This document shows, one piece after another, positions 1 to 64,000 of a stretch of DNA of 64,000 nucleotides; the stretch's first letter is position 1, and each line of letters begins with the position of its first letter. The notes under the pieces were generated by a model. That model worked only from the letters and a program-made list of their open reading frames with translations. It did not search any database and was not told the origin of the DNA. Source of the stretch: a candidate division FCPU426 bacterium (GTDB taxonomy: Bacteria > Oederibacteriota > JAAXVQ01 > JAUVAV01); contig JBFLYH010000001.1 in the NCBI GenBank assembly GCA_040756875.1, positions 64,001 through 128,000 of the forward strand. The letters run 5' to 3'. The translations under genes and the position numbers were made by a program.

Positions 1-2
1 TG

Positions 3-146
3 CTGGCCGGCCCGGCGTTAAGTTTGCCGAGCATGCTCGTGATCCGGAGTGTGATCGGGTCCAAAAAGACAGCGGTTTATGTCTCGCTGGTTGTTATCAT
101 GGCGACGTTTTGCGGCATGCTCTTTGGCGCGATCGCAGGCCATTGA
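3..146 (+). CDS. Permease (ArsP/DUF318 family), C-terminal fragment truncated by window edge
   Basis: Manual translation LAGPALSLPSMLVIRSVIGSKKTAVYVSLVVIMATFCGMLFGAIAGH*; GPALSLP motif and ars-cluster context. Confidence 0.8.
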   Translation: MAGPALSLPSMLVIRSVIGSKKTAVYVSLVVIMATFCGMLFGAIAGH

Positions 147-174
147 AGGACAATTCTTTGGAAGGGATCGAACC

Positions 175-414
175 ATGAAAATCGAGATTCTGGGTACCGG
201 GTGCCCGAAATGCAAGAAGCTGACCGAGCTGGCAACCGAAGCGGTGAAGGAGCTGGGGATCGCCGCGGAGATCAGCAAGGTCGAGAAGATCAATGACATT
301 ATGAATTACGGCGTCATGGTGACCCCGGCGCTCGTGGTGGATGGCAAGGTGCGGGTGGCCGGGCGCATGCCTTCGAAAGAGGAGATCAGGCAATGGATTG
401 GAAAGAAATCGTAA
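175..414 (+). CDS. Small redox-active disulfide protein (MTH895-type thioredoxin family)
   Basis: MKIEILGTGCPKC...YGVMVTPALVVDG; start set at ATG 175. Confidence 0.9.
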   Translation: MKIEILGTGCPKCKKLTELATEAVKELGIAAEISKVEKINDIMNYGVMVTPALVVDGKVRVAGRMPSKEEIRQWIGKKS

Positions 415-428
415 AGGAGAGATGAACC

Positions 429-836
429 ATGGGTGAATGCTGTGGCGGAAGCACAAGACTCATTTATGCCTGTTCCGGGGCTGCGGATGTGGGCGCTATC
501 AGCGACCAAGTCGCCAGAAGGTTGAGCAAGGAAGGTTTTGGCGGCATGACCTGCCTAGCGGCTATTGGGGCCAATTTAAGCGGATTTGTGGAGTCAGCCA
601 AGTCGGCGGAGAACATCGTGATCGACGGCTGCAATGTGGCTTGCGGGCGGAAAAACCTGGAGCGCATTGGGGTGAGTGGCAAGGTTTTTATATTGACGGA
701 TATGGGGCTGGTTAAAGGGAAAACGCCGGTTGAGGATGCGGTGATTTCGGAGATGGCGGCCAAGGTCAAGCAAGGCATCGGCAAAACGGCGCCAAGTGCC
801 GGAGCAACCTGCGCCTGCAATGGCAACTGCGGATAA
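429..836 (+). CDS. DGC-domain putative zinc-binding protein
   Basis: YACSGAADVG, MTCLA and IDGCNVAC motifs; strong RBS aaggag. Confidence 0.85.
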   Translation: MGECCGGSTRLIYACSGAADVGAISDQVARRLSKEGFGGMTCLAAIGANLSGFVESAKSAENIVIDGCNVACGRKNLERIGVSGKVFILTDMGLVKGKTPVEDAVISEMAAKVKQGIGKTAPSAGATCACNGNCG

Positions 837-844
837 GGAGAGTC

Positions 845-1366
845 ATGAGGATGATAAACAAGAAAAGCAGAGGTTGTCTGTCCATTCTCGCCATGCTGGC
901 CACGACGCAGACAGGATGCGGACAAACTATCGCCCAAGAGCAGCAAACGCCCCCCGGAGAGCGTGGGGTTGTTGAGGCGGCGTTGCCTTCTGAACCAGCG
1001 GATGCATCAAATGTGACGCAGGCGGATGACGGAACCGCGCCCATCATGAAGCCGGCGCCTGTTCTGGCAAAGGAACCTCAGGTCGCGAAAGTGACATTTG
1101 TCGAGCTGGGTTCTGTGCGGTGCATTCCCTGTAAAATGATGCAACCCATCATGGCGGAGATCGAGAAGGAATACGGCGCTCGGGTGAAAGTGGTGTTCTA
1201 TGATATCTGGACCGAGGCGGGCAGGCCATACGCCATGCAATACCAAATCCGGGCTATTCCGACCCAGATCTTTCTTGATCAGGACGGCAAGGAGTTTCAC
1301 CGGCATACCGGCTTTTATCCGAAAGAAGAGATTGATAAAGTGCTGAAAAACCAGGGAATGAAGTAA
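845..1366 (+). CDS. Exported thioredoxin-family protein
   Basis: N-terminal signal-like segment; ELGSVRCIPC active site; IPTQIF cis-Pro motif. Confidence 0.85.
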   Translation: MRMINKKSRGCLSILAMLATTQTGCGQTIAQEQQTPPGERGVVEAALPSEPADASNVTQADDGTAPIMKPAPVLAKEPQVAKVTFVELGSVRCIPCKMMQPIMAEIEKEYGARVKVVFYDIWTEAGRPYAMQYQIRAIPTQIFLDQDGKEFHRHTGFYPKEEIDKVLKNQGMK

Positions 1367-2064
1367 TGCTGGTTCAATTATTTTCTTGGCTGAATAATAC
1401 CTTGAACGGAGCACCCTTGATTGCTTTGTCCGGCGCTTTGATCTGGGGGATTTTAAGTATCCTCCTAAGTCCTTGCCATCTGGCCAGTATTCCTTTAATC
1501 ATCGGCTTTATTGATGAACAAGGACGAATTTCCACGAAGCGAGCCTTCCTGCTTTCGCTTCTGTTTTCAACGGGTAATCTGCTTACCATTGCCTTGATAG
1601 GCGTGATTACCAGTTTGCTGGGGCGTATTGCCGGAGATGTCGGTCCGTGGGGCAATTATCTGGTGTCCGGTGTTTTTATTGTTGTGGGTTTGCATTTGCT
1701 GGGAATTATTCCACTGCCTTTCGTGAACCAAACCGGGCAGCCGAATTTCGGGAAAAAAGGTTTGGCTGCCGCCTTTTTACTGGGACTTATTTTTGGAATG
1801 GCGTTAGGTCCCTGCACGTTTGCCTTTATGACTCCTGTACTAGGCGCGGCTTTCAGTTTGGGCGCGTCCAACCTGCCCATGGCCACGGGGTTGGTTTTGA
1901 CATATGCGGCGGGACATGTGGTGGTCATTATTCTAGCCGGAACCTTCACTGAAGTGGTGCAGCATTATCTGGACTGGAATGAGAAATCCAAAGGCGCGTT
2001 TATTTTGAAAAAAGCCTGCGGCGCGCTCGTGCTGGCGGGCGGGATTTATATCGCGTTGAAATAA
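1366..2064 (+). CDS. ccdA: Cytochrome c biogenesis/thiol-disulfide transporter CcdA family
   Basis: LSPCHL and GPCTF Cys motifs in a multi-TM protein; start overlaps the thioredoxin stop. Confidence 0.85.
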   Translation: MLVQLFSWLNNTLNGAPLIALSGALIWGILSILLSPCHLASIPLIIGFIDEQGRISTKRAFLLSLLFSTGNLLTIALIGVITSLLGRIAGDVGPWGNYLVSGVFIVVGLHLLGIIPLPFVNQTGQPNFGKKGLAAAFLLGLIFGMALGPCTFAFMTPVLGAAFSLGASNLPMATGLVLTYAAGHVVVIILAGTFTEVVQHYLDWNEKSKGAFILKKACGALVLAGGIYIALK

Positions 2065-2179
2065 CTCACATACTACTAACCAAAGCCTAACCGTGGATTT
2101 GATGAAAAAAGATACACTGTGTTCCAGATCCGGCGTTTGGCAGGCAAGCTGAGCCACCTAGGCGGAAAGAGGCTATACA

Positions 2180-2614
2180 ATGGGACGAGATAAAATCCGG
2201 GTTTTGTTTGTATGCATTCACAACAGCGCGCGCAGCCAGATGGCCGAGGCATTTTTAAACCATCTGGCTGGCGAACGCTTCGAGGCTTTGAGCGCGGGGC
2301 TGGAACCGGGTACATTGAACCCGCTGGTGGTGGAAGCCATGCGGGAAGTTGGCATTGATATTTCCCGCAATCAGACCAAGAGTGTTTTTGATTTTTATAA
2401 AAAAGGGGAATTGTTCAGATATGTCTTTACCGTATGCGACGAAGCCAGTGGGGAACGCTGCCCGATATTCCCCGGAATTTCAGAAAGAATCCATTGGGGG
2501 TTTCCCGACCCCTCGGCTTTGACCGGAACGCACGAGGAAAAAATGCGTGAAATCCGCAAGATTCGCGATGCCATCAAGGCAAAGATCGGCGAATTCGTTG
2601 GTTCGAATAGTTGA
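2180..2614 (+). CDS. arsC: Arsenate reductase, LMW-PTP family
   Basis: [17 protein letters not shown]-loop; VCD...ERCP; WGFPDP. Confidence 0.92.
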
Positions 2615-2627
2615 GGGGGCGCGCACT

Positions 2628-3701
2628 ATGCCCGGTGCCAGCCCCGGCAAGCTGTCTTTCTTGGACCGCTATTTAACCTTGTGGATTTTTATTGCCATGG
2701 GGGCGGGGGTGACGTTGGGGTACTGTTATCCGGCTATAGCTGGTTTTTGGAACCGCTTCCAATCCGGCAGCACCAATCTCCCGATCGCCCTGGGTCTTCT
2801 TCTCATGATGTACCCGCCTTTGGCCAAAGTCCGCTATGAAGAGATGGGCATGATCTTCAGGAATAAAAAGCTGCTGACCCTGTCTTTGCTGATGAATTGG
2901 GTCATCGGGCCGCTGCTCATGTTTGCGCTGGCCGTCCTGTTTCTGCGCGAGTATCCCGGATATATGATCGGCGTCATCCTGGTCGGCCTGGCGCGCTGCA
3001 TTGCCATGGTGATTGTTTGGAACGAGCTGGCCGAGGGCGACCGCGAACTGGCGGCCGGCCTAGTGGCATTCAATGCGGTTTTTCAAGTGCTGTTTTATGC
3101 CGTGTATATCTATTTGTTCATCACCTTGGGTTTGAATTGGCTCGGTCTGGCTGAAAATGCAAACATCCACGTCTCCATGCTGGATTCAGCCAAGACGGTT
3201 TTAATCTATCTGGGCATCCCATTTCTGGCTGGTTTGTCGACCCGCTGGCTGGCATTGAAAATCAAGGGCAGGGAATGGTATGAAAAGCAATTCCTTCCCA
3301 AGATCAGTCCGCTGACGCTGGCCGCGCTGCTGTTCACGATTGTGGTTATGTTTTCTTTAAAGGGCGAATACATCATCAAGTTGCCGCTGGATGTTTTGCG
3401 CATAGCCCTGCCGCTTTCCATCTATTTCGTGGTCATGTGGTTCGCGGCTTATTTCCTGTCGCGCTGGCTGCGCGGGTCGCATGCCCAGACCGTGGCTGTG
3501 TCGTTTACCGCCGGCAGCAATGATTTCGAGCTGGCCATCGCCGTGGCGGTCGCCATATTTGGCATCAACTCCGGCCAAGCGTTTGCGACGGTGATAGGCC
3601 CACTGATCGAAGTGCCGGTTCTGGTGTTGCTGGTCGGCGTTGCGTCCCGGCTTAAACCCAAAAGGCACACAGTGCCGGATAAGAAAGGCACATCCGTCTG
3701 A
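2628..3701 (+). CDS. acr3: Arsenite efflux transporter Acr3
   Basis: [51 protein letters not shown]; start moved to ATG 2628. Confidence 0.95.
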
Positions 3702-3809
3702 ACCCAAAGACGGCTTTTTGTTCATTTGCCCGGTTTACCCCCTGCCCAAATGCTGGTATGATGACCCCCGAACATGCAATCATCTTTGTAAGGCGGCGAT
3801 ATCCCTGAC

Positions 3810-4622
3810 ATGATTGATATAATTAAAAGTTTCTCGCCCTTACAGCAGGCATTGGTTGCAGGATTATTCACTTGGGGTGTCACAGCCCTTGGCGCCTCGC
3901 TGGTGTTCACCACGCGCACGGTGAACCAGCGCCTGCTGGACGGCATGCTGGGATTCGCCGGAGGCGTGATGATCGCAGCCAGCTTCTGGTCCCTGCTGTC
4001 GCCGGCCATTGCCATGTCGGCAAACGGGCCGTTGCCGGCCTGGGTTCCGGCCGCCGTGGGCTTCGTGCTGGGCGCGGCTTTTTTACGCTTGGTCGATATT
4101 GTTTTGCCCCACCTGCACATCGGCTTTCCCACGGAAGAAGCGGAAGGCCTTCCGACGCATTGGCGACGGAGCACGCTCCTGGTTCTGGCCATCACCTTGC
4201 ACAATATCCCCGAAGGCCTGGCCATCGGCGTGGCGTTCGGCGCGGTGGCCGCCGGTTTCCCCGAAGCCACCCTGGCCGGCGCCGTCGCGCTGGCCATAGG
4301 GATCGGCATCCAGAATTTTCCCGAAGGGTTTGCCGTGTCCGTGCCGCTCCGGCGCGAAGGAATGTCCAGATGGAAAAGTTTCTGGTACGGCCAGCTGTCT
4401 GCGGTGGTCGAGCCCCTGGCTGCGCTGGCCGGGGCGGCCCTGGTCGTGGCCGCCAAGCCATTATTGCCGTATGCCCTGGCATTTGCCGCAGGCGCCATGA
4501 TCTTCGTGGTGGTCGAGGAAGTGATTCCCGAATCCCAGCGCAACCAGCACAACGAAATCGCCACCGGCGGCGCGATACTCGGATTCTTGGTCATGATGGT
4601 TCTGGATGTGGCTTTGGGGTGA
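3810..4622 (+). CDS. ZIP family metal transporter (ZupT/GufA-like)
   Basis: [13 protein letters not shown] and [10 protein letters not shown] motifs. Confidence 0.93.
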
Positions 4623-4655
4623 CTGCGTTTATTTTCAACGATAGGGAGGCATGAA

Positions 4656-5123
4656 ATGAAGACGCTGGTCGTGTACGATTCCTTTTTCGGAAATACCGAG
4701 CAGATCGCCCGGGCCGTCGGCCGGGGGTTGGGCGTGCCGGCTTCCGGCGTACTGCGTCCCAAGGATGCCGGGCCCGAACAAATGGCCGGGCTGGAATTGT
4801 TGATCGTGGGCTCGCCCACCCGGGGCTTCAGGCCCACGGAGGCAGTCGCCAAATGGATAGGAAATTTGCCTGGGAATTCGCTGCAAAACGTGCGGGTGGC
4901 GGGGTTCGACACCCGGATCGCCCTGGAAGACATCAAAGCCTCGGCTTTGCGTTTGCTCGTGAAAATCGGAGGCTACGCGGCCAAACATATTGTTTCGGCC
5001 TTGAAGAAAAAAGGCGGAAAGGTTATTGCCGAACCGGAAGGTTTTTTTGTGGCGGATGAAAAAGGCCCGCTTAAGGCCGGCGAAACGGAACGCGCCGCCG
5101 AATGGGCCAAGCAACTGAGGTGA
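4656..5123 (+). CDS. Flavodoxin-like protein
   Basis: YDSFFGNTEQIA FMN loop; VGSPT; AGFDTR. Confidence 0.88.
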   Translation: MKTLVVYDSFFGNTEQIARAVGRGLGVPASGVLRPKDAGPEQMAGLELLIVGSPTRGFRPTEAVAKWIGNLPGNSLQNVRVAGFDTRIALEDIKASALRLLVKIGGYAAKHIVSALKKKGGKVIAEPEGFFVADEKGPLKAGETERAAEWAKQLR

Positions 5124-5129
5124 TCTGAG

Positions 5130-5759
5130 ATGGCCGCGCCCTCCCCGTCAACCCTCCGGCCGCTGCTGCCGCTCATCGCCTTTAGCGCCGCTTATTTTCT
5201 GGCCGGGTTGGTCCTGATCCTGGTCCGGCAGGATTACGAATTCCTGGTATACATCGGCGTCATGGGCGCGGTAGCCGCGCTGATCGTGCATGTCCATCGC
5301 CGGGTCAATTTATCCCTGACCAGCTTATGGGGGATGAGCGTCTGGGGTCTGTTGCATCTGGCCGGAGGGTTGGTGGCGGTTCCGGCGGATTGGCCGGTCG
5401 AAGGTTCAAGAGTGTTATATTCCTGGTGGCTGATCCCTCAAGCGTTGAAATTCGACAATATCGTGCATACCTACGGGTTTGGAATCACAACCTGGATTTG
5501 CTGGCAGGGGATGGCCGCCTCCTTGCGCAGCCAAGGCCTGGCGCCCCGTCCGACGCTCGGCCGCCTGACCCTGGCCGCCGCGGCCGGGCAGGGGTTTGGC
5601 GCACTTAACGAGGTGCTGGAATTCGCCGTCACCCTGATCGTTCCCAACACGAACGTGGGCGGGTATGTGAACACCGGCTGGGATTTGGTGTGCAACCTGC
5701 TGGGGTCGCTGACCGCCGTGCTGATGATTGCCTGGCTTACCCCTCGTCCACGTGGATGA
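5130..5759 (+). CDS. Membrane protein (DUF2238-like)
   Basis: LHLAGG, FDNIVH, NEVLEF, NTGWDLVCN motifs in a TM protein. Confidence 0.65.
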   Translation: MAAPSPSTLRPLLPLIAFSAAYFLAGLVLILVRQDYEFLVYIGVMGAVAALIVHVHRRVNLSLTSLWGMSVWGLLHLAGGLVAVPADWPVEGSRVLYSWWLIPQALKFDNIVHTYGFGITTWICWQGMAASLRSQGLAPRPTLGRLTLAAAAGQGFGALNEVLEFAVTLIVPNTNVGGYVNTGWDLVCNLLGSLTAVLMIAWLTPRPRG

Positions 5760-6225
5760 GGGCGGCGATCAGCGTGGCATTGTCCGCCGTGGTCTTGCGC
5801 AGGCGCCCGGCCAGGGACCGGGCGATCTCCCGGACGACGTAGAACCCGATTTTGGGATTGTCGGCGCACAACCTTTCGAAGTCGCGCTTGCGGAGCACGA
5901 AACATTCCACCCGCGTCAGGGCGCAGACCGATGCGGAACGCAGGTCGTCGTCCATTAACGCCACCTCGCCGAAAAAAGCATTCATGTCATCCGTCAAGTT
6001 GGCCACCACGAACGGATCCTTGGCGAGGGTCTTTTTTTCCACCCGCACGGAACCCCGGTTCAGGATATACATGGCGTCGCCGCGCTCGCCTTCGCGAATG
6101 ATGCAATGGCCGGGCGGGAAAGCCTGAGTGCGGATTAAAGCGGCGACCTTAGCTAGCGCTCCCGGGTCGTCCTTCAGCTGCTTGAAGAGGGTGATCTGAC
6201 GGAGACGGTCGACGACGGTGCTCAT
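5737..6225 (-). CDS. Stand-alone cyclic-nucleotide-binding domain protein
   Basis: IIREGERGDAMYI...FFGEVALM...RSASV; no CRP HTH follows. Confidence 0.9.
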   Translation of the reverse strand: MSTVVDRLRQITLFKQLKDDPGALAKVAALIRTQAFPPGHCIIREGERGDAMYILNRGSVRVEKKTLAKDPFVVANLTDDMNAFFGEVALMDDDLRSASVCALTRVECFVLRKRDFERLCADNPKIGFYVVREIARSLAGRLRKTTADNATLIAALIHVDEG

Positions 6226-7481
6226 AGCGGCCTCTTGAGGACCAGCACGGCCAGCGCGTTGGCGGGCACGGGGTAATTTTCCTCGGGATTGAGGTTGGGC
6301 TGGTTGTGCTCCAGTTCCCGGGCATTATGGAGGTTTTTCACCAGTTGGCCGACATCCGCGGTTTTTTGCGCCTGGCGGACGGCTTCCTGTTTGCGTTCGT
6401 GGAAACTGCCGGCGTTTTCGACCAGCCCGATCAGGATCGCACGGGAGTGGCGGCGGAAGTGTTCGCGCAGCTCGGAAAAAGGCTTACCGAGGAACCCGGG
6501 CGGGATGGATTCGGTGACGATGAAGGCCGGCGTATGCGCGCTCAGCAGATCGTTGACCACCTTGGCCATGCCGACCTGGGAAAAAGCGTTCGCGATCAGC
6601 ACTTTGCTGTATTCGTTGGTATAGATGATGTCTTCCACATGGGCTGAACGCAGATAGCTCTCGAACTGCACATCCAACAATTCGGCGCAGATGCGCACGT
6701 CCCGGGAAAGGGTGCGGATGGTCATGGCCGCCATGACGGTTTTGGAGTCCATCTCCGTGGACGAGGCGTTGGGGGCGCTTTCGTCGGCCAGCAGGAACAC
6801 CTGGGCCGCGGCCGCCACGTTGGCCTTGCGCAGCATGGCCTCGTTGTAGTGTTCGCCGCGCAGGATCGTCACCTTCTGGAAGGCGGGATACTGCTGGTGG
6901 AACACCTCGATGATTTCGGGTTCGACATTGGCGATGACGATGATTTTCCGCAGGTCAAGACGGGGATTGTTGTACACGATCTCGTCGAGCAGCTTGTTCA
7001 TGGCCTGCTTCCAGCCGCCCAGGATAAAGTGGTTGCGATATTTGGAGAGATCCATGACTCCCCTCCGTTCCATTAATTTTTTAGTGGTCAAGGCCGACGC
7101 CAGGTTGGCGGTGAACATCGAAACCGTGGCAATGCTCAGAAACAACACCAGAATGACCAGCAGGCGGCCGGCCGTCGTTCCCGGCGCTATGTCGCCGTAA
7201 CCGCACGTGGATATGGTGACAATGGACCAGTAAAGGGCCGTGACCAGCCGCTCCCAGGATGCCGCAGTCTGGGCCGGCGGATGCACTGCGGCCACGCGCT
7301 CGTATTCCAGGGAAAGAAAGAGCAGTCCGGCGACCAAAACGAAGGCGGCCAGGAAAAGAAAATACCTGAAAACCTTTTCCCGGCGGAAAAGGAAAAACAA
7401 TGTGCGGTATTCGCCGAGCAGACTCTCGACTGCGGCGAAGAGGTTTTCCCACCATGAAAAGCGATGCATGCCCGACTCCAA
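6222..7481 (-). CDS. 2-TM-pore potassium channel with RCK (TrkA_N) domain
   Basis: YWSIVTISTCGYGD selectivity filter; NHFILGGW Rossmann-like RCK start; DSKTVMAAMT. Confidence 0.9.
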   Translation of the reverse strand: MESGMHRFSWWENLFAAVESLLGEYRTLFFLFRREKVFRYFLFLAAFVLVAGLLFLSLEYERVAAVHPPAQTAASWERLVTALYWSIVTISTCGYGDIAPGTTAGRLLVILVLFLSIATVSMFTANLASALTTKKLMERRGVMDLSKYRNHFILGGWKQAMNKLLDEIVYNNPRLDLRKIIVIANVEPEIIEVFHQQYPAFQKVTILRGEHYNEAMLRKANVAAAAQVFLLADESAPNASSTEMDSKTVMAAMTIRTLSRDVRICAELLDVQFESYLRSAHVEDIIYTNEYSKVLIANAFSQVGMAKVVNDLLSAHTPAFIVTESIPPGFLGKPFSELREHFRRHSRAILIGLVENAGSFHERKQEAVRQAQKTADVGQLVKNLHNARELEHNQPNLNPEENYPVPANALAVLVLKRPL

Positions 7482-7570
7482 ATCCTAATGTTAAGCAAAA
7501 GCGGCTGTGCGGCGTCGCTGGCCATCACGCGGCTTCGGTAGTTCGGAAGCCGCTCATACCCGGGGGTCGT

Positions 7571-8578
7571 TCACAAATGGGATTTGGCGCGCTGATCCAG
7601 TTCGCGGTAGGGAAAGAGAGCCTGGTAATCCACTAAACTGGCCAAAGCCCGGGACTGCACCCGGATGCCGTCCTCTTCCAGGATGGCAATGGGGTTCAGG
7701 CCGCCGATGACCACGGCGCCGGCCCGCCCTTCGCTCACCGGAATGTCCAGCAGCGGCTGGCCGGGCCAGCCGATGGTCATAAACCCGCCCAGCCCCACTT
7801 GGTTCAGCCGTTCGGCGATTTCCACCACCCGGGTGCGGCTGTCCGCCGGAATTTCCCTGAAGCCGGCCCCGATGCGGCCGTTGCCCGTACCCGTGGCGCC
7901 GATATAATCCGTCATGCCCGTGCGGATGAAGATCTCCAGAGGATCGATGGTGGTGCCTTCGTAATTGATGAGTTCCACGAAGCGCCGGGGCTGGCGGTCC
8001 TGGATTTCCAGCAGCCCGCCATAGCGGGATTTGGTGGGTATGCCGTGGCTGAGCAAAACGCCGTTCAAGGTGACCGAGCACACCGTACCCACGCCCAGGC
8101 AATCGTCAGGCACGGTCAACTCCCCTACACGGGCGCCGGGTTGGAACAAGGTCAGCAACTGTCCCATGGCATAACCGGCGGAGAAGACCTTTTTAATGAG
8201 GGGCACCGAACGTTTGACTTTTTCCAGCGGCAGCATGCTGACATTGGTGATGACCGAGCCGCTCTTTTTGTCCAGATCGAACGTCATGTTATAGGCGAGT
8301 TGATCGATCTTGGCGGCCATGAACCCCACTTTTTCGTAGGTCTTGACCGCGGACAGTTCCTTGCTGCCCCGCGGGGTGATTTTGCGCCCCCGCTTGCCGT
8401 AGTTTTTAGTCAAACCTTCCCGGTCAAGTTCCAGCAGGTACAGGCGGACCGTGCGCCCGCTGACGTCATGACCCTGATCCTGCAACTGCCGGGTCAATTT
8501 GCTGCTGCTCAGGCATTCGCCGGTTTCCTGCAAGAGCTTCAAAATCGCCAAACGTTTCTTTTCGGTTTTATCGCGCAT
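7571..8578 (-). CDS. nrpR: Nitrogen regulatory repressor NrpR family (wHTH + NRD/DUF128)
   Basis: N-terminal wHTH RTVRLYLLELDREG; GTVCSVTLNGVLL, YEGTTIDPLEIFI, IGGLNPIA; start at ATG 8578. Confidence 0.88.
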   Translation of the reverse strand: MRDKTEKKRLAILKLLQETGECLSSSKLTRQLQDQGHDVSGRTVRLYLLELDREGLTKNYGKRGRKITPRGSKELSAVKTYEKVGFMAAKIDQLAYNMTFDLDKKSGSVITNVSMLPLEKVKRSVPLIKKVFSAGYAMGQLLTLFQPGARVGELTVPDDCLGVGTVCSVTLNGVLLSHGIPTKSRYGGLLEIQDRQPRRFVELINYEGTTIDPLEIFIRTGMTDYIGATGTGNGRIGAGFREIPADSRTRVVEIAERLNQVGLGGFMTIGWPGQPLLDIPVSEGRAGAVVIGGLNPIAILEEDGIRVQSRALASLVDYQALFPYRELDQRAKSHL

Positions 8579-8585
8579 GGTAGAA

Positions 8586-8614
8586 ATGATAGGGGGCAAA
8601 CTACCAATTGTCAA
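8586..8614 (-). promoter_or_regulatory. Sigma70-type promoter of nrpR (predicted leaderless mRNA)
   Basis: Minus strand TTGACA(8614-8609)-N17-TATCAT(8591-8586), 7 nt before the ATG, with no RBS. Confidence 0.7.
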
Positions 8615-8620
8615 ACATAA

Positions 8621-8640
8621 TATTGGCAAAATTGCCAATA
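8621..8640. promoter_or_regulatory. Inverted repeat, candidate NrpR operator
   Basis: TATTGGCAA-AA-TTGCCAATA; related motifs at 8595, 8764 and 8868. Confidence 0.55.
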
Positions 8641-8837
8641 ATACCGACAACATTGAAACCGTTCCGGAAGATGAAAGGGTTTGATTCCAGCGTTTTCGCA
8701 ACCGTGAGGTTGAAGCACGGGAAAAAAAACGATTCGCTAAATTCCACATATTTACGCCGATTCGGCAAAATTACCAACCTGGCGCTGCCCAGGGCCGCCG
8801 CACGCGCGCGCCCCTGAATAAAAAACCAGCTGGGTCG

Positions 8838-8881
8838 TTGACAAACGGGAACTGTTTTGGAAGAATGGGCAACGTTTTGCC
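8838..8881 (+). promoter_or_regulatory. Sigma70 promoter of glutamate-synthase-family gene with downstream operator candidate
   Basis: TTGACA(8838)-N17-AAGAAT(8861) with extended TG; GGCAACGTTTTGCC at 8868-8881. Confidence 0.65.
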
Positions 8882-8963
8882 AATTCCGCCGATCCGACCG
8901 GCATGCCGGGCGGGCGGAAGGCGGCGCTTCGGCGCCTATCTGTTTTATTCCAAGGGGGTCCGT

Positions 8964-10652
8964 ATGATTCAATGGCCGAAAAACAATGACGCGTTGGGCA
9001 CCATCAACCGGGGCAATCCCTGCGAGTCGGGGTTGTGCACCTTGTGCGAATCCGGCTGCAAGGGCAAGTGCGAAACCTGGCTGTCATCCATTAAAGGGCG
9101 CAAATTGCTGTATCCGCGCGACTTTGGCTCCATTACCGCGGGCAGCAGCAACACCACGCACCTGGGCGTGAATTACAACGCCCTGCGCATCAATGGATAC
9201 AATTATGGCGCCACGGGGCTGCCCAAGGGCCTGTCCAATTCAGAAGACGAATGCATTTTTCCCAATGTGAGCCTGGCGACGGAATTCGGGACCGCGGTCA
9301 AAACCAAATGCCGCGTGCCGATCATGACCGGCGCCCTGGGCTCGACCTTCATCGCGGCCAAATACTGGGAGTCGTTCGCTGTCGGCGCGGCCCTGGTCGG
9401 TTATCCGATCGTGGTCGGCGAAAACGTAGTGGGCATCGACCGCCAGGCGGAGATCAAGAACGGCAAAATCAGCAAAGCACCGGAACTTGACCGCCGGATC
9501 GAAACCTTCCTCCGCTATCATGACGGTTTTGGGGCGATCATCGTGCAGATGAACGTCGAAGACACCCGCAACGGCGTGGCGGAGTACGTCATTGGGAAAT
9601 ACGGCGACAAAGCCATCATTGAGCTCAAGTGGGGGCAGGGCGCCAAGGACATCGGCGGCGAAATCCAGGTGACGAGCCTGGATTATGCCTTGTTCCTGAA
9701 GAACCGCGGCTATGTCGTGGATCCGGATCCGACCAAGCCCGAAGTGCAGGAGGCTTTCAAGAACAAGTCCATCAAGTCCTTCGCCCGCCACAGCCGCCTG
9801 GGCTATACCAAACTCTCATCGGCCGAACAGGTGGAGAAGTCGTTCCATGAAGCCGTGGCGTACCTGCGCAAGATCGGCTACAAGCGCATCTCGCTCAAAA
9901 CCGGCTCTTACGGCATGGAAGCCCTGGCCATGTCGATCAAGTTCGCCAGCGACACCAAGCTCGACCTCCTGACCATCGACGGGTCGGGCGGCGGCACAGG
10001 CATGAGCCCGTGGAACATGATGGAAACCTGGGGCGTGCCCTCGCTCTACTTGCACGCCAAAGCCGTGGAATACGCGGATATCCTGGCCAAGAAGGGCACC
10101 CGGGTCGTGGACATGGCGTTCGCCGGCGGACTGGCCCGCGAGGACCATATTTTTAAAGCCCTGGCCCTGGGGTCGCCTTATGTGAAGCTGATCTGCATGG
10201 GCCGCGCGCTCATGATCCCCGCGTTCCTCGGCGCCAATGTGCAGGGTGTGCTGCAACCCGATAAGCGCCAGGCGCTCAACGGCAACTGGACCGAACTTCC
10301 GCCCAATGTCACGCAGAACGGCGGCACGACCGTCGAGGAAATTTTCGCCGGGTATTTCGATGTGCAGAAGAAAGTCGGCAAGAATGAAATGAAAAACATC
10401 CCCATGGGCGCCATTGCGGCCTGGACCATGGCTGACAAGCTGGCTGCTGGCCTGCAACAATTGATGGCCGGCGCCAGGCGGTTCAGCCTGCCTGCGATCA
10501 GCCGCCACGACATTTTCTCGATGAATCGGGAAGTGGAGGCCATAACCTGCATTCCCTTCATCAATGATATGGACGATGATTGCGCCAAAGCCATCTTGGC
10601 CGGCAAAGGCGCGAAAAAGAGCGCGAAAAAAGCCACTAAGAAAGGTAAATAA
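8964..10652 (+). CDS. FMN-binding glutamate synthase family protein (stand-alone GltB-like domain)
   Basis: IELKWGQGAKDIGG, LTIDGSGGGTG, AFAGGL, KALALG, MGRA motifs; N-terminal Cys cluster; divergent from nrpR. Confidence 0.9.
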   Translation: MIQWPKNNDALGTINRGNPCESGLCTLCESGCKGKCETWLSSIKGRKLLYPRDFGSITAGSSNTTHLGVNYNALRINGYNYGATGLPKGLSNSEDECIFPNVSLATEFGTAVKTKCRVPIMTGALGSTFIAAKYWESFAVGAALVGYPIVVGENVVGIDRQAEIKNGKISKAPELDRRIETFLRYHDGFGAIIVQMNVEDTRNGVAEYVIGKYGDKAIIELKWGQGAKDIGGEIQVTSLDYALFLKNRGYVVDPDPTKPEVQEAFKNKSIKSFARHSRLGYTKLSSAEQVEKSFHEAVAYLRKIGYKRISLKTGSYGMEALAMSIKFASDTKLDLLTIDGSGGGTGMSPWNMMETWGVPSLYLHAKAVEYADILAKKGTRVVDMAFAGGLAREDHIFKALALGSPYVKLICMGRALMIPAFLGANVQGVLQPDKRQALNGNWTELPPNVTQNGGTTVEEIFAGYFDVQKKVGKNEMKNIPMGAIAAWTMADKLAAGLQQLMAGARRFSLPAISRHDIFSMNREVEAITCIPFINDMDDDCAKAILAGKGAKKSAKKATKKGK

Positions 10653-10670
10653 CCTGTAGCAGGTTTGAAG

Positions 10671-10708
10671 AGGCGGCGGGCATTTAACGCCCGCCGCCTT
10701 TTTGTTTT
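10671..10708 (+). terminator. Intrinsic terminator
   Basis: AGGCGGCGGGC-loop-GCCCGCCGCCT followed by a T-tract just after the stop codon. Confidence 0.85.
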
Positions 10709-10710
10709 AA

Positions 10711-10810
10711 TCCCTCCGCAAGAATCCCCGGGCTTTAGCCCGGGGAGAGGTTTGCGGGATTTGTTTGCGTAGGGAGGGAGCCCCGGACTTTAGTCCGGGG
10801 GTCGCTCCAC
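10711..10810. mobile_element. Miniature double-hairpin element resembling IS200/IS605 ends (PATE/REP-like)
   Basis: TCCCCGGGCT-TT-AGCCCGGGGA (10725-10746) and CCCCGGACT-TT-AGTCCGGGG (10781-10800) with a compensatory base-pair change; no ORF between. Confidence 0.55.
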
Positions 10811-11100
10811 TCGACCGGGACAAATGATAATTAATAATGATTTTTATCATTTGCTGGCCAATAAAGGGTTATAATGTGCCGTATTTGCAGCCGGATGAAT
10901 ACCGCCTGCCTCTTCTTGCTGCACTAGCCACCTCGTTTTCGTTTTTCACGCATGCTTGAGGAAGCGGAAAAACTCCCCACGTTCGGTGTGCAAATAACAC
11001 CTTAATCCTCGGTGATTAGCACCGTGGATAATAGTATTGGGCAGTCAAGGCGTGTTGCCGTTATCCAGGGCAATGGCAGTCCGCTTGAGGGAGTTATTGC

Positions 11101-14100
11101 ATGCAGGAAATCCTCCTTTCCCAGCTGCTGGACCGCATTTTTATCCAAAATCTGATCGACGCCTGCTACCGCACCACCGGCATGCCCCTACAGGTGTTGG
11201 ATGCCCGCGATGGTTCGGTTTTTGCCAGCGCCGGCATGCCGACTTCGGATCGCAACGGGTCCGGCCGCCATTTAATGGCCGCGGAATTGCGCCCGCAGGT
11301 TGCCGCACTGGAGTCAATCCGTTACGAATGCCGCCAGGGAATATGGGAAGCGGAACTGCCCCTGATGGTTCGGGACCGCCTGCTGGCCGTGGTTCATTCC
11401 GGCGGGTTTGTCATGAAAGATTCCGCCTTTCTCGACACCCCGGACGCATTCTCCGGCCCGCCGAACCAGCTTCCGCTGTTTGATTCCCAGACGGCGGACG
11501 CCGCGCTGGAATGCCACCGCACCGTGGCGAGGTTGCTCGTCCGGATGGCCGAAAACGACCGGCCGCCAACCGCGCCCGCCCAGACGAAAGCCGCCGAATC
11601 CGCCCGTCCAGACCAGGAATCGCTGCTTCACCTCCGCTACTTCGAAAACATGGACCACATCAACCGGATCATCCAGCAAACGAGCGATCCGGAACAAATG
11701 ATGCGCGACCTGCTCGATGCCGTACTGGCGATTTTCAACTGCGACCGGGCGTTTCTCGTTTATCCTTGCGAACCGACCGCCACCACCTGGACTTCGCCGA
11801 TGGAACGCACGCGGCCTGAGTATCCCGGCGTGCTGCAGCTGGGACTTGAAGTTCCGATGGATCCGGAAGTATTGCGCGTTTACCGGACCGTGAGAGCGAC
11901 ACCCGACCCGGTGACATTCGGCCCCGGGTCCGAACTCCCCTTGCCGCAGGGCACCACCGAACAATTCCATATTCTATCCATGATGAGCATGGCCGTTTAC
12001 CCCAAGAACGATCAGCCGTACATGTTCGGGATACACCAGTGCTCTTATGCTCGGGTGTGGAACGAAGAGGAAAAACGCCTCATGCGGGGGATCGGCGAGC
12101 GGTTGGGCGATTCATTGACCAGCATGCAAGCGTATCGCCATTTGCAGGAAAGCGAGCAACGCTACCGGGAAATATTCGAGAACATCACCAACGCCGTCGT
12201 GCTTTATGAAGCCTCCCCGGAGGGCCGGTTTAAAATACTGGATGTCAATCCCACCGGTGAGCGCATTCTGGGATTGCGCCGGACCGTCTTAGTCGGGAAG
12301 TACCTGGACGAAATGGAGGGCGAGGTCTTCCGATCCCAGTTTGAGAAAAACCGCCTCTGTCTAAAAGGCAAAGCGCCGATCAGCTACGACCGCCAAATCG
12401 ATACGGCCACGGGCCAGTGGCATATTTATACGACGCTGTTGCCCATGGCCGATGCGGCGGGCGTGATCCGGCGGATCATGGAAATCAACCGCGACATTAC
12501 CGAACAAACGCGCGCCGAAAAATCCCTGCGCCGCCTGAACCGGGAACTCCATGCCATCAGCAATTGCATCCAGGTCCTCATGCGGGCCGAAGACGAGGAC
12601 ATCCTGCTCAATGATATCTGCCGCATTATTTGCGAGGAAGCGGGATACCGCCTGGCCTGGGTGGGATATGCCGAGCCTGACGCCGGCAAAACCATCCGTC
12701 CCAAAGCCTGGGCCGGGTTTGAAGACGGTTATCTGGCTACGGTCCGCCCCAATTGGTCCGAGGACAGCGAACGCGGACGCGGCCCTTCGGGAATTGCGGT
12801 GCGCTCCGGCGAAAAGTGCTTCATCCAGGACATAACCACCGATGCGCGGATGGCCCCCTGGAAAGAAAACGCCGTGAAACGCGGTTACCATTCCATCATT
12901 GCCTTGCCGTTGAAAGACGAAACCAACGCCCCTTTCGGCGTGCTGGTGATTTACTCCGGTGAAACCGACGCTTTCACGGGGGACGAGGTCCGGCTGCTGG
13001 AGGAGCTGGCCGCTGACCTGGCTTTCGGCATCTGCAGCTTGCGCGCCCGCGAACGGCTCAAGCACGCGGAACGCGAGCAACTGGCGCATCTTCGGTACTT
13101 TGAATGCATGGATCAAATCAATCATGCCATCCGCCAAGCCAGCGACGTTGAAAAAATGGTGGGCGAGGTCCTCGATATGCTGTTGGCGAATTTTGATTGC
13201 GACCGGGCTTTTTTAATCTATCCCTGCGATCCGGAGGCTGATTCCTGGAGCGTGCCCATCGAACGCACCCGCCCCGAGTACCCGGGAGCCAACGCCTTGC
13301 AGGCCGTGGTGCCCATGACCGCGGAAACGCAAACCCTGTTGAGGATCGTGCGTTCGGAGGACGGGCCCGTGGCTTTCGGCCAGGACTCGCTGCATCCTTT
13401 GCCGCCGATAACTTCCAAACGGTTCAATATCCAGTCCCTGGTCGCCATGGCCGTGTACCCCAAGCAGGACAAACCTTATATGTTCGGCCTGCACCAGTGT
13501 TCTTATCCCCGTGTGTGGTCCGAAGAGGAGAAGTGGCTCCTGCGCGGGATCGGAGAGCGTTTGGGCGACGCGTTGACCAGTTTGCAGGCCCACCACCAAC
13601 TGCAGGAGAGCGAACGCCGCTACCGGGAAATATTCGAAAACACCACCAATGCAGTCATGCTCTACGAAGTCACTCCGGAAGGGCGCTTGCGTGTCTTGGA
13701 TATCAATCCTGCTTTTCAGCAAATAACGGGATACAAAAGCGAAGACTTGGATGGAAGATATATGGACGAATTCGGCTGCGACACACATTACCGGGAGTTT
13801 CTGGAAAAAAACCGGGTGTGTCTGGAAAGCAAAACCCCTGTCAGTTATCAACACCAGCTGAAAACGCCGACCGGGGAATGGCATTTCCAGACCACCCTGG
13901 TCCCGGTCAGCAATGCTGCCGGTTCGATTTACCGCATCGTAAACATCAGCCGTAATATCACTGAACAAATCCTGGCTGAAGCGGCTCTGAGGGATTCGGA
14001 GCAGCGGCTGTCCGAAATTTTTAATTTCCTGCCGGACGCCACCTTCGCCATTGACCGCCAAGGCCGCGTCATCGCGTGGAACAAAGCCATCGAGGAGATG

Positions 14101-15513
14101 ACAGGCGTCAAGGCCGAGCAAATGCTCGGCAAAAGCAATCACGAGTATGCGCTGCCTTTTTACGGCGCTCGCCGACCGATCCTGATCGATCTGGTCCTGT
14201 TGCCGGATGAAATCGTCGAGAAGAACTACACGTTCGTTAAAAGGGAAGGCGGCGCGCTGGTGGCTGAGGCGGATGTGCCCATCAACGGCAAAGAAGCCCG
14301 TCACCTGTGGGGCAAAGCCGTGCCGCTCTATGACATCCACGGCCAGCTGACAGGCGCGGTGGAAGCCATCCGCGACATCACGGAAAAAAAACGGTGGGAA
14401 GAAGTCATCCTGAATTCAAAAATCTTTTTGGACAGCCTGGTGGAGCAAAGCCCGTATTCGATGTGGATCGCGGATGACCAGGGCACCATGCTGCGCATGA
14501 ATCCGGCCTGCCGCGAATTGCTGCAGATCAAAGACGATGAAACGGTGGGCAAGTACAACCTGCTGAGAGACAACATCGTCGAACAGCAGGGCTTGATGCC
14601 GCTCGTGCGGAGCGTCTTCGAACAGGGCGAAAGCATACGCTTTGAACTCACCTACGACAGCGCCCAACTCAAGCACATCTCGCTGGCAAAAACCGTGCAG
14701 GTGGTTCTGGAAGTCACGATATTCCCCATAAGAAACAGTTCGGGAAAAACCACCAACATCGTCGTCCAGCATATCGATATCAGTGCACGCAAACGAGCCG
14801 AAGCGGAAAGGGAAGCGCTCATCAAGGACCTGGAAACCAAGAACGCCGAACTGGAGCGGTTTACCTACACCGTTTCCCACGATCTGAAGAATCCCTTGAT
14901 CTCAATCAAGGGGTTTTCCTCGCTGCTGGAAAAATTGGCCAAGGACACCCGCCGCGCTGAGATCGAGGATTACGCGGGGCGCATTTCCCGGGCCGCGGAT
15001 CAGATGCGCAAACTACTCAACGATTTGCTGGAATTGTCCCGCGCCGGGCATGCCATGAATGTTTTGGAGGAGTTTTCCCTGGATGAGATGGCGAAGAGCC
15101 TGGTGGAAGCCTTGCATAACCGTTTTCAGGATCAGAATGTGGAAGTGGTTTTTGCCACGCCACTGCCGGTCGTCAAAGGGGATCCGCTCCGGCTGCGCGA
15201 GGTGCTGGAAAACCTGCTCGATAATGCCCTGGCTTATATGGGCGATCAACCAAAACCGAAAATCGAGCTCGGAATGTGCTATAATGATGACCGGCAAGTG
15301 ATATACGTGCAAGACAACGGCATGGGTGTGGAACCTAAGTACCATCAAAAAATATTCGGGCTGTTCGAACGCCTGGATGCCGATAACCCTAAAGGCACGG
15401 GGGTGGGACTGGCGATCGTCAAGAGGATCGTGGAACTGCATGGGGGGCGGGTATGGGTTGAATCCGAAGGCGTCGGTCGCGGCAGCAGGTTTTGCTTCAC
15501 CCTGCCGCATTAG
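11101..15513 (+). CDS. Cytoplasmic multi-sensor histidine kinase (PocR-like, 3 GAF, 4 PAS, HisKA, HATPase)
   Basis: FTYTVSHDLKNPL H-box, NLLDNA, DNGMG, GTGVGLAIV; duplicated GAF-PAS modules. Confidence 0.93.
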   Translation: MQEILLSQLLDRIFIQNLIDACYRTTGMPLQVLDARDGSVFASAGMPTSDRNGSGRHLMAAELRPQVAALESIRYECRQGIWEAELPLMVRDRLLAVVHSGGFVMKDSAFLDTPDAFSGPPNQLPLFDSQTADAALECHRTVARLLVRMAENDRPPTAPAQTKAAESARPDQESLLHLRYFENMDHINRIIQQTSDPEQMMRDLLDAVLAIFNCDRAFLVYPCEPTATTWTSPMERTRPEYPGVLQLGLEVPMDPEVLRVYRTVRATPDPVTFGPGSELPLPQGTTEQFHILSMMSMAVYPKNDQPYMFGIHQCSYARVWNEEEKRLMRGIGERLGDSLTSMQAYRHLQESEQRYREIFENITNAVVLYEASPEGRFKILDVNPTGERILGLRRTVLVGKYLDEMEGEVFRSQFEKNRLCLKGKAPISYDRQIDTATGQWHIYTTLLPMADAAGVIRRIMEINRDITEQTRAEKSLRRLNRELHAISNCIQVLMRAEDEDILLNDICRIICEEAGYRLAWVGYAEPDAGKTIRPKAWAGFEDGYLATVRPNWSEDSERGRGPSGIAVRSGEKCFIQDITTDARMAPWKENAVKRGYHSIIALPLKDETNAPFGVLVIYSGETDAFTGDEVRLLEELAADLAFGICSLRARERLKHAEREQLAHLRYFECMDQINHAIRQASDVEKMVGEVLDMLLANFDCDRAFLIYPCDPEADSWSVPIERTRPEYPGANALQAVVPMTAETQTLLRIVRSEDGPVAFGQDSLHPLPPITSKRFNIQSLVAMAVYPKQDKPYMFGLHQCSYPRVWSEEEKWLLRGIGERLGDALTSLQAHHQLQESERRYREIFENTTNAVMLYEVTPEGRLRVLDINPAFQQITGYKSEDLDGRYMDEFGCDTHYREFLEKNRVCLESKTPVSYQHQLKTPTGEWHFQTTLVPVSNAAGSIYRIVNISRNITEQILAEAALRDSEQRLSEIFNFLPDATFAIDRQGRVIAWNKAIEEMTGVKAEQMLGKSNHEYALPFYGARRPILIDLVLLPDEIVEKNYTFVKREGGALVAEADVPINGKEARHLWGKAVPLYDIHGQLTGAVEAIRDITEKKRWEEVILNSKIFLDSLVEQSPYSMWIADDQGTMLRMNPACRELLQIKDDETVGKYNLLRDNIVEQQGLMPLVRSVFEQGESIRFELTYDSAQLKHISLAKTVQVVLEVTIFPIRNSSGKTTNIVVQHIDISARKRAEAEREALIKDLETKNAELERFTYTVSHDLKNPLISIKGFSSLLEKLAKDTRRAEIEDYAGRISRAADQMRKLLNDLLELSRAGHAMNVLEEFSLDEMAKSLVEALHNRFQDQNVEVVFATPLPVVKGDPLRLREVLENLLDNALAYMGDQPKPKIELGMCYNDDRQVIYVQDNGMGVEPKYHQKIFGLFERLDADNPKGTGVGLAIVKRIVELHGGRVWVESEGVGRGSRFCFTLPH

Positions 15514-15536
15514 ACTGCCGTAAGGAGGGTGCGATC

Positions 15537-15983
15537 ATGGTAGATAGAGAACCTGTTTTGATCCTTCATGTCGAGGACAATCCCGATCACGCCAAGCTGG
15601 TTCAAATCTGCTTTTTAGACCATCCGGTACCCAACACCATCAAGCATGTCAGCGACGGCGAGGCGGCCCTGGATTACCTGTTCCGGCGGGGGCCCTTTGC
15701 CAACCCGGAGGCCAGCCCTATCCCAAAGGTCATTCTCCTGGATTTGCGACTGCCGAGAATGGACGGTCTGGAAGTTCTTAAAATAGTCAAGGAAAACGAA
15801 CGGCTGCGTGGCATCCCCGTGGTCGTGCTCACCACCTCGGAATCCGATTCGGACATCCGCCAGGCGTATCAACTTCATACCAACAGTTATCTGGTTAAAC
15901 CGGTGGATTACGAATCGTTCTCGAAAATGATGAACGACATGGGCAGTTATTGGTTCGAACGCAACCGGGCGCCGCGTTTATAA
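15537..15983 (+). CDS. Single-domain response regulator (Rcp1-like)
   Basis: VEDN, ILLDLRLPRMDG, VVLTTS, NSYLVKPV. Confidence 0.93.
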   Translation: MVDREPVLILHVEDNPDHAKLVQICFLDHPVPNTIKHVSDGEAALDYLFRRGPFANPEASPIPKVILLDLRLPRMDGLEVLKIVKENERLRGIPVVVLTTSESDSDIRQAYQLHTNSYLVKPVDYESFSKMMNDMGSYWFERNRAPRL

Positions 15984-16052
15984 TTCTCCTCGGGGTTTCT
16001 TCGGGCCGGACGCCGCTTTCGGCAATAAATCCTGCCAACACGGGAAACGGGC

Positions 16053-16089
16053 TTGCATTCCAGCGGAGGGGATGATACACTTTGGTGTA
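16053..16089 (+). promoter_or_regulatory. Promoter with overlapping palindrome, candidate TetR operator
   Basis: TTGCAT(16053)-N17-TACACT(16076); TACAC-TTTG-GTGTA at 16076-16089. Confidence 0.55.
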
Positions 16090-16122
16090 AACTGACGGTA
16101 TACTTAATTACAGGTGCATGCA

Positions 16123-16767
16123 ATGGGAACCCGCGAACGCAAACAACTGGAGAAAAGGCTCCGTCAAGAAGACATTCTGCGCGCCGCGGAGAAACTGTTT
16201 TTTGACCGTGGCATCAAACTCACGACCATGGACGATGTGGCCAAGGCCGCGGAATACAGCAAACGCACGGTTTATTGCTATTTTAAAAGCAAGGAACAGA
16301 TGGTTCACGCCCTCGTTTTGCGCGCCCTTAAGATCCTCAATGAGCGGATACGAGCGGTCATGACGGTTCCGCCCGCCACAGCCCTCGACACCATCCTGGA
16401 GCTGTGCAAAGCCTTTGTGGATTACGCGTCGTGCTATCCGGATTATTTCAGAATGCTGTCTTTTTACGAACAATGGGAACTGGACCCCAAGGAGCGGGAT
16501 GAATATAAGGAGGCCTGCCTGGTGGAAGGCCGGCGGATATTCGAACTGATGGTAGACGTTTTGCGCCGGGGGCAGCGGGACGGGAGTATCCGCCGGCAGG
16601 CGGACACTGCCGGCACGGCTTTGGTGCTTTATGCCCATGTCATGGGAGTGGCCAACCTGCTGATCAACCGCAAAAAGTATTCCGCGGCCGTACAGCCTAG
16701 AACCGCCCGCGAAGTCACTTCCACCATGACTGATTTCGTGGTGAGGGCTTTGCGTGGAAAAGCCTAG
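16123..16767 (+). CDS. TetR/AcrR family regulator
   Basis: ILRAAEKLF...TTMDDVAKAAEYSKRTVYCYFKSKE. Confidence 0.93.
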   Translation: MGTRERKQLEKRLRQEDILRAAEKLFFDRGIKLTTMDDVAKAAEYSKRTVYCYFKSKEQMVHALVLRALKILNERIRAVMTVPPATALDTILELCKAFVDYASCYPDYFRMLSFYEQWELDPKERDEYKEACLVEGRRIFELMVDVLRRGQRDGSIRRQADTAGTALVLYAHVMGVANLLINRKKYSAAVQPRTAREVTSTMTDFVVRALRGKA

Positions 16768-16780
16768 AAGGGAGCGGGTC

Positions 16781-19084
16781 ATGCTGGAACGTTTTTCGAG
16801 GTTCGTCATCCGTCACGCCAAACTCATGGTGGCCCTGTCCCTGCTTGCCACGCTGGGCTTCGGTTATCAGCTGCGCTACCTGAAAATCAATTCGGATGTC
16901 CTGACATCCCTGCCCCAGGACGATCCCGTGATCAAGACCTTCAACCAGGTGGGGGAAACCTACGGCGGCAACGCCCTGGCCATCGTGGCCGTGGAAGCGG
17001 ACGACATCTTCACGCCAGGCACCCTGGCCTCGATCCGCGACCTCACCAACCGCTTCCGGGCCATCCCCGGCGTGATTTCAGTCGCCAGCCTGACGCATGT
17101 GATCGACATTCACGACACGGACGGACAGATCGAAATCTCCCAACTCATTGATGAAAACGATTTCCCCCGGACGCCCGCGGCCTGCCAGGCCTTGAAAACC
17201 CGCGCCTTGTCCAAAACCCTGCTGCGCGGCCGGCTGGTTTCGGAGGACGGGCGCCTGACCCTGATCGTCTGCCGCCTGCTTAAAGACAAGGAAAAGGTCA
17301 GCAGCCGGATCAGGGCCGAAGCGCTCCGGGCCCGGGTCCCGGAAAAGCTTTATTTCACAGGCATGCCTTTCCAGTCCAACGAGATCTACCGGTTCATTGT
17401 CAGCGATTTGATGGTGCTGATCCCCATCATCGCGGTCGTTATGAGCCTGGCGCTCTTCCTGAGTTTCCGCACTCTGCACGGGATCTGGCTGCCCCTGCTG
17501 GCGGTGGGCATTTCCACGCTCTGGACCCTGGGGATGATGAGCCTGTTGCGCGTTCCGCTCTCCATTTTTTCGAACATTATTCCCGTGGTGCTCATGGCCG
17601 TGGGCAGCGCCTACAGCATTCACGTGATCAGCCATTACCACGAATCCGGCGCCAGCCTGGATCCGGAGGAACGGGCGGTCGGCAACCTGAAGGATGTCGG
17701 GGTGCCGGTGATCCTGGCCGCCGTGACCACAATGATCGGTTTCGCCTCCTTCATCTTTGGTTCCTATCTGACCATGATCAAAGAGTTCGGCGCGTTCGTG
17801 GCCCTAGGCATCGGCTTCGCCCTGTTCAACTCCCTGACCCTGGTTCCGGCCCTGCTGTATTTGATCCACCCCCAGGCCCGCCGGCCCCATCCCTCCGCGG
17901 ACGGGCGGCTGCCGGGGCCAGGGCGCCTGAGCCGCTTCTGGGCGGGTTTGGTCGTCAGGCACCGCGCCGGCCTGCTGGCCGCGTTCGGGCTGATCGCCGT
18001 CGTCTGCAGCCTGTTCATTCCGCGCATCGACCGCCGGGTGGATTTCCTGGATTACTTCAAACCCGGTTCCGAAATCCGGAAAGCGGAGAACATCATCGGG
18101 CGGTATTTCGGGGGCTCGGTGCCCACCCAGGTCATCGTGCGGGGGGACATCCAGGATCCGGACGTGCTGGCCGCCATGGCGAAGATGCAGGAGGAATTGA
18201 AACGCCAACCCGAACTGCGCAATCCGCAGTCCATCGTGGACTACCTGGTCGAGATGAACGCGGTCATGGGCGAAGGCCGCCGGCTGCCGGACACCCGCGA
18301 AAAGGTCGCCAATCTGTGGTTCCTGCTCGAGGGCGAGGAGGTCATGTCCCAACTGGTCAATCCCGACGCCTCGGAAGCCATCATTCAGGCCGTGCAAAAA
18401 AGCGCCTTCAGCCGGCAGAACAGCCAGATGGTGGAGCAGATTCAGGCCGCCTGCCGGGCGCTGGGGAGCGATAAAGTCTCGTTTGAATTGACCAGCCAGC
18501 CGGTAATTTTCAAAAAATTGGACGACAGCCTGATGCGCAGCCAACGGTCCAGCATGAGCCTGGCTTTGGGATTCATCGTACTGTGCCTGGTGCTGATGCT
18601 GCGTTCCCTGAAAAACGGCCTGCTCAGTGCCCTGCCCATCGCTTTTTCGCTGCTGGTGATGTTCGGGTTCATGGGTGCGGTCCGCATCCCCCTGGACGTG
18701 GCCACGGTGCTTCTGGCGAGCATTACCATCGGCATCGGCGTGGATTATTCGATCCATTTCGCCAACCGGCTGCAGCGGGAACAGGGGCTGGGTTATACCC
18801 CGGACCCGGAGCAGCTGCTGGCCCGCGCCCTCAGCGGTACGGGCAAGGCGATCTGGATCAACGTGGTCACCGTGGCCGCGGGTTTTCTGGTCCTGGTGTT
18901 TTCCAATTTGGTCCCGATCCAGCGGTTCGGCATCCTGGTGGCCCTGACCATGCTCAGTTCCGGACTGGGCGCGATCGCCATCATACCGGTCCTGCTGCTG
19001 CCCGGCCAAAAGCGCCCGCTGGCGCCGCAACCGGCGCAGGCCCCAAAGACCGCCGCTCCGGCGGAAATCAAAGGAGGGAAGTGA
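16781..19084 (+). CDS. MMPL/RND family transporter
   Basis: Two repeats of periplasmic domain plus TM bundle; GSAYSIH and GIGVDYSIHF motifs. Confidence 0.9.
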   Translation: MLERFSRFVIRHAKLMVALSLLATLGFGYQLRYLKINSDVLTSLPQDDPVIKTFNQVGETYGGNALAIVAVEADDIFTPGTLASIRDLTNRFRAIPGVISVASLTHVIDIHDTDGQIEISQLIDENDFPRTPAACQALKTRALSKTLLRGRLVSEDGRLTLIVCRLLKDKEKVSSRIRAEALRARVPEKLYFTGMPFQSNEIYRFIVSDLMVLIPIIAVVMSLALFLSFRTLHGIWLPLLAVGISTLWTLGMMSLLRVPLSIFSNIIPVVLMAVGSAYSIHVISHYHESGASLDPEERAVGNLKDVGVPVILAAVTTMIGFASFIFGSYLTMIKEFGAFVALGIGFALFNSLTLVPALLYLIHPQARRPHPSADGRLPGPGRLSRFWAGLVVRHRAGLLAAFGLIAVVCSLFIPRIDRRVDFLDYFKPGSEIRKAENIIGRYFGGSVPTQVIVRGDIQDPDVLAAMAKMQEELKRQPELRNPQSIVDYLVEMNAVMGEGRRLPDTREKVANLWFLLEGEEVMSQLVNPDASEAIIQAVQKSAFSRQNSQMVEQIQAACRALGSDKVSFELTSQPVIFKKLDDSLMRSQRSSMSLALGFIVLCLVLMLRSLKNGLLSALPIAFSLLVMFGFMGAVRIPLDVATVLLASITIGIGVDYSIHFANRLQREQGLGYTPDPEQLLARALSGTGKAIWINVVTVAAGFLVLVFSNLVPIQRFGILVALTMLSSGLGAIAIIPVLLLPGQKRPLAPQPAQAPKTAAPAEIKGGK

Positions 19085-19085
19085 C

Positions 19086-19838
19086 ATGCATAGCGTTCGA
19101 TTGGGTTTGATAGGACTGGCCTGCCTGCTCCTGGCCGCGCCGCTGGCCCTGGCCGCGGAGGAAACCCTGACTGGCGGCCAGATCCTGTCCAAGGTGGATG
19201 ACGTGTTCATGGCGCCCAAGGACAAGACCGTCACCACGACCATGGTGCTCAGGGACAAACAGGGGAACGAAAAAACGCGCACCTTGCGGCTGGAAGAAAA
19301 AGGGCAGGACAAGCGTTTGACCAAGTTCCTGACCCCCAAGGATCAGAAGGGCATCGCTTTTCTCTCCCTGCCCGGCGAGCGCATGTACCTGTATTTGCCG
19401 GCCTTCAAGAAAACCCGGCGCATCGCCTCGCACGTCAAGAACCAGCGGTTCGCGGGCACGGATTTTTCCTACGAGGACATGGAGCCCAAGCGGTATTCGG
19501 AAAAATGGAACGCCCAACGGCTGCCGGACGAGGGTGACGCTTACGTGCTTGAGCTGGCGCTCAAGCCGGGGCAGACTTCGGAATACAGCCGGATCAAAAT
19601 GTGGGTCGGACAGGACAACTTTTACACCCGCCGCAGCGAGTATTACGACCAGTCCCAACAGCTGTACAAAGTCATGACCTTGAGCGACATCCGCCAGCAG
19701 GGCGGCTACTGGGAGGCCTTCGAAAAAACCATGCAGGACGTGCGCACCCAGCACGAATCGCGAATGAAGACCGACGAAATCAAATTCGACACCGGGATTC
19801 CGGACAGCCATTTTACCGAGCAATACCTGACTCAATAG
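19086..19838 (+). CDS. LolA-like outer-membrane lipoprotein-sorting protein
   Basis: Signal peptide; YLYLPAFKKTRRI...FAGTDFSYEDM. Confidence 0.88.
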   Translation: MHSVRLGLIGLACLLLAAPLALAAEETLTGGQILSKVDDVFMAPKDKTVTTTMVLRDKQGNEKTRTLRLEEKGQDKRLTKFLTPKDQKGIAFLSLPGERMYLYLPAFKKTRRIASHVKNQRFAGTDFSYEDMEPKRYSEKWNAQRLPDEGDAYVLELALKPGQTSEYSRIKMWVGQDNFYTRRSEYYDQSQQLYKVMTLSDIRQQGGYWEAFEKTMQDVRTQHESRMKTDEIKFDTGIPDSHFTEQYLTQ

Positions 19839-19845
19839 GAGGCGC

Positions 19846-21219
19846 ATGATGCGGTTGAATCGGTACGCCCTGGCCCTGTTTTGCCTGGCGTTGGGAATGG
19901 CTCAGGCTGCGCCCGGCCGGGCCCTGGACTGGAGCGGCTATCTGCAGGCCGAGAACCGGCTGGCCATGACCAGCCCCTATGCCTCGGCCTGGCATGAATA
20001 CCGCCTGGATCTGCGGGCTGAAGACAATTCCTCCGAACACACGAGGTTTTTCGGCGAACTGTGGGTCCGTTCCCTCGGGTACCCCACCGCCGGATCCGCC
20101 GCAGACCTTTCCGTGAGATCCGCGGTAGCCCCCCAGGACGTGGACTTGCGCGAGGCGTATCTGGACGTGCGCGGCCTGCTGACGGACGGATTGCGGTTGA
20201 AGCTCGGGCGCCAGCGGATCGCCTGGGGCCGGGGAGACAAGATCAATCCCACGGATAATATCAACCCGAACGACCTGGAGGACCTGTGGGATTACGGCCG
20301 TCATCTGGGTTCGGACGCGCTGGTTCTTTCCTATGCCATGGGCGAGACCACGCTCACCGCGGTTTGGGTGCCTTTTTTCACCCCGGCCGTGCTGCCCGCT
20401 GGCGCTTGGCGGCAGGCGCTCATGCCTGATCAGGCCCTGCCGGAAGCGCTGGCGCAAACACCGGTTACGGACCGGGTGCTGCTGCCTCCGGCTGATTTGT
20501 CTTCCGGGTCTTCGGCCGCGGTCAAGCTGAGCGGCAACCTGGCAGGCTACGATCTTTCCCTGAGTTATCTGTACGGCCGCGACGACCTGCCCCTGGTCAA
20601 GACCGTGCACATTGCCTCCGGCCTGACCGGCTTCACGGGCGTAACCGCGGATTTGGTCTATCCGCGGCGGCACATCATCGGCCTGGACGCGGCCGGCGCC
20701 ATCGGAGACGTGGGCTGCTGGGCCGAGGCGGCGGTCATTTTTCCGGAAGCCGTGATGCTGGCTTTTGATCCGGACCCGGCCACCCGCATGCTGATGGCTG
20801 CCTATTCGTTTTCTTTTCCCGAACAAGCCGCGCTTGAAGCCAAACCGTATGTCCGCTACTTGCTGGGCGCGGACTACACTTTCCCGGGCGGGGTTTACGT
20901 CAATGTCCAGTACCTGCACGGTTTTGTCCACGAGCGGAGCGGGGGGGCGCTGGGCAACTTTGTTTTCATGAACCTGGACTGGGACGCGGTTCCGGACGTG
21001 CTTAAGCTCACGCCCGTGGGCGGAGGCCTGGAGATCCGGGACGTGGAGAGGTTTTGGGACCACTACAGCTTCGTCGCCATGCCGCAGGCGGAGTACAAAC
21101 CCTTCGACAATGTGAGCCTGCTCCTGGGCGCACGCTGGATCTGGGGCGCACCGGGGACCATCTTCGGCCAGGCCGCGGACCTGGATGAAGTGTTTTTAAA
21201 GGCCAAATACAGTTTCTGA
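19846..21219 (+). CDS. Outer-membrane beta-barrel (DUF1302-like)
   Basis: Signal peptide; LREAYLD, GRQRIAWG, PTDNINP; C-terminal KYSF. Confidence 0.75.
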   Translation: MMRLNRYALALFCLALGMAQAAPGRALDWSGYLQAENRLAMTSPYASAWHEYRLDLRAEDNSSEHTRFFGELWVRSLGYPTAGSAADLSVRSAVAPQDVDLREAYLDVRGLLTDGLRLKLGRQRIAWGRGDKINPTDNINPNDLEDLWDYGRHLGSDALVLSYAMGETTLTAVWVPFFTPAVLPAGAWRQALMPDQALPEALAQTPVTDRVLLPPADLSSGSSAAVKLSGNLAGYDLSLSYLYGRDDLPLVKTVHIASGLTGFTGVTADLVYPRRHIIGLDAAGAIGDVGCWAEAAVIFPEAVMLAFDPDPATRMLMAAYSFSFPEQAALEAKPYVRYLLGADYTFPGGVYVNVQYLHGFVHERSGGALGNFVFMNLDWDAVPDVLKLTPVGGGLEIRDVERFWDHYSFVAMPQAEYKPFDNVSLLLGARWIWGAPGTIFGQAADLDEVFLKAKYSF

Positions 21220-21299
21220 GCACTCCGGTTCTTTTCGCGCACCGAACCATCCTGTCCGGCGTTATAATATCCCGACGTATTTCCCGCCCGTGGGGCGGC

Positions 21300-21953
21300 A
21301 TGGAAAAAAGAGGGAGGGATCTTTTCGTGACCCGCTTGCCGGTGTTCCTCGTTTTTGTTTTGGCTCTAAGCGTCGCCGGATTCGCGGCCCAACAGGAAAA
21401 ATTCGGCGGCCTGGGTCTTGCCGTGGCCCAACTCTATACGCCGGAGACTCCGGATCATCAGGGCCCGATCGTGGTCCTGAATGTATTGCCCGGTACGCCG
21501 GCCAAAGCCGCCGGCATCGAACCGGGCGACGTCATCACCCACGTGGACGGCGATCCGGTCGAAGGCAAGGAGTTCCGCACCATTGTATTGAACATGTTGC
21601 GCGGGGAAGTGGGCAGCTCAGCCCGACTGACCGTGAAGCGGGGCAGCGAAGGGGAGAAAGGCCAAGGCAGGTCCGTGGAGGTGAAGCGCGTGGAGATCAA
21701 AGGGTCAACCGGCGCCGCGCCGGGCGGCAGCATGCATCATTACCAGATCAACGGCAAACCGGTGTCGTACAAGGAATATCAGGAGTTCCTGCAGACCCTG
21801 ACCGGCCAGGAACACTGGAGCTGCGCCGAAACCAATGACGGCGGCATCACCAGCTGGGAAGCCAAGGATGCCAAAGGCCGGCGCTACGAAGTCCGCGCGG
21901 TCTCCGGCGGGGACAATACCAGCACGATCACGCTGCTGGACCTAGGCGAGTAG
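21300..21953 (+). CDS. Exported PDZ-domain protein
   Basis: FGGLGL...VLPGTPAKAAGIEPGDVITHVDG; no protease domain follows. Confidence 0.8.
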   Translation: MEKRGRDLFVTRLPVFLVFVLALSVAGFAAQQEKFGGLGLAVAQLYTPETPDHQGPIVVLNVLPGTPAKAAGIEPGDVITHVDGDPVEGKEFRTIVLNMLRGEVGSSARLTVKRGSEGEKGQGRSVEVKRVEIKGSTGAAPGGSMHHYQINGKPVSYKEYQEFLQTLTGQEHWSCAETNDGGITSWEAKDAKGRRYEVRAVSGGDNTSTITLLDLGE

Positions 21954-21970
21954 GGGAGCGCCGCGCGCTC

Positions 21971-22876
21971 CTATTTCACCACGCTGACCTTGAGCGTGGC
22001 CTGCAGGTTGCCCTCGAACAAGACCCGGGCGAAGTAAAGGCCGGGCGCCGCATCCGCACAATCCCACCTCAACAGCAGGCCGCGTCCGGCTGGAAGCGAT
22101 TCTTCCAGGCGCGCCACCCGTTCCCCTGAAGCATTGTAGATCGCGATGGTTACGCGCGCCGGCCGTTCCAGGTGCAGCGCAAAGCGCATTTCGCGGGCCG
22201 CGGGGTTGGGATAGGCTAAAACGATTCTGCCGCCCAGGTCCAGGTCCTGCAGCGGATTCGCGGTTGTGGCGGTCGGGGTGGCCGTGTCCGCGGGCGTGGG
22301 CGAGCGGGTCGGCGTGGGGCTGGCGGTGAAGGTGGGGGAGACGGTGGCCGAGGCGGTGGCCGTACCAGTGACCGTGCCTGTGGGCGAATGGGTGGCTGTC
22401 AGCGTGGCCGTGGCGGTCGCGGTGGCCGTGGGCGTGGACGTGGCAGTCAGGGTGATGGTGGCGGTCACGGTCTGCGTGTCCGCCGGCGTGCCCGTGGACG
22501 TGGGAGAGGCCGAGAGGGTGGGCGTCGCGGTCAAGGTGGGCGAGGCGGTGAAGGTTTCGCTTTCAGTCGGCGTCGGGGAAAGCGTCGGCGTGATGGACGG
22601 CGTCGGGGTCGGCGTTGACGTGGGATTGAGCAGGGCGGCGTGCAGGAAGCCCGCATACACGATATAGTTGGCCGAAGCGGCCGTGTCGATTCCGACCTGG
22701 CCGATGGCGGAGAGCGCGGTATAATTCGCCGAATTCGCGGTGTTGCCCCCGGAATCCTGGACATCGTCCACGCCGATATAATTGCCCGAGGCAAAGCCGC
22801 TGTGCGCCCAGGCTGCCGACAGGCCGAGAGGCGCAGCCAGCAGCAAACCGATCGCCGTTTTCAGGATGCGGTTCAT
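21971..22876 (-). CDS. Secreted protein with Thr-Pro linker and T9SS type-A-like CTD
   Basis: Signal peptide from MNRILK; long TPT repeats; AYPNP...IYNASGE...APGLYFARV...KVSVVK. Confidence 0.8.
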   Translation of the reverse strand: MNRILKTAIGLLLAAPLGLSAAWAHSGFASGNYIGVDDVQDSGGNTANSANYTALSAIGQVGIDTAASANYIVYAGFLHAALLNPTSTPTPTPSITPTLSPTPTESETFTASPTLTATPTLSASPTSTGTPADTQTVTATITLTATSTPTATATATATLTATHSPTGTVTGTATASATVSPTFTASPTPTRSPTPADTATPTATTANPLQDLDLGGRIVLAYPNPAAREMRFALHLERPARVTIAIYNASGERVARLEESLPAGRGLLLRWDCADAAPGLYFARVLFEGNLQATLKVSVVK

Positions 22877-22898
22877 GGCCAGTCCCCGGGTCATCGAA

Positions 22899-24152
22899 CT
22901 AAAAAGCCGCCATTTGGGCGCCCGAACTGTCCTGATTGCAGATTCCGTCGGGTGTAAACGGGTTGACCGGCAACGCGCCGGTGGCCAAATTGATGATATC
23001 CCTGCTGGCCGCGCCGCCGTAGAACGCGTTGTAACTGATCCGGCCCGTGCCGCCATTGGTCAGCCCAACGGCGTAGGAACCGGTCGGAGTTCCGGTGGTG
23101 ATGTACAGGATGGTGTTTTCCAGAATGCACAATTGCGCAGCCGCGTTGCTGTTGTCGGTGATGCCCGCGCAGCCCGAATTCGAGGCGTTGGTCATGTCGA
23201 TGACGCAATTTTCCACCCGCACATCCGTGGACTGCTGCACCAGCACCGCCCAGCCCGGCGTGAAGCCGATGCACAGGAGGGAGGAGTCCACCACTTCGCA
23301 GTGCTGGGCGCCGGTCAGCCGCAAAGCCAGGGTGCAACTGCTGGCCTCGAGCTTGCACTCCCGGAGCGTGCAGTAAGCCCCGCTTTGCACGTCCACCGCC
23401 GGGTTGGCGCTGTCGCACTGGATCAGCAAGGATTCCAGGGCCGTGCCCTGTTTGGGCGAACCGGATGAACTCATCTCGATGGAATTGACGGCCAGCTTCG
23501 TGGCGTTCCAGCCTTGGCCGCGTATGGTCACCCAGGACGGCAAGGTCACTCGGCCGTTGAAGGAGGGATAATTCGTGCCGGGTTCGGTGTATTGCCCGGC
23601 TTGCACCTCGATCACCCAGGGCGTGGTGACGGAAGGGGCGGGCGATAGCGCGCCCTGGCTGGAAAAGGCGCCCGCGCCCATGAGCAAGTCGATGGCTCCG
23701 CTCACCGTGCAGGTGTCCCCGCCGTCCGCGGCCACGGTCAACACCTGTTGATACACCACTTTCCTGGAGGCCATGGCGTACGCCGCGTTGCTCAACAAGT
23801 GCCGGGGCGACATCTCGGCCGCCTCGCCCTGCACGCGCAGGGTCAGGTAATACGCCCGGCGGAAGGGCAGGCCGATTTTATTGGAAGTGCCGAGCACCAC
23901 ATTGAAGATGCCGTTGGTCACGGTGACATTGGATTGCAATTCGCTCCACAGCGCCATGCCGCCGCTGGCCGTATCATATATATAGAAGGTGATATTGCGG
24001 GTCCCGTTGATCGGCACCCCGCTGCTGTTGGTCAAATACCCCTGGTAATTCATCCTCTCGGGGATTTGCGTCAGGGCCGATGCGGAGTGAGCCAGCAGGG
24101 CGGCCAGGAAAACCGCCAGGGACGCGACACGCGGATAACGGGTTGCTTTCAT
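22899..24152 (-). CDS. Secreted adhesin-like protein: NYQG N-terminal domain plus right-handed beta-helix
   Basis: QIPERMNYQGYLTNSSGVP...NGIFNVVLG; pectin-lyase-like start (VIEVQAGQYTE) and repeats. Confidence 0.7.
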   Translation of the reverse strand: MKATRYPRVASLAVFLAALLAHSASALTQIPERMNYQGYLTNSSGVPINGTRNITFYIYDTASGGMALWSELQSNVTVTNGIFNVVLGTSNKIGLPFRRAYYLTLRVQGEAAEMSPRHLLSNAAYAMASRKVVYQQVLTVAADGGDTCTVSGAIDLLMGAGAFSSQGALSPAPSVTTPWVIEVQAGQYTEPGTNYPSFNGRVTLPSWVTIRGQGWNATKLAVNSIEMSSSGSPKQGTALESLLIQCDSANPAVDVQSGAYCTLRECKLEASSCTLALRLTGAQHCEVVDSSLLCIGFTPGWAVLVQQSTDVRVENCVIDMTNASNSGCAGITDNSNAAAQLCILENTILYITTGTPTGSYAVGLTNGGTGRISYNAFYGGAASRDIINLATGALPVNPFTPDGICNQDSSGAQMAAF

Positions 24153-24301
24153 TTCCCCTCCTTGATCCGAAACGAAGTGCCTGCCACCGCCTCATTATAG
24201 TCCCCCAAGCCGGAGATACAAGCCCAATCCACCCGGCGGGAAGGCGAAATCATGAAAATATCGAATTGACGGAAAACCGAAATAGGCTATGATTCAACAT
24301 T

Positions 24302-25567
24302 ATGCAGAAACCGGACATGAAACTTCTGGCGAGGAAGCGCTTCCTGCACGTCATCCTGCCGCTGTTCATCGGTTCGGTCATCGCCTATCTGGACCGGGTG
24401 AACATCGCCTACGCGGCGCTGACCATGAACCAGGCCCTGGGATTTTCAGCCGCGGTGTTCGGCATGGGGGCCGGCATTTTCTTCGCGGGGTACGTGCTGT
24501 TCGAAATTCCCGGCGCGCTGATCGCGGAACGCTGGAGCCCGCGGGTGTGGCTGGGGCGCATTCTGGTCACCTGGGGGATCGTCTCGGCCCTCATGGCCTT
24601 TATCCGCACGGACTGGCAGTTCTATCTGGTGCGGTTTCTCCTGGGCGCGGCCGAGGCGAGCTTCTATCCCGTGGCTTATGCCAGCGTGATCCCGCGCTGG
24701 TACACGCCCGAGGAACGGCCGGCGGCCATCGCCCTGATGCTGACCTCGCTCCAGATTTCGGCCATCATCGGCTCGCCGCTGGCAGGCTGGCTGCTCGGCC
24801 TGAATGTCATGGGACTCCAAGGGTGGCAGATCCTTTTCCTGACCGAGGCGGTGCCGGCCTGCCTGTTCGGGATCATTCTGTGGTTCTGGATCACCGACTG
24901 GCCGCAGCAAGCCCGCTGGCTGTCCGAACCCGAGCGGCAATACCTGGCGGACTCCTTCGCCCGGGAAACCGCGGCGAAAAACCAGGCGCGGCATTATACG
25001 GTCTGGGAGGCCCTGAGCAACGGCGAAGTGCTCAAATTGTGCGGGATCTATTTCCTGTGGATCACCGGGTTCTGGGGCTACAATTACTGGCTGCCCACAG
25101 TGCTGAAGGAAGCCTCGGGCTGGTCCGCCCTCGCCATTGGCTGGATCATCGTCATTCCCATGAGCCTGGCGCTTTTGGGCATGCTTTTCGTGGGCTACTC
25201 TTCCTCGCGCACGGGCGAGAAGCGCTGGCACGGCGCCTTGCCCATGTTCCTGGCCGCCCTGGCGTTTTTGGCGGGCACCTGGCTGCAGGTTCCATGGCTG
25301 GGTTTTGTCGCGGTGTGCCTGGCCGGCGTCGGCGTGTACAGCGCCTTTGGAGTGTGGTGGTCCTATCCCACGACTTTCCTGACCGGCGCCGCGGCTGCGG
25401 GCGCCGTGGGACTGATCAATTCCAGCGGCAACGTGGGCGGCTACGTGGGTCCCTATCTGACCGGCCTGGTCAAAACCCTGACCGGCTCCTTTCAATGGGC
25501 GTATGTGTTCCTGGCCGTGTCCCTGGCCCTGGCCGGGCTGCTCATGCTCACCTTGAAAAAACGCTGA
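24302..25567 (+). CDS. MFS transporter (ACS family)
   Basis: AYLDRVNI, GIFFAGYVLFEIP, RFLLGAAEA, INSSGNVGG. Confidence 0.92.
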   Translation: MQKPDMKLLARKRFLHVILPLFIGSVIAYLDRVNIAYAALTMNQALGFSAAVFGMGAGIFFAGYVLFEIPGALIAERWSPRVWLGRILVTWGIVSALMAFIRTDWQFYLVRFLLGAAEASFYPVAYASVIPRWYTPEERPAAIALMLTSLQISAIIGSPLAGWLLGLNVMGLQGWQILFLTEAVPACLFGIILWFWITDWPQQARWLSEPERQYLADSFARETAAKNQARHYTVWEALSNGEVLKLCGIYFLWITGFWGYNYWLPTVLKEASGWSALAIGWIIVIPMSLALLGMLFVGYSSSRTGEKRWHGALPMFLAALAFLAGTWLQVPWLGFVAVCLAGVGVYSAFGVWWSYPTTFLTGAAAAGAVGLINSSGNVGGYVGPYLTGLVKTLTGSFQWAYVFLAVSLALAGLLMLTLKKR

Positions 25568-25577
25568 CCCCGCACCC

Positions 25578-26474
25578 TTAAAAATACCATCGCCCTGCGA
25601 CCGAAAAGAGGTCGTTTTCGCCGGCGCTTGAAAAATACCGCTTCCAATCCAGGCGGAGTTTGAGCGGCGAAAAGAGCCGCGCGGAAAGGCCCAGGCCAAA
25701 ATCACCCACCCGCTCGTCGGGATAAACCTGTTTTTGCTCGCCGTAGCCGGCTTCCAGGCTGAGCGCAAGCGGAAGCGGAAGCGAGAGCGTCACGCCGGCC
25801 TGCCAGTTGTTCCACAGCAAGCCGGACATCAGGGAGGACAGGGCCGAAACGCCTGCGTCCGTTAGGCCGGGATCAGCGGCCAAAGCGGTCTGGACCGGGT
25901 CGTCGGAATAGAAATAACAGGTGCCCGAGAGGCCGGCGCTCAGCCACTCCGGTATCAGCGCATAGTCGACAAACAGCGTGGGCGCCGCCTGGGTCAGCCG
26001 CACGGATTGCGCGGAGGTCGCGGTGCCGCCGGTTTCCGAAGCCGTTGCTTCCAGTTCGGCCCGGTAAAACATCAGCGAGCCGTCGAATCCCAGGGTGAGG
26101 ATTTCTCCGGGGTCCGGGGACGGCCCCAGCCAGGTGTAAAACAGGCTGATTCCCGGCCCCAGGGAGGCGGTGCGGTCGCTGTCCTGGGAATAGGTGAAAC
26201 TTCCGCTGACCAGTAAGGTTTCGGCCGCAAAATGGGCGAGCTCCAGGTACCAAATATCGTACCAGCCGGCTGTTTCGGGCTGGAGAAACTGTGATTTACT
26301 GTACGACAGATAGCCGTTCCAGTTGCCCTCCCGATCCAGGTCGGCGCTGGCGCTGGCTTTGTATCCCCGGTAGTCCTGGCCCCAGGTGAATTTGGTCTCG
26401 GCGGAGTTGCCGGCCATGGCCCGGGAGGCCAAGGCCATGAGCAGCATGAGCAAAGAAAGGGTTCTGGCAGGCAA
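25578..26474 (-). CDS. Probable outer-membrane beta-barrel protein
   Basis: TTG start at 26474 behind a GGAGG RBS; signal peptide; amphipathic strands; C-terminal RWYF. Confidence 0.6.
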   Translation of the reverse strand: MPARTLSLLMLLMALASRAMAGNSAETKFTWGQDYRGYKASASADLDREGNWNGYLSYSKSQFLQPETAGWYDIWYLELAHFAAETLLVSGSFTYSQDSDRTASLGPGISLFYTWLGPSPDPGEILTLGFDGSLMFYRAELEATASETGGTATSAQSVRLTQAAPTLFVDYALIPEWLSAGLSGTCYFYSDDPVQTALAADPGLTDAGVSALSSLMSGLLWNNWQAGVTLSLPLPLALSLEAGYGEQKQVYPDERVGDFGLGLSARLFSPLKLRLDWKRYFSSAGENDLFSVAGRWYF

Positions 26475-26494
26475 AGCGTTGTCCCTCCGGTGTC

Positions 26495-26532
26495 GGAGGG
26501 AGCGGAGGGAATGCCCGGCCTCCGCTCCCTCC
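26495..26532. repeat. Perfect 14 bp inverted repeat between two co-transcribed genes
   Basis: GGAGGGAGCGGAGG (26495-26508) / CCTCCGCTCCCTCC (26519-26532). Confidence 0.85.
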
Positions 26533-26540
26533 AAGTGGGT

Positions 26541-27071
26541 CTATTTTCTGCCTTTGGAGTTTTCCCCGGCTCCATCGCCGCCGGTTTTCTGCTGGATTTT
26601 TTCCTGGAGCTGCGTGCTGATTCTTTCGCGGGTCCTTTCGCGGGTCATGGTCTTGGCGCCGTCCTTTTGCTCCTGCGTTTGTTCCTTGAGGGCGGTCTTT
26701 TCCCTTATCCGGTCCCGGGTTTGGAGTTGGTTTTGGGTGCCGGACGAATCATCCTCGCCCTCGCCGTCATCCTGGCCGTCCTGGATGCGGGCGCGTTCGC
26801 GGACCTGGTTCTGGACTTGGGCAGCGTCCCCGGTTTCGTTCTGTTCCTGATTTTTCAATTGGGTGCGGGTTTGTTCCTGGGTGCGGGTGCGCACCTGATT
26901 TTGGGTTTGGCCTTGGGCTTGGGTGCGTTCCTGGATTTGATCCTGGGTCTGGTTCTTCATTTTGACCTGCGCGCCCGGGTCCTCGGTTTCCAGGGCCAAA
27001 GCGGGCATGGCCAGCGCCAAACCCAGAGCGCAGCCGAGCGCCATCACCATGGTTGAAATCTTCGTCTGCAT
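26541..27071 (-). CDS. Secreted low-complexity Gln/Thr/Arg-rich protein
   Basis: Signal peptide from MQTKIS; QTQNQVRTRTQEQTRTQ-type repeats. Confidence 0.75.
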   Translation of the reverse strand: MQTKISTMVMALGCALGLALAMPALALETEDPGAQVKMKNQTQDQIQERTQAQGQTQNQVRTRTQEQTRTQLKNQEQNETGDAAQVQNQVRERARIQDGQDDGEGEDDSSGTQNQLQTRDRIREKTALKEQTQEQKDGAKTMTRERTRERISTQLQEKIQQKTGGDGAGENSKGRK

Positions 27072-27367
27072 GATATCACCTCGCAAATGAGAATTGGCAA
27101 AGATGAACTGAAACGTGCGAAAACCGCGACCCCTCCTTTCCTGAGAAATTACCACATTCGCTCCTGCGGACTCGATAGAAATAACACCGCTGGCAGCTGC
27201 AGGTTGCAGAAAAAATGGCGGTAATGGTTCTTGATTAACGCCTGCATTGGGCCATGACCGCTCTCTCCGCATGTCCTGGGAAGGGTTCTTTCTTCAAAAT
27301 TGCCTGCATTTATTAGATCCTCACATTTCCGGGGCATGTATAATAGGAACACCCTTGGGGTCTCATC

Positions 27368-27784
27368 ATGACCAAGAACCGTACCCGAGCCAAACGTAAA
27401 AATGGTGAACCTCCCCCGGCCGTGGCCAAACAGGGCTGGCGGTTCCACCACCTGGGCATACCTTATCGCCGGCCCCGGCCGGGAGAACGGCACATCCCGC
27501 ATCTGAAAATTTTCGTTTCCGGATTTGAAACGAGCCCTTTTGGCGTCGAATGGATTCGGTTTGAGACCAGGTGCCCGCTGCCTGCGCTGATCCGCAAAGT
27601 GCCGCATCTGGCCTTTGTCGTGGATGACCTGAAAAAAGCGTTGCAGGGGAAGCGCGTCGTGGTCCCGCCGAACTCGCCTTCCGACGGGCTCCGGGTGGCC
27701 ATGATCGTGCATGACGGTGCGCCCGTCGAACTGATGGAATTCACCAAGGCGCCCTCGCGGCGCAGACCCAAACGGAAACTCTGA
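27368..27784 (+). CDS. VOC/glyoxalase-fold protein
   Basis: FHHLGIP, VPHLAFVVDDL, GAPVELME. Confidence 0.7.
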   Translation: MTKNRTRAKRKNGEPPPAVAKQGWRFHHLGIPYRRPRPGERHIPHLKIFVSGFETSPFGVEWIRFETRCPLPALIRKVPHLAFVVDDLKKALQGKRVVVPPNSPSDGLRVAMIVHDGAPVELMEFTKAPSRRRPKRKL

Positions 27785-27799
27785 TTTCGGGGGACGACT

Positions 27800-28330
27800 A
27801 TGAAAAAGGAAGAACAGTGTTTTGACCGTTATCCGGCCGGGATCGTCGCCGTTTCGGCGGCGCAAGCGCTTCTGATTTACCTGGCCGGCGCAGGGATCAT
27901 GGCCCGCGCCGGGCTGGCGGCGGCAGGAATATATATTGCTTTTTGCCTGTGGTGCGAATACCGGGTTTTAAGCGGGAGTTGTGTCCACTGCGCGTATTAC
28001 GGCAAACCCTGCGCCTTTGGGCGGGGCCTGCTTAGCTCGTGGCTATTCAAACAGGGCGATCCGGCCCGATTCAATGCGCGCCAGATCACCTGGGCAGCCA
28101 TGGTTCCGGATCTGCTGATTTCGCTGGCTCCATTGGCCGTGGGGGTCTTTTTTCTGGTTACGGCCTTTTCCTGGCTCCTGCTGGGTTTGGTGGCCGCGCT
28201 CGTCATTCTGGCTTTTCCGGTCACGGGCCTGATCCGCAGCCAATGGGCCTGCGCCCACTGTAAACAGCGACTGCTCGGTTGCCCGGCGGAAAAACTGTTC
28301 GCCGGGCCGGCCAAGCCGGATGCCTGCTAA
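27800..28330 (+). CDS. Membrane protein with two Cys clusters
   Basis: CVHCAYYGKPC and CAHCKQRLLGCP flanking TM helices. Confidence 0.7.
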   Translation: MKKEEQCFDRYPAGIVAVSAAQALLIYLAGAGIMARAGLAAAGIYIAFCLWCEYRVLSGSCVHCAYYGKPCAFGRGLLSSWLFKQGDPARFNARQITWAAMVPDLLISLAPLAVGVFFLVTAFSWLLLGLVAALVILAFPVTGLIRSQWACAHCKQRLLGCPAEKLFAGPAKPDAC

Positions 28331-28333
28331 AGC

Positions 28334-28867
28334 GTGAGCATGCCCATAAGCCTGGTTGACATTCAGCCCCCAGACGAAACCCTGCTGGTGGAAATGCTGT
28401 TTCTCGCCCTGCACGTTCCGCCGGGATATCCGCCTTTCAGCCGGGAAATCCTCCGCGAACCGGAGATCGCCCGCTATGCCGCGAAGTGGGGCAGGCCGGG
28501 TGACGAAGGGGTGTTCGCGCGGGAAGGGGATAAAACGCTCGGTGCGGCCTGGATGCGGCTGTGGCCGGAGCCTGCCCAAGCCGGTTACGGATTCATCGCG
28601 CCGGACATTCCCGAACTGAGCATGGCCGTTTTGCCCGAACGCCGCCATCAGGGCATCGGCACTGCCTTGCTCGGCGAAATGATCGCCCGGGCCGGGCTGC
28701 GCCACCCGGCCCTGAGCCTGAGTGTCTCGTCAACCAACCCGGCCGTGCATTTATACCAGCGCTTTGGATTTCAGATTACCGCGAAGACCCCCGACCCGCA
28801 CGGTTTTTCCTACACGATGATCAAAAGGTTTCGTCAGGCGGTTGAGGGAGATGCGAGGGGAAGATAA
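28334..28867 (+). CDS. GNAT N-acetyltransferase
   Basis: AVLPERRHQGIGTALL; NPAVHLYQRFGF. Confidence 0.9.
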   Translation: MSMPISLVDIQPPDETLLVEMLFLALHVPPGYPPFSREILREPEIARYAAKWGRPGDEGVFAREGDKTLGAAWMRLWPEPAQAGYGFIAPDIPELSMAVLPERRHQGIGTALLGEMIARAGLRHPALSLSVSSTNPAVHLYQRFGFQITAKTPDPHGFSYTMIKRFRQAVEGDARGR

Positions 28868-29970
28868 AAAGCGAAGCACACGCCGTGCTCCTGCGGCGGC
28901 ACGGGCGAAACCACCTTGAAATATCCCCGGTGCGCCTCCACGGCCAGTTTGCAGAAGGTCAAGCCCAATCCGGTCCCTGAAAACTGGGCGTCTTTTTCCC
29001 TGACCCGGCTGAACATGTCGAAGACCTTCTGCTGGTGGGCCTTGGGGATGGGTTCGCCCCAGTTCGTGACGCTGACGCAGGCCTCCTGGTTTTGGAGTTC
29101 GGCCGCAACGCCGATCTCCGTGTCCGTGGGCGCGTATTTGATGGCGTTGTTCAGGAGGTTGTTGACCACGCGTTCGATGATTTCCGGGTCCAGCTCCAGC
29201 GTGAGCGGGGCCTGGGGCACGTGCACGGCGATTTTCAGGGTCTTGCCGGAAATGGTTTTTTCCATCATGCGCGCGCAATCGGCGATCAGCTGGGAGAGGT
29301 CGGTCGGCCGGGTTTTCAGGGCGAATTCCCGGCTTTGCATGCGGCTGATCATCAGCAACTGCTCGATCATGCCCAGCAGCTTGGTCCCGTGGCGGTCCGC
29401 GCCCAGCAGCATTTCGTGGAGATTGTCCGGCAGGTTGAACTGGTTTTTCCTGAACAACTTCAGCGTTCCCAGGACGGCGGTCAGCGGGTTTTTCATGTCG
29501 TGCACGATCATGTGGGTCAGCGCTTCCTTGGCCTCGTCGAGCGACTTGAGCTGCTCGGTCTGGTCGTTCAATTTTTGGTTGTTCAGGACCAGGCGGGCGT
29601 TCACCATTTCCAGGGCCTGGGTGCGGTCCTTCACTTTCTGCTCCAGGTTTTGGTTCATGAGGATCAGTTCGAGGTTTTTCAGCACGGTTTCCTCGATCAC
29701 TTCGTCGTTTTTCTTTTCGTACGCGGCCAGCTGCAGCTTGAGCTGGTTGATCCGGGCGACGTATTTCTCGACGATATCCTGGAAGGCCCGGCCGGAATCA
29801 ATGTCCCGGATGGCTGAACTGCCCAGGCCGGCCGGCGGATCGGCTTCCTTTTTTTCCGCGGCCGGGGCGCTGGCGGACAAGTCCAGCGAGGTGCAGAGCA
29901 GCTTCTCCAGGCTCGGTTCTTCGGCCGGGTTTCGCAGTTCGGGTACTGGCGCGGAAAAGGGATCGGGCAT
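28834..29970 (-). CDS. Orphan cytoplasmic histidine kinase with coiled-coil N-terminus
   Basis: IVHDMKNPL, NLLNNAIKY, GTGLGLTFC. Confidence 0.9.
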   Translation of the reverse strand: MPDPFSAPVPELRNPAEEPSLEKLLCTSLDLSASAPAAEKKEADPPAGLGSSAIRDIDSGRAFQDIVEKYVARINQLKLQLAAYEKKNDEVIEETVLKNLELILMNQNLEQKVKDRTQALEMVNARLVLNNQKLNDQTEQLKSLDEAKEALTHMIVHDMKNPLTAVLGTLKLFRKNQFNLPDNLHEMLLGADRHGTKLLGMIEQLLMISRMQSREFALKTRPTDLSQLIADCARMMEKTISGKTLKIAVHVPQAPLTLELDPEIIERVVNNLLNNAIKYAPTDTEIGVAAELQNQEACVSVTNWGEPIPKAHQQKVFDMFSRVREKDAQFSGTGLGLTFCKLAVEAHRGYFKVVSPVPPQEHGVCFAFYLPLASPSTA

Positions 29971-30149
29971 GGCCGTCTCCTGGAACCATCGTGTGCTTCA
30001 AGCCGTCGCTGCTAGTCTCGACACGGCCCGGGCGGGACTTAACCGCATACGCGCCGGTATCGTGCCGCTGTTCATCATTAGTCACTCGGGATTCACAAGC
30101 TCCGCCGGCGGGGTCTAAATACCATACGGCGTGAAAGGCGGTGAGGGGC

Positions 30150-31019
30150 ATGACAGCCATCCGGGAAGTGGACGAAATCTTTCAAAGCCAGACCACCCGC
30201 GAAGGGGCGGGCGTGCGGCTCAAACGCGGCTTCGGTTTTCACCAGCTGCCTCGCTTTGATCCCTTTCTCATGCTGGACGATTTCCGCTCGGACCGTCGCG
30301 CGGACTATCAGGCCGGGTTTCCCTGGCACCCGCACCGGGGCATGGAAACCATCACCTACGTGCTGGACGGCCAGGTGAACCACGAAGACAGCCTGGGCAA
30401 TACCGGCAGCATTGCGGCCGGGGATGTGCAGTGGATGACCGCCGGCAGCGGCATATTGCACCAGGAAATGCCCCGGGGAACGGACGCGGGACGCCTGCAG
30501 GGGTTTCAGTTGTGGTTGAATTTGCCGGCCAGGTACAAAATGATGGATCCCCGCTATCAGAATATTTCGCGGGATTCGATCCCGACCGTGGAACTGCACA
30601 ACCAGGCCCGGGCGCGGGTTATTGCCGGACAACTGGGCGCGGTGAGGGGGCCCGTGGAGGACGACACCTCGGACCCGGAATATTTGGACGTGCAGGTGCC
30701 GGCAGCTGCGACGTTCGAGTATCCGGTCACACGGGGGCGCACGGCCTTTGCCTACGTTCTCGGCGGCACGGCGGCCTTTGCCGGCCGGCCTGGATTCGTG
30801 GGAGACGGGAACGTGGTCCTGTTCAAGGATGGAGACCTCGTCCGGTTGCGCAGCGGGGACCAGGGAGCGCATCTGCTGCTGGTTTCCGGCAAGCCGCTGG
30901 GCGAACCCATCTCCTGGTACGGACCCATGGTCATGAACACGCACGAAGAGATCGAAACAGCCCTGGATGAGCTGGACAAGGGCACGTTCATCAAGCAGCG
31001 CGGCCGCGCCGCCCGTTAG
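30150..31019 (+). CDS. Pirin family protein
   Basis: DPFLMLD, FPWHPHRGMETITY, WMTAGSGILHQE, GPMVMN. Confidence 0.95.
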   Translation: MTAIREVDEIFQSQTTREGAGVRLKRGFGFHQLPRFDPFLMLDDFRSDRRADYQAGFPWHPHRGMETITYVLDGQVNHEDSLGNTGSIAAGDVQWMTAGSGILHQEMPRGTDAGRLQGFQLWLNLPARYKMMDPRYQNISRDSIPTVELHNQARARVIAGQLGAVRGPVEDDTSDPEYLDVQVPAAATFEYPVTRGRTAFAYVLGGTAAFAGRPGFVGDGNVVLFKDGDLVRLRSGDQGAHLLLVSGKPLGEPISWYGPMVMNTHEEIETALDELDKGTFIKQRGRAAR

Positions 31020-31058
31020 GCGGGGAGCCAAGGGGAGTGCGCCCGGGGAGGACCGGAG

Positions 31059-31844
31059 TTAAAAGAGTTTTTTCATCCAGTCCGACATGGCTTTGGCCGC
31101 CAGTTCCCAATGGTCTTCCAACATGACGTTGTGGGCCGTGCCAGGCACCATGAACAAATCCGATCCATACGCCCGGGCCGTGGCCTGCATTTGGGAGGGT
31201 TTGAAGAGCCTGTCCTGTTCAGCGCCGATGACGAGCGAAGGCACCGGCAGTTTGGCGAACTTGGCGGGCGTGACCCACAGCAGTTCCAGAAAGATAAGAA
31301 ACGATTCCGGGACGGTCCGCTGGAAATAATTCCGGATTTTTTCCGGGGCGAGGCCGGGGCTGTAGAACGCTTCGTGGACCAGGGCCGGGGTGCTGACAAT
31401 CGGATAAAGGTCCTGGGAAGCGAGGCACTGGAACGATTTGACGGGATGGCGGCGGAAAAGCCGGAAGACCATCCGCGCGATGCCCCAAACCGGGATCGGC
31501 GTGATGAGAACGGCGGCCCGGGCCGGATGGTTTTTCAGGTAGCGCCGGACGATGTCGCCGCCCATGGAATGGCCGATCAAAATGGGCGGGGCGGGCAGGC
31601 TGGCCGCGATCCGGGCCAGGTCGTCCACGTAATCCGCCATGCTGGTCCAGGCCAGCTTGTCCCGGCCCTCGCTGCGGCCGTGCCCGCGCAGGCTGAACGC
31701 ATGGACCGCGTACCCGCGCCCGTAAAAAAACGGAAGCATATAATCCTGCCAGCAGTCCATCGCATGCCAGCTTCCGTGCACGAACAGCAGCGGCGGCTTT
31801 CGTTCCGAACCGGCCGGAATGAGGGAAAGGGCGTCCAGTTTCAC
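31059..31844 (-). CDS. Alpha/beta hydrolase
   Basis: FVHGSWH, GHSMGG nucleophile elbow, D and H triad residues. Confidence 0.9.
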   Translation of the reverse strand: MKLDALSLIPAGSERKPPLLFVHGSWHAMDCWQDYMLPFFYGRGYAVHAFSLRGHGRSEGRDKLAWTSMADYVDDLARIAASLPAPPILIGHSMGGDIVRRYLKNHPARAAVLITPIPVWGIARMVFRLFRRHPVKSFQCLASQDLYPIVSTPALVHEAFYSPGLAPEKIRNYFQRTVPESFLIFLELLWVTPAKFAKLPVPSLVIGAEQDRLFKPSQMQATARAYGSDLFMVPGTAHNVMLEDHWELAAKAMSDWMKKLF

Positions 31845-32005
31845 AATCGCTCCAGGGAGAAGGATTCGCGGGTATCATATCATCAAGTCCGGGCCAGGAC
31901 AATGCCGGCGGAGAACAACGGATGCACGGGCGGCTGGAAGGGTGTATAATAGCGGTCATTGAGCGCCGGAAGGGCGTTCACTACTCGCGATCAAGGGAGA
32001 CTGTC

Positions 32006-32350
32006 ATGGCCAGCCATCCTGAGCAGCCGTTCAATTCACGGGCCTTTGCCGCCCTGACCCTGGCGCTGGCGGCCCTGGGCCTGCCGGTGACCGGCTATGT
32101 CAATCATCTGCTGGCGTTCGATCCCATGTCCGGCGCGCGTCACGCCTGGATGGCGGCGCACAACGTCCTGGGCGTTCTCTTCGTGGTTTTCGGCTTGTGG
32201 CACCTGGTTCTCAATTGGCGGCCCCTGCTCAAGCACGCACGGGGCATTTATGACCGGATCTTTGCCCTGAGCCGCGAAGCGGTATGGGCCGGCGTGGTGG
32301 TGGGCCTGGCGTTGCTGGTGTTCGTGGGCCACGCTTTTCTGCTCAGATAA
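32006..32350 (+). CDS. DUF4405-like His-containing membrane protein
   Basis: WMAAHNVLG...WHLVLNWR. Confidence 0.7.
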   Translation: MASHPEQPFNSRAFAALTLALAALGLPVTGYVNHLLAFDPMSGARHAWMAAHNVLGVLFVVFGLWHLVLNWRPLLKHARGIYDRIFALSREAVWAGVVVGLALLVFVGHAFLLR

Positions 32351-32374
32351 AACGGTAACCAGGCGGGGGCGCGC

Positions 32375-32932
32375 ATGGGCAGTGTAAAAGGCAGCATGTG
32401 GAACGGCGTACTGGATTATATCGGCCAGGAATTCGGCCCGGAAGCCGCTGGCCGCGTGCTGAAGACCATGGACGTCAAGGATGCAGCACTGCTCTCCCAA
32501 AAAATCCTGCCGATCAGCTGGGTGGATTACGGCGCCTATGTCCGGTTTCTGATCAAGGCGACCGAGGTGTTGAAAGGCGGAGACAGGGTTTTGCTCGAAG
32601 AGTGCGGGGCCTACAATGCGCGCCGGTCGGTGAACGGCGTCTTTCAGGCGTTTCTGCGCATTCTCAATCCCTCCACCGTGCTCCACAAAACCGCGCAACT
32701 CTGGCGCCATAGCATGAGTTCGGGCGTGATGACGGTCAGCGCCGAGTCCGACAACCGCGTGGAGCTCAAGGTTACGGATTTTCCGGACATGCCGGCCCAG
32801 CATGATGTGGAACAGGGCGCTTTCATCGCCGAGGTGGCGCGGATGACCGGCATCGAAAGCGTCAAGTGCACGCATCCCCGCTGCCTGGGCCGCGGGGATG
32901 ACCACTGTTTGTACGTCCTGACCTGGAAGTAA
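32375..32932 (+). CDS. V4R/H-NOX-like (DUF2378-like) protein, paralog 1
   Basis: VKGS, ILPISWV, GVFQAFL, C-terminal HPRCLGRGDDHC V4R-type motif. Confidence 0.7.
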   Translation: MGSVKGSMWNGVLDYIGQEFGPEAAGRVLKTMDVKDAALLSQKILPISWVDYGAYVRFLIKATEVLKGGDRVLLEECGAYNARRSVNGVFQAFLRILNPSTVLHKTAQLWRHSMSSGVMTVSAESDNRVELKVTDFPDMPAQHDVEQGAFIAEVARMTGIESVKCTHPRCLGRGDDHCLYVLTWK

Positions 32933-32988
32933 CTCCGGCTCGGGTTTTCGGGCCGAATCTATTTAAAAAAAAAGATCTGGAGGGCTCC

Positions 32989-33198
32989 GTGTCGCAGCGG
33001 AACAGTCAAAATCCCGTTCGCAAAGAACTCAGTTTTAAGAAAGAAAGCAACCGCTTCCTCGGCCAGGCCGCCGGCCGGGCCGGTTCGGTGCCCGGAAGCA
33101 TGAACTGCCCGTCCTGCGGGGAGGTGGTGCCGCCCAAACCCGGGTTCAGAATGTCGTCCCTCAAGTGCCCGAAATGCGGTGCGGGCATGCACAAATAA
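32989..33198 (+). CDS. Small zinc-ribbon protein
   Basis: CPSCG...CPKCG; RBS ggagg before GTG. Confidence 0.6.
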   Translation: MSQRNSQNPVRKELSFKKESNRFLGQAAGRAGSVPGSMNCPSCGEVVPPKPGFRMSSLKCPKCGAGMHK

Positions 33199-33345
33199 CC
33201 GCAAGGCGAAAACTCCCACTTTAAATGTGCCGGCCGCTTTTCTGCGGTCAAGACCAGGCAGATTAACCCGATAATTCATACTGACAGCCGGCGCAGGCGC
33301 AGAACACGGCCAGGTCACCCGGGTTGACACCAAGGAGGCGGGTCC

Positions 33346-33576
33346 ATGAACTGTTGGGAATTCAAAAAATGCGGCCGGGAAGCCGGCGGAGCCAAGGCGG
33401 CGGAATTGGGCGTTTGTCCGGCGTATCCGGACCACGGGCGGCAATGCGCGCGCATCGCCGGGACCCTGTGCGGCGGGATTGTTCAGGGGACTTTCGCCTC
33501 GAAACTGCACAATTGCATGAAGTGCGAGTTTTACAACAGCGCGCATTATCTGCTGGGTAAGACGGAACCAAAATAG
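33346..33576 (+). CDS. Small Cys-rich two-CW-type domain protein
   Basis: MNCWEFKKCGRE...CPA...GRQCARIAGTLC...CMKCEFY; RBS aaggagg. Confidence 0.8.
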   Translation: MNCWEFKKCGREAGGAKAAELGVCPAYPDHGRQCARIAGTLCGGIVQGTFASKLHNCMKCEFYNSAHYLLGKTEPK

Positions 33577-33751
33577 GACGCCCGCCCCTCGGGAGGGTCG
33601 CCCCGCTTGGGCGGATTAAAACCGTGGCGCGAAAGGCCGGCGTATTGATGATGCGGGGTCGCCGGGTAAATCTTGAAAAAGCAAAGAAACCTGTCATAAT
33701 GCTCTTCCTGCTGGATATCTCAATGACAATCGCTCGGGAGGACTGGCGATA

Positions 33752-34576
33752 ATGAAGAAAATACTATGGATGACAATCATGGCCGTTCTTTATGCAGCCT
33801 GGGGAGCGCTTCCATTGCCTGCCGACGAAGGGAGCGAAGTCATTCAAGCTCATCCCATGAAGGTCTATTCCAACGCGGAACGTCGGCACGCCGGAGACCG
33901 GAACCAGTTGCTGACCAGGGATGCGATTGCCGTTGTCAGGCGGTTTTACGAAACCAATCCACAAGCCGGCGACCGGATCGAACCGTACCAAGCCGAGGGC
34001 GAGAAGGGTTTTCAGGTGGTTTTCCATCGCACCATCGAGGGAAAGGAACAGTCGGTGGCGGAATTGATGGTTACCGAGCGCGTGCCGGACGGGACCATCC
34101 TCCATCCTGCGCTGGGCGAGCTCAAAGGCTTGGTCATGAAAGGCCTGCATTCCGAGGACGAGTTCAAGGCGATGGAAAAACAATATAAAAGATTATCCGC
34201 TGCCTTCTACCGCCAGGTGGATGACGGCGAAGGCGGCCTGGTTGACGAGGGGGAGCGGATTTACCGCCAGGCCCGGGACCAGGCCCATGCAGGGGAGAAA
34301 TTCGAGGTGGATAAGACCGAATTGGCCGAAGGCAAGGCCAAAGCCAAGGAACTGAAAAAACAGATGAAAGCGCTGAAAGCCAAGGGCGATATTGCCGGCA
34401 TGATGAAGCTGGCCCAGCAGAGCCGGATGGCTCCGCCCAAGGTCGCGGGCGAGGCCATGCAGGCCGCGGCCAAGGACACCTGGGACATCTGGGTCGGCTG
34501 CCTGCGCGACCTCAAGGCCGCGGCGTACTGGACCAAGTTGCAGTACCCCGACGCGGTCCTGCCCGCCGGGGAATGA
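33752..34576 (+). CDS. Secreted hypothetical protein
   Basis: MKKIL signal peptide, RBS ggagg. Confidence 0.7.
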   Translation: MKKILWMTIMAVLYAAWGALPLPADEGSEVIQAHPMKVYSNAERRHAGDRNQLLTRDAIAVVRRFYETNPQAGDRIEPYQAEGEKGFQVVFHRTIEGKEQSVAELMVTERVPDGTILHPALGELKGLVMKGLHSEDEFKAMEKQYKRLSAAFYRQVDDGEGGLVDEGERIYRQARDQAHAGEKFEVDKTELAEGKAKAKELKKQMKALKAKGDIAGMMKLAQQSRMAPPKVAGEAMQAAAKDTWDIWVGCLRDLKAAAYWTKLQYPDAVLPAGE

Positions 34577-34962
34577 CCGGAGGCGCGCCCGTGCTTTCGC
34601 TGATCAAACGCTATGGTTTGTACCTGCTGCGCTGGCAGCTGTCGACGCCGATCCTGGCCGCGTGCCTGATTTATTTCCGCCCGCTGGGCAGCTTGTGGGC
34701 GACCGTGCTGGCCAACCTGGCCGGCGGCCTGGTGTTTTTTTGGGTGGATCGCTTCATCTTCACGCACCACTGCCTGGGGAACCTGTGGGAAGTGGAAGAA
34801 CAGGTCCGCTGCGCCGACTGCGGCAGCGTGGAGCGGGGATACCGCCTGGTGTGCGCGGATTCAGGCAGATATGACAAGCGCCAGGACCCCAAACCCGAGT
34901 TCCGCTGCCAGCGGTGCTCGGAAAAAAAACGGCAGGCCCTGGCCGCTGCGGGTAAAATCTGA
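34573..34962 (+). CDS. Small membrane protein with C-terminal zinc finger
   Basis: YLLRWQLSTPIL TM region; CADCG and CQRC. Confidence 0.7.
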   Translation: MTGGAPVLSLIKRYGLYLLRWQLSTPILAACLIYFRPLGSLWATVLANLAGGLVFFWVDRFIFTHHCLGNLWEVEEQVRCADCGSVERGYRLVCADSGRYDKRQDPKPEFRCQRCSEKKRQALAAAGKI

Positions 34963-35020
34963 CCGAACATCCGGGCCGGCGCGGCCAGAATCGCGGGGCA
35001 GGGGATGGCGCGGGTGACGC

Positions 35021-35569
35021 TTACCCCAAGTGAATGAGCCATTTCCAGGCTTGGGGGTTGGAGTCGTCGCGCGTGACGCGGGTGTTTTTCGCGCCGGTCA
35101 AGTCCACCAGGCCGGCGATATAACCGTTGAGCAATTCGCGAAAATGGAGTGGAAGCTCCGGATACTCCTCGACCACGAACGCGATTTCCTTGTCTGCGAG
35201 CCGTTTCACCGAAGGCCGGCCCTGGTCGTGATAGGTTTTCCAGATCACGGCCGTCTGCTTGATGATCATCTCCACGGTGAAGATCTTGAGCAAAACGTGG
35301 TAAATGCCCTTCATATTGTCCCCGGCCCCGTCATAGCCGATTTGCCACAGGCCCTCGCGCAGCGGTTTGCCGGGGTACAGCCAGGGCACGAGCAGTTCGA
35401 AAAAACGGGTCGATTGTTCGATGGGCAGCTTGCTGGAAGGCAGCAGCTTGAAGAACAGCTTATCCTCTTCCGGAGTCAGCGATTTGCGGAAGTTTTCCAG
35501 CGCGGACGAACCCAGGGCGCTGAGCCGTTCCCGGGCAAAGATGAGCACCGTGGCTTTGGTTTGACCCAT
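35021..35569 (-). CDS. V4R/H-NOX-like (DUF2378-like) protein, paralog 2
   Basis: TKAT, LLPSSKLP, GIYHVLL, IWKTYHDQG, GLVDLTGA. Confidence 0.7.
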   Translation of the reverse strand: MGQTKATVLIFARERLSALGSSALENFRKSLTPEEDKLFFKLLPSSKLPIEQSTRFFELLVPWLYPGKPLREGLWQIGYDGAGDNMKGIYHVLLKIFTVEMIIKQTAVIWKTYHDQGRPSVKRLADKEIAFVVEEYPELPLHFRELLNGYIAGLVDLTGAKNTRVTRDDSNPQAWKWLIHLG

Positions 35570-35640
35570 GTCGCACCTCTCGTTGGTTCAGGCTCCTGGC
35601 GGCGTTTGTCGGGGGGTCCTGCGGCTGCGCCAGGGCCTGG

Positions 35641-36471
35641 TTACTGCTTTCGTTCCTCCGCGATCAGCGCGGCGATGGCCTTGAGGCCGGACATGCCGGG
35701 CAGGGAAAGATAGCCCGCATATTTTTTCTCCAGGGCCGCCCACCTTCCGGGGTCTCCCGCCGCCTCGGTTATGTCGGCGAAAAAAGCCCTTTGGCTTTCC
35801 AGGGCGCTGCGGCCGGAGACGTCTCCATGGCCTGGAACCACCATGACCGCCGGGTAAGCCGCAAGCATCCCGTCCAGGGCCTGCATCCATTTGCCGATGT
35901 GCGTTCCACCCTGTTTCATGGCCACCGGAATCCAGCGGTTGAACACCAGATCACCCGTAGCCAGGAGCTTGCGGTTCTCCAGATAAACCACCAGGTTGTC
36001 CCAGGCGTGCGCCTGGCCCAGGTTGCGGATTTTCACGGTTTCGTCGCCGATGGCGAGCGCCGTCTCCTCGCCTGCGGCCAAACGGGTCGTTTGTTCCCCG
36101 GCGACCCCGGAATCTGCGCCCGGGCCGGTGATCAACCGGGCCCCCGGATACAGCGGGTTGCCGCTGATGTGATCCGCATGCTCGTGGGTGTTCACGATCA
36201 CCACCCGGGCCCCGGGCGCCCAGGAATCCACGTAGGCTTTGAGCCGTTTGGCTCCGGAACCGACCTTGGTGTCCACGATCAGGACGTCGCGGTTGTCCGG
36301 GGATTTGAGCAGGACCGTGTTTCCGCCTCCGCCGAGCATGATGACCAGGTTCGGATCAGGCTGAACGAGGGAAATGCTCAGGAATTTGGACATGACCGGG
36401 CCCAGATACAAACCCGCTGCCGCGCCGATCAGGATCAAAACGCCTGCGGTCCATAAAAGGATTTTTTTCAT
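35641..36471 (-). CDS. MBL-fold metallo-hydrolase
   Basis: NTHEHADHISGN, AHAWD, TGDL, VPGHG. Confidence 0.9.
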   Translation of the reverse strand: MKKILLWTAGVLILIGAAAGLYLGPVMSKFLSISLVQPDPNLVIMLGGGGNTVLLKSPDNRDVLIVDTKVGSGAKRLKAYVDSWAPGARVVIVNTHEHADHISGNPLYPGARLITGPGADSGVAGEQTTRLAAGEETALAIGDETVKIRNLGQAHAWDNLVVYLENRKLLATGDLVFNRWIPVAMKQGGTHIGKWMQALDGMLAAYPAVMVVPGHGDVSGRSALESQRAFFADITEAAGDPGRWAALEKKYAGYLSLPGMSGLKAIAALIAEERKQ

Positions 36472-37055
36472 TTCAGCCTCCTGGCGGGAATGGAAGGAGC
36501 GGGGTTCGGGGTTTGCTCCATGAGCGAAAGGATTTCGCCGGCAGCGCGCCGGACGTCAGGATCAGGGTCGGTTGCGGCGTTCCTGACCTCGGCTGCGACC
36601 GGGGCTGGCAGGAGCAAGACCCCGGGGCTGGCCCGGCGGATCCGGGCCTTCAGGAACGGCAGCAGCGTTGAAATCAGTTCGGTTTTGGCGCGGCCTTGGG
36701 ATGCGCCCAGGGCCGCGGCAAAATCCGGCGCCAGGCGCTCCAGCACGGCTGGCGCCTTGCCTTTGAGCCAGACAGCCGCCTGCAGGCGCTCGGCCGGGTC
36801 TCCGCTGCGCAGTTGCGCGGCCACGGCCAGTTCCTTTTTCCGGTAGCTGTTCGCCATCCTCGGCACGATGGTCGCGCCGACTAGGAAGGCCACGGCCACG
36901 AAAATCCAGAAAAACGACAGATCAGGCTTGCTCCGCAGGCTCTCGGTCCGGCGCTCGAAGTCGAAACGCAGGCCGCAGTGGGGGCATTTGTCCCCGATCC
37001 GCGTGGACAGGGGAACGACCCGCCCGCAATTTCCGCAGCGTTTGAAACTTGCCAT
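36468..37055 (-). CDS. Zinc-ribbon/TM/HEAT-repeat hypothetical protein
   Basis: CGNCG...CPHCG, TM helix, DPDPDVRRAA. Confidence 0.65.
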   Translation of the reverse strand: MASFKRCGNCGRVVPLSTRIGDKCPHCGLRFDFERRTESLRSKPDLSFFWIFVAVAFLVGATIVPRMANSYRKKELAVAAQLRSGDPAERLQAAVWLKGKAPAVLERLAPDFAAALGASQGRAKTELISTLLPFLKARIRRASPGVLLLPAPVAAEVRNAATDPDPDVRRAAGEILSLMEQTPNPAPSIPARRLK

Positions 37056-37263
37056 CGCGCACCCGCCTGTCCGCAAACCGGGTAGATGATAGGGGTATTG
37101 TAATATGCTGCGGGAAATCAGGCCACAAAAACGATCGTCCGCTTTCGGGAAGTGGCGACGGACGCCGGCGGTTTTCGTGTAATAAACAGGTGTCAATCGG
37201 ATCAAATCATTATAAAATCCGTTTCGCGATGAATGGGAATCATGCTGCATCCGAAGGAGAGCC

Positions 37264-37854
37264 ATGTCCCTGATATCCCCCGAACTGATCGAAATGTTCA
37301 ACCAGGCGGCGAAGCTGGCGCGCGAGGAGCATTATGAGGAATCGCTGGCCCTGTGGGAGCAGATCCTGGACCCCAAAAAGCGGCCGGGCCATCAGGCCTC
37401 GGACGAGCGCATGGTGGTGACCGGCGATTTCCTCGGCCAGTCCATGCTGAGGAAAGCCTGGGTCCTGATGGACCTGGAACGGTACCCTGAGGCCAGGGAG
37501 GTCTTCGCGAGCGACCTCATGGAAGCCTGCCTGGGGCAGTTCGAACTGGACATACTCTACGAATATTTTTTCAGCTTTGGCAACACCCTGGGCTCGCTGG
37601 GGGACATCGAGGGCATGGACGACAAGCTTTCGCGGGCCATGAGCATTGCCGCGGAGGAGCTCGGTGACTATCAGAAGCTCCGCCAGTGCTGGCTCAACCT
37701 GCTCGACCATGCGGCCAGGAACCGGGACTGGAAATACATTCTCCGGGAAAGCGATGTCTGCCTCAAACTCGCCCAAAACTACAAAGACGAGGAATTGGCC
37801 GAGACCGCCGAAAACGCGCGCGAACAGGCCCGGAACGGCCTGAAAGGCCGGTGA
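37264..37854 (+). CDS. TPR-like helical protein
   Basis: KAWVLMDLERYPEA and FGNTLGSLG TPR-like helices; RBS aaggag. Confidence 0.65.
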   Translation: MSLISPELIEMFNQAAKLAREEHYEESLALWEQILDPKKRPGHQASDERMVVTGDFLGQSMLRKAWVLMDLERYPEAREVFASDLMEACLGQFELDILYEYFFSFGNTLGSLGDIEGMDDKLSRAMSIAAEELGDYQKLRQCWLNLLDHAARNRDWKYILRESDVCLKLAQNYKDEELAETAENAREQARNGLKGR

Positions 37855-37889
37855 GCGGGCGGCACTTTTTGCATTCGGGGAGGTGGAGG

Positions 37890-38336
37890 ATGGAACGCGA
37901 ACTGCTTCTGCGGCAAATGGCTCCCTGCGGCCTGGATTGCGGCCGCTGCGTGCGTTACCAGGAGGGGACGGTCGCCCGGGCGGCCCGGAAACTGGCGGAA
38001 AGCCTGGAAGGGTTCGGCCAGGCGGCGCCCCGTTTCGCGAAGGGGATGCCGGCGTTGGAGCGTTACCCGGAGTTCGAAGCGGTGTTGGGCCTGTTGGCCG
38101 GCGCGGATTGCCCCGGGTGCCGGCAGGCGCCGGAGAAATGCTTTCCGGTTTGCGCGGCCAAGGACTGCCACAGCGACCAGGGCGTCGATTTTTGCGCGGA
38201 GTGCGATGAATTCCCCTGCCAGCGCAACCAGTATCCGGAAATGTTCAAGCAGCGCTGGCAGGAGATCAATAACCGGATCAAGGAGATCGGCGCCGAGGCT
38301 TATTACCACGAGCAACTGCGGAAACCGCGGTATTGA
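37890..38336 (+). CDS. DUF3795 Cys-rich protein
   Basis: APCGLDCGRC...CPGC...FCAECDEFPC. Confidence 0.85.
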   Translation: MERELLLRQMAPCGLDCGRCVRYQEGTVARAARKLAESLEGFGQAAPRFAKGMPALERYPEFEAVLGLLAGADCPGCRQAPEKCFPVCAAKDCHSDQGVDFCAECDEFPCQRNQYPEMFKQRWQEINNRIKEIGAEAYYHEQLRKPRY

Positions 38337-38406
38337 AGGTCAGAAGCAGCGGCCGCCTTTCATGGCTGGGCGCATTTTTTATTATCTTTTTGAAAGGGAG
38401 AATTCC

Positions 38407-39537
38407 TTGAAACCATTTATTTGGGCGGGACTATTGGCGGCGTGGCTGATGCAGCCGCATTCCGCGGCCGCGCTGACCCCGGCTTTTCATATTGCCGTCA
38501 ACGGCGAGGAATCCAACACCGTGACCGTGGAAGCCGCGCCCAACACCTTCGCGGTTTATGTTACGGTCAGGGACGAGGACACGGGGTTCCTTTTAAACGC
38601 CAATGTGGCGTTTGTTTTGGAAGCATTTCAAGCCGACCTCTCCGGCCCGGGCCTGGGAACCTTGCAGATTAATTTCGGGGCGACCATCAACGGCGAATGC
38701 CTGATTTACAACCAGTATACCCAGGCGGAGAATATCCGCATCCGGGTCAGAGATGCTTCGGGTCTGGGGACGCCCCTGCCGGCTTATTCCGCGGAACTCC
38801 AGGTGTTTCCTTCGGCACCGGCGAACAGTCTGATGTGGGCTGATCCTCCGGCGCAAAACATGGGCGGTTTTATCTATGCCGTTCCTTCCAATGTCACGGC
38901 CCTGGTCAAGGTCATGATTCTGGATGCCAACAACAATCCCATTGCCGGCCTGCCCGTGGATTTCGCCATTCTGGCCGCTCCGGTGGGCAGCACCCTGGCA
39001 GCCGCGGGGTCGAACACCACGGACGCCACGGGCCTGGCCGCGGCCTGGCTGCAAACCGGCCTCCTGTCCGAAAGCTTTGACCTGCAAGCTGCAGCCGGTT
39101 CTTTGACGCCTGCATTGCACATCGGCGTATTTGTGCCCACGGCCACGCCCACGATCACGCCGACTGCCACAATGACCCCCACGAGCACCGCAACGCCTGC
39201 GGCGACTTCGGTCCTGGCGCTGACAGCCACTGCCACGCCTACTCCCACCTCCACCCCAACGCCAGCCAATCCGGCCCAGGGCATCGGCGCCTATCCCAAC
39301 CCGGCTGCGGGCATAGTGCATTTCACCTGGACCGGGCAGGCTGACCGCGTCCGCATCCTGGTTTACAACCCGGCCGGCGAGCGCGTGGCCGAGGTCAGGT
39401 CCGAACCCGGCGCCAACTCCGCGCGCTGGGACGTCGGCGGCATGGCCAGCGGCGTTTATCTGTACCAAATCATCTTTGACCGCAACGGGAGCACCACCCG
39501 GACTTCCACCCGGAAAATCGCCATTGTGAGGCATTGA
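38407..39537 (+). CDS. Secreted Ig-like (Big_1) protein with Thr-Pro linker and T9SS type-A-like CTD
   Basis: LDANNNPIAGLPVDF...TTDATGLA; TPT linker; AYPNP...ASGVYLY...KIAIVRH. Confidence 0.75.
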   Translation: MKPFIWAGLLAAWLMQPHSAAALTPAFHIAVNGEESNTVTVEAAPNTFAVYVTVRDEDTGFLLNANVAFVLEAFQADLSGPGLGTLQINFGATINGECLIYNQYTQAENIRIRVRDASGLGTPLPAYSAELQVFPSAPANSLMWADPPAQNMGGFIYAVPSNVTALVKVMILDANNNPIAGLPVDFAILAAPVGSTLAAAGSNTTDATGLAAAWLQTGLLSESFDLQAAAGSLTPALHIGVFVPTATPTITPTATMTPTSTATPAATSVLALTATATPTPTSTPTPANPAQGIGAYPNPAAGIVHFTWTGQADRVRILVYNPAGERVAEVRSEPGANSARWDVGGMASGVYLYQIIFDRNGSTTRTSTRKIAIVRH

Positions 39538-39571
39538 TCAGGGGCTGCGACGGCAAGGTCGCTGTCTGTAT

Positions 39572-39609
39572 AAAAAAATCCCCGGGCTTCCAGGCCCGGG
39601 GATTTTTTG
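39572..39609. terminator. Bidirectional intrinsic terminator between convergent genes
   Basis: A7-TCCCCGGGC-loop-GCCCGGGGA-T tract. Confidence 0.85.
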
Positions 39610-39675
39610 TTTTAAAAAGAGGGTTCAAACCGGGGGGGATGTTCGCGGAATACGAGCCGTAATCATTTCAGCAAA

Positions 39676-41754
39676 TCATTTGACCGCCAGCTTGCCTGAT
39701 TGGGTCTTTTGGCCGTTGACGTAAATAACATAAAAATAGAGGCCGCTGCTCAAACCCTGTGTTTTCCAGACCAGGTCAGGCTGGCCGGGGCTGAGATCCC
39801 CGCTCAGCCGGCTGACAAACTTTCCCGCGACATTGAAGAATTTTACTTCGGCCTTCACGGGCCCGGAGGCCGCAAACCTGAATGTGACTTGGTCCCCGGC
39901 CGGCTGGGGGAAGGCTTTTTGCAAAGTGACGGTCGCGGGCAGGACGCTCTGGGGAACGCCGTAGGTATAGGTCAGGGTCGAGGATTTGATGGGGCGGGTG
40001 TCGGCGAACCGGGCGTAGGCCCTGGCGGTCAGCACGTAAGGTTTTACGGTGGTGCCTGAATTCCAGGTGCAGGCAAAAGGATAGGCCGTCACTTTGGCCA
40101 GCAACAACCCGTCGACGTAGAACTCCACCCAGCGGACATTGTCAGGATTGCCGATGCCGGCTTCCAGCCGGATCACGCCCGGCGACGTGATGGCAGGGTA
40201 AAGCAGATTGACGGCATAGGAATAATCGGATTTGTATTCAAAAGCGCCGATGGCCGGGGTGGCGGCCTGGTAGCCCAGGACCACGGGGTCGCCTGTGTTC
40301 CAGGAAATGGCCGCTTGCACGGTAATGGAATTGGCGGCGAAATCAATGCTGGCAATGGCCACCGGGCTGCCGGCGCCGACTTTAATCACGTCGCCTTCGA
40401 TCAGGCCCTGCCCGTCGGTGAAGAACCCCGCGTCCGCCACGGAAATAACCGTGCCGCTGCCTGAGGCTGAGTTGACCGTGGTCATGGCCTGGCCGGCGTT
40501 GAGGCAGTTGGACGAAGAACTCAAATGCAGGTCGTCCTGGCCGTAATCGGCGAAACGGATGCCGCTGGTCACCGCGCAACTGGGATCGCTGCCGGTTTCT
40601 TCGCAGGCATTATGGCTGGCCGCGGCCTGGTTGCCAGCCACGATGCCGATGATGTTGCTGGTGTCCGTCCGGGTCACCCGGTAGAAGATGTTGTTGAAGA
40701 CGTGGTTGTTGAGGCTGTAGTCCGTGCCGGACGGCCAGGGCTCCTGGGTGAAGCCCACGGTGCTCCATTGTTTGGGCGAACTGGCCAGGGAGAAGTCGGC
40801 AAAGGTGTTGTTGTACAGCCGGACGTAATCAATGGCCCCGAACTGCGCCACGTAACTGCCGTGCCGCAGGCCGACATTGCCCCGGATGATGAAGTCCTTT
40901 TCGCCCAGCAGGCTCTCGTCGCGTATTTGGTTGAAGTGGGAGTTGGCCTCGAGGTTGTCCGCCAGCCAGTTGTATTCGAAGATGTTCCGGTCGTTGTAGG
41001 AGCCGGCGTAGGGGTAGGGCTGCCAGCCGTCCACGTGGGCCGAGTCGCCCGAGCCGTCGGGAAAATCCGAGTTCCGGAAATCGTGCAGGTAATTGTTGCG
41101 GATGATGTTGCCGCCGCCCGTGGTGTCCACGAAGTCCAGGGTGTGGGAGATGTCGTTGTATTCGATGAGGTTGAACGTGCCGAGCAGGTTGACGCCGTTG
41201 GCGCCGACCGCCTGGCCGGCCACCCCGGTCGGGCAGCCGGTCCACATGATGGTGTTCCCGCGAATGACGTTGTAATCCGAATTTCCGTAGTAATTGCTGT
41301 TCCGTATGCCTTGCCCGTAAATGTGGTGGATATAATTATGGAGGATTTCGCAGTGGGTCGTGCCGTTGATCTGCACGGCGTGGGTGAAGCCGATGCCGTT
41401 GTGGGTGATTTCAAAGCCCATGACCCGGATGTAATCCCTGTTCGTCAGCAGGACCTGCCGGATGACGACCTGCACGTTGGGCTGGGCGGCATAGGTGATG
41501 AAATTCCCGGCGGTTCCATTGGCCGAAGGCTGTATGGCTTCTTCGTAGACGCCTGGGCCCACCATCACGGTGTCGCCGGGGAGCAGGGCGCTGTTGGCCT
41601 TGGCCAGGCTTTGCCAGGCGGTTTCAGACGACGTGCCGGGGTTGGAATCCTGGCCGGTCTGGGAATTGACGTAATAGACCGCAGCCTGGCTAAAGGCCGG
41701 GAGGAGAAAGACCAGGCCGCAGAGCAGGGTGAAAGACAAGCCGCGTGTTTTCAT
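39676..41754 (-). CDS. Secreted right-handed beta-helix protein with Ig domain and T9SS type-A-like CTD
   Basis: YYVNSQTGQDSNPG, PGDTVMVGPGVY, parallel beta-helix repeats, AHVDGWQ, VEFYVDG, AFPQP...SSGLYFY...KLAVK. Confidence 0.85.
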   Translation of the reverse strand: MKTRGLSFTLLCGLVFLLPAFSQAAVYYVNSQTGQDSNPGTSSETAWQSLAKANSALLPGDTVMVGPGVYEEAIQPSANGTAGNFITYAAQPNVQVVIRQVLLTNRDYIRVMGFEITHNGIGFTHAVQINGTTHCEILHNYIHHIYGQGIRNSNYYGNSDYNVIRGNTIMWTGCPTGVAGQAVGANGVNLLGTFNLIEYNDISHTLDFVDTTGGGNIIRNNYLHDFRNSDFPDGSGDSAHVDGWQPYPYAGSYNDRNIFEYNWLADNLEANSHFNQIRDESLLGEKDFIIRGNVGLRHGSYVAQFGAIDYVRLYNNTFADFSLASSPKQWSTVGFTQEPWPSGTDYSLNNHVFNNIFYRVTRTDTSNIIGIVAGNQAAASHNACEETGSDPSCAVTSGIRFADYGQDDLHLSSSSNCLNAGQAMTTVNSASGSGTVISVADAGFFTDGQGLIEGDVIKVGAGSPVAIASIDFAANSITVQAAISWNTGDPVVLGYQAATPAIGAFEYKSDYSYAVNLLYPAITSPGVIRLEAGIGNPDNVRWVEFYVDGLLLAKVTAYPFACTWNSGTTVKPYVLTARAYARFADTRPIKSSTLTYTYGVPQSVLPATVTLQKAFPQPAGDQVTFRFAASGPVKAEVKFFNVAGKFVSRLSGDLSPGQPDLVWKTQGLSSGLYFYVIYVNGQKTQSGKLAVK

Positions 41755-41774
41755 GCCGCCCTCGCGCTGTTTGG

Positions 41775-42278
41775 TCATAGCTTGGCGATGATCTCCTGCA
41801 GGCGCACGACAAATTCCCGGTATCCTTCCTTGACCCGCTCCAGCATCCGGATGACCGTTTGGCGCTCGGATTCCTGTTTCAGGAAATCGTCGTCTTTCGC
41901 GTACAACTGCTGGACGCCGGCCATGATAATTTGCGCCGTGCGGATTTCGTGGAAGATCCTCACCAGCTGGTCGAGGAGTTCGCGCTTCAAAAAAGCATAG
42001 CTGGTCATGTTCCGGTAGAAGGTAATGTCAGGCTCGATCTCGGTTTTAAAAAACAAATCACTTTTGCGGCCTTCCTTGAGGCCCTGGACGCATTCCTCGA
42101 TTTCGCCGATTTTATCCTGCCGGTATTTCAGCATTTCGCCCAATTCGGCCTTTAACGCCACACGCAGGGCTAGGTTTTTTTTGGATTTTTCGATCAACTG
42201 GGGGAAGAAGGAAAAGCAAAACCCCAACACCGCGCCAAAAGCGATTTGCACGAAGGAGATGTCATACCAGGGTTTCAT
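41775..42278 (-). CDS. Hypothetical protein with N-terminal TM anchor
   Basis: 167 aa ORF, N-terminal hydrophobic helix then helical domain. Confidence 0.65.
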   Translation of the reverse strand: MKPWYDISFVQIAFGAVLGFCFSFFPQLIEKSKKNLALRVALKAELGEMLKYRQDKIGEIEECVQGLKEGRKSDLFFKTEIEPDITFYRNMTSYAFLKRELLDQLVRIFHEIRTAQIIMAGVQQLYAKDDDFLKQESERQTVIRMLERVKEGYREFVVRLQEIIAKL

Positions 42279-42458
42279 GGCGGTCTGTCCTTTTGCGGAC
42301 GCGCTATTAATTCAAAAGCAATGGATTAATGATAGATAACTTTACGCCGGGTGACAAGGGCTTTCCAGGATGGAAGGCAAGCCGGGCATCATCTGACAGT
42401 TCTTTTATACCCGCTCGTCATCATCGTGCATCCTGGGATGCGGACAGTACTTGAAGCC

Positions 42459-42980
42459 TCAGAACCAGGTTTGCCGCTTATAAACCCGGTACGCCTCCCC
42501 GAACTGGGCTTCCAGCGCGGTTTCCTCCAGGCGCTGCCAGAAAAGAATGCCAGGAACGCACACCAGTCCGAGGGCCAGGCTGATAGCCGCGCCGTTGAAT
42601 ACCACCCAGCCGGCGATCCACAGGATGAAGCCCGCATACATGGGATGGCGGAACTTGGAGTACAAACCCGTAGTGACCAAATGATCGATGTTTTCCACTC
42701 CCCGCAATTGAATTAACCCTCCCACTGCCAGGACCAATGCCACTGCCACCAGAACCAGCCCGGCCCGGCTCAGGACCGCGGGGAGGGCGATGCGCCAGGG
42801 GTCCAAAGGGCAAAAGAAAGGCCAGCTCATCAGGAAGACGCCCATGGCCGTGGCGATCGCGGCAAAGACCACCGGATTCTTGGTGTCCACCCTGCCGGCT
42901 TGCTTGAGGAGTTCATAGCCCGTGCGGGCGAGAAAAGCGAGCAGGCACAGGCCGGCGATGATCAGATAGGTTTTATCCAT
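42459..42980 (-). CDS. Isoprenylcysteine carboxylmethyltransferase/PEMT family membrane protein
   Basis: LVTTGLYSKFRHPMY...EETAL...FGEAY. Confidence 0.88.
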   Translation of the reverse strand: MDKTYLIIAGLCLLAFLARTGYELLKQAGRVDTKNPVVFAAIATAMGVFLMSWPFFCPLDPWRIALPAVLSRAGLVLVAVALVLAVGGLIQLRGVENIDHLVTTGLYSKFRHPMYAGFILWIAGWVVFNGAAISLALGLVCVPGILFWQRLEETALEAQFGEAYRVYKRQTWF

Positions 42981-42987
42981 GGCAGGC

Positions 42988-43392
42988 CTATCTCCAGACC
43001 GCGAGCAGGGCGCCGACCAGACCCATGGCCACAAAATGGCAGCCAACTCGGATCCCGAACAGTTTGAACGGGATCTTTTCCCAGATCAGCTCTCCGACCT
43101 CCAAGGGCACTACGAAGCCGACCCAAGCCAGGATTCCGATCGCGATCCCGCCGGCCACGGTCGTGGCTTGCGCGAGGGCAATAAACACCGCCAGTACCAA
43201 AGCCACGAGCAAATGGCCGAGGATGCCTGCAGGCATCCAGCGGACCGCGGGCTTGGAATCGGACTTGGTGAGCTCGGCCCAGGCTTTGCCGAAAAGCAGG
43301 GGCGAGAACCAGAGCAGGTTCGAAACCATGTGGATCAAGCCCGCGACCAGAACTGCCGGATAATTCAATTGCGACCAGACAGACGCCAGCAT
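42988..43392 (-). CDS. DUF1761 membrane protein
   Basis: NYPAVLVA...LWFSPLLFGKAW. Confidence 0.8.
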   Translation of the reverse strand: MLASVWSQLNYPAVLVAGLIHMVSNLLWFSPLLFGKAWAELTKSDSKPAVRWMPAGILGHLLVALVLAVFIALAQATTVAGGIAIGILAWVGFVVPLEVGELIWEKIPFKLFGIRVGCHFVAMGLVGALLAVWR

Positions 43393-43542
43393 GAGGCCTC
43401 CTTGAGGTGGAGAAATGATGTTATAGGCGAAATTATACCTTGTGCGGCCCTGGGCAGGTGTTTTTTGTGTAATAAATGCGTGCATTCCCAGTCAAATAAT
43501 TATAGAATCCGCTTTATATAACCCCCCCAGGAGGAACCCTCT

Positions 43543-44067
43543 TTGCCTCCTACTGCAATCAAGACCATCCGCGATCTGATCTTCTGGGAATACGCCAAAC
43601 TCATATCCCAATCCGCAGGCAAAGGCCGGGACAACTTTGCCTTTGTGATGTTTAAATTCAAGGAACTGCAAAGCAGGGCGATTTCCTGGTCCACGATCCT
43701 CAGGGAAGACCTCAAAACCTCCCGCGATGAATGCGCGTACTGCGGGGCCAAGTCCAACCTCAGCCACGACCACATCGTTCCCAAGCGGGAATGCCACTAC
43801 GACGAGATCCACAACATCGTGGCTGCTTGCAAGTCCTGCAATTCCTCCAAGGGGGACAAGGATTTGATCGAGTGGTATGGCCTTGACCGCCGCGCCGAAA
43901 TCCCCAGGATCGTAATGGGGAAATATCTGAAAATGCTGTACATCTGCCACGAATGCCGGGGGACATTGGCGAAGCGGGATATCAATAAGGATGGGAAGGT
44001 CGATTTGCTGGATTTGGGGTGGATATTCAAGGAGACGTGCGGGGAGAAGGGGAGTGCGCTTAAGTAA
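43543..44067 (+). CDS. HNH endonuclease
   Basis: CAYCG...DHIVP...NIVAACKSCNSSKG. Confidence 0.9.
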   Translation: MPPTAIKTIRDLIFWEYAKLISQSAGKGRDNFAFVMFKFKELQSRAISWSTILREDLKTSRDECAYCGAKSNLSHDHIVPKRECHYDEIHNIVAACKSCNSSKGDKDLIEWYGLDRRAEIPRIVMGKYLKMLYICHECRGTLAKRDINKDGKVDLLDLGWIFKETCGEKGSALK

Positions 44068-44142
44068 ATAAGTTAACTCCTGGAGTTCCCCTGATCATAG
44101 AATTCATAAAAAACGTAAGGGCGGAAAATTAGGAGGTCTAGA

Positions 44143-45015
44143 GTGAGTGAACGGCTTGAGGAAATATTTAAACTGCCAAAAGACACGCCGCCAAAAGCCC
44201 TTTACCACTACACTTCGCGAGAGGGTCTGCTGGGTATTTTAAAGGAACGGGCTATTTGGGCGACAGATATCATGTGTCTTAACGATTCGATGGAATTTAC
44301 TTATGCGGTCGAAATTGCGCGACCACTTGCACTAGAAATGATTAATAATTGTACGGATGAACAAGAGAAAAATGGATACAGAATGATAAGTAGTTTACTT
44401 GAAGAGAGGAATATAGGGCAATTCCGATCATACATTGTTTCCTTTTCAGAAGAAGGAGATTTATTAAGCCAATGGAGGGGCTATACCCGCGCAGGTGATG
44501 GTTATGCTATTGAATTTAACCCGGATATACTTGAACAACTGATTAGAACTAATATTTTGGAGAACAAGGAGTTCTATCTTGCAAAATGCAGGTATGTATT
44601 AAATGAACAGAAGAAAATTGTGGAAGAAGTACTCGAAAATGCACGAAAGATATCCAAAACTGAGGTAGAAGCAGGAATTCCAATTTATGCGGCTATCGTT
44701 AAAAATTTTCTTATTCCTTTTTTATTCATTGCACCTCTTATCAAACACCCGACCTTTAAGCAAGAACAAGAATGGCGGCTTATTGCCTTCTTAGCTGATG
44801 CGACTAACATACTTCAGTTTAAACCGGGCAAGTCAATGCTGATTCCATACATCTCCTTTAAGTTTGATGAAACGGGGTTGCCTTTTAATAAAATAATACT
44901 TGGCCCAAATCCTCATCCGGAACTTAATCGACGAGTAGTTTTGGAACTTTTAGACAAATATGGTGCTACTAATGCAGTATGCACAAGTTCTTCAATACCA
45001 TATAGGGATTGGTAA
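44143..45015 (+). CDS. DUF2971 domain protein
   Basis: LYHYTS, LNDSME, SFSEEGDLLSQWRGY, KHPTFKQEQEWR, IILGP, SSIPYR; AT-rich. Confidence 0.85.
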   Translation: MSERLEEIFKLPKDTPPKALYHYTSREGLLGILKERAIWATDIMCLNDSMEFTYAVEIARPLALEMINNCTDEQEKNGYRMISSLLEERNIGQFRSYIVSFSEEGDLLSQWRGYTRAGDGYAIEFNPDILEQLIRTNILENKEFYLAKCRYVLNEQKKIVEEVLENARKISKTEVEAGIPIYAAIVKNFLIPFLFIAPLIKHPTFKQEQEWRLIAFLADATNILQFKPGKSMLIPYISFKFDETGLPFNKIILGPNPHPELNRRVVLELLDKYGATNAVCTSSSIPYRDW

Positions 45016-45183
45016 TAGAAACAAAATGGGATTAATAAATTTAAAGATGCCGTAATGAATGGGGACGGAGTGGCCCCGTTCACACGGGAGGAAGAATGAC
45101 TGATGAACCGGGACGTTGTTTAAATGTCAAAATGACCCGCGGCCTCCCCAATTGTGCAAGAGGTGCTTGCACAAATTGCTTAG

Positions 45184-45405
45184 TGTAAATGGGGACGTTG
45201 TTTAAATGTCAAAATGTTTACAGTGCTGATATTCACCTGACACCTCCGCCTTTTGCTGGTTGAGCTGCCGGGCTGCTTTCTGGTGTCCCTTTTCCCGCAG
45301 ATGTTTTAACGCCCAATGCCAGTCGCCTGTCCTTCACGACTTATCTCATAAAACCTTTCTCAACTGATGAAAAACGCATTGAAATCCCTCGCCACCGGTC
45401 TAATG
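45184..45405 (+). repeat. 222 bp direct repeat copy 1 (leader of truncated DUF1016 gene)
   Basis: Matches 46789-47010 with 2 mismatches by eye. Confidence 0.92.
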
Positions 45406-45432
45406 GATCAAGAATGTGCGAGGGGGAATATT

Positions 45433-46014
45433 ATGCCCGGCGAAAAAAGAAAGACGCACTTCCAAACCCAGCTCCATAGCCTGCCGTATGATTATGCGCA
45501 AATTCTTGCTGAGATAAAACACAGAATCCATAGTGAACGGTTGCGTGTTGCACGGGCGGCGAATTCTGCCCTGGTTATGCTGTATTGGGACATTGGCAGG
45601 TTAATACTAGGCCGCCAGAAACACGAAGGCTGGGGAACACGTGTCATAGACCGGCTTTCGGCGGATTTAAGGACGTCTTTCCCGGAAATGAATGGTTTGT
45701 CCCCGCGAAATCTTAAATATATGCGTGCGTTTGCCTCGGCATGGCCGAATAGATCAATTGTGCAAGAAGTGCTTGCACAAATTACTTGGTATCATAATCT
45801 TGCTTTGTTGGAAAAATTGAAACCATCAGAAGAAAGGCTGTGGTATGCCCGAAAAAGCCTTGATAACGGGTGGAGTCACAATATACTTGTAATTCAAATC
45901 GAAAGCGGCGCACGCGAACGGAGCGGAAAGGCGCTGCATAATTTCAAAACTACCCTGCCTGCGGAGGATTCGGATCTGGCGGGCCAGGTATTTAAGGACC
46001 CATATGGGTTTTGA
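45433..46014 (+). pseudogene. Truncated DUF1016/YhcG-like gene (N-terminal domain only)
   Basis: Paralog of 47038-48093 ending right after FKDPY; lacks the PDDEXK C-terminal domain. Confidence 0.8.
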
Positions 46015-46221
46015 TCGGGGCCGGAGTTAACTTGTTAACATAGCCAAGAATGGTGCCAGCCGCCATTTCTCTGTTTACTGTGCGGGAAATACTTGCGCAA
46101 ATGACTTGGTACCATGGAGATGCGGGACACTGTGTCCCTGAGATTCATTCAATCAAAACAGCAGGCGTGCTATTATGGGGAATATATTAATTATATTTAG
46201 GCACGGGCTTTATTAAATAAA

Positions 46222-46692
46222 ATGGAGATGAGAATGGAAATACAAATAGAGCCATTGTCTTCCGGAGAACAAGCTCCGCTGGATTTACTGAAGCTTGCTG
46301 ATCCATCTGAAAAAATGGTCGCTTTCTATTTAAGCCAGGGAGAGTGCTTTGTTGCTAAAGAAAGTAATGCTGTGGTGGGAGTTATTATTAGTATGAAAAC
46401 GAAGCCGGATACTTTTGAAATAATGGCCATAGCTGTAAAAACAGAGATGCAGAATAAGGGTATTGGTAAAAGGTTGATTGCTTTTGTACGGGAAAAGGTG
46501 AAAAAAACGGGCGCGAAATATTTGGAAATTGGGACAGGCAATCCCGGTGTGCAACAAATGCTGCTTTATCAAAAATGTGGTTTTAGAATAGTTGGCGTGG
46601 ATTTGGATTATTTCAGAAGAAATCACGATGAAAAAATAATGGTAAATGGCATTGAATGCCGGGATATGATTCGCATGCAAATGGAATTATAA
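46222..46692 (+). CDS. GNAT N-acetyltransferase
   Basis: LADPSE, QNKGIGKRLI, IGTGN, LYQKCGFRI, NGIECRDMI; AT-rich. Confidence 0.9.
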   Translation: MEMRMEIQIEPLSSGEQAPLDLLKLADPSEKMVAFYLSQGECFVAKESNAVVGVIISMKTKPDTFEIMAIAVKTEMQNKGIGKRLIAFVREKVKKTGAKYLEIGTGNPGVQQMLLYQKCGFRIVGVDLDYFRRNHDEKIMVNGIECRDMIRMQMEL

Positions 46693-46788
46693 AGACTAGG
46701 GACGTTTTTTAAATGTCAAAATGTCCTGCGCTCCAATAATCACCCCCTTTACTCCTCCCTGAATACTTCTGCCCTAAATGTTAATAAT

Positions 46789-47010
46789 TGTAAATGGGGA
46801 CGTTGTTTAAATGTCAAAATGTTTACAGTGCTGATATTCACATGACACCTCCGCCTTTTGCTGGTTGAGCTGCCGGGCTGCTTTCTGGTGTCCCTTTTCC
46901 CGCAGATGTTTTAACGCCCAATGCCAGTCGCCTGTCCTTCACGACTTATCTCATAAAACCTTTCTCAACTGATGAAAAACGCATTGAAATCCCTCGCCGC
47001 CGGTCTAATG
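46789..47010 (+). repeat. 222 bp direct repeat copy 2 (leader of full DUF1016 gene)
   Basis: Matches 45184-45405. Confidence 0.92.
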
Positions 47011-47037
47011 AATTAAAACTGTGCGGAAGGGAATTAT

Positions 47038-48093
47038 ATGCCCGGTGAAAAAGTGAAGGCGCGCTTCCATACCCAGCTCAATGGCCTGCCGTATGATTAT
47101 GCGCAAATTCTTGCTGAGATAAAACACAGAATCCAAAGCGAACGGTTGCGTGTTGTGCGGGCGGCGAATTCTGCCCTGGTCATGCTGTATTGGGACATTG
47201 GCCGCCTTATACTTGGTCGGCAGAAACATGAAGGCTGGGGAACACGCGTGATAGACCGGCTTTCGGAGGACTTGAAGGCGGTTTTTCCGGAAATGAGGGG
47301 TTTGTCCCCGAGAAACCTCAAGTATATGCGGGCTTTTGCCTTGGCCTGGTCTAATAAGGCAATTGTGCAGCAGCTTGCTGCACAATTGCCCTGGTATCAT
47401 AACTGCATGCTTTTGGAAAAAATTAATGCGATCCCCCTGCGTCTATGGTACGCCAAGATGGCGCTCACCCAAGGATGGAGCAGGAATATACTTTCACTAC
47501 AGATCGAAAGCGGTGCATACGAACGGAGCGGAAAAGCGCTGCATAATTTTAAAACTACGCTGCCGGCGGAGGATTCGGACCTGGCGAACCAAGTATTTAA
47601 AGACCCTTATTTATTTGACTTTCTCGGCATGGCTGAGCTTAAAAGAGAAAAGCAGGTCGAACAAGCTTTGGTGGATCATATTCAGAAGTTTTTGCTCGAA
47701 TTGGGCGCGGGGTTTGCTTTTGTCGGGCGGCAGGTTAGATTGGACGTTGGCGGCCAGGATTTCATCATTGACCTGCTTTTCTACCATCTTGCGCTCAGGT
47801 GTTATATCGTTATAGAACTCAAAGCCGTGCCATTTGAACCGGCGTTTGTTGGCCAAATGAACCTATACCTATCCGCTGTTGATGATCGTATGCGGCACGC
47901 GGAGGATAAGCCGACGATCGGGTTGCTGCTGTGCAAAGCAAAAAATCGCTTGATCGTGGAATATGCCCTCCGCGATTTGAAAAGGCCGATCGGTGTGGCG
48001 CGATGGGAAACGAAGATCGTCAGGTCGCTACCTAAAAAGTTTGCTGGGATACTGCCTTCGATCGAGCAGATCGAGGAGGAGTTGAAACGTTAA
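47038..48093 (+). CDS. PDDEXK nuclease domain protein, DUF1016/YhcG family
   Basis: LYWDIG, SPRNLKYMR, KDPYLFDFL, FLLELGAGFAFVGRQ, IDLLFYH, VIELK, GQMNLY, TIGLLLC. Confidence 0.95.
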   Translation: MPGEKVKARFHTQLNGLPYDYAQILAEIKHRIQSERLRVVRAANSALVMLYWDIGRLILGRQKHEGWGTRVIDRLSEDLKAVFPEMRGLSPRNLKYMRAFALAWSNKAIVQQLAAQLPWYHNCMLLEKINAIPLRLWYAKMALTQGWSRNILSLQIESGAYERSGKALHNFKTTLPAEDSDLANQVFKDPYLFDFLGMAELKREKQVEQALVDHIQKFLLELGAGFAFVGRQVRLDVGGQDFIIDLLFYHLALRCYIVIELKAVPFEPAFVGQMNLYLSAVDDRMRHAEDKPTIGLLLCKAKNRLIVEYALRDLKRPIGVARWETKIVRSLPKKFAGILPSIEQIEEELKR

Positions 48094-48284
48094 AGCCTTC
48101 GACAGTAGGTTTATACCAACCCGATTCCCCTGCCTCTCCCATACCCCGTATGCTAAAATGCCTGGGGACGTAGTTTGAATGTCCGGATGTCCAGCAGTCT
48201 CTCCTGCTCTTTGTGGACTAAAAGATGTCGTATTATTTTAAGATTAAAAGGTTAAAACAGCCGATGAGCATTATAAATATACCA

Positions 48285-49112
48285 ATGAAACATCCCTTGG
48301 TATCTATTTTAGTTTTCCTAATGCTGATCTGTTTAGTCTCAATTACCCCTTCCTCTGCCCGCGACTGGCCTGAGTCCCGCACTGCGACTATCTACTCCCA
48401 AGGCGCCCGCATTCCTTATCTCCCATCCGGCGGCACGGAAAGCAAACCATCCACCTGCCAAGGCGCTTCCACGCAATTGCGGATCACCCAGGTTCTGGCA
48501 AAAATGCCCCGGCACGACGTGGACCTGGGCCGGACTACGCTGACCTTGCTTTCTTTGGATGGCAAGAAGGAGCTGCTTAAAGAGACCTTTACCGAGGTTT
48601 GGGAATGCCTGGGGTACAATCCAACCGCCAAGCGTTATGTCCTGATCACCAAGAATGAACACGGCACCAAAGTCACTTTGCGCGGCTTGGTCTATTTGGA
48701 AGAGAACCCGGCGAGGTTCAAGGATTCGGTGTTTGGAGAAAAACAGTTTGAAGCTGCGGCGTCCTTGCCCGGGCCGGATGGGAACTATCTGGCGCTGATC
48801 GGCGCTCCGGAAGGGGAAGACACCTACAAGCTGTATGTCCTGAATCTGGTCGCGGACAAACTGCAACTCCTGGGCGATGCGCCTGGCCCTCCGCCTCTGA
48901 CCAAGGAAGATTTGGAATGGCCGGAAGCCTTGGACATGATGGCAGCCTGGGAAGCGCCGGAACGGCACTACACTGAGCTGGAACCAGGCATCTGGTCCTT
49001 CACGAACCCGTCCACCCTGCAAGTCAGCTATGGCAAAGACACCTATAAAGCCCGCAATAAAAAGCGCAGCATAAAAACCTGGGATTTAAAAAGCCTGTTC
49101 AAACCAATTTAG
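48285..49112 (+). CDS. Secreted hypothetical protein
   Basis: Signal peptide from MKHPLV; stop codon overlaps the repeat copy at 49112. Confidence 0.7.
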   Translation: MKHPLVSILVFLMLICLVSITPSSARDWPESRTATIYSQGARIPYLPSGGTESKPSTCQGASTQLRITQVLAKMPRHDVDLGRTTLTLLSLDGKKELLKETFTEVWECLGYNPTAKRYVLITKNEHGTKVTLRGLVYLEENPARFKDSVFGEKQFEAAASLPGPDGNYLALIGAPEGEDTYKLYVLNLVADKLQLLGDAPGPPPLTKEDLEWPEALDMMAAWEAPERHYTELEPGIWSFTNPSTLQVSYGKDTYKARNKKRSIKTWDLKSLFKPI

Positions 49113-49370
49113 GGACGTTGTTTGAATGTCCGGATGTCCCGCGGCCTCGCCTTTTCTCCTCAAACTTGAACCCGTAAATGTTCGATTTCCTTTAAGCATG
49201 GGCGCTTCATCCCGGACCCTTTGCGAAAAAGCCGGGAAGGGGAAAAGAACCAAGGGGATTGAGGGTTGACACTGAGAGCGTAATCTTTTATTAATAGTGA
49301 AAACGGGCTGTCCTCGATATAACCTCCGAATCAAACCGGCTGGCCGTAATCAAAGCGCGCGAGGTATAGG

Positions 49371-50474
49371 ATGAGAAAAAATATCTGGGTCATGGGCATG
49401 ATCATGTGGTTGGCCCTTCCTGCCATGGGGCAGGCGGTCACCTTCGGGGAAACCGGCACTGGCACAGCCGGCAGCACGGTGAACGGTTATCTGATGCTGT
49501 GCCAATTCACCTGCCCGGCGGATGGAACCATAAACCGGATAAACTTGAGAGTTGATTATACGAACGGCAGCGGCCGGGTGGCCATTTACTCCAATGCCGG
49601 GGCCGATCAACCCGGCGTGCTGCTGGCTGAAAGCGCTTCCCAGGGCGTCAGCACCGGCTGGAACACTTTTACCGTCGCTTCTACGGCCGTGAGCAATGGA
49701 GCAACCTATTGGCTGGCCTTTCAATTGAATTCCAGCATTACCGGCGTCCGCTATTACACGGATTCAAACCTGAATAAACAGCGGTATTACAATTACGCCT
49801 ATGCCGCTTTTCCGGCCAACTTGTCCGGCAGCCCGCCCAACGGCTCCCTGGCGGCCCGGACCTGCATCTATGCCTTTGACGTCGAAACGCCGACGCCGAC
49901 GCTCACAGCTTCGGCGACCGCGACGCTCTCCGCCACCATTTCCCCCACGGCGACCATCACTCCCACTGTTACTGACACGCCCACCCTGACCTCCACGGCC
50001 ACGCCCTCGGATTCGCCGACCCGCACCGTCACCACGACCACAACGCCCACAGGCACGATCACCCCGACCGCGACCATCACCTTGACCTCCACCATCAGCC
50101 CGACTTTTACGATCAGCCCGACCGCAACCGTTTCCCCGATGGTCACGGCAACCGTGTTGCCCGCCTCCAGCCTGACCTCCACCCCGAACCTCCTGGCGGA
50201 GGTATTGTTAAACGGGAAGCAGGCGATGGTTTTCCCCAACCCCGCCCGGGATGAGGTCCGGTTCCTGGTGCATCTGGACCGGGCGGCAACCCTGCGGCTG
50301 GACCTGTTCAATTCGAACGGTGAAAGGATCGCGGGCCTGGACGCCGCTTTGCCGGCCGGCCGGGGGCAGGTCATTCAATGGGATTGCCGCGATGTGGCGC
50401 CCGGCGTATACCACGTCCGCCTGCTGAAGGACGGGCAGGCCTGGGAAAAGCTAAAAGTGGCGGTCGTAAGGTAG
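49371..50474 (+). CDS. Secreted protein with beta-sandwich domain, Thr-Pro linker and T9SS type-A-like CTD
   Basis: Signal peptide; RVAIYS...GWN...YWLAF; TPT linker; VFPNP...APGVYHV...KVAVVR. Confidence 0.8.
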   Translation: MRKNIWVMGMIMWLALPAMGQAVTFGETGTGTAGSTVNGYLMLCQFTCPADGTINRINLRVDYTNGSGRVAIYSNAGADQPGVLLAESASQGVSTGWNTFTVASTAVSNGATYWLAFQLNSSITGVRYYTDSNLNKQRYYNYAYAAFPANLSGSPPNGSLAARTCIYAFDVETPTPTLTASATATLSATISPTATITPTVTDTPTLTSTATPSDSPTRTVTTTTTPTGTITPTATITLTSTISPTFTISPTATVSPMVTATVLPASSLTSTPNLLAEVLLNGKQAMVFPNPARDEVRFLVHLDRAATLRLDLFNSNGERIAGLDAALPAGRGQVIQWDCRDVAPGVYHVRLLKDGQAWEKLKVAVVR

Positions 50475-50674
50475 AGAAACAGGGTGGTGAATAGAGACGT
50501 AGTTTCTGAATAGGGACCTGGTTTGAATGTCCGGATGTCCCGCGGTCTTGCCTTCTCCCCTCGTGTCTAAATCGGGAACTCCGGTAGTACAAAAAATCGG
50601 GAGACACCAAGATTGAGAACAGAGTCTGTTTGCTGGTTTAGAAGAAGCGCGTGGAAATGAGCGGCGCGGGGGGA

Positions 50675-51280
50675 CTAGCTCCAGGTGAATTCGAGGACGC
50701 AATGCGATTTGCCCTGCCGGATGCATTGCAATTGCCGGGCCCGGACGCTCTCGGCGCCGGAGTATTGCAGCGCCGTGGAGACCCAGCCTTCGCAACCCAC
50801 GCAGACGGATTGTTTCCAGACCTGCGTATCGTGCATGTGATATACCACCCGTTTGTCTGCGACCTCGGCCACGCTCATGCTTCCGGGCGTGAAATAGCGT
50901 TTGAAAATAGCCGGCACCCGTTTGGCGATGAACAGGGGAGTGCCGATCTTTAAAAAAATCGTCAGGACCGTGCTGAGATCGTGAAAAGCCGAAAAAGCGG
51001 CGAGTTCCCGAAAAAGTCGGGGATCCCCGTCATTTAAGGAAGCCAGGTAGTCGTAGGTTTGAAGAAAGAGGCGGCCCGGCAAACGGGAGACAGACAGCAC
51101 CTTGTCCGAGGACCAGTACTCGGCGTCCTGCGGGGGCAGTTGGGCCAAAAAACGTTTATACGCCTCCTGGCCCAGGCTTTCTTGAAACCAATGCCTGCCC
51201 CCCAGGAGCAGGGTGGCGCGAAAAAGCGGGTCTGCCATAGGCGGCGGCTTTCCCTTCTCTGCAGTATCTGCCTTATTCAT
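50675..51280 (-). CDS. V4R/H-NOX-like (DUF2378-like) protein, paralog 3
   Basis: FRAT, VLSVSRLP, IFKRYFTPG, QCIRQGKSHCVLEFTW. Confidence 0.65.
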   Translation of the reverse strand: MNKADTAEKGKPPPMADPLFRATLLLGGRHWFQESLGQEAYKRFLAQLPPQDAEYWSSDKVLSVSRLPGRLFLQTYDYLASLNDGDPRLFRELAAFSAFHDLSTVLTIFLKIGTPLFIAKRVPAIFKRYFTPGSMSVAEVADKRVVYHMHDTQVWKQSVCVGCEGWVSTALQYSGAESVRARQLQCIRQGKSHCVLEFTWS

Positions 51281-51387
51281 AGTAACGTACGCGCGGATGA
51301 AACTTAAACAGATAATCTTTGTTAATTATTTACGTCTCCCTTAATCCGCCTGCCCCTAAAATACACAAACCTAAATCAAATGCAGTC

Positions 51388-51873
51388 TCACCGGAGCTTA
51401 AGCAGCTTTACGATATCTCCTTCAATCTGGAGCGGCCGGACAGCCGGGGCATAGCGCTTGAACGGCTTGCCGTCCCGGCTGATCAGGAACTTGGTGAAGT
51501 TCCACTTGATCCTGCCTCCGAAGGGGCCTCCGGGCAGGGCTTTTTTCAGGTAGGCGAACACTGGGTGGGTCTTCTTGCCGTTCACGTCAATCAATCCGCT
51601 CAACTGGAAAGTCACCCCGAAATTCACTTTGCAGACCTGCACGACGGTTTTATTGGTCTCGGGTTCCTGCCCGAGAAACTGGTTGCAGGGAAACCCGAGC
51701 ACGACCAGGCCGTGGTCCTTATATTTTTGGTGCAACTGCTCAAGTTCGACGAACTGGGGGGCCAGGCCGCATTTCGTGGCTGTATTGACCACCAGCACCA
51801 CCTTGCCCTTGTACTCGCTCAGGTTTAAAGTCCTGCCGATCGTATCGCGGAAAGATAAATCGTAGAATTCCAT
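51388..51873 (-). CDS. Glutathione peroxidase family (Cys type)
   Basis: VNTATKCGLAPQ, LGFPCNQF, IKWNFTKFL. Confidence 0.95.
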   Translation of the reverse strand: MEFYDLSFRDTIGRTLNLSEYKGKVVLVVNTATKCGLAPQFVELEQLHQKYKDHGLVVLGFPCNQFLGQEPETNKTVVQVCKVNFGVTFQLSGLIDVNGKKTHPVFAYLKKALPGGPFGGRIKWNFTKFLISRDGKPFKRYAPAVRPLQIEGDIVKLLKLR

Positions 51874-52240
51874 GGTTAACACCCCGGTTGGTGATGGTTG
51901 TATGCAATAGCCTGTAATACTTGGACACCCATTATATGCCTTGGCCGTGATTTAAACCGCGTTATTCCGCCGGAAGGGTGCCGGCGTTGATAAACCGGGA
52001 CGTTATTTATGCGTCCGCATGACCCGTGTTTCGCCTGCTGAAAATTAGCCGCAATTAAAGAGGAGGGGCATGGATAAGTAAATAAAAAAATGAGATACTC
52101 TGATGGAAATGCTTATATAATTATCAACGTTCCCAAGTGCTCACTAACGCAGGTATGGGTGGGCAGCCAGAACTGGCGCAAGCCGAAAGCGGCAGATCAG
52201 CGGCTTGAGGCGCTGCGATTACGCTCCGGGAGAAGAGGGC

Positions 52241-52786
52241 ATGCCTAAGAACAAAGGAACCAACTATTACTTCACCACCACCAAACTGCTCGAAAAAAGC
52301 GGCCCCAGTGCCCGGCAAAAATTCCTGGAGCAGCTGACCCCGGCGGAGCGGGCTTTTCACGAGAAGGCCCTGGAAATCAGCTGGCTGGATGCTGCCATGG
52401 TTTCCGCCAATCTGGCCAAGGCGGCCAGGATCATCTTCCCGGGCAGGGACCATCCGCTGCAGGAATGCGGCCGCCTCGAGGCGCTGGACCACCTGACCGG
52501 CATGTACCGCATCTTCTTGAGATTCGTTTCGGTCGAGATGGTGATGAAACAGGCCGCGAAAATATGGCGGCAGTACCACGACGCCGGCGCTGCCTATGTC
52601 AAGAAAACGGGTGATAAGCGCCTGATTCTCTTCGTGGAAGCATACCCCGAGCTGACCCCGGAGTTGCGGGACATCGTGGCCGGGTACTGCCAAGGGACCA
52701 TTGAACTGACCGGCGCGCGCGAAGTCGTCATTGCCATCAATGACAAAAATCCGGCGCAGTGGCAGTTCGAAGTGAGCTGGAAGTAG
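52241..52786 (+). CDS. V4R/H-NOX-like (DUF2378-like) protein, paralog 4
   Basis: NKGT, LEISWL, GMYRIFL, IWRQYHDAG, GTIELTGA. Confidence 0.7.
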   Translation: MPKNKGTNYYFTTTKLLEKSGPSARQKFLEQLTPAERAFHEKALEISWLDAAMVSANLAKAARIIFPGRDHPLQECGRLEALDHLTGMYRIFLRFVSVEMVMKQAAKIWRQYHDAGAAYVKKTGDKRLILFVEAYPELTPELRDIVAGYCQGTIELTGAREVVIAINDKNPAQWQFEVSWK

Positions 52787-52871
52787 CGCGGCGCGAGCCC
52801 GCCAGGGAGCGGAAAATCCGCTCGTTTTATGTATAGATAGGAAAACGCCACACCTAGCTTGCGAGGAACGC

Positions 52872-53285
52872 ATGGCTGCGCCCACCACCATTACAGCCCC
52901 TCTCATCGCCCCCTGCGGAATGAACTGCGCCATCTGCCTGGGGCATTTGCGCGAGAAACGCCATTGCCCGGGCTGCACTCTCCTCAACCAAACCGAAGAT
53001 GTGTATGTGCGTAAATGCGTCCTCCGCCTCTGCCAAAAGCGGGGCAAGCGGAAACACTGTTTTGCCTGCGGGGATTATCCCTGCCGCCGGCTCAAACAGC
53101 TGGACAAGCGCTACCGCCTGCGCTACGGCATGAGCATGCTCGAAAACCTGGCGTTCATCCGGGAACAGGGCATCCGGGCGTTCGTGCGGCAGGAGCGGGT
53201 CCGCTGGCAGTGCCGCAGCTGCGGAAACCTAGTGTGCGTGCACCGGGAAAACTGCCTGTCCTGCGGCGCCGCGCGGCGACCTTAG
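52872..53285 (+). CDS. DUF3795 Cys-rich protein
   Basis: IAPCGMNCAIC...CPGC...CFACGDYPC...CRSCG. Confidence 0.85.
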   Translation: MAAPTTITAPLIAPCGMNCAICLGHLREKRHCPGCTLLNQTEDVYVRKCVLRLCQKRGKRKHCFACGDYPCRRLKQLDKRYRLRYGMSMLENLAFIREQGIRAFVRQERVRWQCRSCGNLVCVHRENCLSCGAARRP

Positions 53286-53293
53286 GAGGAGTC

Positions 53294-53698
53294 GTGGGAA
53301 ACGTCATTTATCACATCCTCACGCGCAGCGACCTGAAGGAATCAGTCAAAAACAACTCCTACCAGCCCGCCCGGTATGAAAGCGACGGCTTTATCCACTG
53401 CGCCGCAGACCCCGCGACCTCCCTGCAGGTGCTGGAAGATTATTTTGCGGGCCTGGCCGAAAGCCGCGAAATATTGATTTTGGAAATTGACGTAACCAGA
53501 GTGAAAGCCGAAGTGAAATTTGAAGCGCCGGCCCCGGTCGCGGGCCTTGGCCCGGGCCATGCGGACAAGCACGTTTTGTTCCCGCATATTTACGGGCTCC
53601 TGAACCTGGACGCGGTTGTCGGCATCGGGAAAGCCGCAAGAACCGGCGATGCCTTTGTCTGGCCGGAAACCTTCGAGGATCCGAACCAATACTTCTAA
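53294..53698 (+). CDS. DUF952 family protein
   Basis: IYHIL...DGFIHC...FPHIYGLLNLDAV; GTG start behind aggagg. Confidence 0.85.
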   Translation: MGNVIYHILTRSDLKESVKNNSYQPARYESDGFIHCAADPATSLQVLEDYFAGLAESREILILEIDVTRVKAEVKFEAPAPVAGLGPGHADKHVLFPHIYGLLNLDAVVGIGKAARTGDAFVWPETFEDPNQYF

Positions 53699-53827
53699 TC
53701 AACCCCGCCAAGCGGTGTTGCCGTCCTGTGGAAATTCCTTCGAAAAGACCGATTGCGCATATAGGGGTCAGCCGGAAACAGCCGATACTGGAAGGGAAGG
53801 GATAACTCCGCCGGGGGGCGCCTGCCC

Positions 53828-54820
53828 ATGGCCGGAAAAACCGAAGATTATTTCGTCTATTACGTGGAAGTGTCGGGGCTTTGCAATTACCGCTGCCCCT
53901 CTTGCCCGAACGGCAACTATCCCCGGCCCCAGGCCAAGGGCTACATGCCTTTGGACCTTTACGGGGCGATTTTGGAAAAAATCGCCAAAACCTCGCCGGG
54001 CCGCTCCACCATCCTCTACCTTTTCAACTGGGGCGAACCGACCCTGCACCCCGAACTGCCGCGGATGATCGAAATGGCGCGGGCGCTCGGCCTGGCGCCG
54101 CATTTATCCAGCAACCTGGGGGCCCCCAAAAACCTGAGGGAAATCGTCCGGGCGCGGCCGGCTTCGTTCCGCATATCCCTTTCCGGTTATTTTCAGGAAA
54201 CGTACGCCCAAACCCACCAGCCCGGGGACATTGAACAGGTCAAGGCCAATGTCCGGGCCCTCCACTCGCACCTGGACGAGCAGAGGGGCGGTTTCCCGGT
54301 GGAATTTTTCTACCATAAATACCGGCACAACCTGGGCCGGGATTTGCTGAAAATGAAAGAGTGGGCCGCCGAGCTCCGTTTTGCCCTGACCGCGCTGTGG
54401 GCCCAATACATGCCCGTGGAAAAACTGCTGGCGTACTACGACGGAAATCCCGATCCCAAGGACCGTCCGCTCCTGGAACTGCTGGCCATTACTCCAGAGG
54501 AGTTCCGGCAGGTCTCCCTGGCCCTGCGGCCCGGGCATCCGGACTGCGACCTGCGGGCCCGCCAAATGTGCATTGATTTCGACGGCGCGGTGTCCCTGTG
54601 CTGCGCGTCCTATGACCGGAGCAATTTTCTGGCCGGCGGGTACCTGGATTGCTCCCACGAGGAGCTGCAGCAGCAGAAATACCGGCATCCCCTGTGCGCC
54701 CGCTGCCTGCGCGAGGGGTGCGACGTGACCTATGTCTACGGCGGCTTGAAGGAGTTGGACGCTTTGGTCGAACGCAAATGGGGGTCAGAGACGGCTTGCC
54801 CCCATCCCTCCGCCTGCTGA
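53828..54820 (+). CDS. Radical SAM protein with SPASM/twitch-like C-terminus
   Basis: CNYRCPSC, FNWGEPTLH, DGAVSLCC, CARC. Confidence 0.9.
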   Translation: MAGKTEDYFVYYVEVSGLCNYRCPSCPNGNYPRPQAKGYMPLDLYGAILEKIAKTSPGRSTILYLFNWGEPTLHPELPRMIEMARALGLAPHLSSNLGAPKNLREIVRARPASFRISLSGYFQETYAQTHQPGDIEQVKANVRALHSHLDEQRGGFPVEFFYHKYRHNLGRDLLKMKEWAAELRFALTALWAQYMPVEKLLAYYDGNPDPKDRPLLELLAITPEEFRQVSLALRPGHPDCDLRARQMCIDFDGAVSLCCASYDRSNFLAGGYLDCSHEELQQQKYRHPLCARCLREGCDVTYVYGGLKELDALVERKWGSETACPHPSAC

Positions 54821-54834
54821 TATCCTTCTGTGAG

Positions 54835-56415
54835 TCAATTGCCGAGTTGATACAGGGCCAGATGGCTGACAGCGATGGAAAAAGGGCCGGGATCTCCGGG
54901 AGCAAGCGCGGCCAGGCGCACGCGCACCCTGCCCTGGCCGGCCCGCAGCCAGGCCGGGTCCAAGGGCGCTTTGAACAGCGCGCTCTCGGGCTGGTAAACC
55001 GCGTGCCGGCACAGCTCGATCCCGCCTGCCGAGAGGTCCAGGCTGAAAAAGTGCTCTTCGGTTTGGGCGCAGAAAATCCTGAAGACCAGCAGTGTGGGCG
55101 TTTCCAGGGCGACGGCCGGGAGCTGCAGCCAGGCTTCAGACGAAAGGTTGATGATGGACCGCAGGTCATGGGTCAGGCCGTCCATGGCGATCAGCGGAAA
55201 TTCGCCCTGGAGCATGTTCCAGCTTTCAGCCGGGAACACGTTGCGGAGGTCCTGCTCTGACGCGGACTGCACGTCCGGCACCAGGGAGGGCCGGGTCAGG
55301 AAAGGCCTGAGCGCCTCGGGAAAGCCGTCGTAAACCCCCTCCGCCTGGCGGCAGGTCCGATTGAAAGTTTCCTCGCTCTGCTTCAGGGCGTGCTGCGGAA
55401 CAGCCGCCCCTTTTTTTCGCGCCACCATCTGCAGGGGCGCGCCGAAAATTTGCGCCAGCTTCAGGATGAAGTCCCCGTCTTCGCGTTCGGGCAGGGCGTG
55501 GAGTTCCCGCCCCACGCGCTGGGCCAGGGCGCGGATCTCGGTCTCGTTCGGCAGCGAACGGCCGGCCCCGGCTTCCCGCGGGGTCAGCAGGGGCAGGGTT
55601 TCCCGCGCGCCGGCGAGCAGGTGCGCTTCCAGGCCGGCCGCGATTTTCCAGGCCGGCTCCTGCCGCTGCTGCATCAGGCTTTTTTCCCAATCTCCCATGC
55701 ACGAGGCAGTGGAGAGGAACACTGAGAGGATGTCGCAGCTTTCCTCGGTGATCTCCAGCAGGGTGGGCAGGGGCATGCTTTGGTTTTCCACCATGCCGAA
55801 GAGGCTTTCGGGCCGGCTTCCCAGGTAGGGTTCGGCCACGGTGGTCAGCAGGCCCAGCTGGTTAAGCTTGGATTCCAGGGGCGAAAATTCGTGCGGCCGG
55901 TTGCAGCGGAACTTGTAAAAGCACAGGGAACGGAGCGTGGGTTCGTTCTCCAGAAACAGCAGGCCGCCCGGTGTCAGGACCCGCATCATTTCGCGCAGCA
56001 CTTGCGGATAGTTCCAGGTGTGGTGCAGGGCCGAACAGATGAAGGCCACGTTGAAGGAGGCGTCGTCAAAGGGCAGGGAATGGAAATCGCCGGTCACCCG
56101 CCTGGGATTGTCCGGGGCCGCGCCCGGGGTTTCGCCCAGTTTCTGCCCGAGGCGCAGGGAGTGGCGGGACAGTTCGAACAGCGTGACCCTGGCGCCCAGG
56201 CGCTGCGCCAGGGCATACCCCGTGGTGTGGGCGTAGCAGGCCACTTCCAGGATATGCAGGGACCCGGAGGCGCCGGCGCCGTGCTGGCGGATGATTTGCG
56301 CCACTTCCTGGTAATGCCGCTCGCTCTCCGCGGCAATGCGCGGGTCCACGATCAACGAATGCCAGGCGGATTCACCCAGCAAGGGCAGCAGTTGCGTTCC
56401 CAAGGTTGTCGGCAA
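54835..56415 (-). CDS. Class I SAM-dependent methyltransferase with C-terminal extension
   Basis: GDFHSLPFDDASFN, SALHH, MRVLTPGG; start position uncertain. Confidence 0.8.
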   Translation of the reverse strand: MPTTLGTQLLPLLGESAWHSLIVDPRIAAESERHYQEVAQIIRQHGAGASGSLHILEVACYAHTTGYALAQRLGARVTLFELSRHSLRLGQKLGETPGAAPDNPRRVTGDFHSLPFDDASFNVAFICSALHHTWNYPQVLREMMRVLTPGGLLFLENEPTLRSLCFYKFRCNRPHEFSPLESKLNQLGLLTTVAEPYLGSRPESLFGMVENQSMPLPTLLEITEESCDILSVFLSTASCMGDWEKSLMQQRQEPAWKIAAGLEAHLLAGARETLPLLTPREAGAGRSLPNETEIRALAQRVGRELHALPEREDGDFILKLAQIFGAPLQMVARKKGAAVPQHALKQSEETFNRTCRQAEGVYDGFPEALRPFLTRPSLVPDVQSASEQDLRNVFPAESWNMLQGEFPLIAMDGLTHDLRSIINLSSEAWLQLPAVALETPTLLVFRIFCAQTEEHFFSLDLSAGGIELCRHAVYQPESALFKAPLDPAWLRAGQGRVRVRLAALAPGDPGPFSIAVSHLALYQLGN

Positions 56416-56525
56416 GAGGCCCCCCTCCTCACGGCACGCCTGGCAGCAGGCTGAAGTTCTGTTTAAATTTTCGGCTGCCCTTGGGCTATAATGAAGCGCA
56501 ATTTATCCCCGTTCCAAGGAGCGCC

Positions 56526-57098
56526 ATGCCTGCCATCCCCCCTGTCCTGGCTTTTCCTGACGCCAAAACCTTCCGCGCCTGGCTGGCCAGGCATCACACC
56601 CTGGCCGAGGGTATCTGGCTCAGGTTTTTCAAGAAAGACTCAGACAAAAAAAGCGTTACATATGATCAGGCCTTGGACGAAGCCTTGTGCTTCGGCTGGA
56701 TCGACGGCCAGGCCAAATCCCATGACGAAAAATCCTGGCTCCAGAAATTCACGCCGCGCCGGCCCCGGAGCGTGTGGTCCAAACGCAACCAGGAGCGCGT
56801 GGAACGGCTGCGGAAAGCCAAACGCCTGATGCCGCCCGGCCTGGAGGCGGTGGCCGCGGCTAAGGCTGACGGCCGCTGGGCAGCTGCCTATGATTCGCCC
56901 CAGAATATGCAGGTGCCCAAAGACTTTCTGGCCGCCCTGGCCAAGCATCCCAAAGCCGTGAAATTTTATCAAACCCTCAACCGCGCCAATACGTACGCTA
57001 TTGCCTGGCGACTGCAGACCGCCAAGAAACCCGAAACCCGCCAGAAACGGCTCGCCGCACTGCTGGAAATGATGAAACAGGGCAAAAAGCTCCATTGA
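56526..57098 (+). CDS. YdeI/OmpD-associated family protein
   Basis: FRAWL, EALCFGWIDG, FTPRRPRSVWS, AKKPETRQKR. Confidence 0.9.
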   Translation: MPAIPPVLAFPDAKTFRAWLARHHTLAEGIWLRFFKKDSDKKSVTYDQALDEALCFGWIDGQAKSHDEKSWLQKFTPRRPRSVWSKRNQERVERLRKAKRLMPPGLEAVAAAKADGRWAAAYDSPQNMQVPKDFLAALAKHPKAVKFYQTLNRANTYAIAWRLQTAKKPETRQKRLAALLEMMKQGKKLH

Positions 57099-57312
57099 TA
57101 CGCCCTTCGCGGTCCCTTGCCTTGATCCCTCTGGAACAGTGCGCAGGACTATCCCTGTTTCGCCGTTGAACAGCCTGCTGTTTTCACTCTTTTCAAATTT
57201 ATATTTCGGCCGATACTCTCTGTAAGGGGTCTAATATTATTGTGTCCCTTGCATCATCTATGGGATTGCCTGCCTGGTACGTGCGGTCCAAACCACTCGG
57301 GAGGGACAAGCC

Positions 57313-57750
57313 ATGGAAAAAAACCAGAGGTGTTATCCCCGCAAGGCCTTCAGGTTTCCGGTCCACTATAAATACTTTGAAAACGGAAAAATGTTCCATG
57401 CCCTGACCGGCGAAGCGATGAACATCGGGGCCAAGGGCCTGGCCATGCGGAACGACCACCCGATCCAGCACGGCCGGAAACTGCTCGCCACCTTGTGGCT
57501 CCCCCTGTCTGAAATGCGCGGGAATTTCTACGGGCCTGAGGGCGAGATGCGGGACAACCTTCCGGTCATGGTTTTCTCGCAAGTGGCGTGGTGCCAGCGC
57601 CAAAGCCAGGACCAGTATCTCACCGGCCTGCAATTCCTGGCTTTGGACATCAGCCACCAGCGCCGTCTGCGGCAATTCCTGGACAACCACGACATTTACC
57701 GCCAGGCAGCCTACGACGATTTTCCGGTCAGCGACGAAAACGAACCTTGA
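57313..57750 (+). CDS. PilZ domain protein
   Basis: QRCYPR (RxxxR), NIGAKG ((D/N)xSxxG-like), VAWC, GLQF. Confidence 0.8.
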   Translation: MEKNQRCYPRKAFRFPVHYKYFENGKMFHALTGEAMNIGAKGLAMRNDHPIQHGRKLLATLWLPLSEMRGNFYGPEGEMRDNLPVMVFSQVAWCQRQSQDQYLTGLQFLALDISHQRRLRQFLDNHDIYRQAAYDDFPVSDENEP

Positions 57751-58015
57751 CTTCAGGGCGCCAAGACGCCCGAGCCTTCCAGCCCAGCCTGTTTCCTGCA
57801 ACTCGCACCGACGGTTTCATTCCTTGCATCGCATAAACGGCCTTTGAGTTGCATTGAAAACTTCGCCAAGAAGCATTCCTGAAAAAACCGGGGCCCTTCT
57901 TTTTTGCCTTCCTTGATTCACGGGTACTGGATAAAATATGTTCATATCCGGGCGGCTGTCGCATGGTTTGGACGGCTCGCAGGATGCCCGAAAGAGGGGA
58001 GCGGGTTTTAGGCTC

Positions 58016-58543
58016 ATGGACAAACTCCTGCCCGGGGCGCGCCTGGCAGCCAGGTTCCTGGCCGCCGGCTTGGCCCTGTTCATTGCGCTGTTCGCTGCGG
58101 ACGAAATCAAAACGCCTTTTTCCGCCCTGGCGCTGCTGATGCATCTGCTGCCTGCCCTGGTGCTGGCCGCATTGGCCTGGCTGGCGTGGAAAAGGCAGTA
58201 CCTGGCCGGCGTCGTATACCTGGGGTTGGGCTGCGTATTTTGGTTTTTCTTTGGCAGCCGGGCTTTTTTCGTAATCAGCGGCCCGGTGCTTTTTCTGGGC
58301 GTGCTTTTGGTCGCGACAGCGGAAAACGGTTCCGGACGCCTGCGGGAAACGCTTGTGGGCGCGGCGGTAGCCGGATTGCTGGCCGTGGATTTTGCGGCGC
58401 TCCACGATATTGCAAAATCCGAACCGGACCCGACCGCGGAATATATCGTGCTGATATTGTCAGCAGCCCTTTTGCTGGCGGCGCTGGTCAGGGAGCGATT
58501 CCGGATATCTCCGCCGGTGGCCGGCAAAAAAATAATATATTAG
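58016..58543 (+). CDS. Membrane hypothetical protein
   Basis: Multiple TM helices; LLMHLLP; LHDI...EP. Confidence 0.6.
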   Translation: MDKLLPGARLAARFLAAGLALFIALFAADEIKTPFSALALLMHLLPALVLAALAWLAWKRQYLAGVVYLGLGCVFWFFFGSRAFFVISGPVLFLGVLLVATAENGSGRLRETLVGAAVAGLLAVDFAALHDIAKSEPDPTAEYIVLILSAALLLAALVRERFRISPPVAGKKIIY

Positions 58544-58615
58544 ACAAAACTAATATGATGTGCTAGACTGCCGCCGGCCTGGGAAACAGGCCGGCTTCCC
58601 GCCGGCAAGGCGGGA
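58541..58615 (+). promoter_or_regulatory. Promoter plus two tandem GC hairpins in 5' leader
   Basis: TAGACA-N17-TAGACT; GCCGGCCTG-GGAAA-CAGGCCGGC and TCCCGCC-GGCAA-GGCGGGA. Confidence 0.55.
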
Positions 58616-58633
58616 GGGGAAAGGAAACTCGCC

Positions 58634-58861
58634 ATGCCGCGTTACGTTTACCACTGCCCGCAGTGTTCGCAGTCCTTTGAAGTGGAAAAATCCATGTCCC
58701 GGGTGCTCGAACCCGAGGCCTGCCCGGCCTGCGGCCAGTCCGGGACCCGCGTGTTCACTCCGCCGGCGGTTTCAGCTACTAAGTTTGGCGCTCCGGCTGC
58801 CGCCGGCCAGGCGGACAGCGGCTGCACCTCGTGCTGCGCCAACGGCGCCTGCGGATTGTAA
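58634..58861 (+). CDS. FmdB-family zinc-ribbon protein
   Basis: MPRYVYHCPQC...FE...CPACG; Cys-rich tail CTSCCANGAC. Confidence 0.88.
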   Translation: MPRYVYHCPQCSQSFEVEKSMSRVLEPEACPACGQSGTRVFTPPAVSATKFGAPAAAGQADSGCTSCCANGACGL

Positions 58862-58928
58862 ACCGATTCTCCCTGCATTTTCGGGTTGAGTTCGCGGCCT
58901 GCGGCTGTGATAATCCTCGGAAATCCAT

Positions 58929-60356
58929 TTGTTTCGCGAGGCTGCCATCAACCCTGCTAGCCCTGTCAACTCCAAATCCGAACAGTCCGTCCGGCGCGCG
59001 GCCCTGACCATCGCGGTGTTGGGCGGCTTTTTGACGCCTTTCATGGGTTCGGCCGTGAACATCGCCCTGCCGTCCATCGGCCGCGAATTTTCCCTGCACG
59101 CCGTGGGCCTGGGCTGGGTGGCCACGGCCTATCTGCTGACCGCGGCCACGTTCCTGCTGCCTTTCGGCCGGCTGGCGGACATCATCGGACGGAAAAAAAT
59201 CTACGCCTGGGGCCTGGCGCTCTATACCCTGGCTTCGCTGTTGTGCGGGCTGGCGCCTGCGGCCCCCCTGCTGATCGGCTTCCGCGCGCTGCAGGGGCTG
59301 GGCGGGGCCATGATATTCGGCACGGCCGTGGCCATCCTCTCCTCGGTGTTTCCCGCGCAGGAGCGGGGCCGGGTGCTGGGGATCAGCGTGGCCTCCACTT
59401 ACCTGGGCCTGTCCGTGGGGCCGGTGGCCGGCGGCCTGCTGACCCAATTCTTGGGCTGGCGCTCCATTTTTTACGCCAACGTGCCCATCGGCCTGCTGGT
59501 GTTGTTGCTGCTGGTATGGAAGCTGAAAGGAGAGTGGGCCGAAGCCAGGGGCGAACGCTTCGATTTGTCCGGCTCCGTGCTTTATGGCCTGGCTTTGATC
59601 GCCCTGATCTACGGTTTTTCCCGCCTCCCCGGCTGGCTGGGCGCTGCCTGCCTGCTGGCCGCGGGTTTCGGATTTTGGGCTTTCGTGCGCTGGGAGCGGG
59701 CCACGCCCCAGCCGGTCCTGCACCTGGACCTTTTCCGCAACCGGGTGTTCGCGTTTTCCTCCCTGGCCGCTTTAATCAATTACAGCGCCACTTTTGCCGT
59801 GGGCTTTCTGCTCAGCCTCTATCTGCAATATATTAAAGGACTGCCGCCGCAAACCGCGGGCCTGGTCCTGATCGTGCAGCCGGTTTTCATGGCCGTGTTT
59901 TCACCCCTGGCCGGCCGGCTGTCCGACCGGATCGAGGCCAGGTTGGTGGCTTCCCTGGGCATGGCGTTCACGGCCGCGGGCATGCTGCTGCTTCTGCTGC
60001 TGGGGCAGGGGACTCCCTTGTGGTTCGTCCTGGTCAGCCTGGTGTTCATGGGTTTCGGCTTCGCCCTGTTCTCCTCGCCCAACACCAACGCGGTCATGGG
60101 CTCCCTGGAGCGGCGGTTTTACGGCGTGGGCTCGGCCACCCTGGGCACCATGCGCCTGACCGGCCAGATGTTCAGCCTGGCGATCACCATGCTGGTCATG
60201 GCCCTGTATTTCGGCGACGCGCCGATCACGGCCGAGTCGCACGGCTTGTTTCTGGCGAGCATGCGCGCGGCCTTTGCCGTGTTCTCGGCCCTGTGCGCGG
60301 CCGGGGTGCTGGCGTCGCTGGCCCGGGGTTCGAACAGCGCCGGTAAACAGACATGA
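58929..60356 (+). CDS. MFS drug efflux transporter (DHA2-like, 14 TM)
   Basis: VNIALP, GRLADIIGRK, FRALQGLG, LGWRSIF, LFSSPN. Confidence 0.92.
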   Translation: MFREAAINPASPVNSKSEQSVRRAALTIAVLGGFLTPFMGSAVNIALPSIGREFSLHAVGLGWVATAYLLTAATFLLPFGRLADIIGRKKIYAWGLALYTLASLLCGLAPAAPLLIGFRALQGLGGAMIFGTAVAILSSVFPAQERGRVLGISVASTYLGLSVGPVAGGLLTQFLGWRSIFYANVPIGLLVLLLLVWKLKGEWAEARGERFDLSGSVLYGLALIALIYGFSRLPGWLGAACLLAAGFGFWAFVRWERATPQPVLHLDLFRNRVFAFSSLAALINYSATFAVGFLLSLYLQYIKGLPPQTAGLVLIVQPVFMAVFSPLAGRLSDRIEARLVASLGMAFTAAGMLLLLLLGQGTPLWFVLVSLVFMGFGFALFSSPNTNAVMGSLERRFYGVGSATLGTMRLTGQMFSLAITMLVMALYFGDAPITAESHGLFLASMRAAFAVFSALCAAGVLASLARGSNSAGKQT

Positions 60357-61609
60357 CCGTTCCGGCCGCGCCCCGCCGCGCTCTCCCGATTTTATTATTC
60401 ACAGTTTTCATCGATATTATGGGGTTCGGCATCATGATCCCCATCATTCCGATTTTACTGGCCGACCCCAAATCCCCGTTTTTCCTGCTGCCGCCGGGCA
60501 TGACCGTAAGGCAGGGTTATATGTTGCTGGGATGCCTGGCTGCCAGCTTCGCCTTCATGCAATTTTTAGCCGCGCCGGTTTTCGGGCAGCTTTCCGACCG
60601 CTACGGGCGCAAGAAAATTTTGGCCATCACCCGCGCCGGTACCAGCGTTTCGTATTTCCTCTTCGCCCTGGGCATTGTCTGGAAAAACCTCCCGTTGCTG
60701 TTCGCCGCCAGGGCGCTGGATGGCGCCACCGGCGGCGTGGTCGCCGTGGCCCAGGCCGCGATCGCCGATCTGACCGACCCGGGCAAGCGCGTGCGGCGTT
60801 TTGCCCTATTGTCCGCGGCTTTTGGCCTGGGATTCATCGGCGGTCCGCTGCTGGGAGGCAAGCTTTCCGATCCCAGCCTGGTTCCGTGGTTCAATGCCAC
60901 TACGCCTTTCTGGGTGGCCGGCCTGCTGGCTTTGGCCAACACGCTGTTCATCAGCCTGTTTTTGCCGGAAACCTTGGCGGCTCCGGCGGCAGCGCGCGGG
61001 GCGATCCGCTGGGACCAGTCCTGGCGGAACGTGCTGCAGGCTTTTTCCCATCCTTCCCTGGGCGTTCTGTTTCTGACCGCGTTCCTGTATCACGCGGGTT
61101 TTTCCTTTTACGCTTCGTTTGCCAGCGTGTTTATGATCAACCGTTTCGGATTCAACCAAGGGCATATCGGCGATTACTTCGCTTTTCTGGGCGGAGTCGG
61201 ACTTCTGACCCAATTGGTTGTCGTGCGCCGGTTGGCCCTGGTGTGGCCGCCGCAGCGGATTCTGCGCGTTATGTTCTGGCTGGCCGGGGCTTTCATGTTT
61301 CTGGCCAGTCTGGCGGCGGTATGGTGGATTTTTGTCGGCATCATGTTCTTGTTCGCGGTCAGCAGCAACCTGATTCAAACCAACAGCACGGGCCTCATCA
61401 GTTCCAGCGCCGGCGGTGCGGTGCAGGGCGAAGTGATGGGCATCTCCTCAAGCCTGGCGTCTCTGGCCATGGGCATCACGCCCCTGTTGTCCGGCTTTTT
61501 GGCGGCGGGCGTTTCTCCGGAGGCGCCCTTGCGTGTGGCGGCGGTTTTGATGTTCGGCGCGGCCTTGATTTTTGCGCGGAAGTTTGGCATCGCTTCCAAC
61601 CCGGGGTGA
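60353..61609 (+). CDS. MFS transporter (TetA/DHA1-like)
   Basis: DIMGFGIMIPIIP, GQLSDRYGRK, RALDGATGG, GFIGGP. Confidence 0.92.
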   Translation: MTVPAAPRRALPILLFTVFIDIMGFGIMIPIIPILLADPKSPFFLLPPGMTVRQGYMLLGCLAASFAFMQFLAAPVFGQLSDRYGRKKILAITRAGTSVSYFLFALGIVWKNLPLLFAARALDGATGGVVAVAQAAIADLTDPGKRVRRFALLSAAFGLGFIGGPLLGGKLSDPSLVPWFNATTPFWVAGLLALANTLFISLFLPETLAAPAAARGAIRWDQSWRNVLQAFSHPSLGVLFLTAFLYHAGFSFYASFASVFMINRFGFNQGHIGDYFAFLGGVGLLTQLVVVRRLALVWPPQRILRVMFWLAGAFMFLASLAAVWWIFVGIMFLFAVSSNLIQTNSTGLISSSAGGAVQGEVMGISSSLASLAMGITPLLSGFLAAGVSPEAPLRVAAVLMFGAALIFARKFGIASNPG

Positions 61610-61723
61610 AGCGTTTCCACCAGGCCGGTTGCCAAAAAAGCCCCAAAAGACCTGCCCAGACAGACTGGGTCCTGGTACAATAACCACTCGACCGGCAGTT
61701 CATCCCCACAGGGGGCTTCGCGC

Positions 61724-62281
61724 ATGTCCAACCTCAAAGGCACGGATATCCTCAGCATCCTGAAACTGGTAAAAAAAGCGGGCGACAGCTTTGAACGCGA
61801 TCTCCTGCAGTCCCTGTCCGAGGAGGCCCGCCGGCTCGCCACCACGGTGATCCCGGTTTCCTGGGTGCCGGTCAGCCTGGCGAGCGAGCTCATGGACAAA
61901 GCCTCCAAACTGCTGTATCCGGCGGAAAAGCTGCCGGTGGCCAAACTGGCCGAGGAGTGCGCCTACGACCACTACCACGGCGTGTACCGCGTGCTGCTCT
62001 CGCTGCTGACCACGCCCGAAGGGCTGATGCGGCGCGGCGCCAAGCTGTGGCAGACCTTTTACGACCGGGGCGAGGGCCGGGTGGAGGAGCTGCCCCCTGC
62101 GGGCGACCGCAAGGTGACGGCGTTCGTGGTGACCAGCATCCCCGATTTGACGCCCGTGAACCGGGAATTCATCGGCCACTGGATCATGACCCTGGCCCGC
62201 ATGGCCGGCATGAAGGATGTGCAGTACCGGCACGACGGATCCAACCCGGACCGCTGGGTCTGGACCTACACCTGGAGATAG
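61724..62281 (+). CDS. V4R/H-NOX-like (DUF2378-like) protein, paralog 5
   Basis: LKGT, VIPVSWVP, GVYRVLL, LWQTFYDRG, ARMAGM. Confidence 0.7.
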   Translation: MSNLKGTDILSILKLVKKAGDSFERDLLQSLSEEARRLATTVIPVSWVPVSLASELMDKASKLLYPAEKLPVAKLAEECAYDHYHGVYRVLLSLLTTPEGLMRRGAKLWQTFYDRGEGRVEELPPAGDRKVTAFVVTSIPDLTPVNREFIGHWIMTLARMAGMKDVQYRHDGSNPDRWVWTYTWR

Positions 62282-62291
62282 GGGGCCTCCC

Positions 62292-64000
62292 GTGACGCCC
62301 AAAAGCCTGGCTGAAGTGGATTTTGCCGGATTGACGCAGGGCGCTTTTTTTCCTTCGCCCGCGGCCTGGGAAGACCAGGTGCTGTACTTCATGCTGGTGG
62401 ACCGGTTTTCCGACGGCCGGGAAAAAGATTACACGGACAACGACGGACGGCCCGTGACCCAGGGCCAGACGCCCCGCTTCGCGCCGGCTGACCGGGGCAA
62501 TGCCCTGGCCACGCCCCAGGAGCAACAGGCCTGGTTCGACGCCGGCGGAAAATTCGTCGGCGGCACGCTGTCCGGCTTGCGCGGCAAGCTGGGCTACCTG
62601 CAGCGCCTGGGCGCGACCGCCATCTGGATCAGCCCGGTGTTCAAGCAGGCGGCGTGGACCGATTCCTACCACGGCTACGGCATCCAGAACTTCCTCGACG
62701 TAGACCCCCATTTCGGCACGCGCGAACAGCTCCGGGAAGTCGTGGCCGAGGCCCACCGCCTGGGGATCTATGTGATTTTGGACATCATTCTCAACCATAC
62801 GGGCGACGTGTTCGAGTACGCGCCCGACCGTTACGAAGTCAGGGACGCGGAAGGCCGCCTGACGGGCTTTGATGCGCGCTGGGACGGGCGTCCTTACGCG
62901 GTGGCCGGATTCAAGGACGCCTCGGGCCAGGCCAGCCTGCCGTTCGGGCCCGTGGGGGCGCAGGCCTGGCCCGACGCAGCTGTATGGCCCGCGGAGTTCC
63001 AGGCGCCCGAGACTTTTTCGCGGCTGGGCCGGATTTCCAACTGGGACTATGACCCGGAATTCCGCGAGGGCGATTTCCTGAGCCTGAAGGACGTGCATCT
63101 GGGCCGGGGCGGCGCGGATGACTACCGGCCTTCGCCGGCCTTGCGGGCTTTGTGCGAAGTGTACAAGTATTGGGTCGCCTACGCGGACCTGGACGGGTTC
63201 CGCGTGGACACGGTCAAGCACATGGACGCCGGGGCGGCCCGCTTTTTCACCTCGGTCATCCACGAGTTCGCGCAGAGCCTGGGCAAGGAGAACTTCTACC
63301 TGGTGGGCGAGATCACCGGCGGCCGCCAGCGCGCCTTTGAAACCCTCGAGACCACGGGCTTGAACGCCGCCTTGGGCATCGACGACATTCCGGACAAGCT
63401 CGAATACCTGGTGAAAGGCTGGCGCAATCCGCAGGAATACTTCGACCTGTTCCGCAACTCGCTGCTGGTGCAGAAGGAATCGCACGTGTGGTTCCGCAAC
63501 CGCGTGGTCACGACGTTTGACGACCACGACCAGGTGCGCAAGGGCGGGAACAAGGCGCGCTTCTGCCACAACGAGGCGCCGGGGCAGGACAACGCCCGGC
63601 TCGTGTTGAACGCCCTGGCCCTGCTCGCCACCACGCTCGGCATTCCCTGCGTGTACTACGGCACGGAGCAGGGCTTCGACGGCCACGGGGACAACGACCG
63701 GTACTTGCGCGAAGCCATGTTCGGCGGCGCGTTCGGGCCCTTCGGCAGCCGCGGCCGCCACTGCTTCGACGAATCCCAGCCCGTGTATTGCGAGCTGGCC
63801 AAGATCCTTGCCTTGCGGCGGACTCATCTGGCCCTGCGCCGGGGGCGTCAGTACCTGCGCCCCGTTTCCGGCAATGGCGTGGATTTCGGGCTGCCCGTGC
63901 GCTGGGGCGAGGGGCCCATGCGTTCGCTGGTGGCCTGGTCGCGGATATTCAACGACCGGGAAATGCTGTGCGCGCTCAACACCGACCCGGCCGGCGAGCA
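62292..64000 (+). CDS. Alpha-amylase family glycoside hydrolase (GH13), runs off window end
   Basis: Manual translation: LYFMLVDRFSDG, YHGYG, DIILNHTGD, DGFRVDTVKH, VGEI, FDDHD; absent from the ORF track because it has no stop in the window. Confidence 0.93.
   Translation, partial: MTPKSLAEVDFAGLTQGAFFPSPAAWEDQVLYFMLVDRFSDGREKDYTDNDGRPVTQGQTPRFAPADRGNALATPQEQQAWFDAGGKFVGGTLSGLRGKLGYLQRLGATAIWISPVFKQAAWTDSYHGYGIQNFLDVDPHFGTREQLREVVAEAHRLGIYVILDIILNHTGDVFEYAPDRYEVRDAEGRLTGFDARWDGRPYAVAGFKDASGQASLPFGPVGAQAWPDAAVWPAEFQAPETFSRLGRISNWDYDPEFREGDFLSLKDVHLGRGGADDYRPSPALRALCEVYKYWVAYADLDGFRVDTVKHMDAGAARFFTSVIHEFAQSLGKENFYLVGEITGGRQRAFETLETTGLNAALGIDDIPDKLEYLVKGWRNPQEYFDLFRNSLLVQKESHVWFRNRVVTTFDDHDQVRKGGNKARFCHNEAPGQDNARLVLNALALLATTLGIPCVYYGTEQGFDGHGDNDRYLREAMFGGAFGPFGSRGRHCFDESQPVYCELAKILALRRTHLALRRGRQYLRPVSGNGVDFGLPVRWGEGPMRSLVAWSRIFNDREMLCALNTDPAGE

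Follow-up and report, generated by a model that had tools for sequence, protein, structure and literature searches.

The repeat that recurs through a run of genes between 43.5 and 52 kb of the window, the 64,000-nt stretch of bacterial DNA analyzed here, is probably the terminal inverted repeat (TIR) of a TIRtron, an element of roughly 1.1 kb built around a Y1-HUH transposase of the TIRYT class, and is present in the window as solo copies. We scanned the window with a 28-nt pattern (up to three mismatches) and found seven matches, all on the + strand, starting at 45110, 45192, 46699, 46797, 48165, 49112, and 50513; 100 shuffles gave none. Comparison of repeat families (family D3) added an eighth copy at 51997. 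A preliminary description of the locus had reported eight same-strand copies and one partial copy, and these were borne out against a chance expectation of none. The repeat is also confined to this run, as had been noted, with no match to the pattern elsewhere in the 64 kb. Two copies of a second, related TIR family (family 2) had been overlooked, at 44052-44090 (-) and 46017-46045 (+). The features of the locus are as follows.

43543..44067, + strand: HNH endonuclease gene (HNH_5, 9e-09; weak PDC-M01B/PtuB-like matches)
44052..44090, - strand: family-2 TIR copy with a degenerate head (loose family-2 scan; genome C1:108080, -)
44143..45015, + strand: DUF2971 gene, lowest GC of the locus (0.37-0.39), with a TIR head on either side
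45104..45137, + strand: family-1 TIR copy 1, with outer motif, head GGGACG, spacer, and two 8-mers (pattern scan, family comparison)
45149..45184, + strand: YhcG-type gene fragment, 36 nt, 92% identity to 45755-45790 (family D7)
45186..45219, + strand: family-1 TIR copy 2, opening a duplicated TIR-plus-YhcG unit (pattern scan, family D1)
45367..46014, + strand: truncated YhcG-type gene (YhcG'), N-terminal DUF1016_N domain alone
46017..46045, + strand: family-2 TIR copy (loose family-2 scan)
46222..46692, + strand: GNAT acetyltransferase gene
46693..46726, + strand: family-1 TIR copy 3, after the GNAT gene (pattern scan)
46791..46824, + strand: family-1 TIR copy 4, opening the second TIR-plus-YhcG unit (pattern scan, family comparison)
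47038..48093, + strand: full YhcG PD-(D/E)XK nuclease gene (PADLOC candidate defence family PDC-S02, 1.6e-147)
48159..48192, + strand: family-1 TIR copy 5, subtype GAATGTCC GGATGTCC (pattern scan)
48225..49112, + strand: hypothetical protein, no family match
49106..49139, + strand: family-1 TIR copy 6, overlapping the TAG of 48225-49112 (pattern scan)
49371..50474, + strand: protein with a sub-threshold match to a T9SS C-terminal sorting domain (23.2 bits, Pfam cut-off 27)
50496..50540, + strand: partial head-only fragment (~50496-50507), then family-1 TIR copy 7 (50513-50540) (sequence reading, pattern scan)
50675..51882, - strand: two genes between copies 7 and 8, for a 201-aa unknown protein and a glutathione peroxidase
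51991..52024, + strand: family-1 TIR copy 8, most diverged, units ATGCGTCC GCATGACC (family D3)

Family-1 copies are conserved over about 33-34 nt and share one layout: an outer T-A-rich motif, the head GGGACG, a 6-nt spacer, and two tandem 8-mers, which in the best copy are AAATGTCA twice. The reported segregation of two subtypes by position is real: copies on the left read AAATGTCA/AAATGxxx and those on the right GAATGTCC/GGATGTCC. Both the right-hand subtype and copy 8 are unlike the ends of the TIRtron resident in the genome, and no transposase gene cognate to them was found in the genome. Our reading also agrees with the preliminary description in that all large ORFs from 43.5 to 50.5 kb lie on the + strand, base composition varies along the locus (GC 0.37 to 0.66, with host-like GC in the gene at 49371..50474), and copies lie just after stop codons, the match at 46699 being 6 nt past the GNAT stop and the copy at 49112 overlapping the TAG of ORF 48225-49112 by one base. 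Both 8-mers of the family-2 copy at 44052..44090 overlap the HNH stop, with the head toward the DUF2971 gene, and the 36-nt YhcG fragment sits isolated between two TIR copies.

Only two Y1_Tnp genes are present in the whole genome, and one of them is bounded by inverted copies of the family-1 repeat, at C1:1033667(+) and 1034731(-). This gene (G000:C1:1033649-1034659, outside the window) encodes TIRYT-1, a 336-aa Y1-HUH transposase with a Y1_Tnp domain and a putative DnaA_C-like HTH. TIRYT-1 passes the Pfam cut-off for Y1_Tnp (8.4e-11) and falls just under that of NCBIfam REP_Tyr_transpos (79.8 bits, 1.8e-22, cut-off 80). Its match to Bac_DnaA_C (4.8e-06, 26.9 bits) is under the Pfam cut-off of 31.5, and TIRYT-1 matches residues 347-403 of the DnaA model TIGR00362 (2e-04). 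The HUH motif is intact: HVH at position 60 and Tyr119, within RYIHLNPVRAG, are invariant in a nine-sequence alignment, and both align to E. coli TnpA-REP (PDB 4er8). The preliminary description had looked to a Y1 HUH transposase acting in trans, and a cognate gene flanked by copies of the repeat supports such an enzyme as its likely partner. A paralogue, TIRYT-2, is flanked by its own inverted repeat (family 2), solo copies of which occur in the window array, the C2 array, and the C3 island.

These features resemble TIRtrons as described in the parts of the literature cited here: a Y1 HUH protein that is RAYT-like and has a putative DnaA_C-like HTH at the C-terminus (RAYT-like subclass 2.1.2 has Bac_DnaA_C; Quentin et al. 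2018, PMC6006769), a gene between non-palindromic inverted repeats beginning GGGGAC, and solo TIRs that occur alone or grouped as dimers or clusters ("moderately abundant families of TIRs ... dimers or clusters"; Di Nocera et al. 2013, PMC3733652). The ends of the TIRtron in this genome (GGGGACGT) match six of the eight positions of GGGGWSAS, the motif reported for most TIRYT TIRs, and the TIRs of some homologues, such as L117 (GGGGACAC), match it in full. Beyond those parts of the published description are the two tandem 8-mers in the TIR, the head-to-tail runs with unrelated genes between them, the low-GC islands of defence and toxin-antitoxin (TA) genes, the head-side polarity, and the sharing of arrays by two TIR families.

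Among relatives' loci, 8 of 11 have the TIRYT gene between inverted repeats of 13-27 nt, and in other phyla 51 of 64 testable loci have inverted repeats of 16 nt or more on either side of the gene. At 45 other-phyla loci these repeats are at least 20 nt long with a GGGA head, which mostly lies ~50-70 nt upstream of the start of the tblastn match. Tandem 7-mers matching at six or more of seven positions were found in 30 of the 45, mostly with a period of 8, and the mean best score over the 45 loci was 5.89, compared to 4.47 for shuffled sequences. A head with two tandem repeats is thus a design found beside homologous genes of many phyla. A scan of the genome collection matched at least 599 stretches, at least 593 of which encode a relative; the matches listed include Elusimicrobia, Desulfobacterota, Omnitrophota, Gammaproteobacteria, Nitrospirae, and others. 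In a genome of the same genus (G001), 10 same-strand copies of its own TIR family occupy 4 kb beside Mrr and GmrSD genes, and another relative (G003) has a run of three TIR copies and two TIR-plus-gene units. A GNAT gene beside a TIR in G003 was considered as a shared cassette and rejected, because at just 31% identity to the window GNAT it is too distant to argue for one. Solo copies are few in two other-phyla genomes (2 in G041 and about 7 in G042).

In the whole genome we counted 27 family-1 copies in 8 clusters, where 24.9 clusters are expected at random (minimum 19 in 5,000 simulations). The copies occur on both strands; the single-strand arrangement noted earlier therefore holds in the window but not genome-wide. 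By GC, all eight clusters rank in the bottom 8% of windows, and the low-GC accessory DNA that they occupy has many defence and TA genes, consistent with the expectation that hits would gather in variable loci. In 8 of 9 same-orientation runs, the DNA of lower GC lies on the head side. The idea of a fixed relation to gene ends did not survive: crude ORF calls place 19 of the 27 copies after a gene on the same strand, but per cluster the split is about 5-6 versus 3-4, and the array of one relative has ORFs on both strands. Orientation also shows no agreement with the replication strand, GC skew placing some clusters on the leading side and others on the lagging side.

TIR heads lie a few bases from the ends of two truncated genes. 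Homology of YhcG' is lost at 46005, and the family-2 head begins at 46017, 11 nt beyond; G001 contains a remnant of 86 nt that corresponds to the start of the GSHPx gene of the window and lies directly against a TIR head. In five of six comparisons, the homology of duplicated units starts 3-8 nt before the head. We had taken homology starting at the head as proof of a mobile unit and withdrew this, because unequal crossing-over between repeat copies predicts the same pattern and explains the tandem unit duplications equally well. Every shared tail-side flank is local, with no sign that a unit had transposed to a distant site.

No excision circle, empty site, or strain polymorphism was demonstrated in the contig collections, the contigs of one groundwater metagenome (the only run to contain this stretch, and perhaps its source), or G001. 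The last is too diverged for strain-level comparison. Its synteny by tblastn extends only to window ORFs 30093-31031 and 37264-37854, and the locus is bracketed by two short colinear anchors (55 and 86 nt, 80% identity) that stand ~2.0 kb apart in G001 and ~8.3 kb apart here. A degenerate 25-mer of the repeat had no match in the metagenome or genome contig collections (the window's own record perhaps being excluded), and the right-flank protein (52205-52786) had no relative in the metagenome contigs. Contig breaks at copies reflect repeats, not variants. Separately, the groundwater-metagenome contigs contain a single joint, 44080->45106, which would delete the DUF2971 gene that lies between the two heads; the shorter side of the joint, 25 nt, is below the trust limit of the tool and no assembled locus explains it, and we regard it as a lead only.

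We consider it likely that the array as a whole is explained by solo TIRs at which a TIRYT would bind, nick, and join DNA in trans at the heads. The HTH would bind the two 8-mers on duplex DNA, and the bound protein would place its HUH/Tyr domain for nicking at the head, comparable to HUH Rep proteins at origins composed of iterons plus a nick site. Supplied in trans, the enzyme would turn head ends into sites of breakage and joining, with insertions, adjacent deletions, and unit duplication as outcomes; over time, accessory genes would be strung between same-strand copies. An array between unrelated defence and TA genes looks like gene shuffling, and gene capture is a plausible builder of the window array. 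A tentative and on balance unlikely extension is that TIRYTs and solo TIRs constitute a gene-cassette platform, doing an integron-like job by means of an HUH nuclease in trans: a segment from one head to the next head on the same strand would be released or copied and would re-enter at another head. Head-to-tail arrays of accessory genes, defence and TA genes among them, would thereby grow at a small number of hot spots, and the newest, lowest-GC DNA would lie at the head end.

Analogies to other HUH systems can be drawn. Geminivirus and AAV Rep origins have short tandem direct repeats (iterons) beside a presumed nick site, and the HUH protein carries a DNA-binding module; the TIR 8-mers beside a presumed nick site, and the HTH joined to the HUH domain, may be their counterparts, although TIR arrays involve no replicon. 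IS91/ISCR elements and Helitrons also use an HUH nuclease, and one active end could mobilise the DNA on one side, which by analogy would give same-strand ends with cargo between them. However, their nucleases are not Y1_Tnp proteins, Helitrons add a helicase, and the array described here showed no rolling-circle product and has no defined ori/ter pair.

TIRYTs are very widespread yet rarely named in the literature we searched, in which none has been biochemically tested. The locus provides a concrete, testable substrate, in which the head and the two 8-mers are defined and cargo-bearing head-to-tail arrays occur naturally. If TIRYT cuts and joins at TIR ends, defence islands would have a second means of cassette-like assembly, unrelated in mechanism to the first, and TIRYT would be a new programmable HUH module for DNA binding and nicking; otherwise, the arrays still show where foreign DNA is stored in this lineage.

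Solo copies could instead be passive relics, that is, inert leftovers or MITE-like insertions of the TIRtron that have no role in bringing genes in, that survive where insertion is harmless (AT-rich, recently acquired accessory DNA), and that give rise to head-to-tail runs and duplicated units via ordinary homologous or slipped recombination. This is possible, though we doubt it. It accords with the locality of all duplications, which unequal crossing-over would start exactly at the repeat edge, with the low copy number (27), with the divergence of many copies from the TIRtron's own ends, with the lack of a link to gene ends by cluster or to the replication strand, and with the scarcity of solo copies in other phyla. 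However, eight one-strand copies in 7 kb, 5-6 in the C2 array, and 10 in G001 are hard to obtain by independent insertion, and the units in the window hold unrelated genes and are therefore not simple tandem copies. Truncation of genes a few bases from heads indicates events at the ends themselves; the low-GC polarity of the runs and the gathering of two different TIR families in the same arrays likewise count against passive relics.

It is improbable that the copies are regulatory sites, either operators or promoters bound by the TIRYT HTH or terminators, co-opted for neighboring accessory genes. In many TIRtrons a TTGACA-like hexamer directly follows the upstream repeat, ~30 nt ahead of the start codon, and a TIRYT bound there could regulate its own gene; on the tail side, 17 of the 27 copies are followed by the start of a same-strand gene. 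Within 43000-52500, however, promoter-like (8 versus 9.5) and terminator-like (11 versus 12.2) matches do not exceed those in shuffles, and a weak promoter-like match overlaps only one of the eight copies. In the window, the next gene start lies anywhere from 33 to 312 nt beyond a copy, and no Rfam family matched in 42000-54000 at E up to 0.1.

We find very little probability in an ordinary REP/REPIN system of palindromic hairpins mobilised by a RAYT, despite the RAYT-like score of TIRYT-1, a catalytic domain homologous to that of E. coli TnpA-REP (HUH, Tyr in Y-I-x-x-N-P-V), inverted copies flanking the gene as in a REPtron, and intergenic copies across the genome. The part of the literature cited here separates TIR-flanked genes as TIRYT (PMC3733652). 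REPs are GTAG-tagged hairpins, present in hundreds and often as inverted pairs, whereas here the tag position reads CGTTG in most copies with GTAG not conserved, and the 27 copies are solo and head-to-tail. They also do not fold. Inverted ends and an inner pairing, noted earlier, are present in some copies, but when we folded 11 sequences as single-stranded DNA (z from -0.9 to +0.8) none was better than shuffles: window copies gave z of -0.5 to -0.9, and homologous repeats of relatives had best folds of 0 to -0.5 kcal/mol. The proposed strand-specific hairpin as a Y1 substrate was thus not borne out.

An integron or CALIN, with the repeats as unusual attC sites recombined by an integron integrase, has almost no probability in our view. 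An attC site is an imperfect palindrome of 55-141 nt with R''/R' cores (RYYYAAC/GTTRRRY). As in sedentary chromosomal integrons, the window and the C2 array show genes on one strand, each with a species-specific repeat after it, and their cargo resembles that of cassettes (GNAT, nuclease, and defence genes, with TA genes in other clusters). The repeat, however, is ~34 nt long, lacks the core motifs on reading copies by eye, does not fold, and flanks Y1 transposase genes across phyla; that it is not attC stands as first described. No attI or common promoter was seen, and the enzyme here is an HUH Y1 protein rather than a tyrosine recombinase. The genome, rated 100% complete, encodes just two PF00589 proteins, both Xer-type: XerD (341 bits, over cut-off) and a XerC-like protein (326 bits against the XerC cut-off of 335, over the tyrosine-recombinase subfamily cut-off). 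Neither is IntI, the integron-integrase model scoring 125-136 on both against a cut-off of 265.

IS200/IS605 elements have a short TnpA and subterminal hairpins at both ends, on one strand; here the ends are inverted and unstructured, transpos_IS200 scores 16.2 on TIRYT-2 (cut-off 55), and this NCBIfam model is not among the matches of TIRYT-1. A Xer/dif site comprises 28 nt, with two 11-nt inverted arms around a 6-nt spacer, and is acted on by XerC/D; we set a Xer/dif module aside by reading, as the arms of the repeat are asymmetric and it travels with Y1 transposase genes across phyla.

Scanning the window with the repeat pattern of the preliminary description (at most three mismatches) gave seven matches, all on the plus strand, between 45110 and 50540, and 100 shuffled sequences gave none. 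An eighth copy, at 51997, was recovered by a repeat finder (family D3), and a fragment containing only the head of the repeat (its GGGACG end) lies at approximately 50496 to 50507. The same-strand run is thus confirmed, as is the orientation described for its genes: the large open reading frames (ORFs) across 43.5 to 50.5 kb are all on the plus strand. Pfam searches assigned these ORFs, in order, to HNH, DUF2971, a truncated YhcG (DUF1016_N only), GNAT, a full YhcG nuclease, an unknown protein, and a T9SS-tail protein, with the score of the last slightly below the cut-off. GC content across the locus ranges from 0.37 to 0.66. Inside the gene with the near-threshold T9SS sorting-domain match (49371-50474), we observed 18-nt periodic repeats at 49894-50124 (repeat families D2 and D6), which probably encode a Thr/Pro-rich linker.

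The enzyme acting in trans that had been proposed as the partner of the repeat has a good counterpart in the genome under study (G000), which carries two Y1_Tnp genes. The first, TIRYT-1 (C1:1033649-1034659, 336 aa), lies between two inverted copies of the window repeat (family 1), one overlapping the 3' end of the gene and the other approximately 45 nt upstream of the ATG. The protein has a Y1_Tnp domain and a sub-threshold match to Bac_DnaA_C, scores 79.8 bits against NCBIfam REP_Tyr_transpos (cut-off 80), and retains the HUH motif and Tyr, which align with E. coli TnpA-REP. We firmly assign the repeat to the solo copies of the terminal inverted repeat (TIR) of a TIRYT, a Y1-HUH transposase with a TIR-flanked gene (TIRtron). 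The second gene, TIRYT-2 (C1:1039783-1040793; L025:10784-11794), is approximately 5 kb away, encodes a protein 42% identical to TIRYT-1, and lies between inverted copies of a repeat of its own, in which a GGGGCYGGAG head is followed by TCAACTTA twice. This family-2 repeat has about 10 copies in G000, and the genome scan for it placed two in the window:

44052-44090, minus strand, family-2 solo copy
46017-46045, plus strand, family-2 solo copy

Other family-2 solo copies lie beside family-1 copies in the array on contig C2 and the island on contig C3. At C1:826500-828850 (L029), family-2 copies are interleaved, in both orientations, with a third head-plus-repeat family (GGGACGYAATTAAAATAAC), which looks orphaned because we found no third Y1_Tnp gene in G000. 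The right-hand family-1 subtype in the window (GAATGTCC/GGATGTCC) likewise has no cognate gene in this genome. Neither of the two PF00589 proteins of G000 is an integron integrase, as both score far below the cut-off of that model; one is XerD (341 bits, over its cut-off) and the other is XerC-like (326 bits, slightly below the XerC cut-off and above the tyrosine-recombinase subfamily cut-off).

The gene and repeat match the description of the TIRtron/TIRYT class in the available part of PMC3733652, namely RAYT-like genes that carry long inverted repeats at their flanks in place of REP hairpins. The TIRs are described there as "moderately abundant families of TIRs," many of which occur "in dimers or clusters." By its Bac_DnaA_C-like C-terminus, for which its own match is sub-threshold, TIRYT-1 also appears to match subclass 2.1.2 as characterized in the portion of PMC6006769 at hand. 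Within the literature searched, the TIRYT/TIRtron term occurred only in these two papers, and the titles listed for HUH-based cassette systems included nothing relevant.

By information content, the conserved block of family 1 spans approximately 33 nt and consists of a weak outer motif (T.AAtg or TGAACC), GGGACG, TTGTTT, and two 8-mers on the tail side. The 8-mers match at 8/8 positions in the copy at the 3' end of TIRYT-1 (AAATGTCA AAATGTCA), agree at 6/8 or better in 14 of 27 copies, and share their first letters in 22 of 27. A hairpin, suggested by the inverted ends that the preliminary description noted in the best copies, was not borne out. For three window copies the fold energy is -3.4 to -4.2 kcal/mol, compared to -2.4 to -3.4 for shuffles (z -0.5 to -0.9). 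Neither the reverse strands of these copies nor homologous repeats from five relatives gained over shuffles, and in two relatives the repeats do not fold at all.

We scanned the whole genome (3.22 Mb, 60% GC, seven contigs), in which the window occupies C1:64001-128000, with an nhmmer profile made from 26 copies and detected 27 family-1 copies at E < 1e-4, plus two partial copies. Genome-wide, copies fall on both strands, and the 27 copies form 8 clusters (random placement, mean 24.9 and minimum 19 in 5,000 trials), all 8 within the lowest 8% of 3-kb GC windows. Genes near the clusters include toxin-antitoxin genes (BrnT with a CopG-type antitoxin, HigB with an HTH protein, and Gp49/HI1420 pairs), a Fic gene, a type I restriction-modification system adjoining a ThsA-like SIR2 protein and a GIY-YIG/RAMA protein, DRT type 3 (Drt3a and Drt3b; GC 0.28), RT_UG17 with a SLATT protein, FRG (PDC-S15), DUF4238, and YhcG (PDC-S02). 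Three of these regions are located as follows:

L023:7954-12285 (G000:C3:159953-164284), DRT type 3 pair (Drt3b 2e-208, Drt3a 8e-113) and a 278-aa unknown protein
L024:5758-7905 (G000:C1:1274757-1276904), RT_UG17 reverse transcriptase and SLATT_5 effector, GC 0.31
L022:12510-12723 (G000:C2:398509-398722), three tandem TIR copies, 81 to 86 nt apart

The DRT type 3 region has a GC content of 0.28 to 0.37, compared to 60% for the genome, and its flanking TIR heads face inward. Beside the RT_UG17/SLATT_5 pair, a 472-nt unit, in which a single TIR copy accompanies a 78-aa Ada_Zn_binding ORF, is duplicated in tandem. After each tandem copy of L022 comes a short CCCTGCACCGCAGGG-type inverted repeat; the copies have no ORF between them and lie a short way upstream of the R subunit of a type I restriction system. 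Contig C4 (20 kb) contains a near-identical direct repeat of approximately 2.6 kb at approximately 6.4 to 9.1 kb and 17.7 to 20.4 kb; the contig is not a concatemer as a whole.

Runs in which head-to-tail copies are separated by unrelated genes occur in the window (eight copies) and at C2:196-200 kb, where five family-1 copies and a sixth partial one are all on the minus strand, as are the genes between them. The same-genus relative G001 has ten same-strand copies of its own TIR family within 4 kb, interspersed with a Phd/ParE pair, one rve fragment, and one T9SS-tail fragment and adjoining low-GC Mrr and GmrSD genes; a further relative, G003, has a run of three copies and two units of a TIR plus a T9SS gene. 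In eight of nine same-orientation runs, GC content is lower over the 2 kb flanking the head end than over the 2 kb flanking the tail end. Breakpoints lie at or near heads: homology of the truncated YhcG to the full copy ends at 46005, 11 nt before a family-2 head, and a TIR head in G001 is directly adjoined by an 86-nt remnant that corresponds to the beginning of the glutathione-peroxidase gene in the window. Between family-1 copies 1 and 2 lies an isolated 36-nt piece of YhcG. The locus is variable: two short colinear anchors shared with G001 (43463-43517 and 51788-51873, each 80% identity) bracket 8.3 kb in the window and 2.0 kb, with three TIR copies, in G001. Such runs, the GC polarity, the breakpoints at heads, and the variable locus go beyond the published description, as represented by the available parts of the two papers. 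One groundwater-metagenome contig (depth 37.9) joins 44080 to 45106, with a shorter side of 25 nt that is below the trust limit; its effect would be loss of the DUF2971 gene, which sits between one head of family 2 and one of family 1, and none of the assembled loci carries the joint.

Binding of the two 8-mers by the TIRYT HTH, with the HUH/Tyr domain nicking at the head, is the probable mode of action, and breakage and joining in defence islands would then take place at heads. The main competitor of gene capture holds that solo copies are inert leftovers, a possible but doubtful explanation. Integron-like capture by TIRYT arrays, with same-strand copies delimiting cassettes, we consider plausible but less likely than not. 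The link to gene ends held by copy, with a same-strand gene 3' end on the head side in 19 of 27 (crude ORF calls), but weakened to approximately 5 or 6 against 3 or 4 by cluster, and the G001 array has ORFs on both strands. Repeat orientation does not follow the replication strand. In duplicated units, the shared DNA on the tail side begins 3 to 8 nt before the head in five of six comparisons, and in-register similarity, all of it local, involves seven tail-side pairs (leaving out two due to a neighboring copy) compared to one genuine head-side pair. Local tail-side sharing from the repeat edge does not support capture because unequal crossing-over between direct copies predicts exactly the same pattern. 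Nor is capture supported by the cluster-level gene-end link, the replication-strand result, the scarcity of solo copies in two genomes of other phyla, the contig joint below the trust limit, or the right-hand subtype.

Among relatives, 8 of 11 loci have the homologous gene flanked by inverted 13- to 27-nt repeats of their own sequence. From a public genome collection we fetched 80 loci, 64 with at least 120 nt on both sides; at 51 of the 64 the gene lies between inverted repeats of 16 nt or more, and at 45 of these the repeats reach 20 nt or more and have a GGGA head, approximately 50 to 70 nt before the start of the tblastn match in most. Further repeat copies occur in the flanks of 13 of the 45 loci, and 30 contain 7-mers in tandem, mostly at period 8, that agree at 6/7 positions or more (mean best match 5.89, compared to 4.47 for shuffled sequences). 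As judged from sequence, the head and tandem-repeat design is general. At many loci (L056-L134), the second 8-mer of the upstream TIR often runs straight into a TTGACA-like hexamer, approximately 30 nt before the transposase start codon; given this position, TIRYT binding at the upstream repeat could repress its own promoter.

Follow-up and report, generated by a model that had tools for sequence, protein, structure and literature searches.

TIRYTs are relatives of the REP/RAYT 'REPtrons'. The parts of the published accounts that define the class place them among the Y1 proteins as subclass 2.1, with a Bac_DnaA_C or HTH domain, and describe their terminal inverted repeats (TIRs) as carrying a GGGGWSAS-type motif and as sometimes forming moderately abundant families that occur singly, as dimers or in clusters (PMC3733652, PMC6006769); the relevant portion of the second source describes these TIRs as being without the usual hairpins (PMC6006769). 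Accounts of the DUF1016 family present its members as predicted PD-(D/E)XK nucleases and also as mobile-element cargo, and the portion of a study on programmed inversion that mentions them reports 'DUF1016 family protein' as enriched next to inversion target genes, with an odds ratio of 17.4 (PMC9881135). Here we describe a locus in which solo TIR copies of a TIRYT element bracket a relic of a DUF1016 gene, together with the coding palindrome of which that relic is made and which is kept throughout the DUF1016 family. The locus lies in a 64,000-nucleotide stretch of DNA from a candidate division FCPU426 bacterium (GCA_040756875.1 JBFLYH010000001.1:64001-128000), hereafter the window, in which positions are counted from the first letter.

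A low-GC island occupies 43.5–52 kb of the window (38–55% GC versus about 60%). Its genes, all on the + strand, encode an HNH endonuclease, a DUF2971 protein, a DUF1016 protein consisting of the N-domain only, a GNAT acetyltransferase, a full DUF1016/YhcG protein and the products of two further ORFs. The 3.22-Mb genome contains only two DUF1016 genes, both at this locus. Copy 2 (47038–48093, +) is full-length and carries the two domains by which DUF1016/YhcG nucleases are recognized (Pfam DUF1016_N, E = 3.8e-42; YhcG_C, E = 1.4e-62), and copy 1 (45367–46014, +) is truncated, with the N-terminal domain alone (DUF1016_N, E = 4.6e-41; no YhcG_C). The GNAT gene (46222–46692, +; Pfam Acetyltransf_1, E = 8.9e-14) lies between the two copies. 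Upstream of copy 1, at 45110–45216, two direct copies of a 25-nt repeat enclose a short insert, and a second such pair (46699–46821, +; copies at 46699–46723 and 46797–46821) precedes copy 2. The initial annotation had read the first unit as a mini-array resembling a guide or antisense RNA, an operator decoy or a captured fragment aimed at the nuclease family's own gene. Its description of the repeats and of the insert proved accurate; the array reading was not supported: the repeats are dispersed solo TIRs of a TIRYT, and the genome holds no other self-matching insert.

The 25-nt repeats are solo terminal inverted repeat copies of a TIRYT, or 'TIRtron', element. The 25-mer GGGACGTTGTTTAAATGTCAAAATG is present at all four annotated positions, free of mismatches at 45110, 45192 and 46797 and with a single one at 46699; 100 shuffles gave no match. 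Four more copies in the window, overlooked in the annotation, are degenerate (48165, 49112, 50513 and 51997, within 48165–52021, +; 5, 4, 6 and 7 mismatches of 25, respectively), each sitting just 3' of the stop of an island gene on the + strand. The first copy of the unit (45110–45148, +) consists of the 25-mer (45110–45134) followed by a 14-nt tail, which is common to the copies at 49112 and 50513. Genome-wide, the repeat is a dispersed family with same-strand clusters on three contigs, between genes of low-GC islands; its 19-mer core has 18 copies at up to two mismatches (control hits, 0), and family-1 TIR copies occupy about two dozen intergenic sites. Within islands, the copies have the left-end orientation and stand immediately behind the stops of consecutive genes. 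In 30 relatives, the core occurs 0–3 times per genome.

Inverted 26-nt copies of the repeat flank a transposase gene 0.9 Mb from the 45110–45216 unit (C1:1033652-1034659), one lying 73 nt before the ATG and the other at the stop. A second repeat family (family 2, GGGGCC GGAGTTAACTT...; 11 hits) likewise flanks the only other Y1_Tnp gene of the genome. Both products are 336-aa proteins matching Y1_Tnp (PF01797, IS200-like; E = 8.4e-11 and 4.1e-11); they are 42% identical to each other, show HVH and HIH motifs and have a ..VRYIHLNPVRAG.. block in common. Bac_DnaA_C is matched by the first protein at E = 4.8e-6, with 26.9 bits against a cut-off of 31.5, and has no reported match in the second. 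Against the NCBIfam model for REP-associated tyrosine transposases (NF047646), the two score 79.8 and 75.6 bits, with a cut-off of 80. The TIR starts, GGGGACGT in family 1 and GGGGCCGG in family 2, agree with GGGGWSAS at the first 5–6 of 8 positions. Folded as single-stranded DNA, the 25-mer alone gives no significant structure (z = -0.12), nor does the 46699–46821 pair (z = -0.57). Two solo family-2 TIRs also lie in the island, one at 46017–46042 (+; C1:110023, no mismatches) and one in inverse orientation after the HNH endonuclease gene (44061–44080, -; C1:108080, 2 mismatches). Homologues of the Y1 proteins are present in 24/31 related genomes, at 2–13 per genome within the family, and all nine homologues examined in relatives are flanked by 21–30-nt inverted repeats, whose cores are mostly of the GGGACG(G/T) or GGTGCCG type. 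The locus adds a clear, well-populated example of TIRYT elements.

The insert (45149–45184, +) is a DUF1016 relic in which the conserved coding palindrome of the family is followed by 6 nt. As the annotation stated, it matches 45755–45790 inside copy 1 at 33/36 positions (92%), and the three differences, G/A, G/A and A/G, are A/G transitions when read from both sequences. Two further local relatives of the 36-mer went unmentioned there (46075–46110, 67%; 47360–47395, inside copy 2, 69%), as did the hairpin that it forms: its fold as single-stranded DNA has a free energy of -9.8 kcal/mol (z = -4.1), matched by 0/200 shuffles. We built a covariance model of the DUF1016 palindrome site (R1) and used it to scan genomes. 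In the whole genome R1 matches three places, namely copy 2 (47 bits), copy 1 (44.8 bits) and the insert (26.5 bits, E = 0.002), so the insert, as the sole match outside the two genes, is the coding palindrome of the family in orphan form, and its annotated tie to the DUF1016 gene is borne out. The hairpin spans about 45149–45178. Homology starts at the 5' foot of the stem (0 nt) and ends 6 nt past the 3' foot; the stem is kept, and the invariant Trp codon, TGG, reads TAG. To the left of the insert lies the tail of one TIR copy, and to its right the next copy follows. Searching 43–50 kb for DUF1016 homology recovered the two genes only, with none extending beyond either side of the insert. A decayed third DUF1016 gene in place, which the annotation had named among the outcomes that together would undo its reading, is rejected by this absence of homology on both flanks. 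A second isolated DUF1016 fragment (46075–46125, +), which reads ..VREILAQMTWYH... within an ORF at 46050–46190, keeps the peptide similarity and not the hairpin, and scores 8.2 bits with R1. The 73-nt filler of the 46699/46797 pair is, in line with the annotation, a different sequence: it is unrelated to the 36-mer, and the genome search that had been proposed for it returned no other copy.

Copies 1 and 2 are mosaic duplicates. The block that runs from 45184 to about 46005 recurs from 46789 to about 47610; its start (45185–45483, +), comprising GTAAATG, the TIR at 45192–45216, the upstream region and the 5' end of the DUF1016 gene, is 93% identical over 300 nt to its twin at 46789–47088, at a spacing of 1605. 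Identity between the copies is 99–100% in the upstream region (45185–45400), 70–100% up to 45750 and 40–57% from the palindrome onward (about 45780–45870), and returns to 90–97% at 45900–45960. The drop at the hairpin, from about 80%, is spread over about 50 nt and is not sharp. Homology between the copies stops at about 46005, and the family-2 TIR at 46017–46042 stands exactly at the point where copy 1 breaks off. The internal palindrome of copy 1 lies at about 45755–45783; that of copy 2 (47358–47390) is perfect, with 15-nt arms (47358–47372 and 47376–47390) around a 3-nt loop.

The palindrome is a family-wide feature of DUF1016 genes. The family is present in 38/99 same-phylum genomes, and a 62-gene set was assembled from the best 60 DUF1016_N matches in the 99 genomes plus the two window genes. 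In 45/62 genes, the longest perfect hairpin of a segment of ~400 nt has its centre precisely 15 nt upstream of the invariant Trp codon. A perfect stem of at least 7 bp occurs within 170 nt upstream of this codon in 56/62 genes, compared with 2/116 control segments from the same genes, and the other six genes have a hairpin with a mismatch. Across the family the palindrome has a stem of 7–15 bp and a loop of 3–5 nt, and a further internal hairpin is present in some genes (L058, L080). The peptides encoded over the hairpin differ widely (IVQQLAAQL, ILDALRQEL, KLAPLVREI and IFQTVSGKL, among others), indicating that the pairing is kept by compensatory change. Quantitative analysis of the 62-sequence alignment showed 86.3% pairing over a 12-bp helix, with changes on both sides in 11/12 pairs and a covariation score of 0.618, against 0.164 ± 0.015 in shuffles (0/500 reaching 0.618) and 0.06–0.14 with slid partners. 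RNAalifold independently predicts the inner 8 bp, with compensatory changes in 8/8 pairs. Among inner-stem cells, 442/489 are Watson–Crick, and the G.T and A.C cells, 13 versus 7, are too few to separate RNA from DNA. Synonymous third positions in the IVQ..LAQ subfamily are conserved at 42/48 sites in hairpin codons versus 237/491 elsewhere, these counts being comparisons to copy 1 and so mutually non-independent; a Leptolyngbya gene is identical to copy 1 at 29/30 positions over the hairpin codons.

Outside the phylum, we sampled 14 plasmid-borne genes from a tblastn list of 513 records. A hairpin of 7–15 bp occupies the same site in 12 of them, from Pseudomonadota, Cyanobacteriota, Bacteroidota and Actinomycetota (positives include Burkholderia, Piscinibacter, Leptolyngbya, Spirosoma, Phocaeicola, Rathayibacter, Rhodococcus, Legionella, an E. 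coli plasmid, Proteus and Aeromonas); no hairpin is present there in the genes from Arthrobacter and Nostoc. The palindrome is therefore seen in at least five phyla, at one fixed coding position, and is under selection at the nucleic-acid level. Selection normally works against long perfect palindromes in coding DNA, so the persistence of this one points to a function at the DNA or RNA level: a widespread nuclease family of defence islands and plasmids keeps a perfect palindrome by compensatory change, at the expense of its peptide. The literature searched for DUF1016 contains no description of such an element, Rfam holds no matching family, and an Rfam scan of 42–54 kb (E up to 5) returned two chance-level rows only; within the limits of that literature, the family-wide coding palindrome thus appears to be undescribed.

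What the palindrome does in intact genes was considered alongside the encoded protein. A structural model of the N-terminal domain is all-helical (pLDDT 93.3), and in it the residues encoded by the palindrome (81–90) form a short helix and turn that directly precede the helix whose first residue is the invariant Trp. A sequence search found no solved structure for this domain. The best structural matches of the model are the DNA-binding domains of ParB, Spo0J, KorB and SopB (Z from 7.6 to 5.5 over 89–98 residues); the top three have Z = 7.6 (rmsd 3.3 Å, 96 residues aligned), 7.5 (2.4 Å, 89 residues) and 6.8 (3.5 Å, 96 residues). Foldseek had no hit reaching E = 0.001 and recovered the ParB/KorB group weakly, at E = 0.8 or worse. 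Because helical models often reach such Z values by chance, we take the ParB/KorB likeness as a lead only. Proteins of the ParB/Spo0J/KorB/SopB type bind inverted-repeat sites, and it is conceivable, if improbable, that the palindrome is bound by the ParB/KorB-like N-terminal domain of the protein that it helps to encode. A hairpin in the mRNA that keeps nuclease expression in check is a tentative alternative, and a site of exchange or processing at the DNA level is a reasonable candidate, at somewhat below even chances. Should any such function be established, it could explain the regulation, recombination or self/non-self discrimination of these poorly understood nucleases.

We then inspected 12 loci from the R1 scan of the 99 same-phylum genomes. 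The survey of other DUF1016 loci that the annotation had proposed was fruitful in one respect, in that orphan copies of the segment exist in other genomes; the expectation that they would be bounded by repeats was not borne out. Elsewhere, 10 loci hold a total of 11 short orphan fragments with the hairpin. Two stand just upstream of full DUF1016 genes (L109, L110), one locus has an orphan before the gene and another directly after it (L113), and one orphan lies 1.3 kb downstream of a gene (L115). Six loci hold free-standing orphans far from any DUF1016 gene (L111, L114 and L116–L119), two of which contain tandem pairs of fragments with two different hairpins, each from its own subfamily (L111, L116). 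One member of the L116 pair, which belongs to a different genus within the same family, matches the window orphan at 28/29 positions, and its neighbour resembles the hairpin of copy 2. The Trp codon of the orphans is mutated in 3/12, as expected of pseudogene relics, and low-scoring orphans show decay in the form of wobble pairs and mutated Trp codons. Since the orphans were detected by a model that rewards a hairpin, their intact stems are partly a matter of ascertainment and do not prove that breakpoints cluster at the hairpin. At the 12 non-window sites scanned, no convincing TIR-like core was found beside an orphan; TIR flanking is therefore special to the window locus, where it may be coincidental.

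In two chimeric ORFs (L085, L086), DUF1016 homology begins or stops at the hairpin. Fragments at L084 and L087 likewise appeared to end there and were rejected, since they are a single gene split between the ends of contigs. At three other loci (L088, L089 and L112), DUF1016 fragments adjoin a TIRYT gene or part of one, with junctions at profile positions of about 44–69 and not at the hairpin.

Taken together, these data make it probable that rearrangement in a low-GC gene island left the 45110–45216 unit as a scar, and that it is not an RNA-guide array. TIR copies of the TIRYT element have spread to intergenic sites, and two of them bracket a DUF1016 relic, the 36 nt being the remnant of a DUF1016 gene close to copy 1. 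The palindrome, by folding in single-stranded DNA, could be a hotspot at which strands break, switch or are exchanged, and rearrangement junctions would then be expected at the hairpin feet; at this site they lie 0 nt from the stem at its 5' foot and 6 nt from it at its 3' foot. Such a process would yield orphans centred on the hairpin, chimeric genes and paralogues of mosaic structure. We infer a breakage or exchange hotspot, at which rearrangements left a hairpin-sized scar in this TIR-rich island.

That the orphan is instead functional, serving as a DNA or RNA decoy, a regulator, an antitoxin-like partner or a silent donor for gene conversion of the variable segment starting at the hairpin, is in our estimate unlikely. 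Its placement would suit such a role, being in sense orientation on the same strand as copy 1 and about 220–290 nt upstream of the possible starts of that gene, and orphans also adjoin DUF1016 genes in other genomes, upstream of full genes at L109 and L110 and right after the gene at L113. Yet it is the single orphan in its own genome, and many orphans elsewhere are isolated from DUF1016 genes (L111, L114, L116–L119), with the low scorers decayed. The tandems of different subfamilies (L111, L116) and the 28/29 identity of the L116 orphan to that of the window would also fit a maintained element, but near-identity to distant copies is explicable by strong conservation of hairpin DNA within a subfamily. 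Each of the three changes relative to copy 1 affects the loop, lengthens the stem or falls outside it, a pattern in keeping with selection on the orphan that, with only three changes, is not significant. A promoter and terminator scan gave counts close to shuffle expectation and no signal specific to the unit. The resemblance of the N-terminal domain to the ParB/Spo0J/KorB/SopB DNA-binding domains would offer the orphan a binding partner, but its Z values fall within the chance range for helical models. A broader proposal is that the palindrome, covarying and encoding part of the protein's ParB/KorB-like DNA-binding region, is an ancient cis-acting element in DUF1016/YhcG genes across bacteria for self-recognition, autoregulation or allele exchange, and that the orphans are functional decoys or donor cassettes and not debris; we hold it to be possible, though less likely than not.

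Less likely still is that the unit is a small non-autonomous mobile element, in which the TIRYT enzyme took the DUF1016 hairpin as a surrogate end and moved 'TIR + tail + hairpin' together. Y1 HUH transposases act on hairpins in single-stranded DNA, the unit begins with a TIR, and its hairpin lies 14 nt past the 25-mer. An unrelated hairpin, read by eye, follows several family-1 copies at a similar distance (three tandem units of ~82 nt at C2:398517-398760, and copies at C3:165895 and C3:167059), and TIRYT genes or fragments abut DUF1016 fragments at L088, L089 and L112. The unit, however, is present in a single copy, and orphans elsewhere have no TIRs. The 25-mer itself is unfolded, in keeping with TIRYT TIRs as the relevant portion of the literature describes them, without the usual hairpins (PMC6006769).

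A repeat-spacer array giving a guide or antisense RNA against DUF1016, or an integron-type cassette site, is largely refuted and, despite two identical direct repeats 82 nt apart, a self-matching insert and repeats at the gene boundaries of a cassette-like, single-strand island, is highly improbable, given that the repeats are a dispersed, transposase-linked TIR family without attC-like folding (z = -0.12 and -0.57) or an Rfam match, that the insert reads in the same sense as the gene and is the one self-matching insert of the genome, next to a pair with a unique filler, and that the ORFs scanned around the locus contain no cas, RT or integrase domain.

The scar reading can be set against known systems one by one. 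CRISPR arrays and the RNA repeats of Type III toxin-antitoxin systems share with the locus direct repeats and an insert of ~36 nt upstream of a nuclease gene. The arrangement here differs in being irregular, with pairs 82 nt and 98 nt apart and members of a dispersed family; its repeat is the end of a transposon, its insert copies the genome's own gene in sense orientation, and no cas gene is found among the ORFs scanned, and a CRISPR array was rejected on these grounds. The annotation's statement that the window has neither cas nor reverse transcriptase genes holds for the ORFs between about 37.7 and 57 kb, the part scanned. A template/variable repeat pair of a diversity-generating retroelement was discarded as well: the A/G transitions run in both directions and are therefore not of that type, and the neighbourhood has no reverse transcriptase. 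An integron attC site was dropped once the inter-gene repeats were seen to fold no better than shuffles and their link to a transposase was found.

Silent cassettes and the hsdS half-genes of phase-variable Type I restriction-modification systems resemble the locus in having partial copies near a full gene, defence-type islands and mosaic paralogues; the orphans here differ in being in direct orientation and very short (about 40–90 nt), with no recombinase gene seen beside them. The closest likeness is to the TIRtrons, which share a single-copy Y1 HUH gene, here with a weak, below-cut-off match to their C-terminal DnaA-C-like HTH in one of the two proteins, and flanking TIRs that start with GGGG(A/C)C, the same TIR occurring solo, paired and clustered in moderate abundance; this genome has two TIRYT genes, each with its own TIR family. 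The published GGGGWSAS motif fits only partly, and the solo TIRs here stand in one orientation behind successive island genes, with one pair bracketing a gene relic. Assignment to the related REPtrons was rejected, as both Y1 proteins score just under the NF047646 cut-off and the repeat has no significant hairpin. REP/REPIN sequences and intragenic palindromic elements, of which the Rickettsia palindromic elements are an example, are similar in placing a short palindrome inside translated coding DNA and in being associated, at this locus, with HUH Y1 enzymes. The repeat-insert-repeat unit is itself ordinary, consisting of transposon-end copies around a gene relic, and the palindrome is not: unlike REP or REPIN sequences, it is not dispersed, with three copies in its own genome, and unlike the intragenic elements it is no insertion, holding a fixed codon position across phyla and covarying there.

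Copy 1 of the DUF1016 (YhcG) gene in the window (truncated, 45367-46014, plus strand) and copy 2 (full-length nuclease gene, 47038-48093, plus strand) are mosaic when 45184-46010 is compared with 46789-47615: identity is 99-100% across 215 nt upstream, and a patch of 40-57% begins at the family's internal coding palindrome. This alignment pattern suggests that gene conversion took place between diverged alleles. In two chimeric ORFs of other genomes in the phylum, the palindrome marks the end of DUF1016_N homology (L085, G017:C14; profile 1-86) or its start (L086, G041:C36, 818 aa; profile 77-137). DUF1016 genes with an insertion preceding the Trp motif carry the hairpin displaced upstream. 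Some DUF1016 genes (L058/L120, L080) contain a second perfect hairpin of 10-11 bp, which precedes the usual hairpin by ~80-110 nt.

Truncated DUF1016 genes are directly abutted by a gene for the TIR-flanked Y1 HUH transposase (TIRYT), or by an 18-codon TIRYT start, at three other loci (L112, G098:C14; L088, G020:C83; L089, G020:C248). The window's own genome encodes a second TIRYT gene (L004:11680-12980; C1:1039786-1040793) with its own TIR family, family 2 (GGGGCC GGAGTTAACTT...), which has 11 matches genome-wide. Two of its copies lie in the window (46017-46042 and 44061-44080), and one truncates DUF1016 copy 1. The same ~90-nt sequence (GGGGTGCCTAATTTGATGGGCAAGGGAAGAT...) follows both of this genome's TIRYT genes (L004:5560-5660 and L004:11680-11780), suggesting a common insertion context or segment duplication.

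Copies of family 2 and of family 1, the 25-mer repeat at 45110/45192, often occur in common clusters. At L007 (~13517-13780; C2:398517-398780), three ~82-nt units are arranged head-to-tail adjoining a Type I R-M operon; in each, a family-1 TIR is combined with a tail rich in C and with a small hairpin (CCCTGC..GCAGGG). Further family-1 clusters (L005:6761-8905 and L008:7957-11345) adjoin reverse-transcriptase genes, two of them adjacent as a pair and one neighboured by SLATT_5, together with toxin-antitoxin pairs (BrnT/BrnA, HigB-type, Gp49/HI1420), Fic, and a Type I R-M accompanied by genes for SIR2 and GIY-YIG. Given their reverse-transcriptase, toxin-antitoxin, Fic and Type I R-M content, these islands are therefore of defence type.

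The structure model of DUF1016_N (47116-47526) resembles the DNA-binding domains of ParB, Spo0J, KorB and SopB (Z 5.5-7.6). If this predicted ParB-like resemblance is real, DUF1016 would combine, in one fusion protein, an HTH that binds palindromes and a nuclease of the PD-(D/E)XK type.

Follow-up and report, generated by a model that had tools for sequence, protein, structure and literature searches.

A DNA palindrome on one codon of DUF1016/YhcG nuclease genes, with loose copies beside them

DUF1016/YhcG is a very common family of uncharacterised nucleases, with a copy in E. coli K-12. Its genes occur both in defence islands and within type I restriction-modification operons (PMC9881135). 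In the 64-kb stretch of bacterial DNA analysed here (the window), an intact gene of this family and a truncated paralog each carry a palindromic segment within the coding sequence, and two further versions of this segment lie outside the genes. The locus thus raises the question of what keeps the segment symmetrical when its sequence and the encoded peptide change. The original prediction was that selection at the DNA or RNA level maintains a binding or recombination site, the solo copies being operators or donors for swapping of the peptide.

Four copies at one locus

The intact gene (47038-48093, plus strand, 351 aa) encodes the two domains of the family (Pfam PF17761 and PF06250): DUF1016_N (3.8e-42; 144.1 bits, cut-off 32.8) and YhcG_C (1.4e-62; 210.6 bits, cut-off 32.5). 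The fold of YhcG_C matches the nuclease domain of AdnA (Z 9.0) and NucS (Z 8.8), in line with a PD-(D/E)XK nuclease domain. Residues 17-350 also match the PADLOC candidate defence family PDC-S02 (1.6e-147), for which a literature search at title-listing level returned no experimental study. The truncated paralog (45367-46014, plus strand) comprises the N domain only (DUF1016_N 4.6e-41; 140.6 bits), YhcG_C being missing.

By direct reading as well as by repeat search (I9), the palindrome of the intact gene is the predicted perfect inverted repeat, GGCAATTGTGCAGCA-GCT-TGCTGCACAATTGCC (47358-47390), with 15-nt arms that are 100% complementary and a 3-nt centre. It encodes (K)AIVQQLAAQLP and is centred on the first base of codon 113. 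The paralog carries TTGTGCAAG-AAGTG-CTTGCACAA (45758-45780; 9+5+9; direct reading and repeat search, I4 and D4) in the same codon register; both centre on codon five of IVQQL and IVQEV, respectively, at its first base. Two inner pairs differ between the genes, and each has changed on both sides (G-C to A-T and C-G to G-C). Direct reading and repeat family D4 also agree with the predicted number of four versions, two of them outside genes. The four direct copies of D4 are located at 45149-45184 (the reference), 45755-45790 (92%), 46075-46110 (67%) and 47360-47395 (69%). The 3.2-Mb genome as a whole contains three clear copies and one decayed copy of the palindrome, all within 2.3 kb.

Solo copy 1 (36 nt, 45149-45184, with the palindrome at 45152-45174; D4 and I4) is 92% identical to the paralog site, with identical arms. 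It lies about 180 nt 5' of the paralog ORF, between two R repeats. Solo copy 2 (approximately 46075-46115; D4, 67%), which reads TVREILAQMTWYH, is a decayed fragment of the DUF1016 type at a 46-aa ORF (46050-46190). When folded as single-stranded DNA, the sites of the intact gene (-18.9 kcal/mol, z -6.9), the paralog (-9.4 kcal/mol, z -4.5) and solo copy 1 (-9.8 kcal/mol, z -3.5) were in each case matched by 0 of 200 shuffles. Solo copy 2 has no significant hairpin in the same test (-3.2 kcal/mol, z -0.5; 51 of 200 shuffles as good). Its symmetry had rightly been called imperfect; it is a dead relic, and neither a working operator nor a donor. A scan of 44950-47100 for sigma-70-type promoters, from which the promoters of this organism may differ, gave 5 sites against 4.4 expected, none of them at solo copy 1.

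The repeats of 25-45 nt that flank these features are REP-like elements, and RAYT-like genes are present in the genome. A long form of the R repeat (45110-45148, plus strand) abuts the left side of solo copy 1. A short form to its right (45192-45216, plus strand) starts a near-identical upstream block that is common to both DUF1016 genes (D1), and a further R repeat (46797-46821, plus strand) heads the upstream block of the intact gene. The homology of the paralog to the intact gene stops near 46005 (ungapped comparison, offset 1605), and a copy of the second dispersed repeat R2, GGGGCCGGAGTYAACTTRTTAAC (46021-46039, plus strand; 9 copies in the genome), is located at this cut-off point. The paralog is truncated at this REP-like repeat and not at the palindrome. 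The R repeats were also considered as integron attC sites, an option that was dropped: comparison by eye showed no convincing match to attC core boxes, and R flanks a Y1_Tnp gene in inverted orientation.

REP/REPIN elements, recognised as single-stranded structures, and their RAYT proteins (HUH Y1) resemble the present system in that short hairpin-forming DNA elements occur as loose intergenic copies. REP/RAYT hairpins have many dispersed copies, however, whereas the DUF1016 palindrome has only the three clear ones at a single locus. Unlike REP, it is part of a coding sequence, and it accompanies a PD-(D/E)XK gene rather than a Y1 gene. The true REP-like system of this genome consists of R and R2, which differ from the palindrome in sequence; it is R and R2 repeats, and not the DUF1016 palindrome, that flank or precede both of its Y1_Tnp genes.

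The palindrome is constrained as DNA throughout the family

In a close set of 42 non-redundant homologs from many phyla (<85% nucleotide identity; mean pairwise nucleotide identity 0.63), third-position entropy averages 1.49 bits. Leaving aside Trp and Met codons, it falls below 0.6 only at codons 108, 110, 111, 115 and 116, and a 9-codon window at codon 112 has an entropy of 0.56 against a median of 1.52. Synonymous sites are frozen in the arms only. At codon 108 the residue varies (amino-acid entropy 2.52 bits) and the third base is nevertheless kept (0.16 bits). With the centre fixed, the 42 homologs form 11.8 of 15 Watson-Crick pairs, against 7.1 expected under synonymous resampling (p<0.01 in 33 of 42); palindromy thus exceeds that of codon-shuffled controls, as the original prediction implied.

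A wider set of 107 distinct cores gave the same picture: the best arm averages 9.78, against 5.51 in synonymous shuffles (p<=0.05 in 79 of 107), and of the 90 cores whose arms reach 8 or more, 87 share one aligned nucleotide as their centre. Distant members of the family have wholly different arm sequences and keep the complementarity around this nucleotide. The palindrome is present in E. coli K-12 yhcG, for example, with arms that are unrelated in sequence; this gene contains two palindromes, both in frame. The arms also covary family-wide. In 88 sequences and 12 pairs, 87.8% of the cells pair versus 62.1% in shuffles and 29.5-38.6% in slid controls; cells changed on both sides number 220 versus 68.6; and the covariation score of 0.593 (0.147 in shuffles) was reached by 0 of 500 shuffles.

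The palindrome might in principle be a by-product of the amino acid sequence and codon usage. The pairs at first codon positions (3, 6 and 9) are indeed largely set by the residues, and synonymous shuffling still leaves them with an expectation of 70-78 of 87 sequences. The pairs that involve second and third positions are far above expectation, however, with 72 of 87 observed versus 30.7 expected at position 2, 79 versus 25.9 at position 5, 87 versus 31.3 at position 7 and 85 versus 38.7 at position 8. Together with the frozen arms (including codon 108, with its kept third base and varying residue), the excess over synonymous shuffles and the covariation, this rules out a chance origin. Position 1 is not enriched (pairs in 44 of 87, against 39.6 expected), and approximately three central bases are therefore free. 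At arm positions 3-9, all four bases occur within the family.

The segment in the window is therefore a local instance of a family-wide DNA palindrome that is fixed on the first base of one DUF1016_N codon. From position 2 to about position 13, counted from the centre, the arms retain Watson-Crick complementarity, and their sequence and the encoded peptide change between subfamilies. In the paired arms, the second position of a codon faces a third position on the other side; synonymous sites are thereby frozen, and amino acid changes in one arm are coupled to those in the other. The palindrome is preserved equally well in truncated and in intact copies (8.64 versus 8.82 of 11 pairs, p=0.27), so there is no visible dependence on an intact nuclease. 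A literature search covering titles, abstract openings and selected passages returned no description of a palindrome in these genes.

A constraint on nucleic acid rather than on the peptide is thus borne out by the frozen arms, the shuffle excess and the covariation, but of the two levels originally proposed only DNA stands. An RNA hairpin in the mRNA, controlling translation, stability or processing, is conceivable in that the sense strand can form a strong hairpin, and solo copy 2 would as RNA retain 8 pairs by means of three G.U pairs. However, among the 704 cells at positions 2-9 there are 9 G.T or T.G cells against 34 other non-pairs, which is about the random share. Synonymous transitions would freely create G.U pairs, and the missing G.T excess places the constraint on DNA and not on RNA. 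At the palindrome sites a search of Rfam 15 at E<=1 found nothing (the sole match in 43000-51000 was BLV_package, E 0.7, at 43502-43551), and in other genomes loose copies are located upstream of genes and past the stop codon. We therefore consider an RNA element very unlikely.

Loose copies, template switching and recombination

Loose palindromes of the DUF1016 type adjoin genes elsewhere as well. They are found upstream of the gene at three loci (L012, L034 and L049), and in many Clostridia loci at most 90 nt past the stop codon. Several are more perfect than the copy within the gene, and the arms usually match those of the adjoining gene; a solo GTGCCAC..GTGGCAC, for instance, accompanies 9 of the 10 genes with right arm GTGGCAC. 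Shared descent is a confounder of this match between solo arm and gene arm. When solo half-sites were compared with gene arms automatically, 45 of 184 palindromes matched some arm at >=7/8, mostly by chance, and the clear cases were read instead. A scan of viral contigs for TTGTGCA-N7-11-TGCACAA gave 117 stretches; in the 80 loci retrieved, all 89 matches lay in loci without a DUF1016 profile match, even at E<=10, and are chance matches.

Quasi-palindrome correction of the type described by Ripley proceeds by template switching between the arms during replication. The palindrome could maintain itself in this way without being a site at all: intrastrand switching would revert each arm mutation or copy it to the other arm, synonymous changes would be dragged into non-synonymous partners and purged, and relics would outlive their genes as small perfect palindromes. 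The Ripley model predicts arms that match exactly by Watson-Crick pairing, a loop that is free and changes that affect both arms at once, in keeping with the features seen here. The strict pairing without tolerance of G.T, the freedom of the arm sequence under a constant symmetry, and the roughly three free central bases, which a hairpin intermediate needs, all fit this explanation, and so does the equal preservation in truncated copies. Solos outside coding sequence equal or surpass the in-gene copies in perfection, with 14-nt arms in those of the L017 type and 12-nt arms in that of L034. Between the L012 solo and its gene there is a single change, which is present on both arms, and the loop is identical.

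Coding palindromes alongside protein function are in fact known from the mitochondria of Nematomorpha. According to Mikhailov et al. 2019 (PMC6649704), mitochondrial genes there contain perfect inverted repeats of which both arms encode functional protein, so that protein function and a DNA or RNA structure are kept together. These are many long repeats (up to 284 bp) scattered over a few mitochondrial genomes, whereas the DUF1016 genes have one short palindrome (approximately 25-33 bp) at one codon in bacteria and archaea.

Template switching would nevertheless need to have kept the palindrome at a single nucleotide in almost all lineages of a family that spans bacteria and archaea (87 of 90 cores). 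An A.G mismatch at position 5 persists uncorrected in 10 Clostridia loci, despite the availability of a synonymous correction, the odd arm being that of the neighbouring solo; and solo copy 2 of the window decayed rather than being corrected. To our knowledge, such correction is a hotspot phenomenon at individual loci and is not known to preserve a palindrome throughout a gene family on a long evolutionary time scale, nor do we know of a comparable fixed palindrome in other bacterial gene families. On balance we regard self-maintenance as somewhat less likely than a cis-acting site, and as the main rival to it.

Alternatively, the palindrome could be a point of crossover or cleavage for a recombinase, or for the DUF1016 nuclease, at which segments or cassettes are exchanged, excised or inserted, with the solos as att-like scars or donors. 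The solos adjoin genes, and some belong to another subfamily than the resident gene (L049, L089 and L256). The two paralogs of the window are mosaic, in that their identity drops from 84-92% to 53-68% between about 45750 and 45900, with an onset near the palindrome. Genomes of the phylum to which the window belongs carry DUF1016_N in multiple copies (up to 10 matches each), and fragments are numerous. Around the palindrome, at profile positions 77-97, lie 12 of the 28 internal ends of such fragments (binomial 0.0019), a weak count as the ends are biased by a conserved W.H anchor just after the palindrome. In addition, PMC9881135 gives an enrichment of DUF1016 genes beside programmed-inversion targets (odds ratio 17.4), although there DUF1016 is the neighbour of the targets and not the target.

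The breakpoints argue against this explanation, and against the suggestion that solo copies serve as donors for peptide swapping. Among the 42 homologs, significant breakpoints occur in 8 of 861 pairs, at codons of approximately 50-60 and 170-190, with none at codons 100-120. No recombinase gene adjoins the locus among the ORFs scanned, and the truncation of the paralog at the REP-like repeat points away from the palindrome as well. The conversion or inversion envisaged at 47358-47390 did not appear either: in the single public run with the locus, available as contigs only and thus blind to rare variants, there were no joints, inversions, other letters or indels at any of the four sites. In this run, DNA of a groundwater metagenome, loose ends are found only at dispersed repeats (45106-45188 and 46796) and at 46039; no RNA run with the locus is listed. 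The recombination half of the original prediction therefore appears improbable, and binding is left as the best single reading.

A putative cis-acting site for the N-terminal domain

We tentatively favour, at somewhat less than even chances, that the palindrome is a cis-acting DNA site used by the N-terminal domain of the protein itself. The symmetry would then be kept because the DNA is read, either as a dyad in the duplex or as an extruded hairpin or cruciform; the latter is more consistent with arms that vary in sequence yet always pair. The reader would be the N domain, as a predicted symmetric dimer with a ParB/KorB-like helix-turn-helix fold, and the site may serve autoregulation, or the parking or loading of a candidate defence nuclease on its own locus in a parS-like manner. 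Solo copy 1, upstream of the truncated paralog and matched to it, may be an extra or retained site.

The model of the N domain (pLDDT 95.5) shows a likeness to ParB and KorB DNA-binding domains that is weak. The top structural matches (VIA-align) are Spo0J (Z 7.4, rmsd 2.7, 90 aligned), ParB-parS (7.1), KorB-operator (6.4 and 6.3) and SopB-DNA (5.7 and 5.5), all of them below the trust line of the tool (Z<8 for a helical domain). Foldseek with the full model and the N-domain model found nothing at E<=0.001 (best N-domain match E 0.68), and a search of the PDB by sequence found nothing at E<=0.01. The predicted homodimer of the N domain scores 0.75, versus 0.19 for the best control, and the runs share at least 89% of the contacts with a partner pLDDT of at least 87. 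Of proteins solved as pairs, 20 of 30 attain this score, against 1 of 23 solved as single chains, which suggests that the N domain forms a symmetric dimer.

The parS sites lie in or beside parB genes, for instance within spo0J/parB. The HTH proteins of ParB-parS, KorB-OB and Noc-NBS pair a dimeric helical DNA-binding domain with a palindromic site, in some cases in or beside their own gene, as the present system would on the proposed reading. The sites of the ParB family, however, are conserved in sequence and occur in many places, whereas in DUF1016 the sequence is free and only symmetry and codon position are kept. In contrast to those sites, the DUF1016 palindrome also encodes part of the domain itself. 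No N-terminal CTPase domain as in ParB was seen, the partner domain being a PD-(D/E)XK nuclease.

The presumed recognition helix (GFS.RNL.YMR.F) is nearly invariant across the family and arm positions 3-9 vary, so that sequence-specific reading of half-sites would need a co-varying reader; the only variable candidate is the peptide encoded by the arms themselves. The combination of an invariant helix and free arms pushes towards recognition of a structure, or towards template switching. Several observations stand against the site reading. In five Clostridia solos the centre is even in length and the half-sites stand 1 bp nearer to each other; the palindrome is equally kept in truncated copies; the sigma-70-type scan shows no promoter at solo copy 1; and the fold matches are below threshold. 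A binding site alone also does not explain a fixed codon across bacteria and archaea, since an operator could sit anywhere.

A self-referential form of the site might account for this last point, although we consider it doubtful. The palindrome would encode residues 108-117, just past the helix-turn-helix of the ParB/KorB-like dimer, and this dimer would dock on the same palindrome or hairpin. The nuclease would thereby be tethered to its own gene, or gated by it, with the loose copies as extra docking sites. Such a coupling would explain why the site never leaves that codon.

Clean examples of a non-coding constraint within coding sequence are rare. This is one: the symmetry of the DNA prevails over synonymous drift and moulds the protein at a single codon across phyla. 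If the palindrome maintains itself, template switching would be capable of conserving a structure over long evolutionary spans, which bears on the reading of covariation as evidence of function. If it is instead the DNA site of the protein itself, it would be the first concrete substrate for the family. In its self-referential form, a defence nuclease would mark its own locus through a site that is written into its reading head.

The DUF1016 locus and its palindromes

The DUF1016 genes of the window lie in a low-GC island (GC 0.40-0.53 at 44-49 kb, vs about 0.6 in the flanks), in which every gene is on the + strand. The island encodes an HNH protein with weak PtuB-like matches (43543-44067), a DUF2971 protein with weak PDC-S31 matches (44143-45015), a truncated DUF1016 paralog with the N domain only (45367-46014), a GNAT acetyltransferase (46222-46692), the intact DUF1016/YhcG protein (47038-48093; DUF1016_N, 3.8e-42; YhcG_C, 1.4e-62) and two proteins without clear family. 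A PADLOC match (1.6e-147) links the intact gene to the candidate defence family PDC-S02, and these two DUF1016 genes hold the only DUF1016_N matches in the whole 3.2-Mb genome. By gene content and GC, the region 43543-50474 looks like a small island of defence or accessory genes.

All four palindrome versions put forward in the original prediction are present at the positions claimed. The intact gene carries a perfect 15+3+15 palindrome (47358-47390) and the paralog a 9+5+9 version (45758-45780). The first loose, non-genic version, solo 1 (45149-45184), is 92% identical to the paralog site over 36 nt, with identical arms, and the second, solo 2 (46075-46115; TVREILAQMTWYH), is degenerate, in line with the imperfect symmetry noticed earlier. 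As single-stranded DNA the intact-gene site (z -6.9), the paralog site (z -4.5) and solo 1 (z -3.5) fold far better than shuffles, and solo 2 no better (z -0.5). The two in-gene palindromes share their centre, the first base of one and the same codon, so that first codon positions in one arm face first positions in the other and second positions face third ones. Two inner pairs differ from gene to gene, with changes on both sides.

In several other genomes of the phylum two DUF1016 genes or fragments also lie side by side (L222, G027:C2:71147-74557; L264; L265; L276), each with its own palindrome variant and with extra palindromes inside the second copy. The tandem arrangement of the window is thus common.

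Constraint on the DNA across the family

The nucleotide sequence AATTGTGCA..TGCACAAWT is kept in 80 of 80 related loci, whose encoded proteins are 52-67% identical to that of the window and which span Clostridia, Latescibacterota, Spirochaetia, Acidobacteriota-type MAGs, Betaproteobacteria, Elusimicrobiota, an archaeon and others. In a set thinned to 42 sequences (<85% nucleotide identity; mean pairwise 0.63), the mean third-position entropy is 1.49 bits, and the only codons other than Trp and Met that fall below 0.6 bits at the third position are 108, 110, 111, 115 and 116, which are the palindrome arms. At codon 108 the residue entropy is 2.52 bits and that of the third base only 0.16 bits. 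Counted from the fixed centre, Watson-Crick pairs number 11.8 of 15 vs 7.1 under synonymous resampling, and the excess reaches p<0.01 in 33 of these 42 homologs. The inner stem occurs in three complementary versions: AAG/CTT with E..L, AAC/GTT with R/Q..V and AGC/GCT with Q..A. The palindrome is neither a product of chance nor forced by the encoded peptide.

DUF1016_N is found in 39 of 99 genomes of the phylum, with up to 10 matches per genome. The sample was widened by 30 + 40 further loci and the E. coli K-12 yhcG region. With an iterated profile, 167 domains were aligned; 157 of them cover the centre column and yield 145 unique 69-nt segments with 107 distinct cores. The same aligned nucleotide forms the centre in 87 of the 90 cores with arms of at least 8 (one mismatch allowed). 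The mean best arm is 9.78 vs 5.51 in synonymous shuffles, with p<=0.01 in 58 and p<=0.05 in 79 of the 107 cores. The arms of the subfamilies are nevertheless unrelated in sequence, e.g. ATTCTTGACGCA-C-TGCGTCAAGAAT, ATTTCCGAGACA-C-TGTCTCGGAAAT and, in E. coli, AAGATTTGGCAGAC-G-CTGTCTGCCAAATCTT. About 17 cores are without a palindrome of at least 8 at the aligned column; in several of these (L234, L235, L265, L273, L274) the gene has an insertion and the palindrome lies some codons upstream, and a few may truly be without one.

The suggested test for covariation of the arms gave a positive result in an ungapped 41-column alignment of 88 sequences and 12 pairs. The pairs are formed in 87.8% of cells (62.1% in shuffles), and 220 cells are changed on both sides (68.6 in shuffles). 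The covariation score of 0.593, vs 0.147, was reached by 0 of 500 shuffles, although these are counts and not probabilities because the aligned sequences are related. The synonymous-shuffle tests are free of this weakness, as is the control in which the partner is slid by 1-3 columns, where pairing falls to 29.5-38.6%. The palindrome is a property of the whole DUF1016 family. In E. coli K-12 yhcG (NC_000913.3; locus 17828-18955) two in-frame palindromes, encoding ..EIHQTMSGEL.. and ..KIWQTLSAKS.., lie a few codons apart and share a CAGAC-N-CTGTCTG-like core, which means that in-gene palindrome arrays exist in a model organism.

Selection had been suggested at the DNA or RNA level, and the two can be told apart. 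Counting outward from the centre, positions 2-9 are Watson-Crick in 72-87 of 87 sequences, where the synonymous expectation for second/third-position pairs is just 26-49. Position 1 is not enriched (44 vs 39.6 expected), which leaves about three central bases free. Since an RNA stem would tolerate synonymous third-position changes of A to G and C to T (as G.U), wobble pairs should be common; yet the non-pairs at positions 2-9 comprise 9 G.T/T.G vs 34 others among 704 cells, a share of 21% that is near the 17% expected for random mismatches. Rfam gave no match at the palindrome sites. We conclude that the constraint acts on DNA complementarity; the RNA half of the suggestion is not upheld.

Loose copies and dispersed repeats

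The two DUF1016 genes of the window share an upstream block (45184-45395 vs 46789-47000; 99-100% identity) and 5' coding parts of 84-92% identity. Beginning near the palindrome, a middle stretch has diverged (53-68%, about 45750-45900); identity is back to 88% at 45904-45993, and homology stops near 46005, shortly ahead of a copy of the repeat R2 (GGGGCCGGAGTYAACTTRTTAAC; 46021-46039, with an inverted partial copy at 44061-44080). R2 has 9 genome copies (e.g. C1:1040869, C2:199667 and C3:164329), one exactly at the loss of paralog homology, one shortly upstream of the second Y1_Tnp gene and two in direct contact with R-like copies. The repeat R (GGGACGTTGTTTRAATGTC..., 25-45 nt) occurs 7 times in the window, always on the + strand and in most cases shortly downstream of a gene (45110-45148, 45192-45216, 46699-46744, 46797-46821, 48165-48210, 49112-49157, 50513-50558), two of which flank solo 1 on either side. 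Genome-wide there are 27 copies at <=3 mismatches, clustered in a few islands (e.g. C1:1033667, C1:1034731). Both Y1_Tnp genes of the genome encode proteins of 336 aa. One, IS200-like and with a DnaA_C-like HTH below the Pfam cut-off, has inverted R copies on both sides, the arrangement of a REP element and its RAYT gene; R2 stands in front of the other. Both repeats are parts of REP-like systems, differ from the DUF1016 palindrome as elements, and explain both the truncation of the paralog and the isolation of solo 1.

The original prediction also offered recombination or peptide swapping at the palindrome as a reading, which finds little support. The homolog comparison revealed no breakpoints at the site, and no joints occur there in the one public run, of contigs, that covers the locus; 12 of 28 fragment ends do lie near the palindrome (binomial 0.0019), but this is a table reading biased by the adjacent conserved anchor.

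DUF1016-type palindromes adjoin DUF1016 genes, outside the in-gene site, in other genomes as well. Upstream solos occur in L012 (with the loop of the gene and a single alteration carried on both arms), in L034 (perfect 12-nt arms) and in L049, where the arms are those of another subfamily. In a Clostridia clade they lie at most 90 nt past the stop codon with 13-14-nt arms, e.g. TAATTGTGCCACAG-C-CTGTGGCACAATTA in L017, L028, L037, L040, L043, L052, L076 and L077. A right arm GTGGCAC is a synonymous change that breaks in-gene pairing, and 9 of 10 such genes have a GTGCCAC..GTGGCAC solo; a GTGCAAC..GTTGCAC-type solo accompanies 5 of 17 GTTGCAC genes, with one discordant (L040) and one mixed case (L054). 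This agreement fits a matching of half-sites or copying from one site to the other, but may simply reflect two clades. Away from the gene site, 574 kb of loci contain 97 perfect palindromes (arms >=9, loop <=7) vs 17.7 in shuffles, many of them terminators and other elements.

In several genomes of the window's phylum (L225, L229, L238, L253, L264) a different palindrome, AAGTATACA-N3-TGTATACTT with variants, recurs at a distance of about 290-410 nt from the centre of the DUF1016 palindrome. Where it lies upstream, as in most, it is close to the start of the gene, and it may serve these loci as a common promoter or operator element.

What maintains the palindrome

A PDB sequence search gave no related solved structure for the DUF1016 protein. 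In the full-length model (mean pLDDT 76.4) the C domain matches PD-(D/E)XK nucleases (AdnA nuclease domain, Z 9.0; NucS, Z 8.8; also Cas4, Hjc and others). The N domain modelled alone (pLDDT 95.5) has Spo0J as top match in an all-against-representatives search (Z 7.4, rmsd 2.7, 90 aligned), followed by ParB-parS (7.1), KorB with operator (6.4 and 6.3) and SopB-DNA (5.7 and 5.5); Foldseek ranked ParB, Noc and Spo0J first, but with E 0.68 or worse. Because these scores are below the caution line for helical domains, the likeness to ParB/KorB-type DNA-binding domains is a lead, though the matched family is consistent. A homodimer predicted for residues 18-166, in contact via the long first helix and helix 70-86, scored 0.75 vs 0.19 for the best control. 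Among proteins of known structure, 20 of 30 solved as pairs attain that mark, compared with 1 of 23 solved as single chains. The runs have at least 89% of contacts in common, with a partner pLDDT of at least 87. The model supports a dimer, as a prediction. The palindrome-encoded residues 108-117 form a short helix and turn in the model, directly after a helix-turn-helix-like pair (helices 70-82 and 91-103).

If a symmetric dimer of the N domain that the gene itself encodes read the palindrome as a dyad DNA site, this would account for the constraint at the DNA level, the unconstrained centre, the solos next to genes, the fold and the predicted dimer. The difficulty is that all four bases are used at arm positions 3-9 across the family, so that a conserved helix cannot read them. 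Symmetry at unread positions would matter only if the strands self-pair, as hairpin or cruciform, or if a mutation process makes it. The latter is the chief rival, self-maintenance by template switching, which we consider somewhat less probable than a cis site. It fits the exact complementarity of the arms, the perfect non-coding solos and the equally intact palindromes of truncated copies (8.64 vs 8.82 of 11 pairs, p=0.27). The decay of solo 2, and a mismatch that persists in 10 Clostridia loci, fit it less well.

DUF1016 genes are reported to be enriched beside targets of programmed inversion and within type I R-M operons (PMC9881135), and to occur on rickettsial conjugative elements (PMC4316617); the passages concerned do not mention a palindrome in the genes. 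The one literature match pairing "yhcG" with "palindrome" looks incidental. Since the symmetry extends to positions that no conserved helix reads, our best reading, still a tentative one, is that the palindrome of the DUF1016 genes may be a structure-forming cis site.
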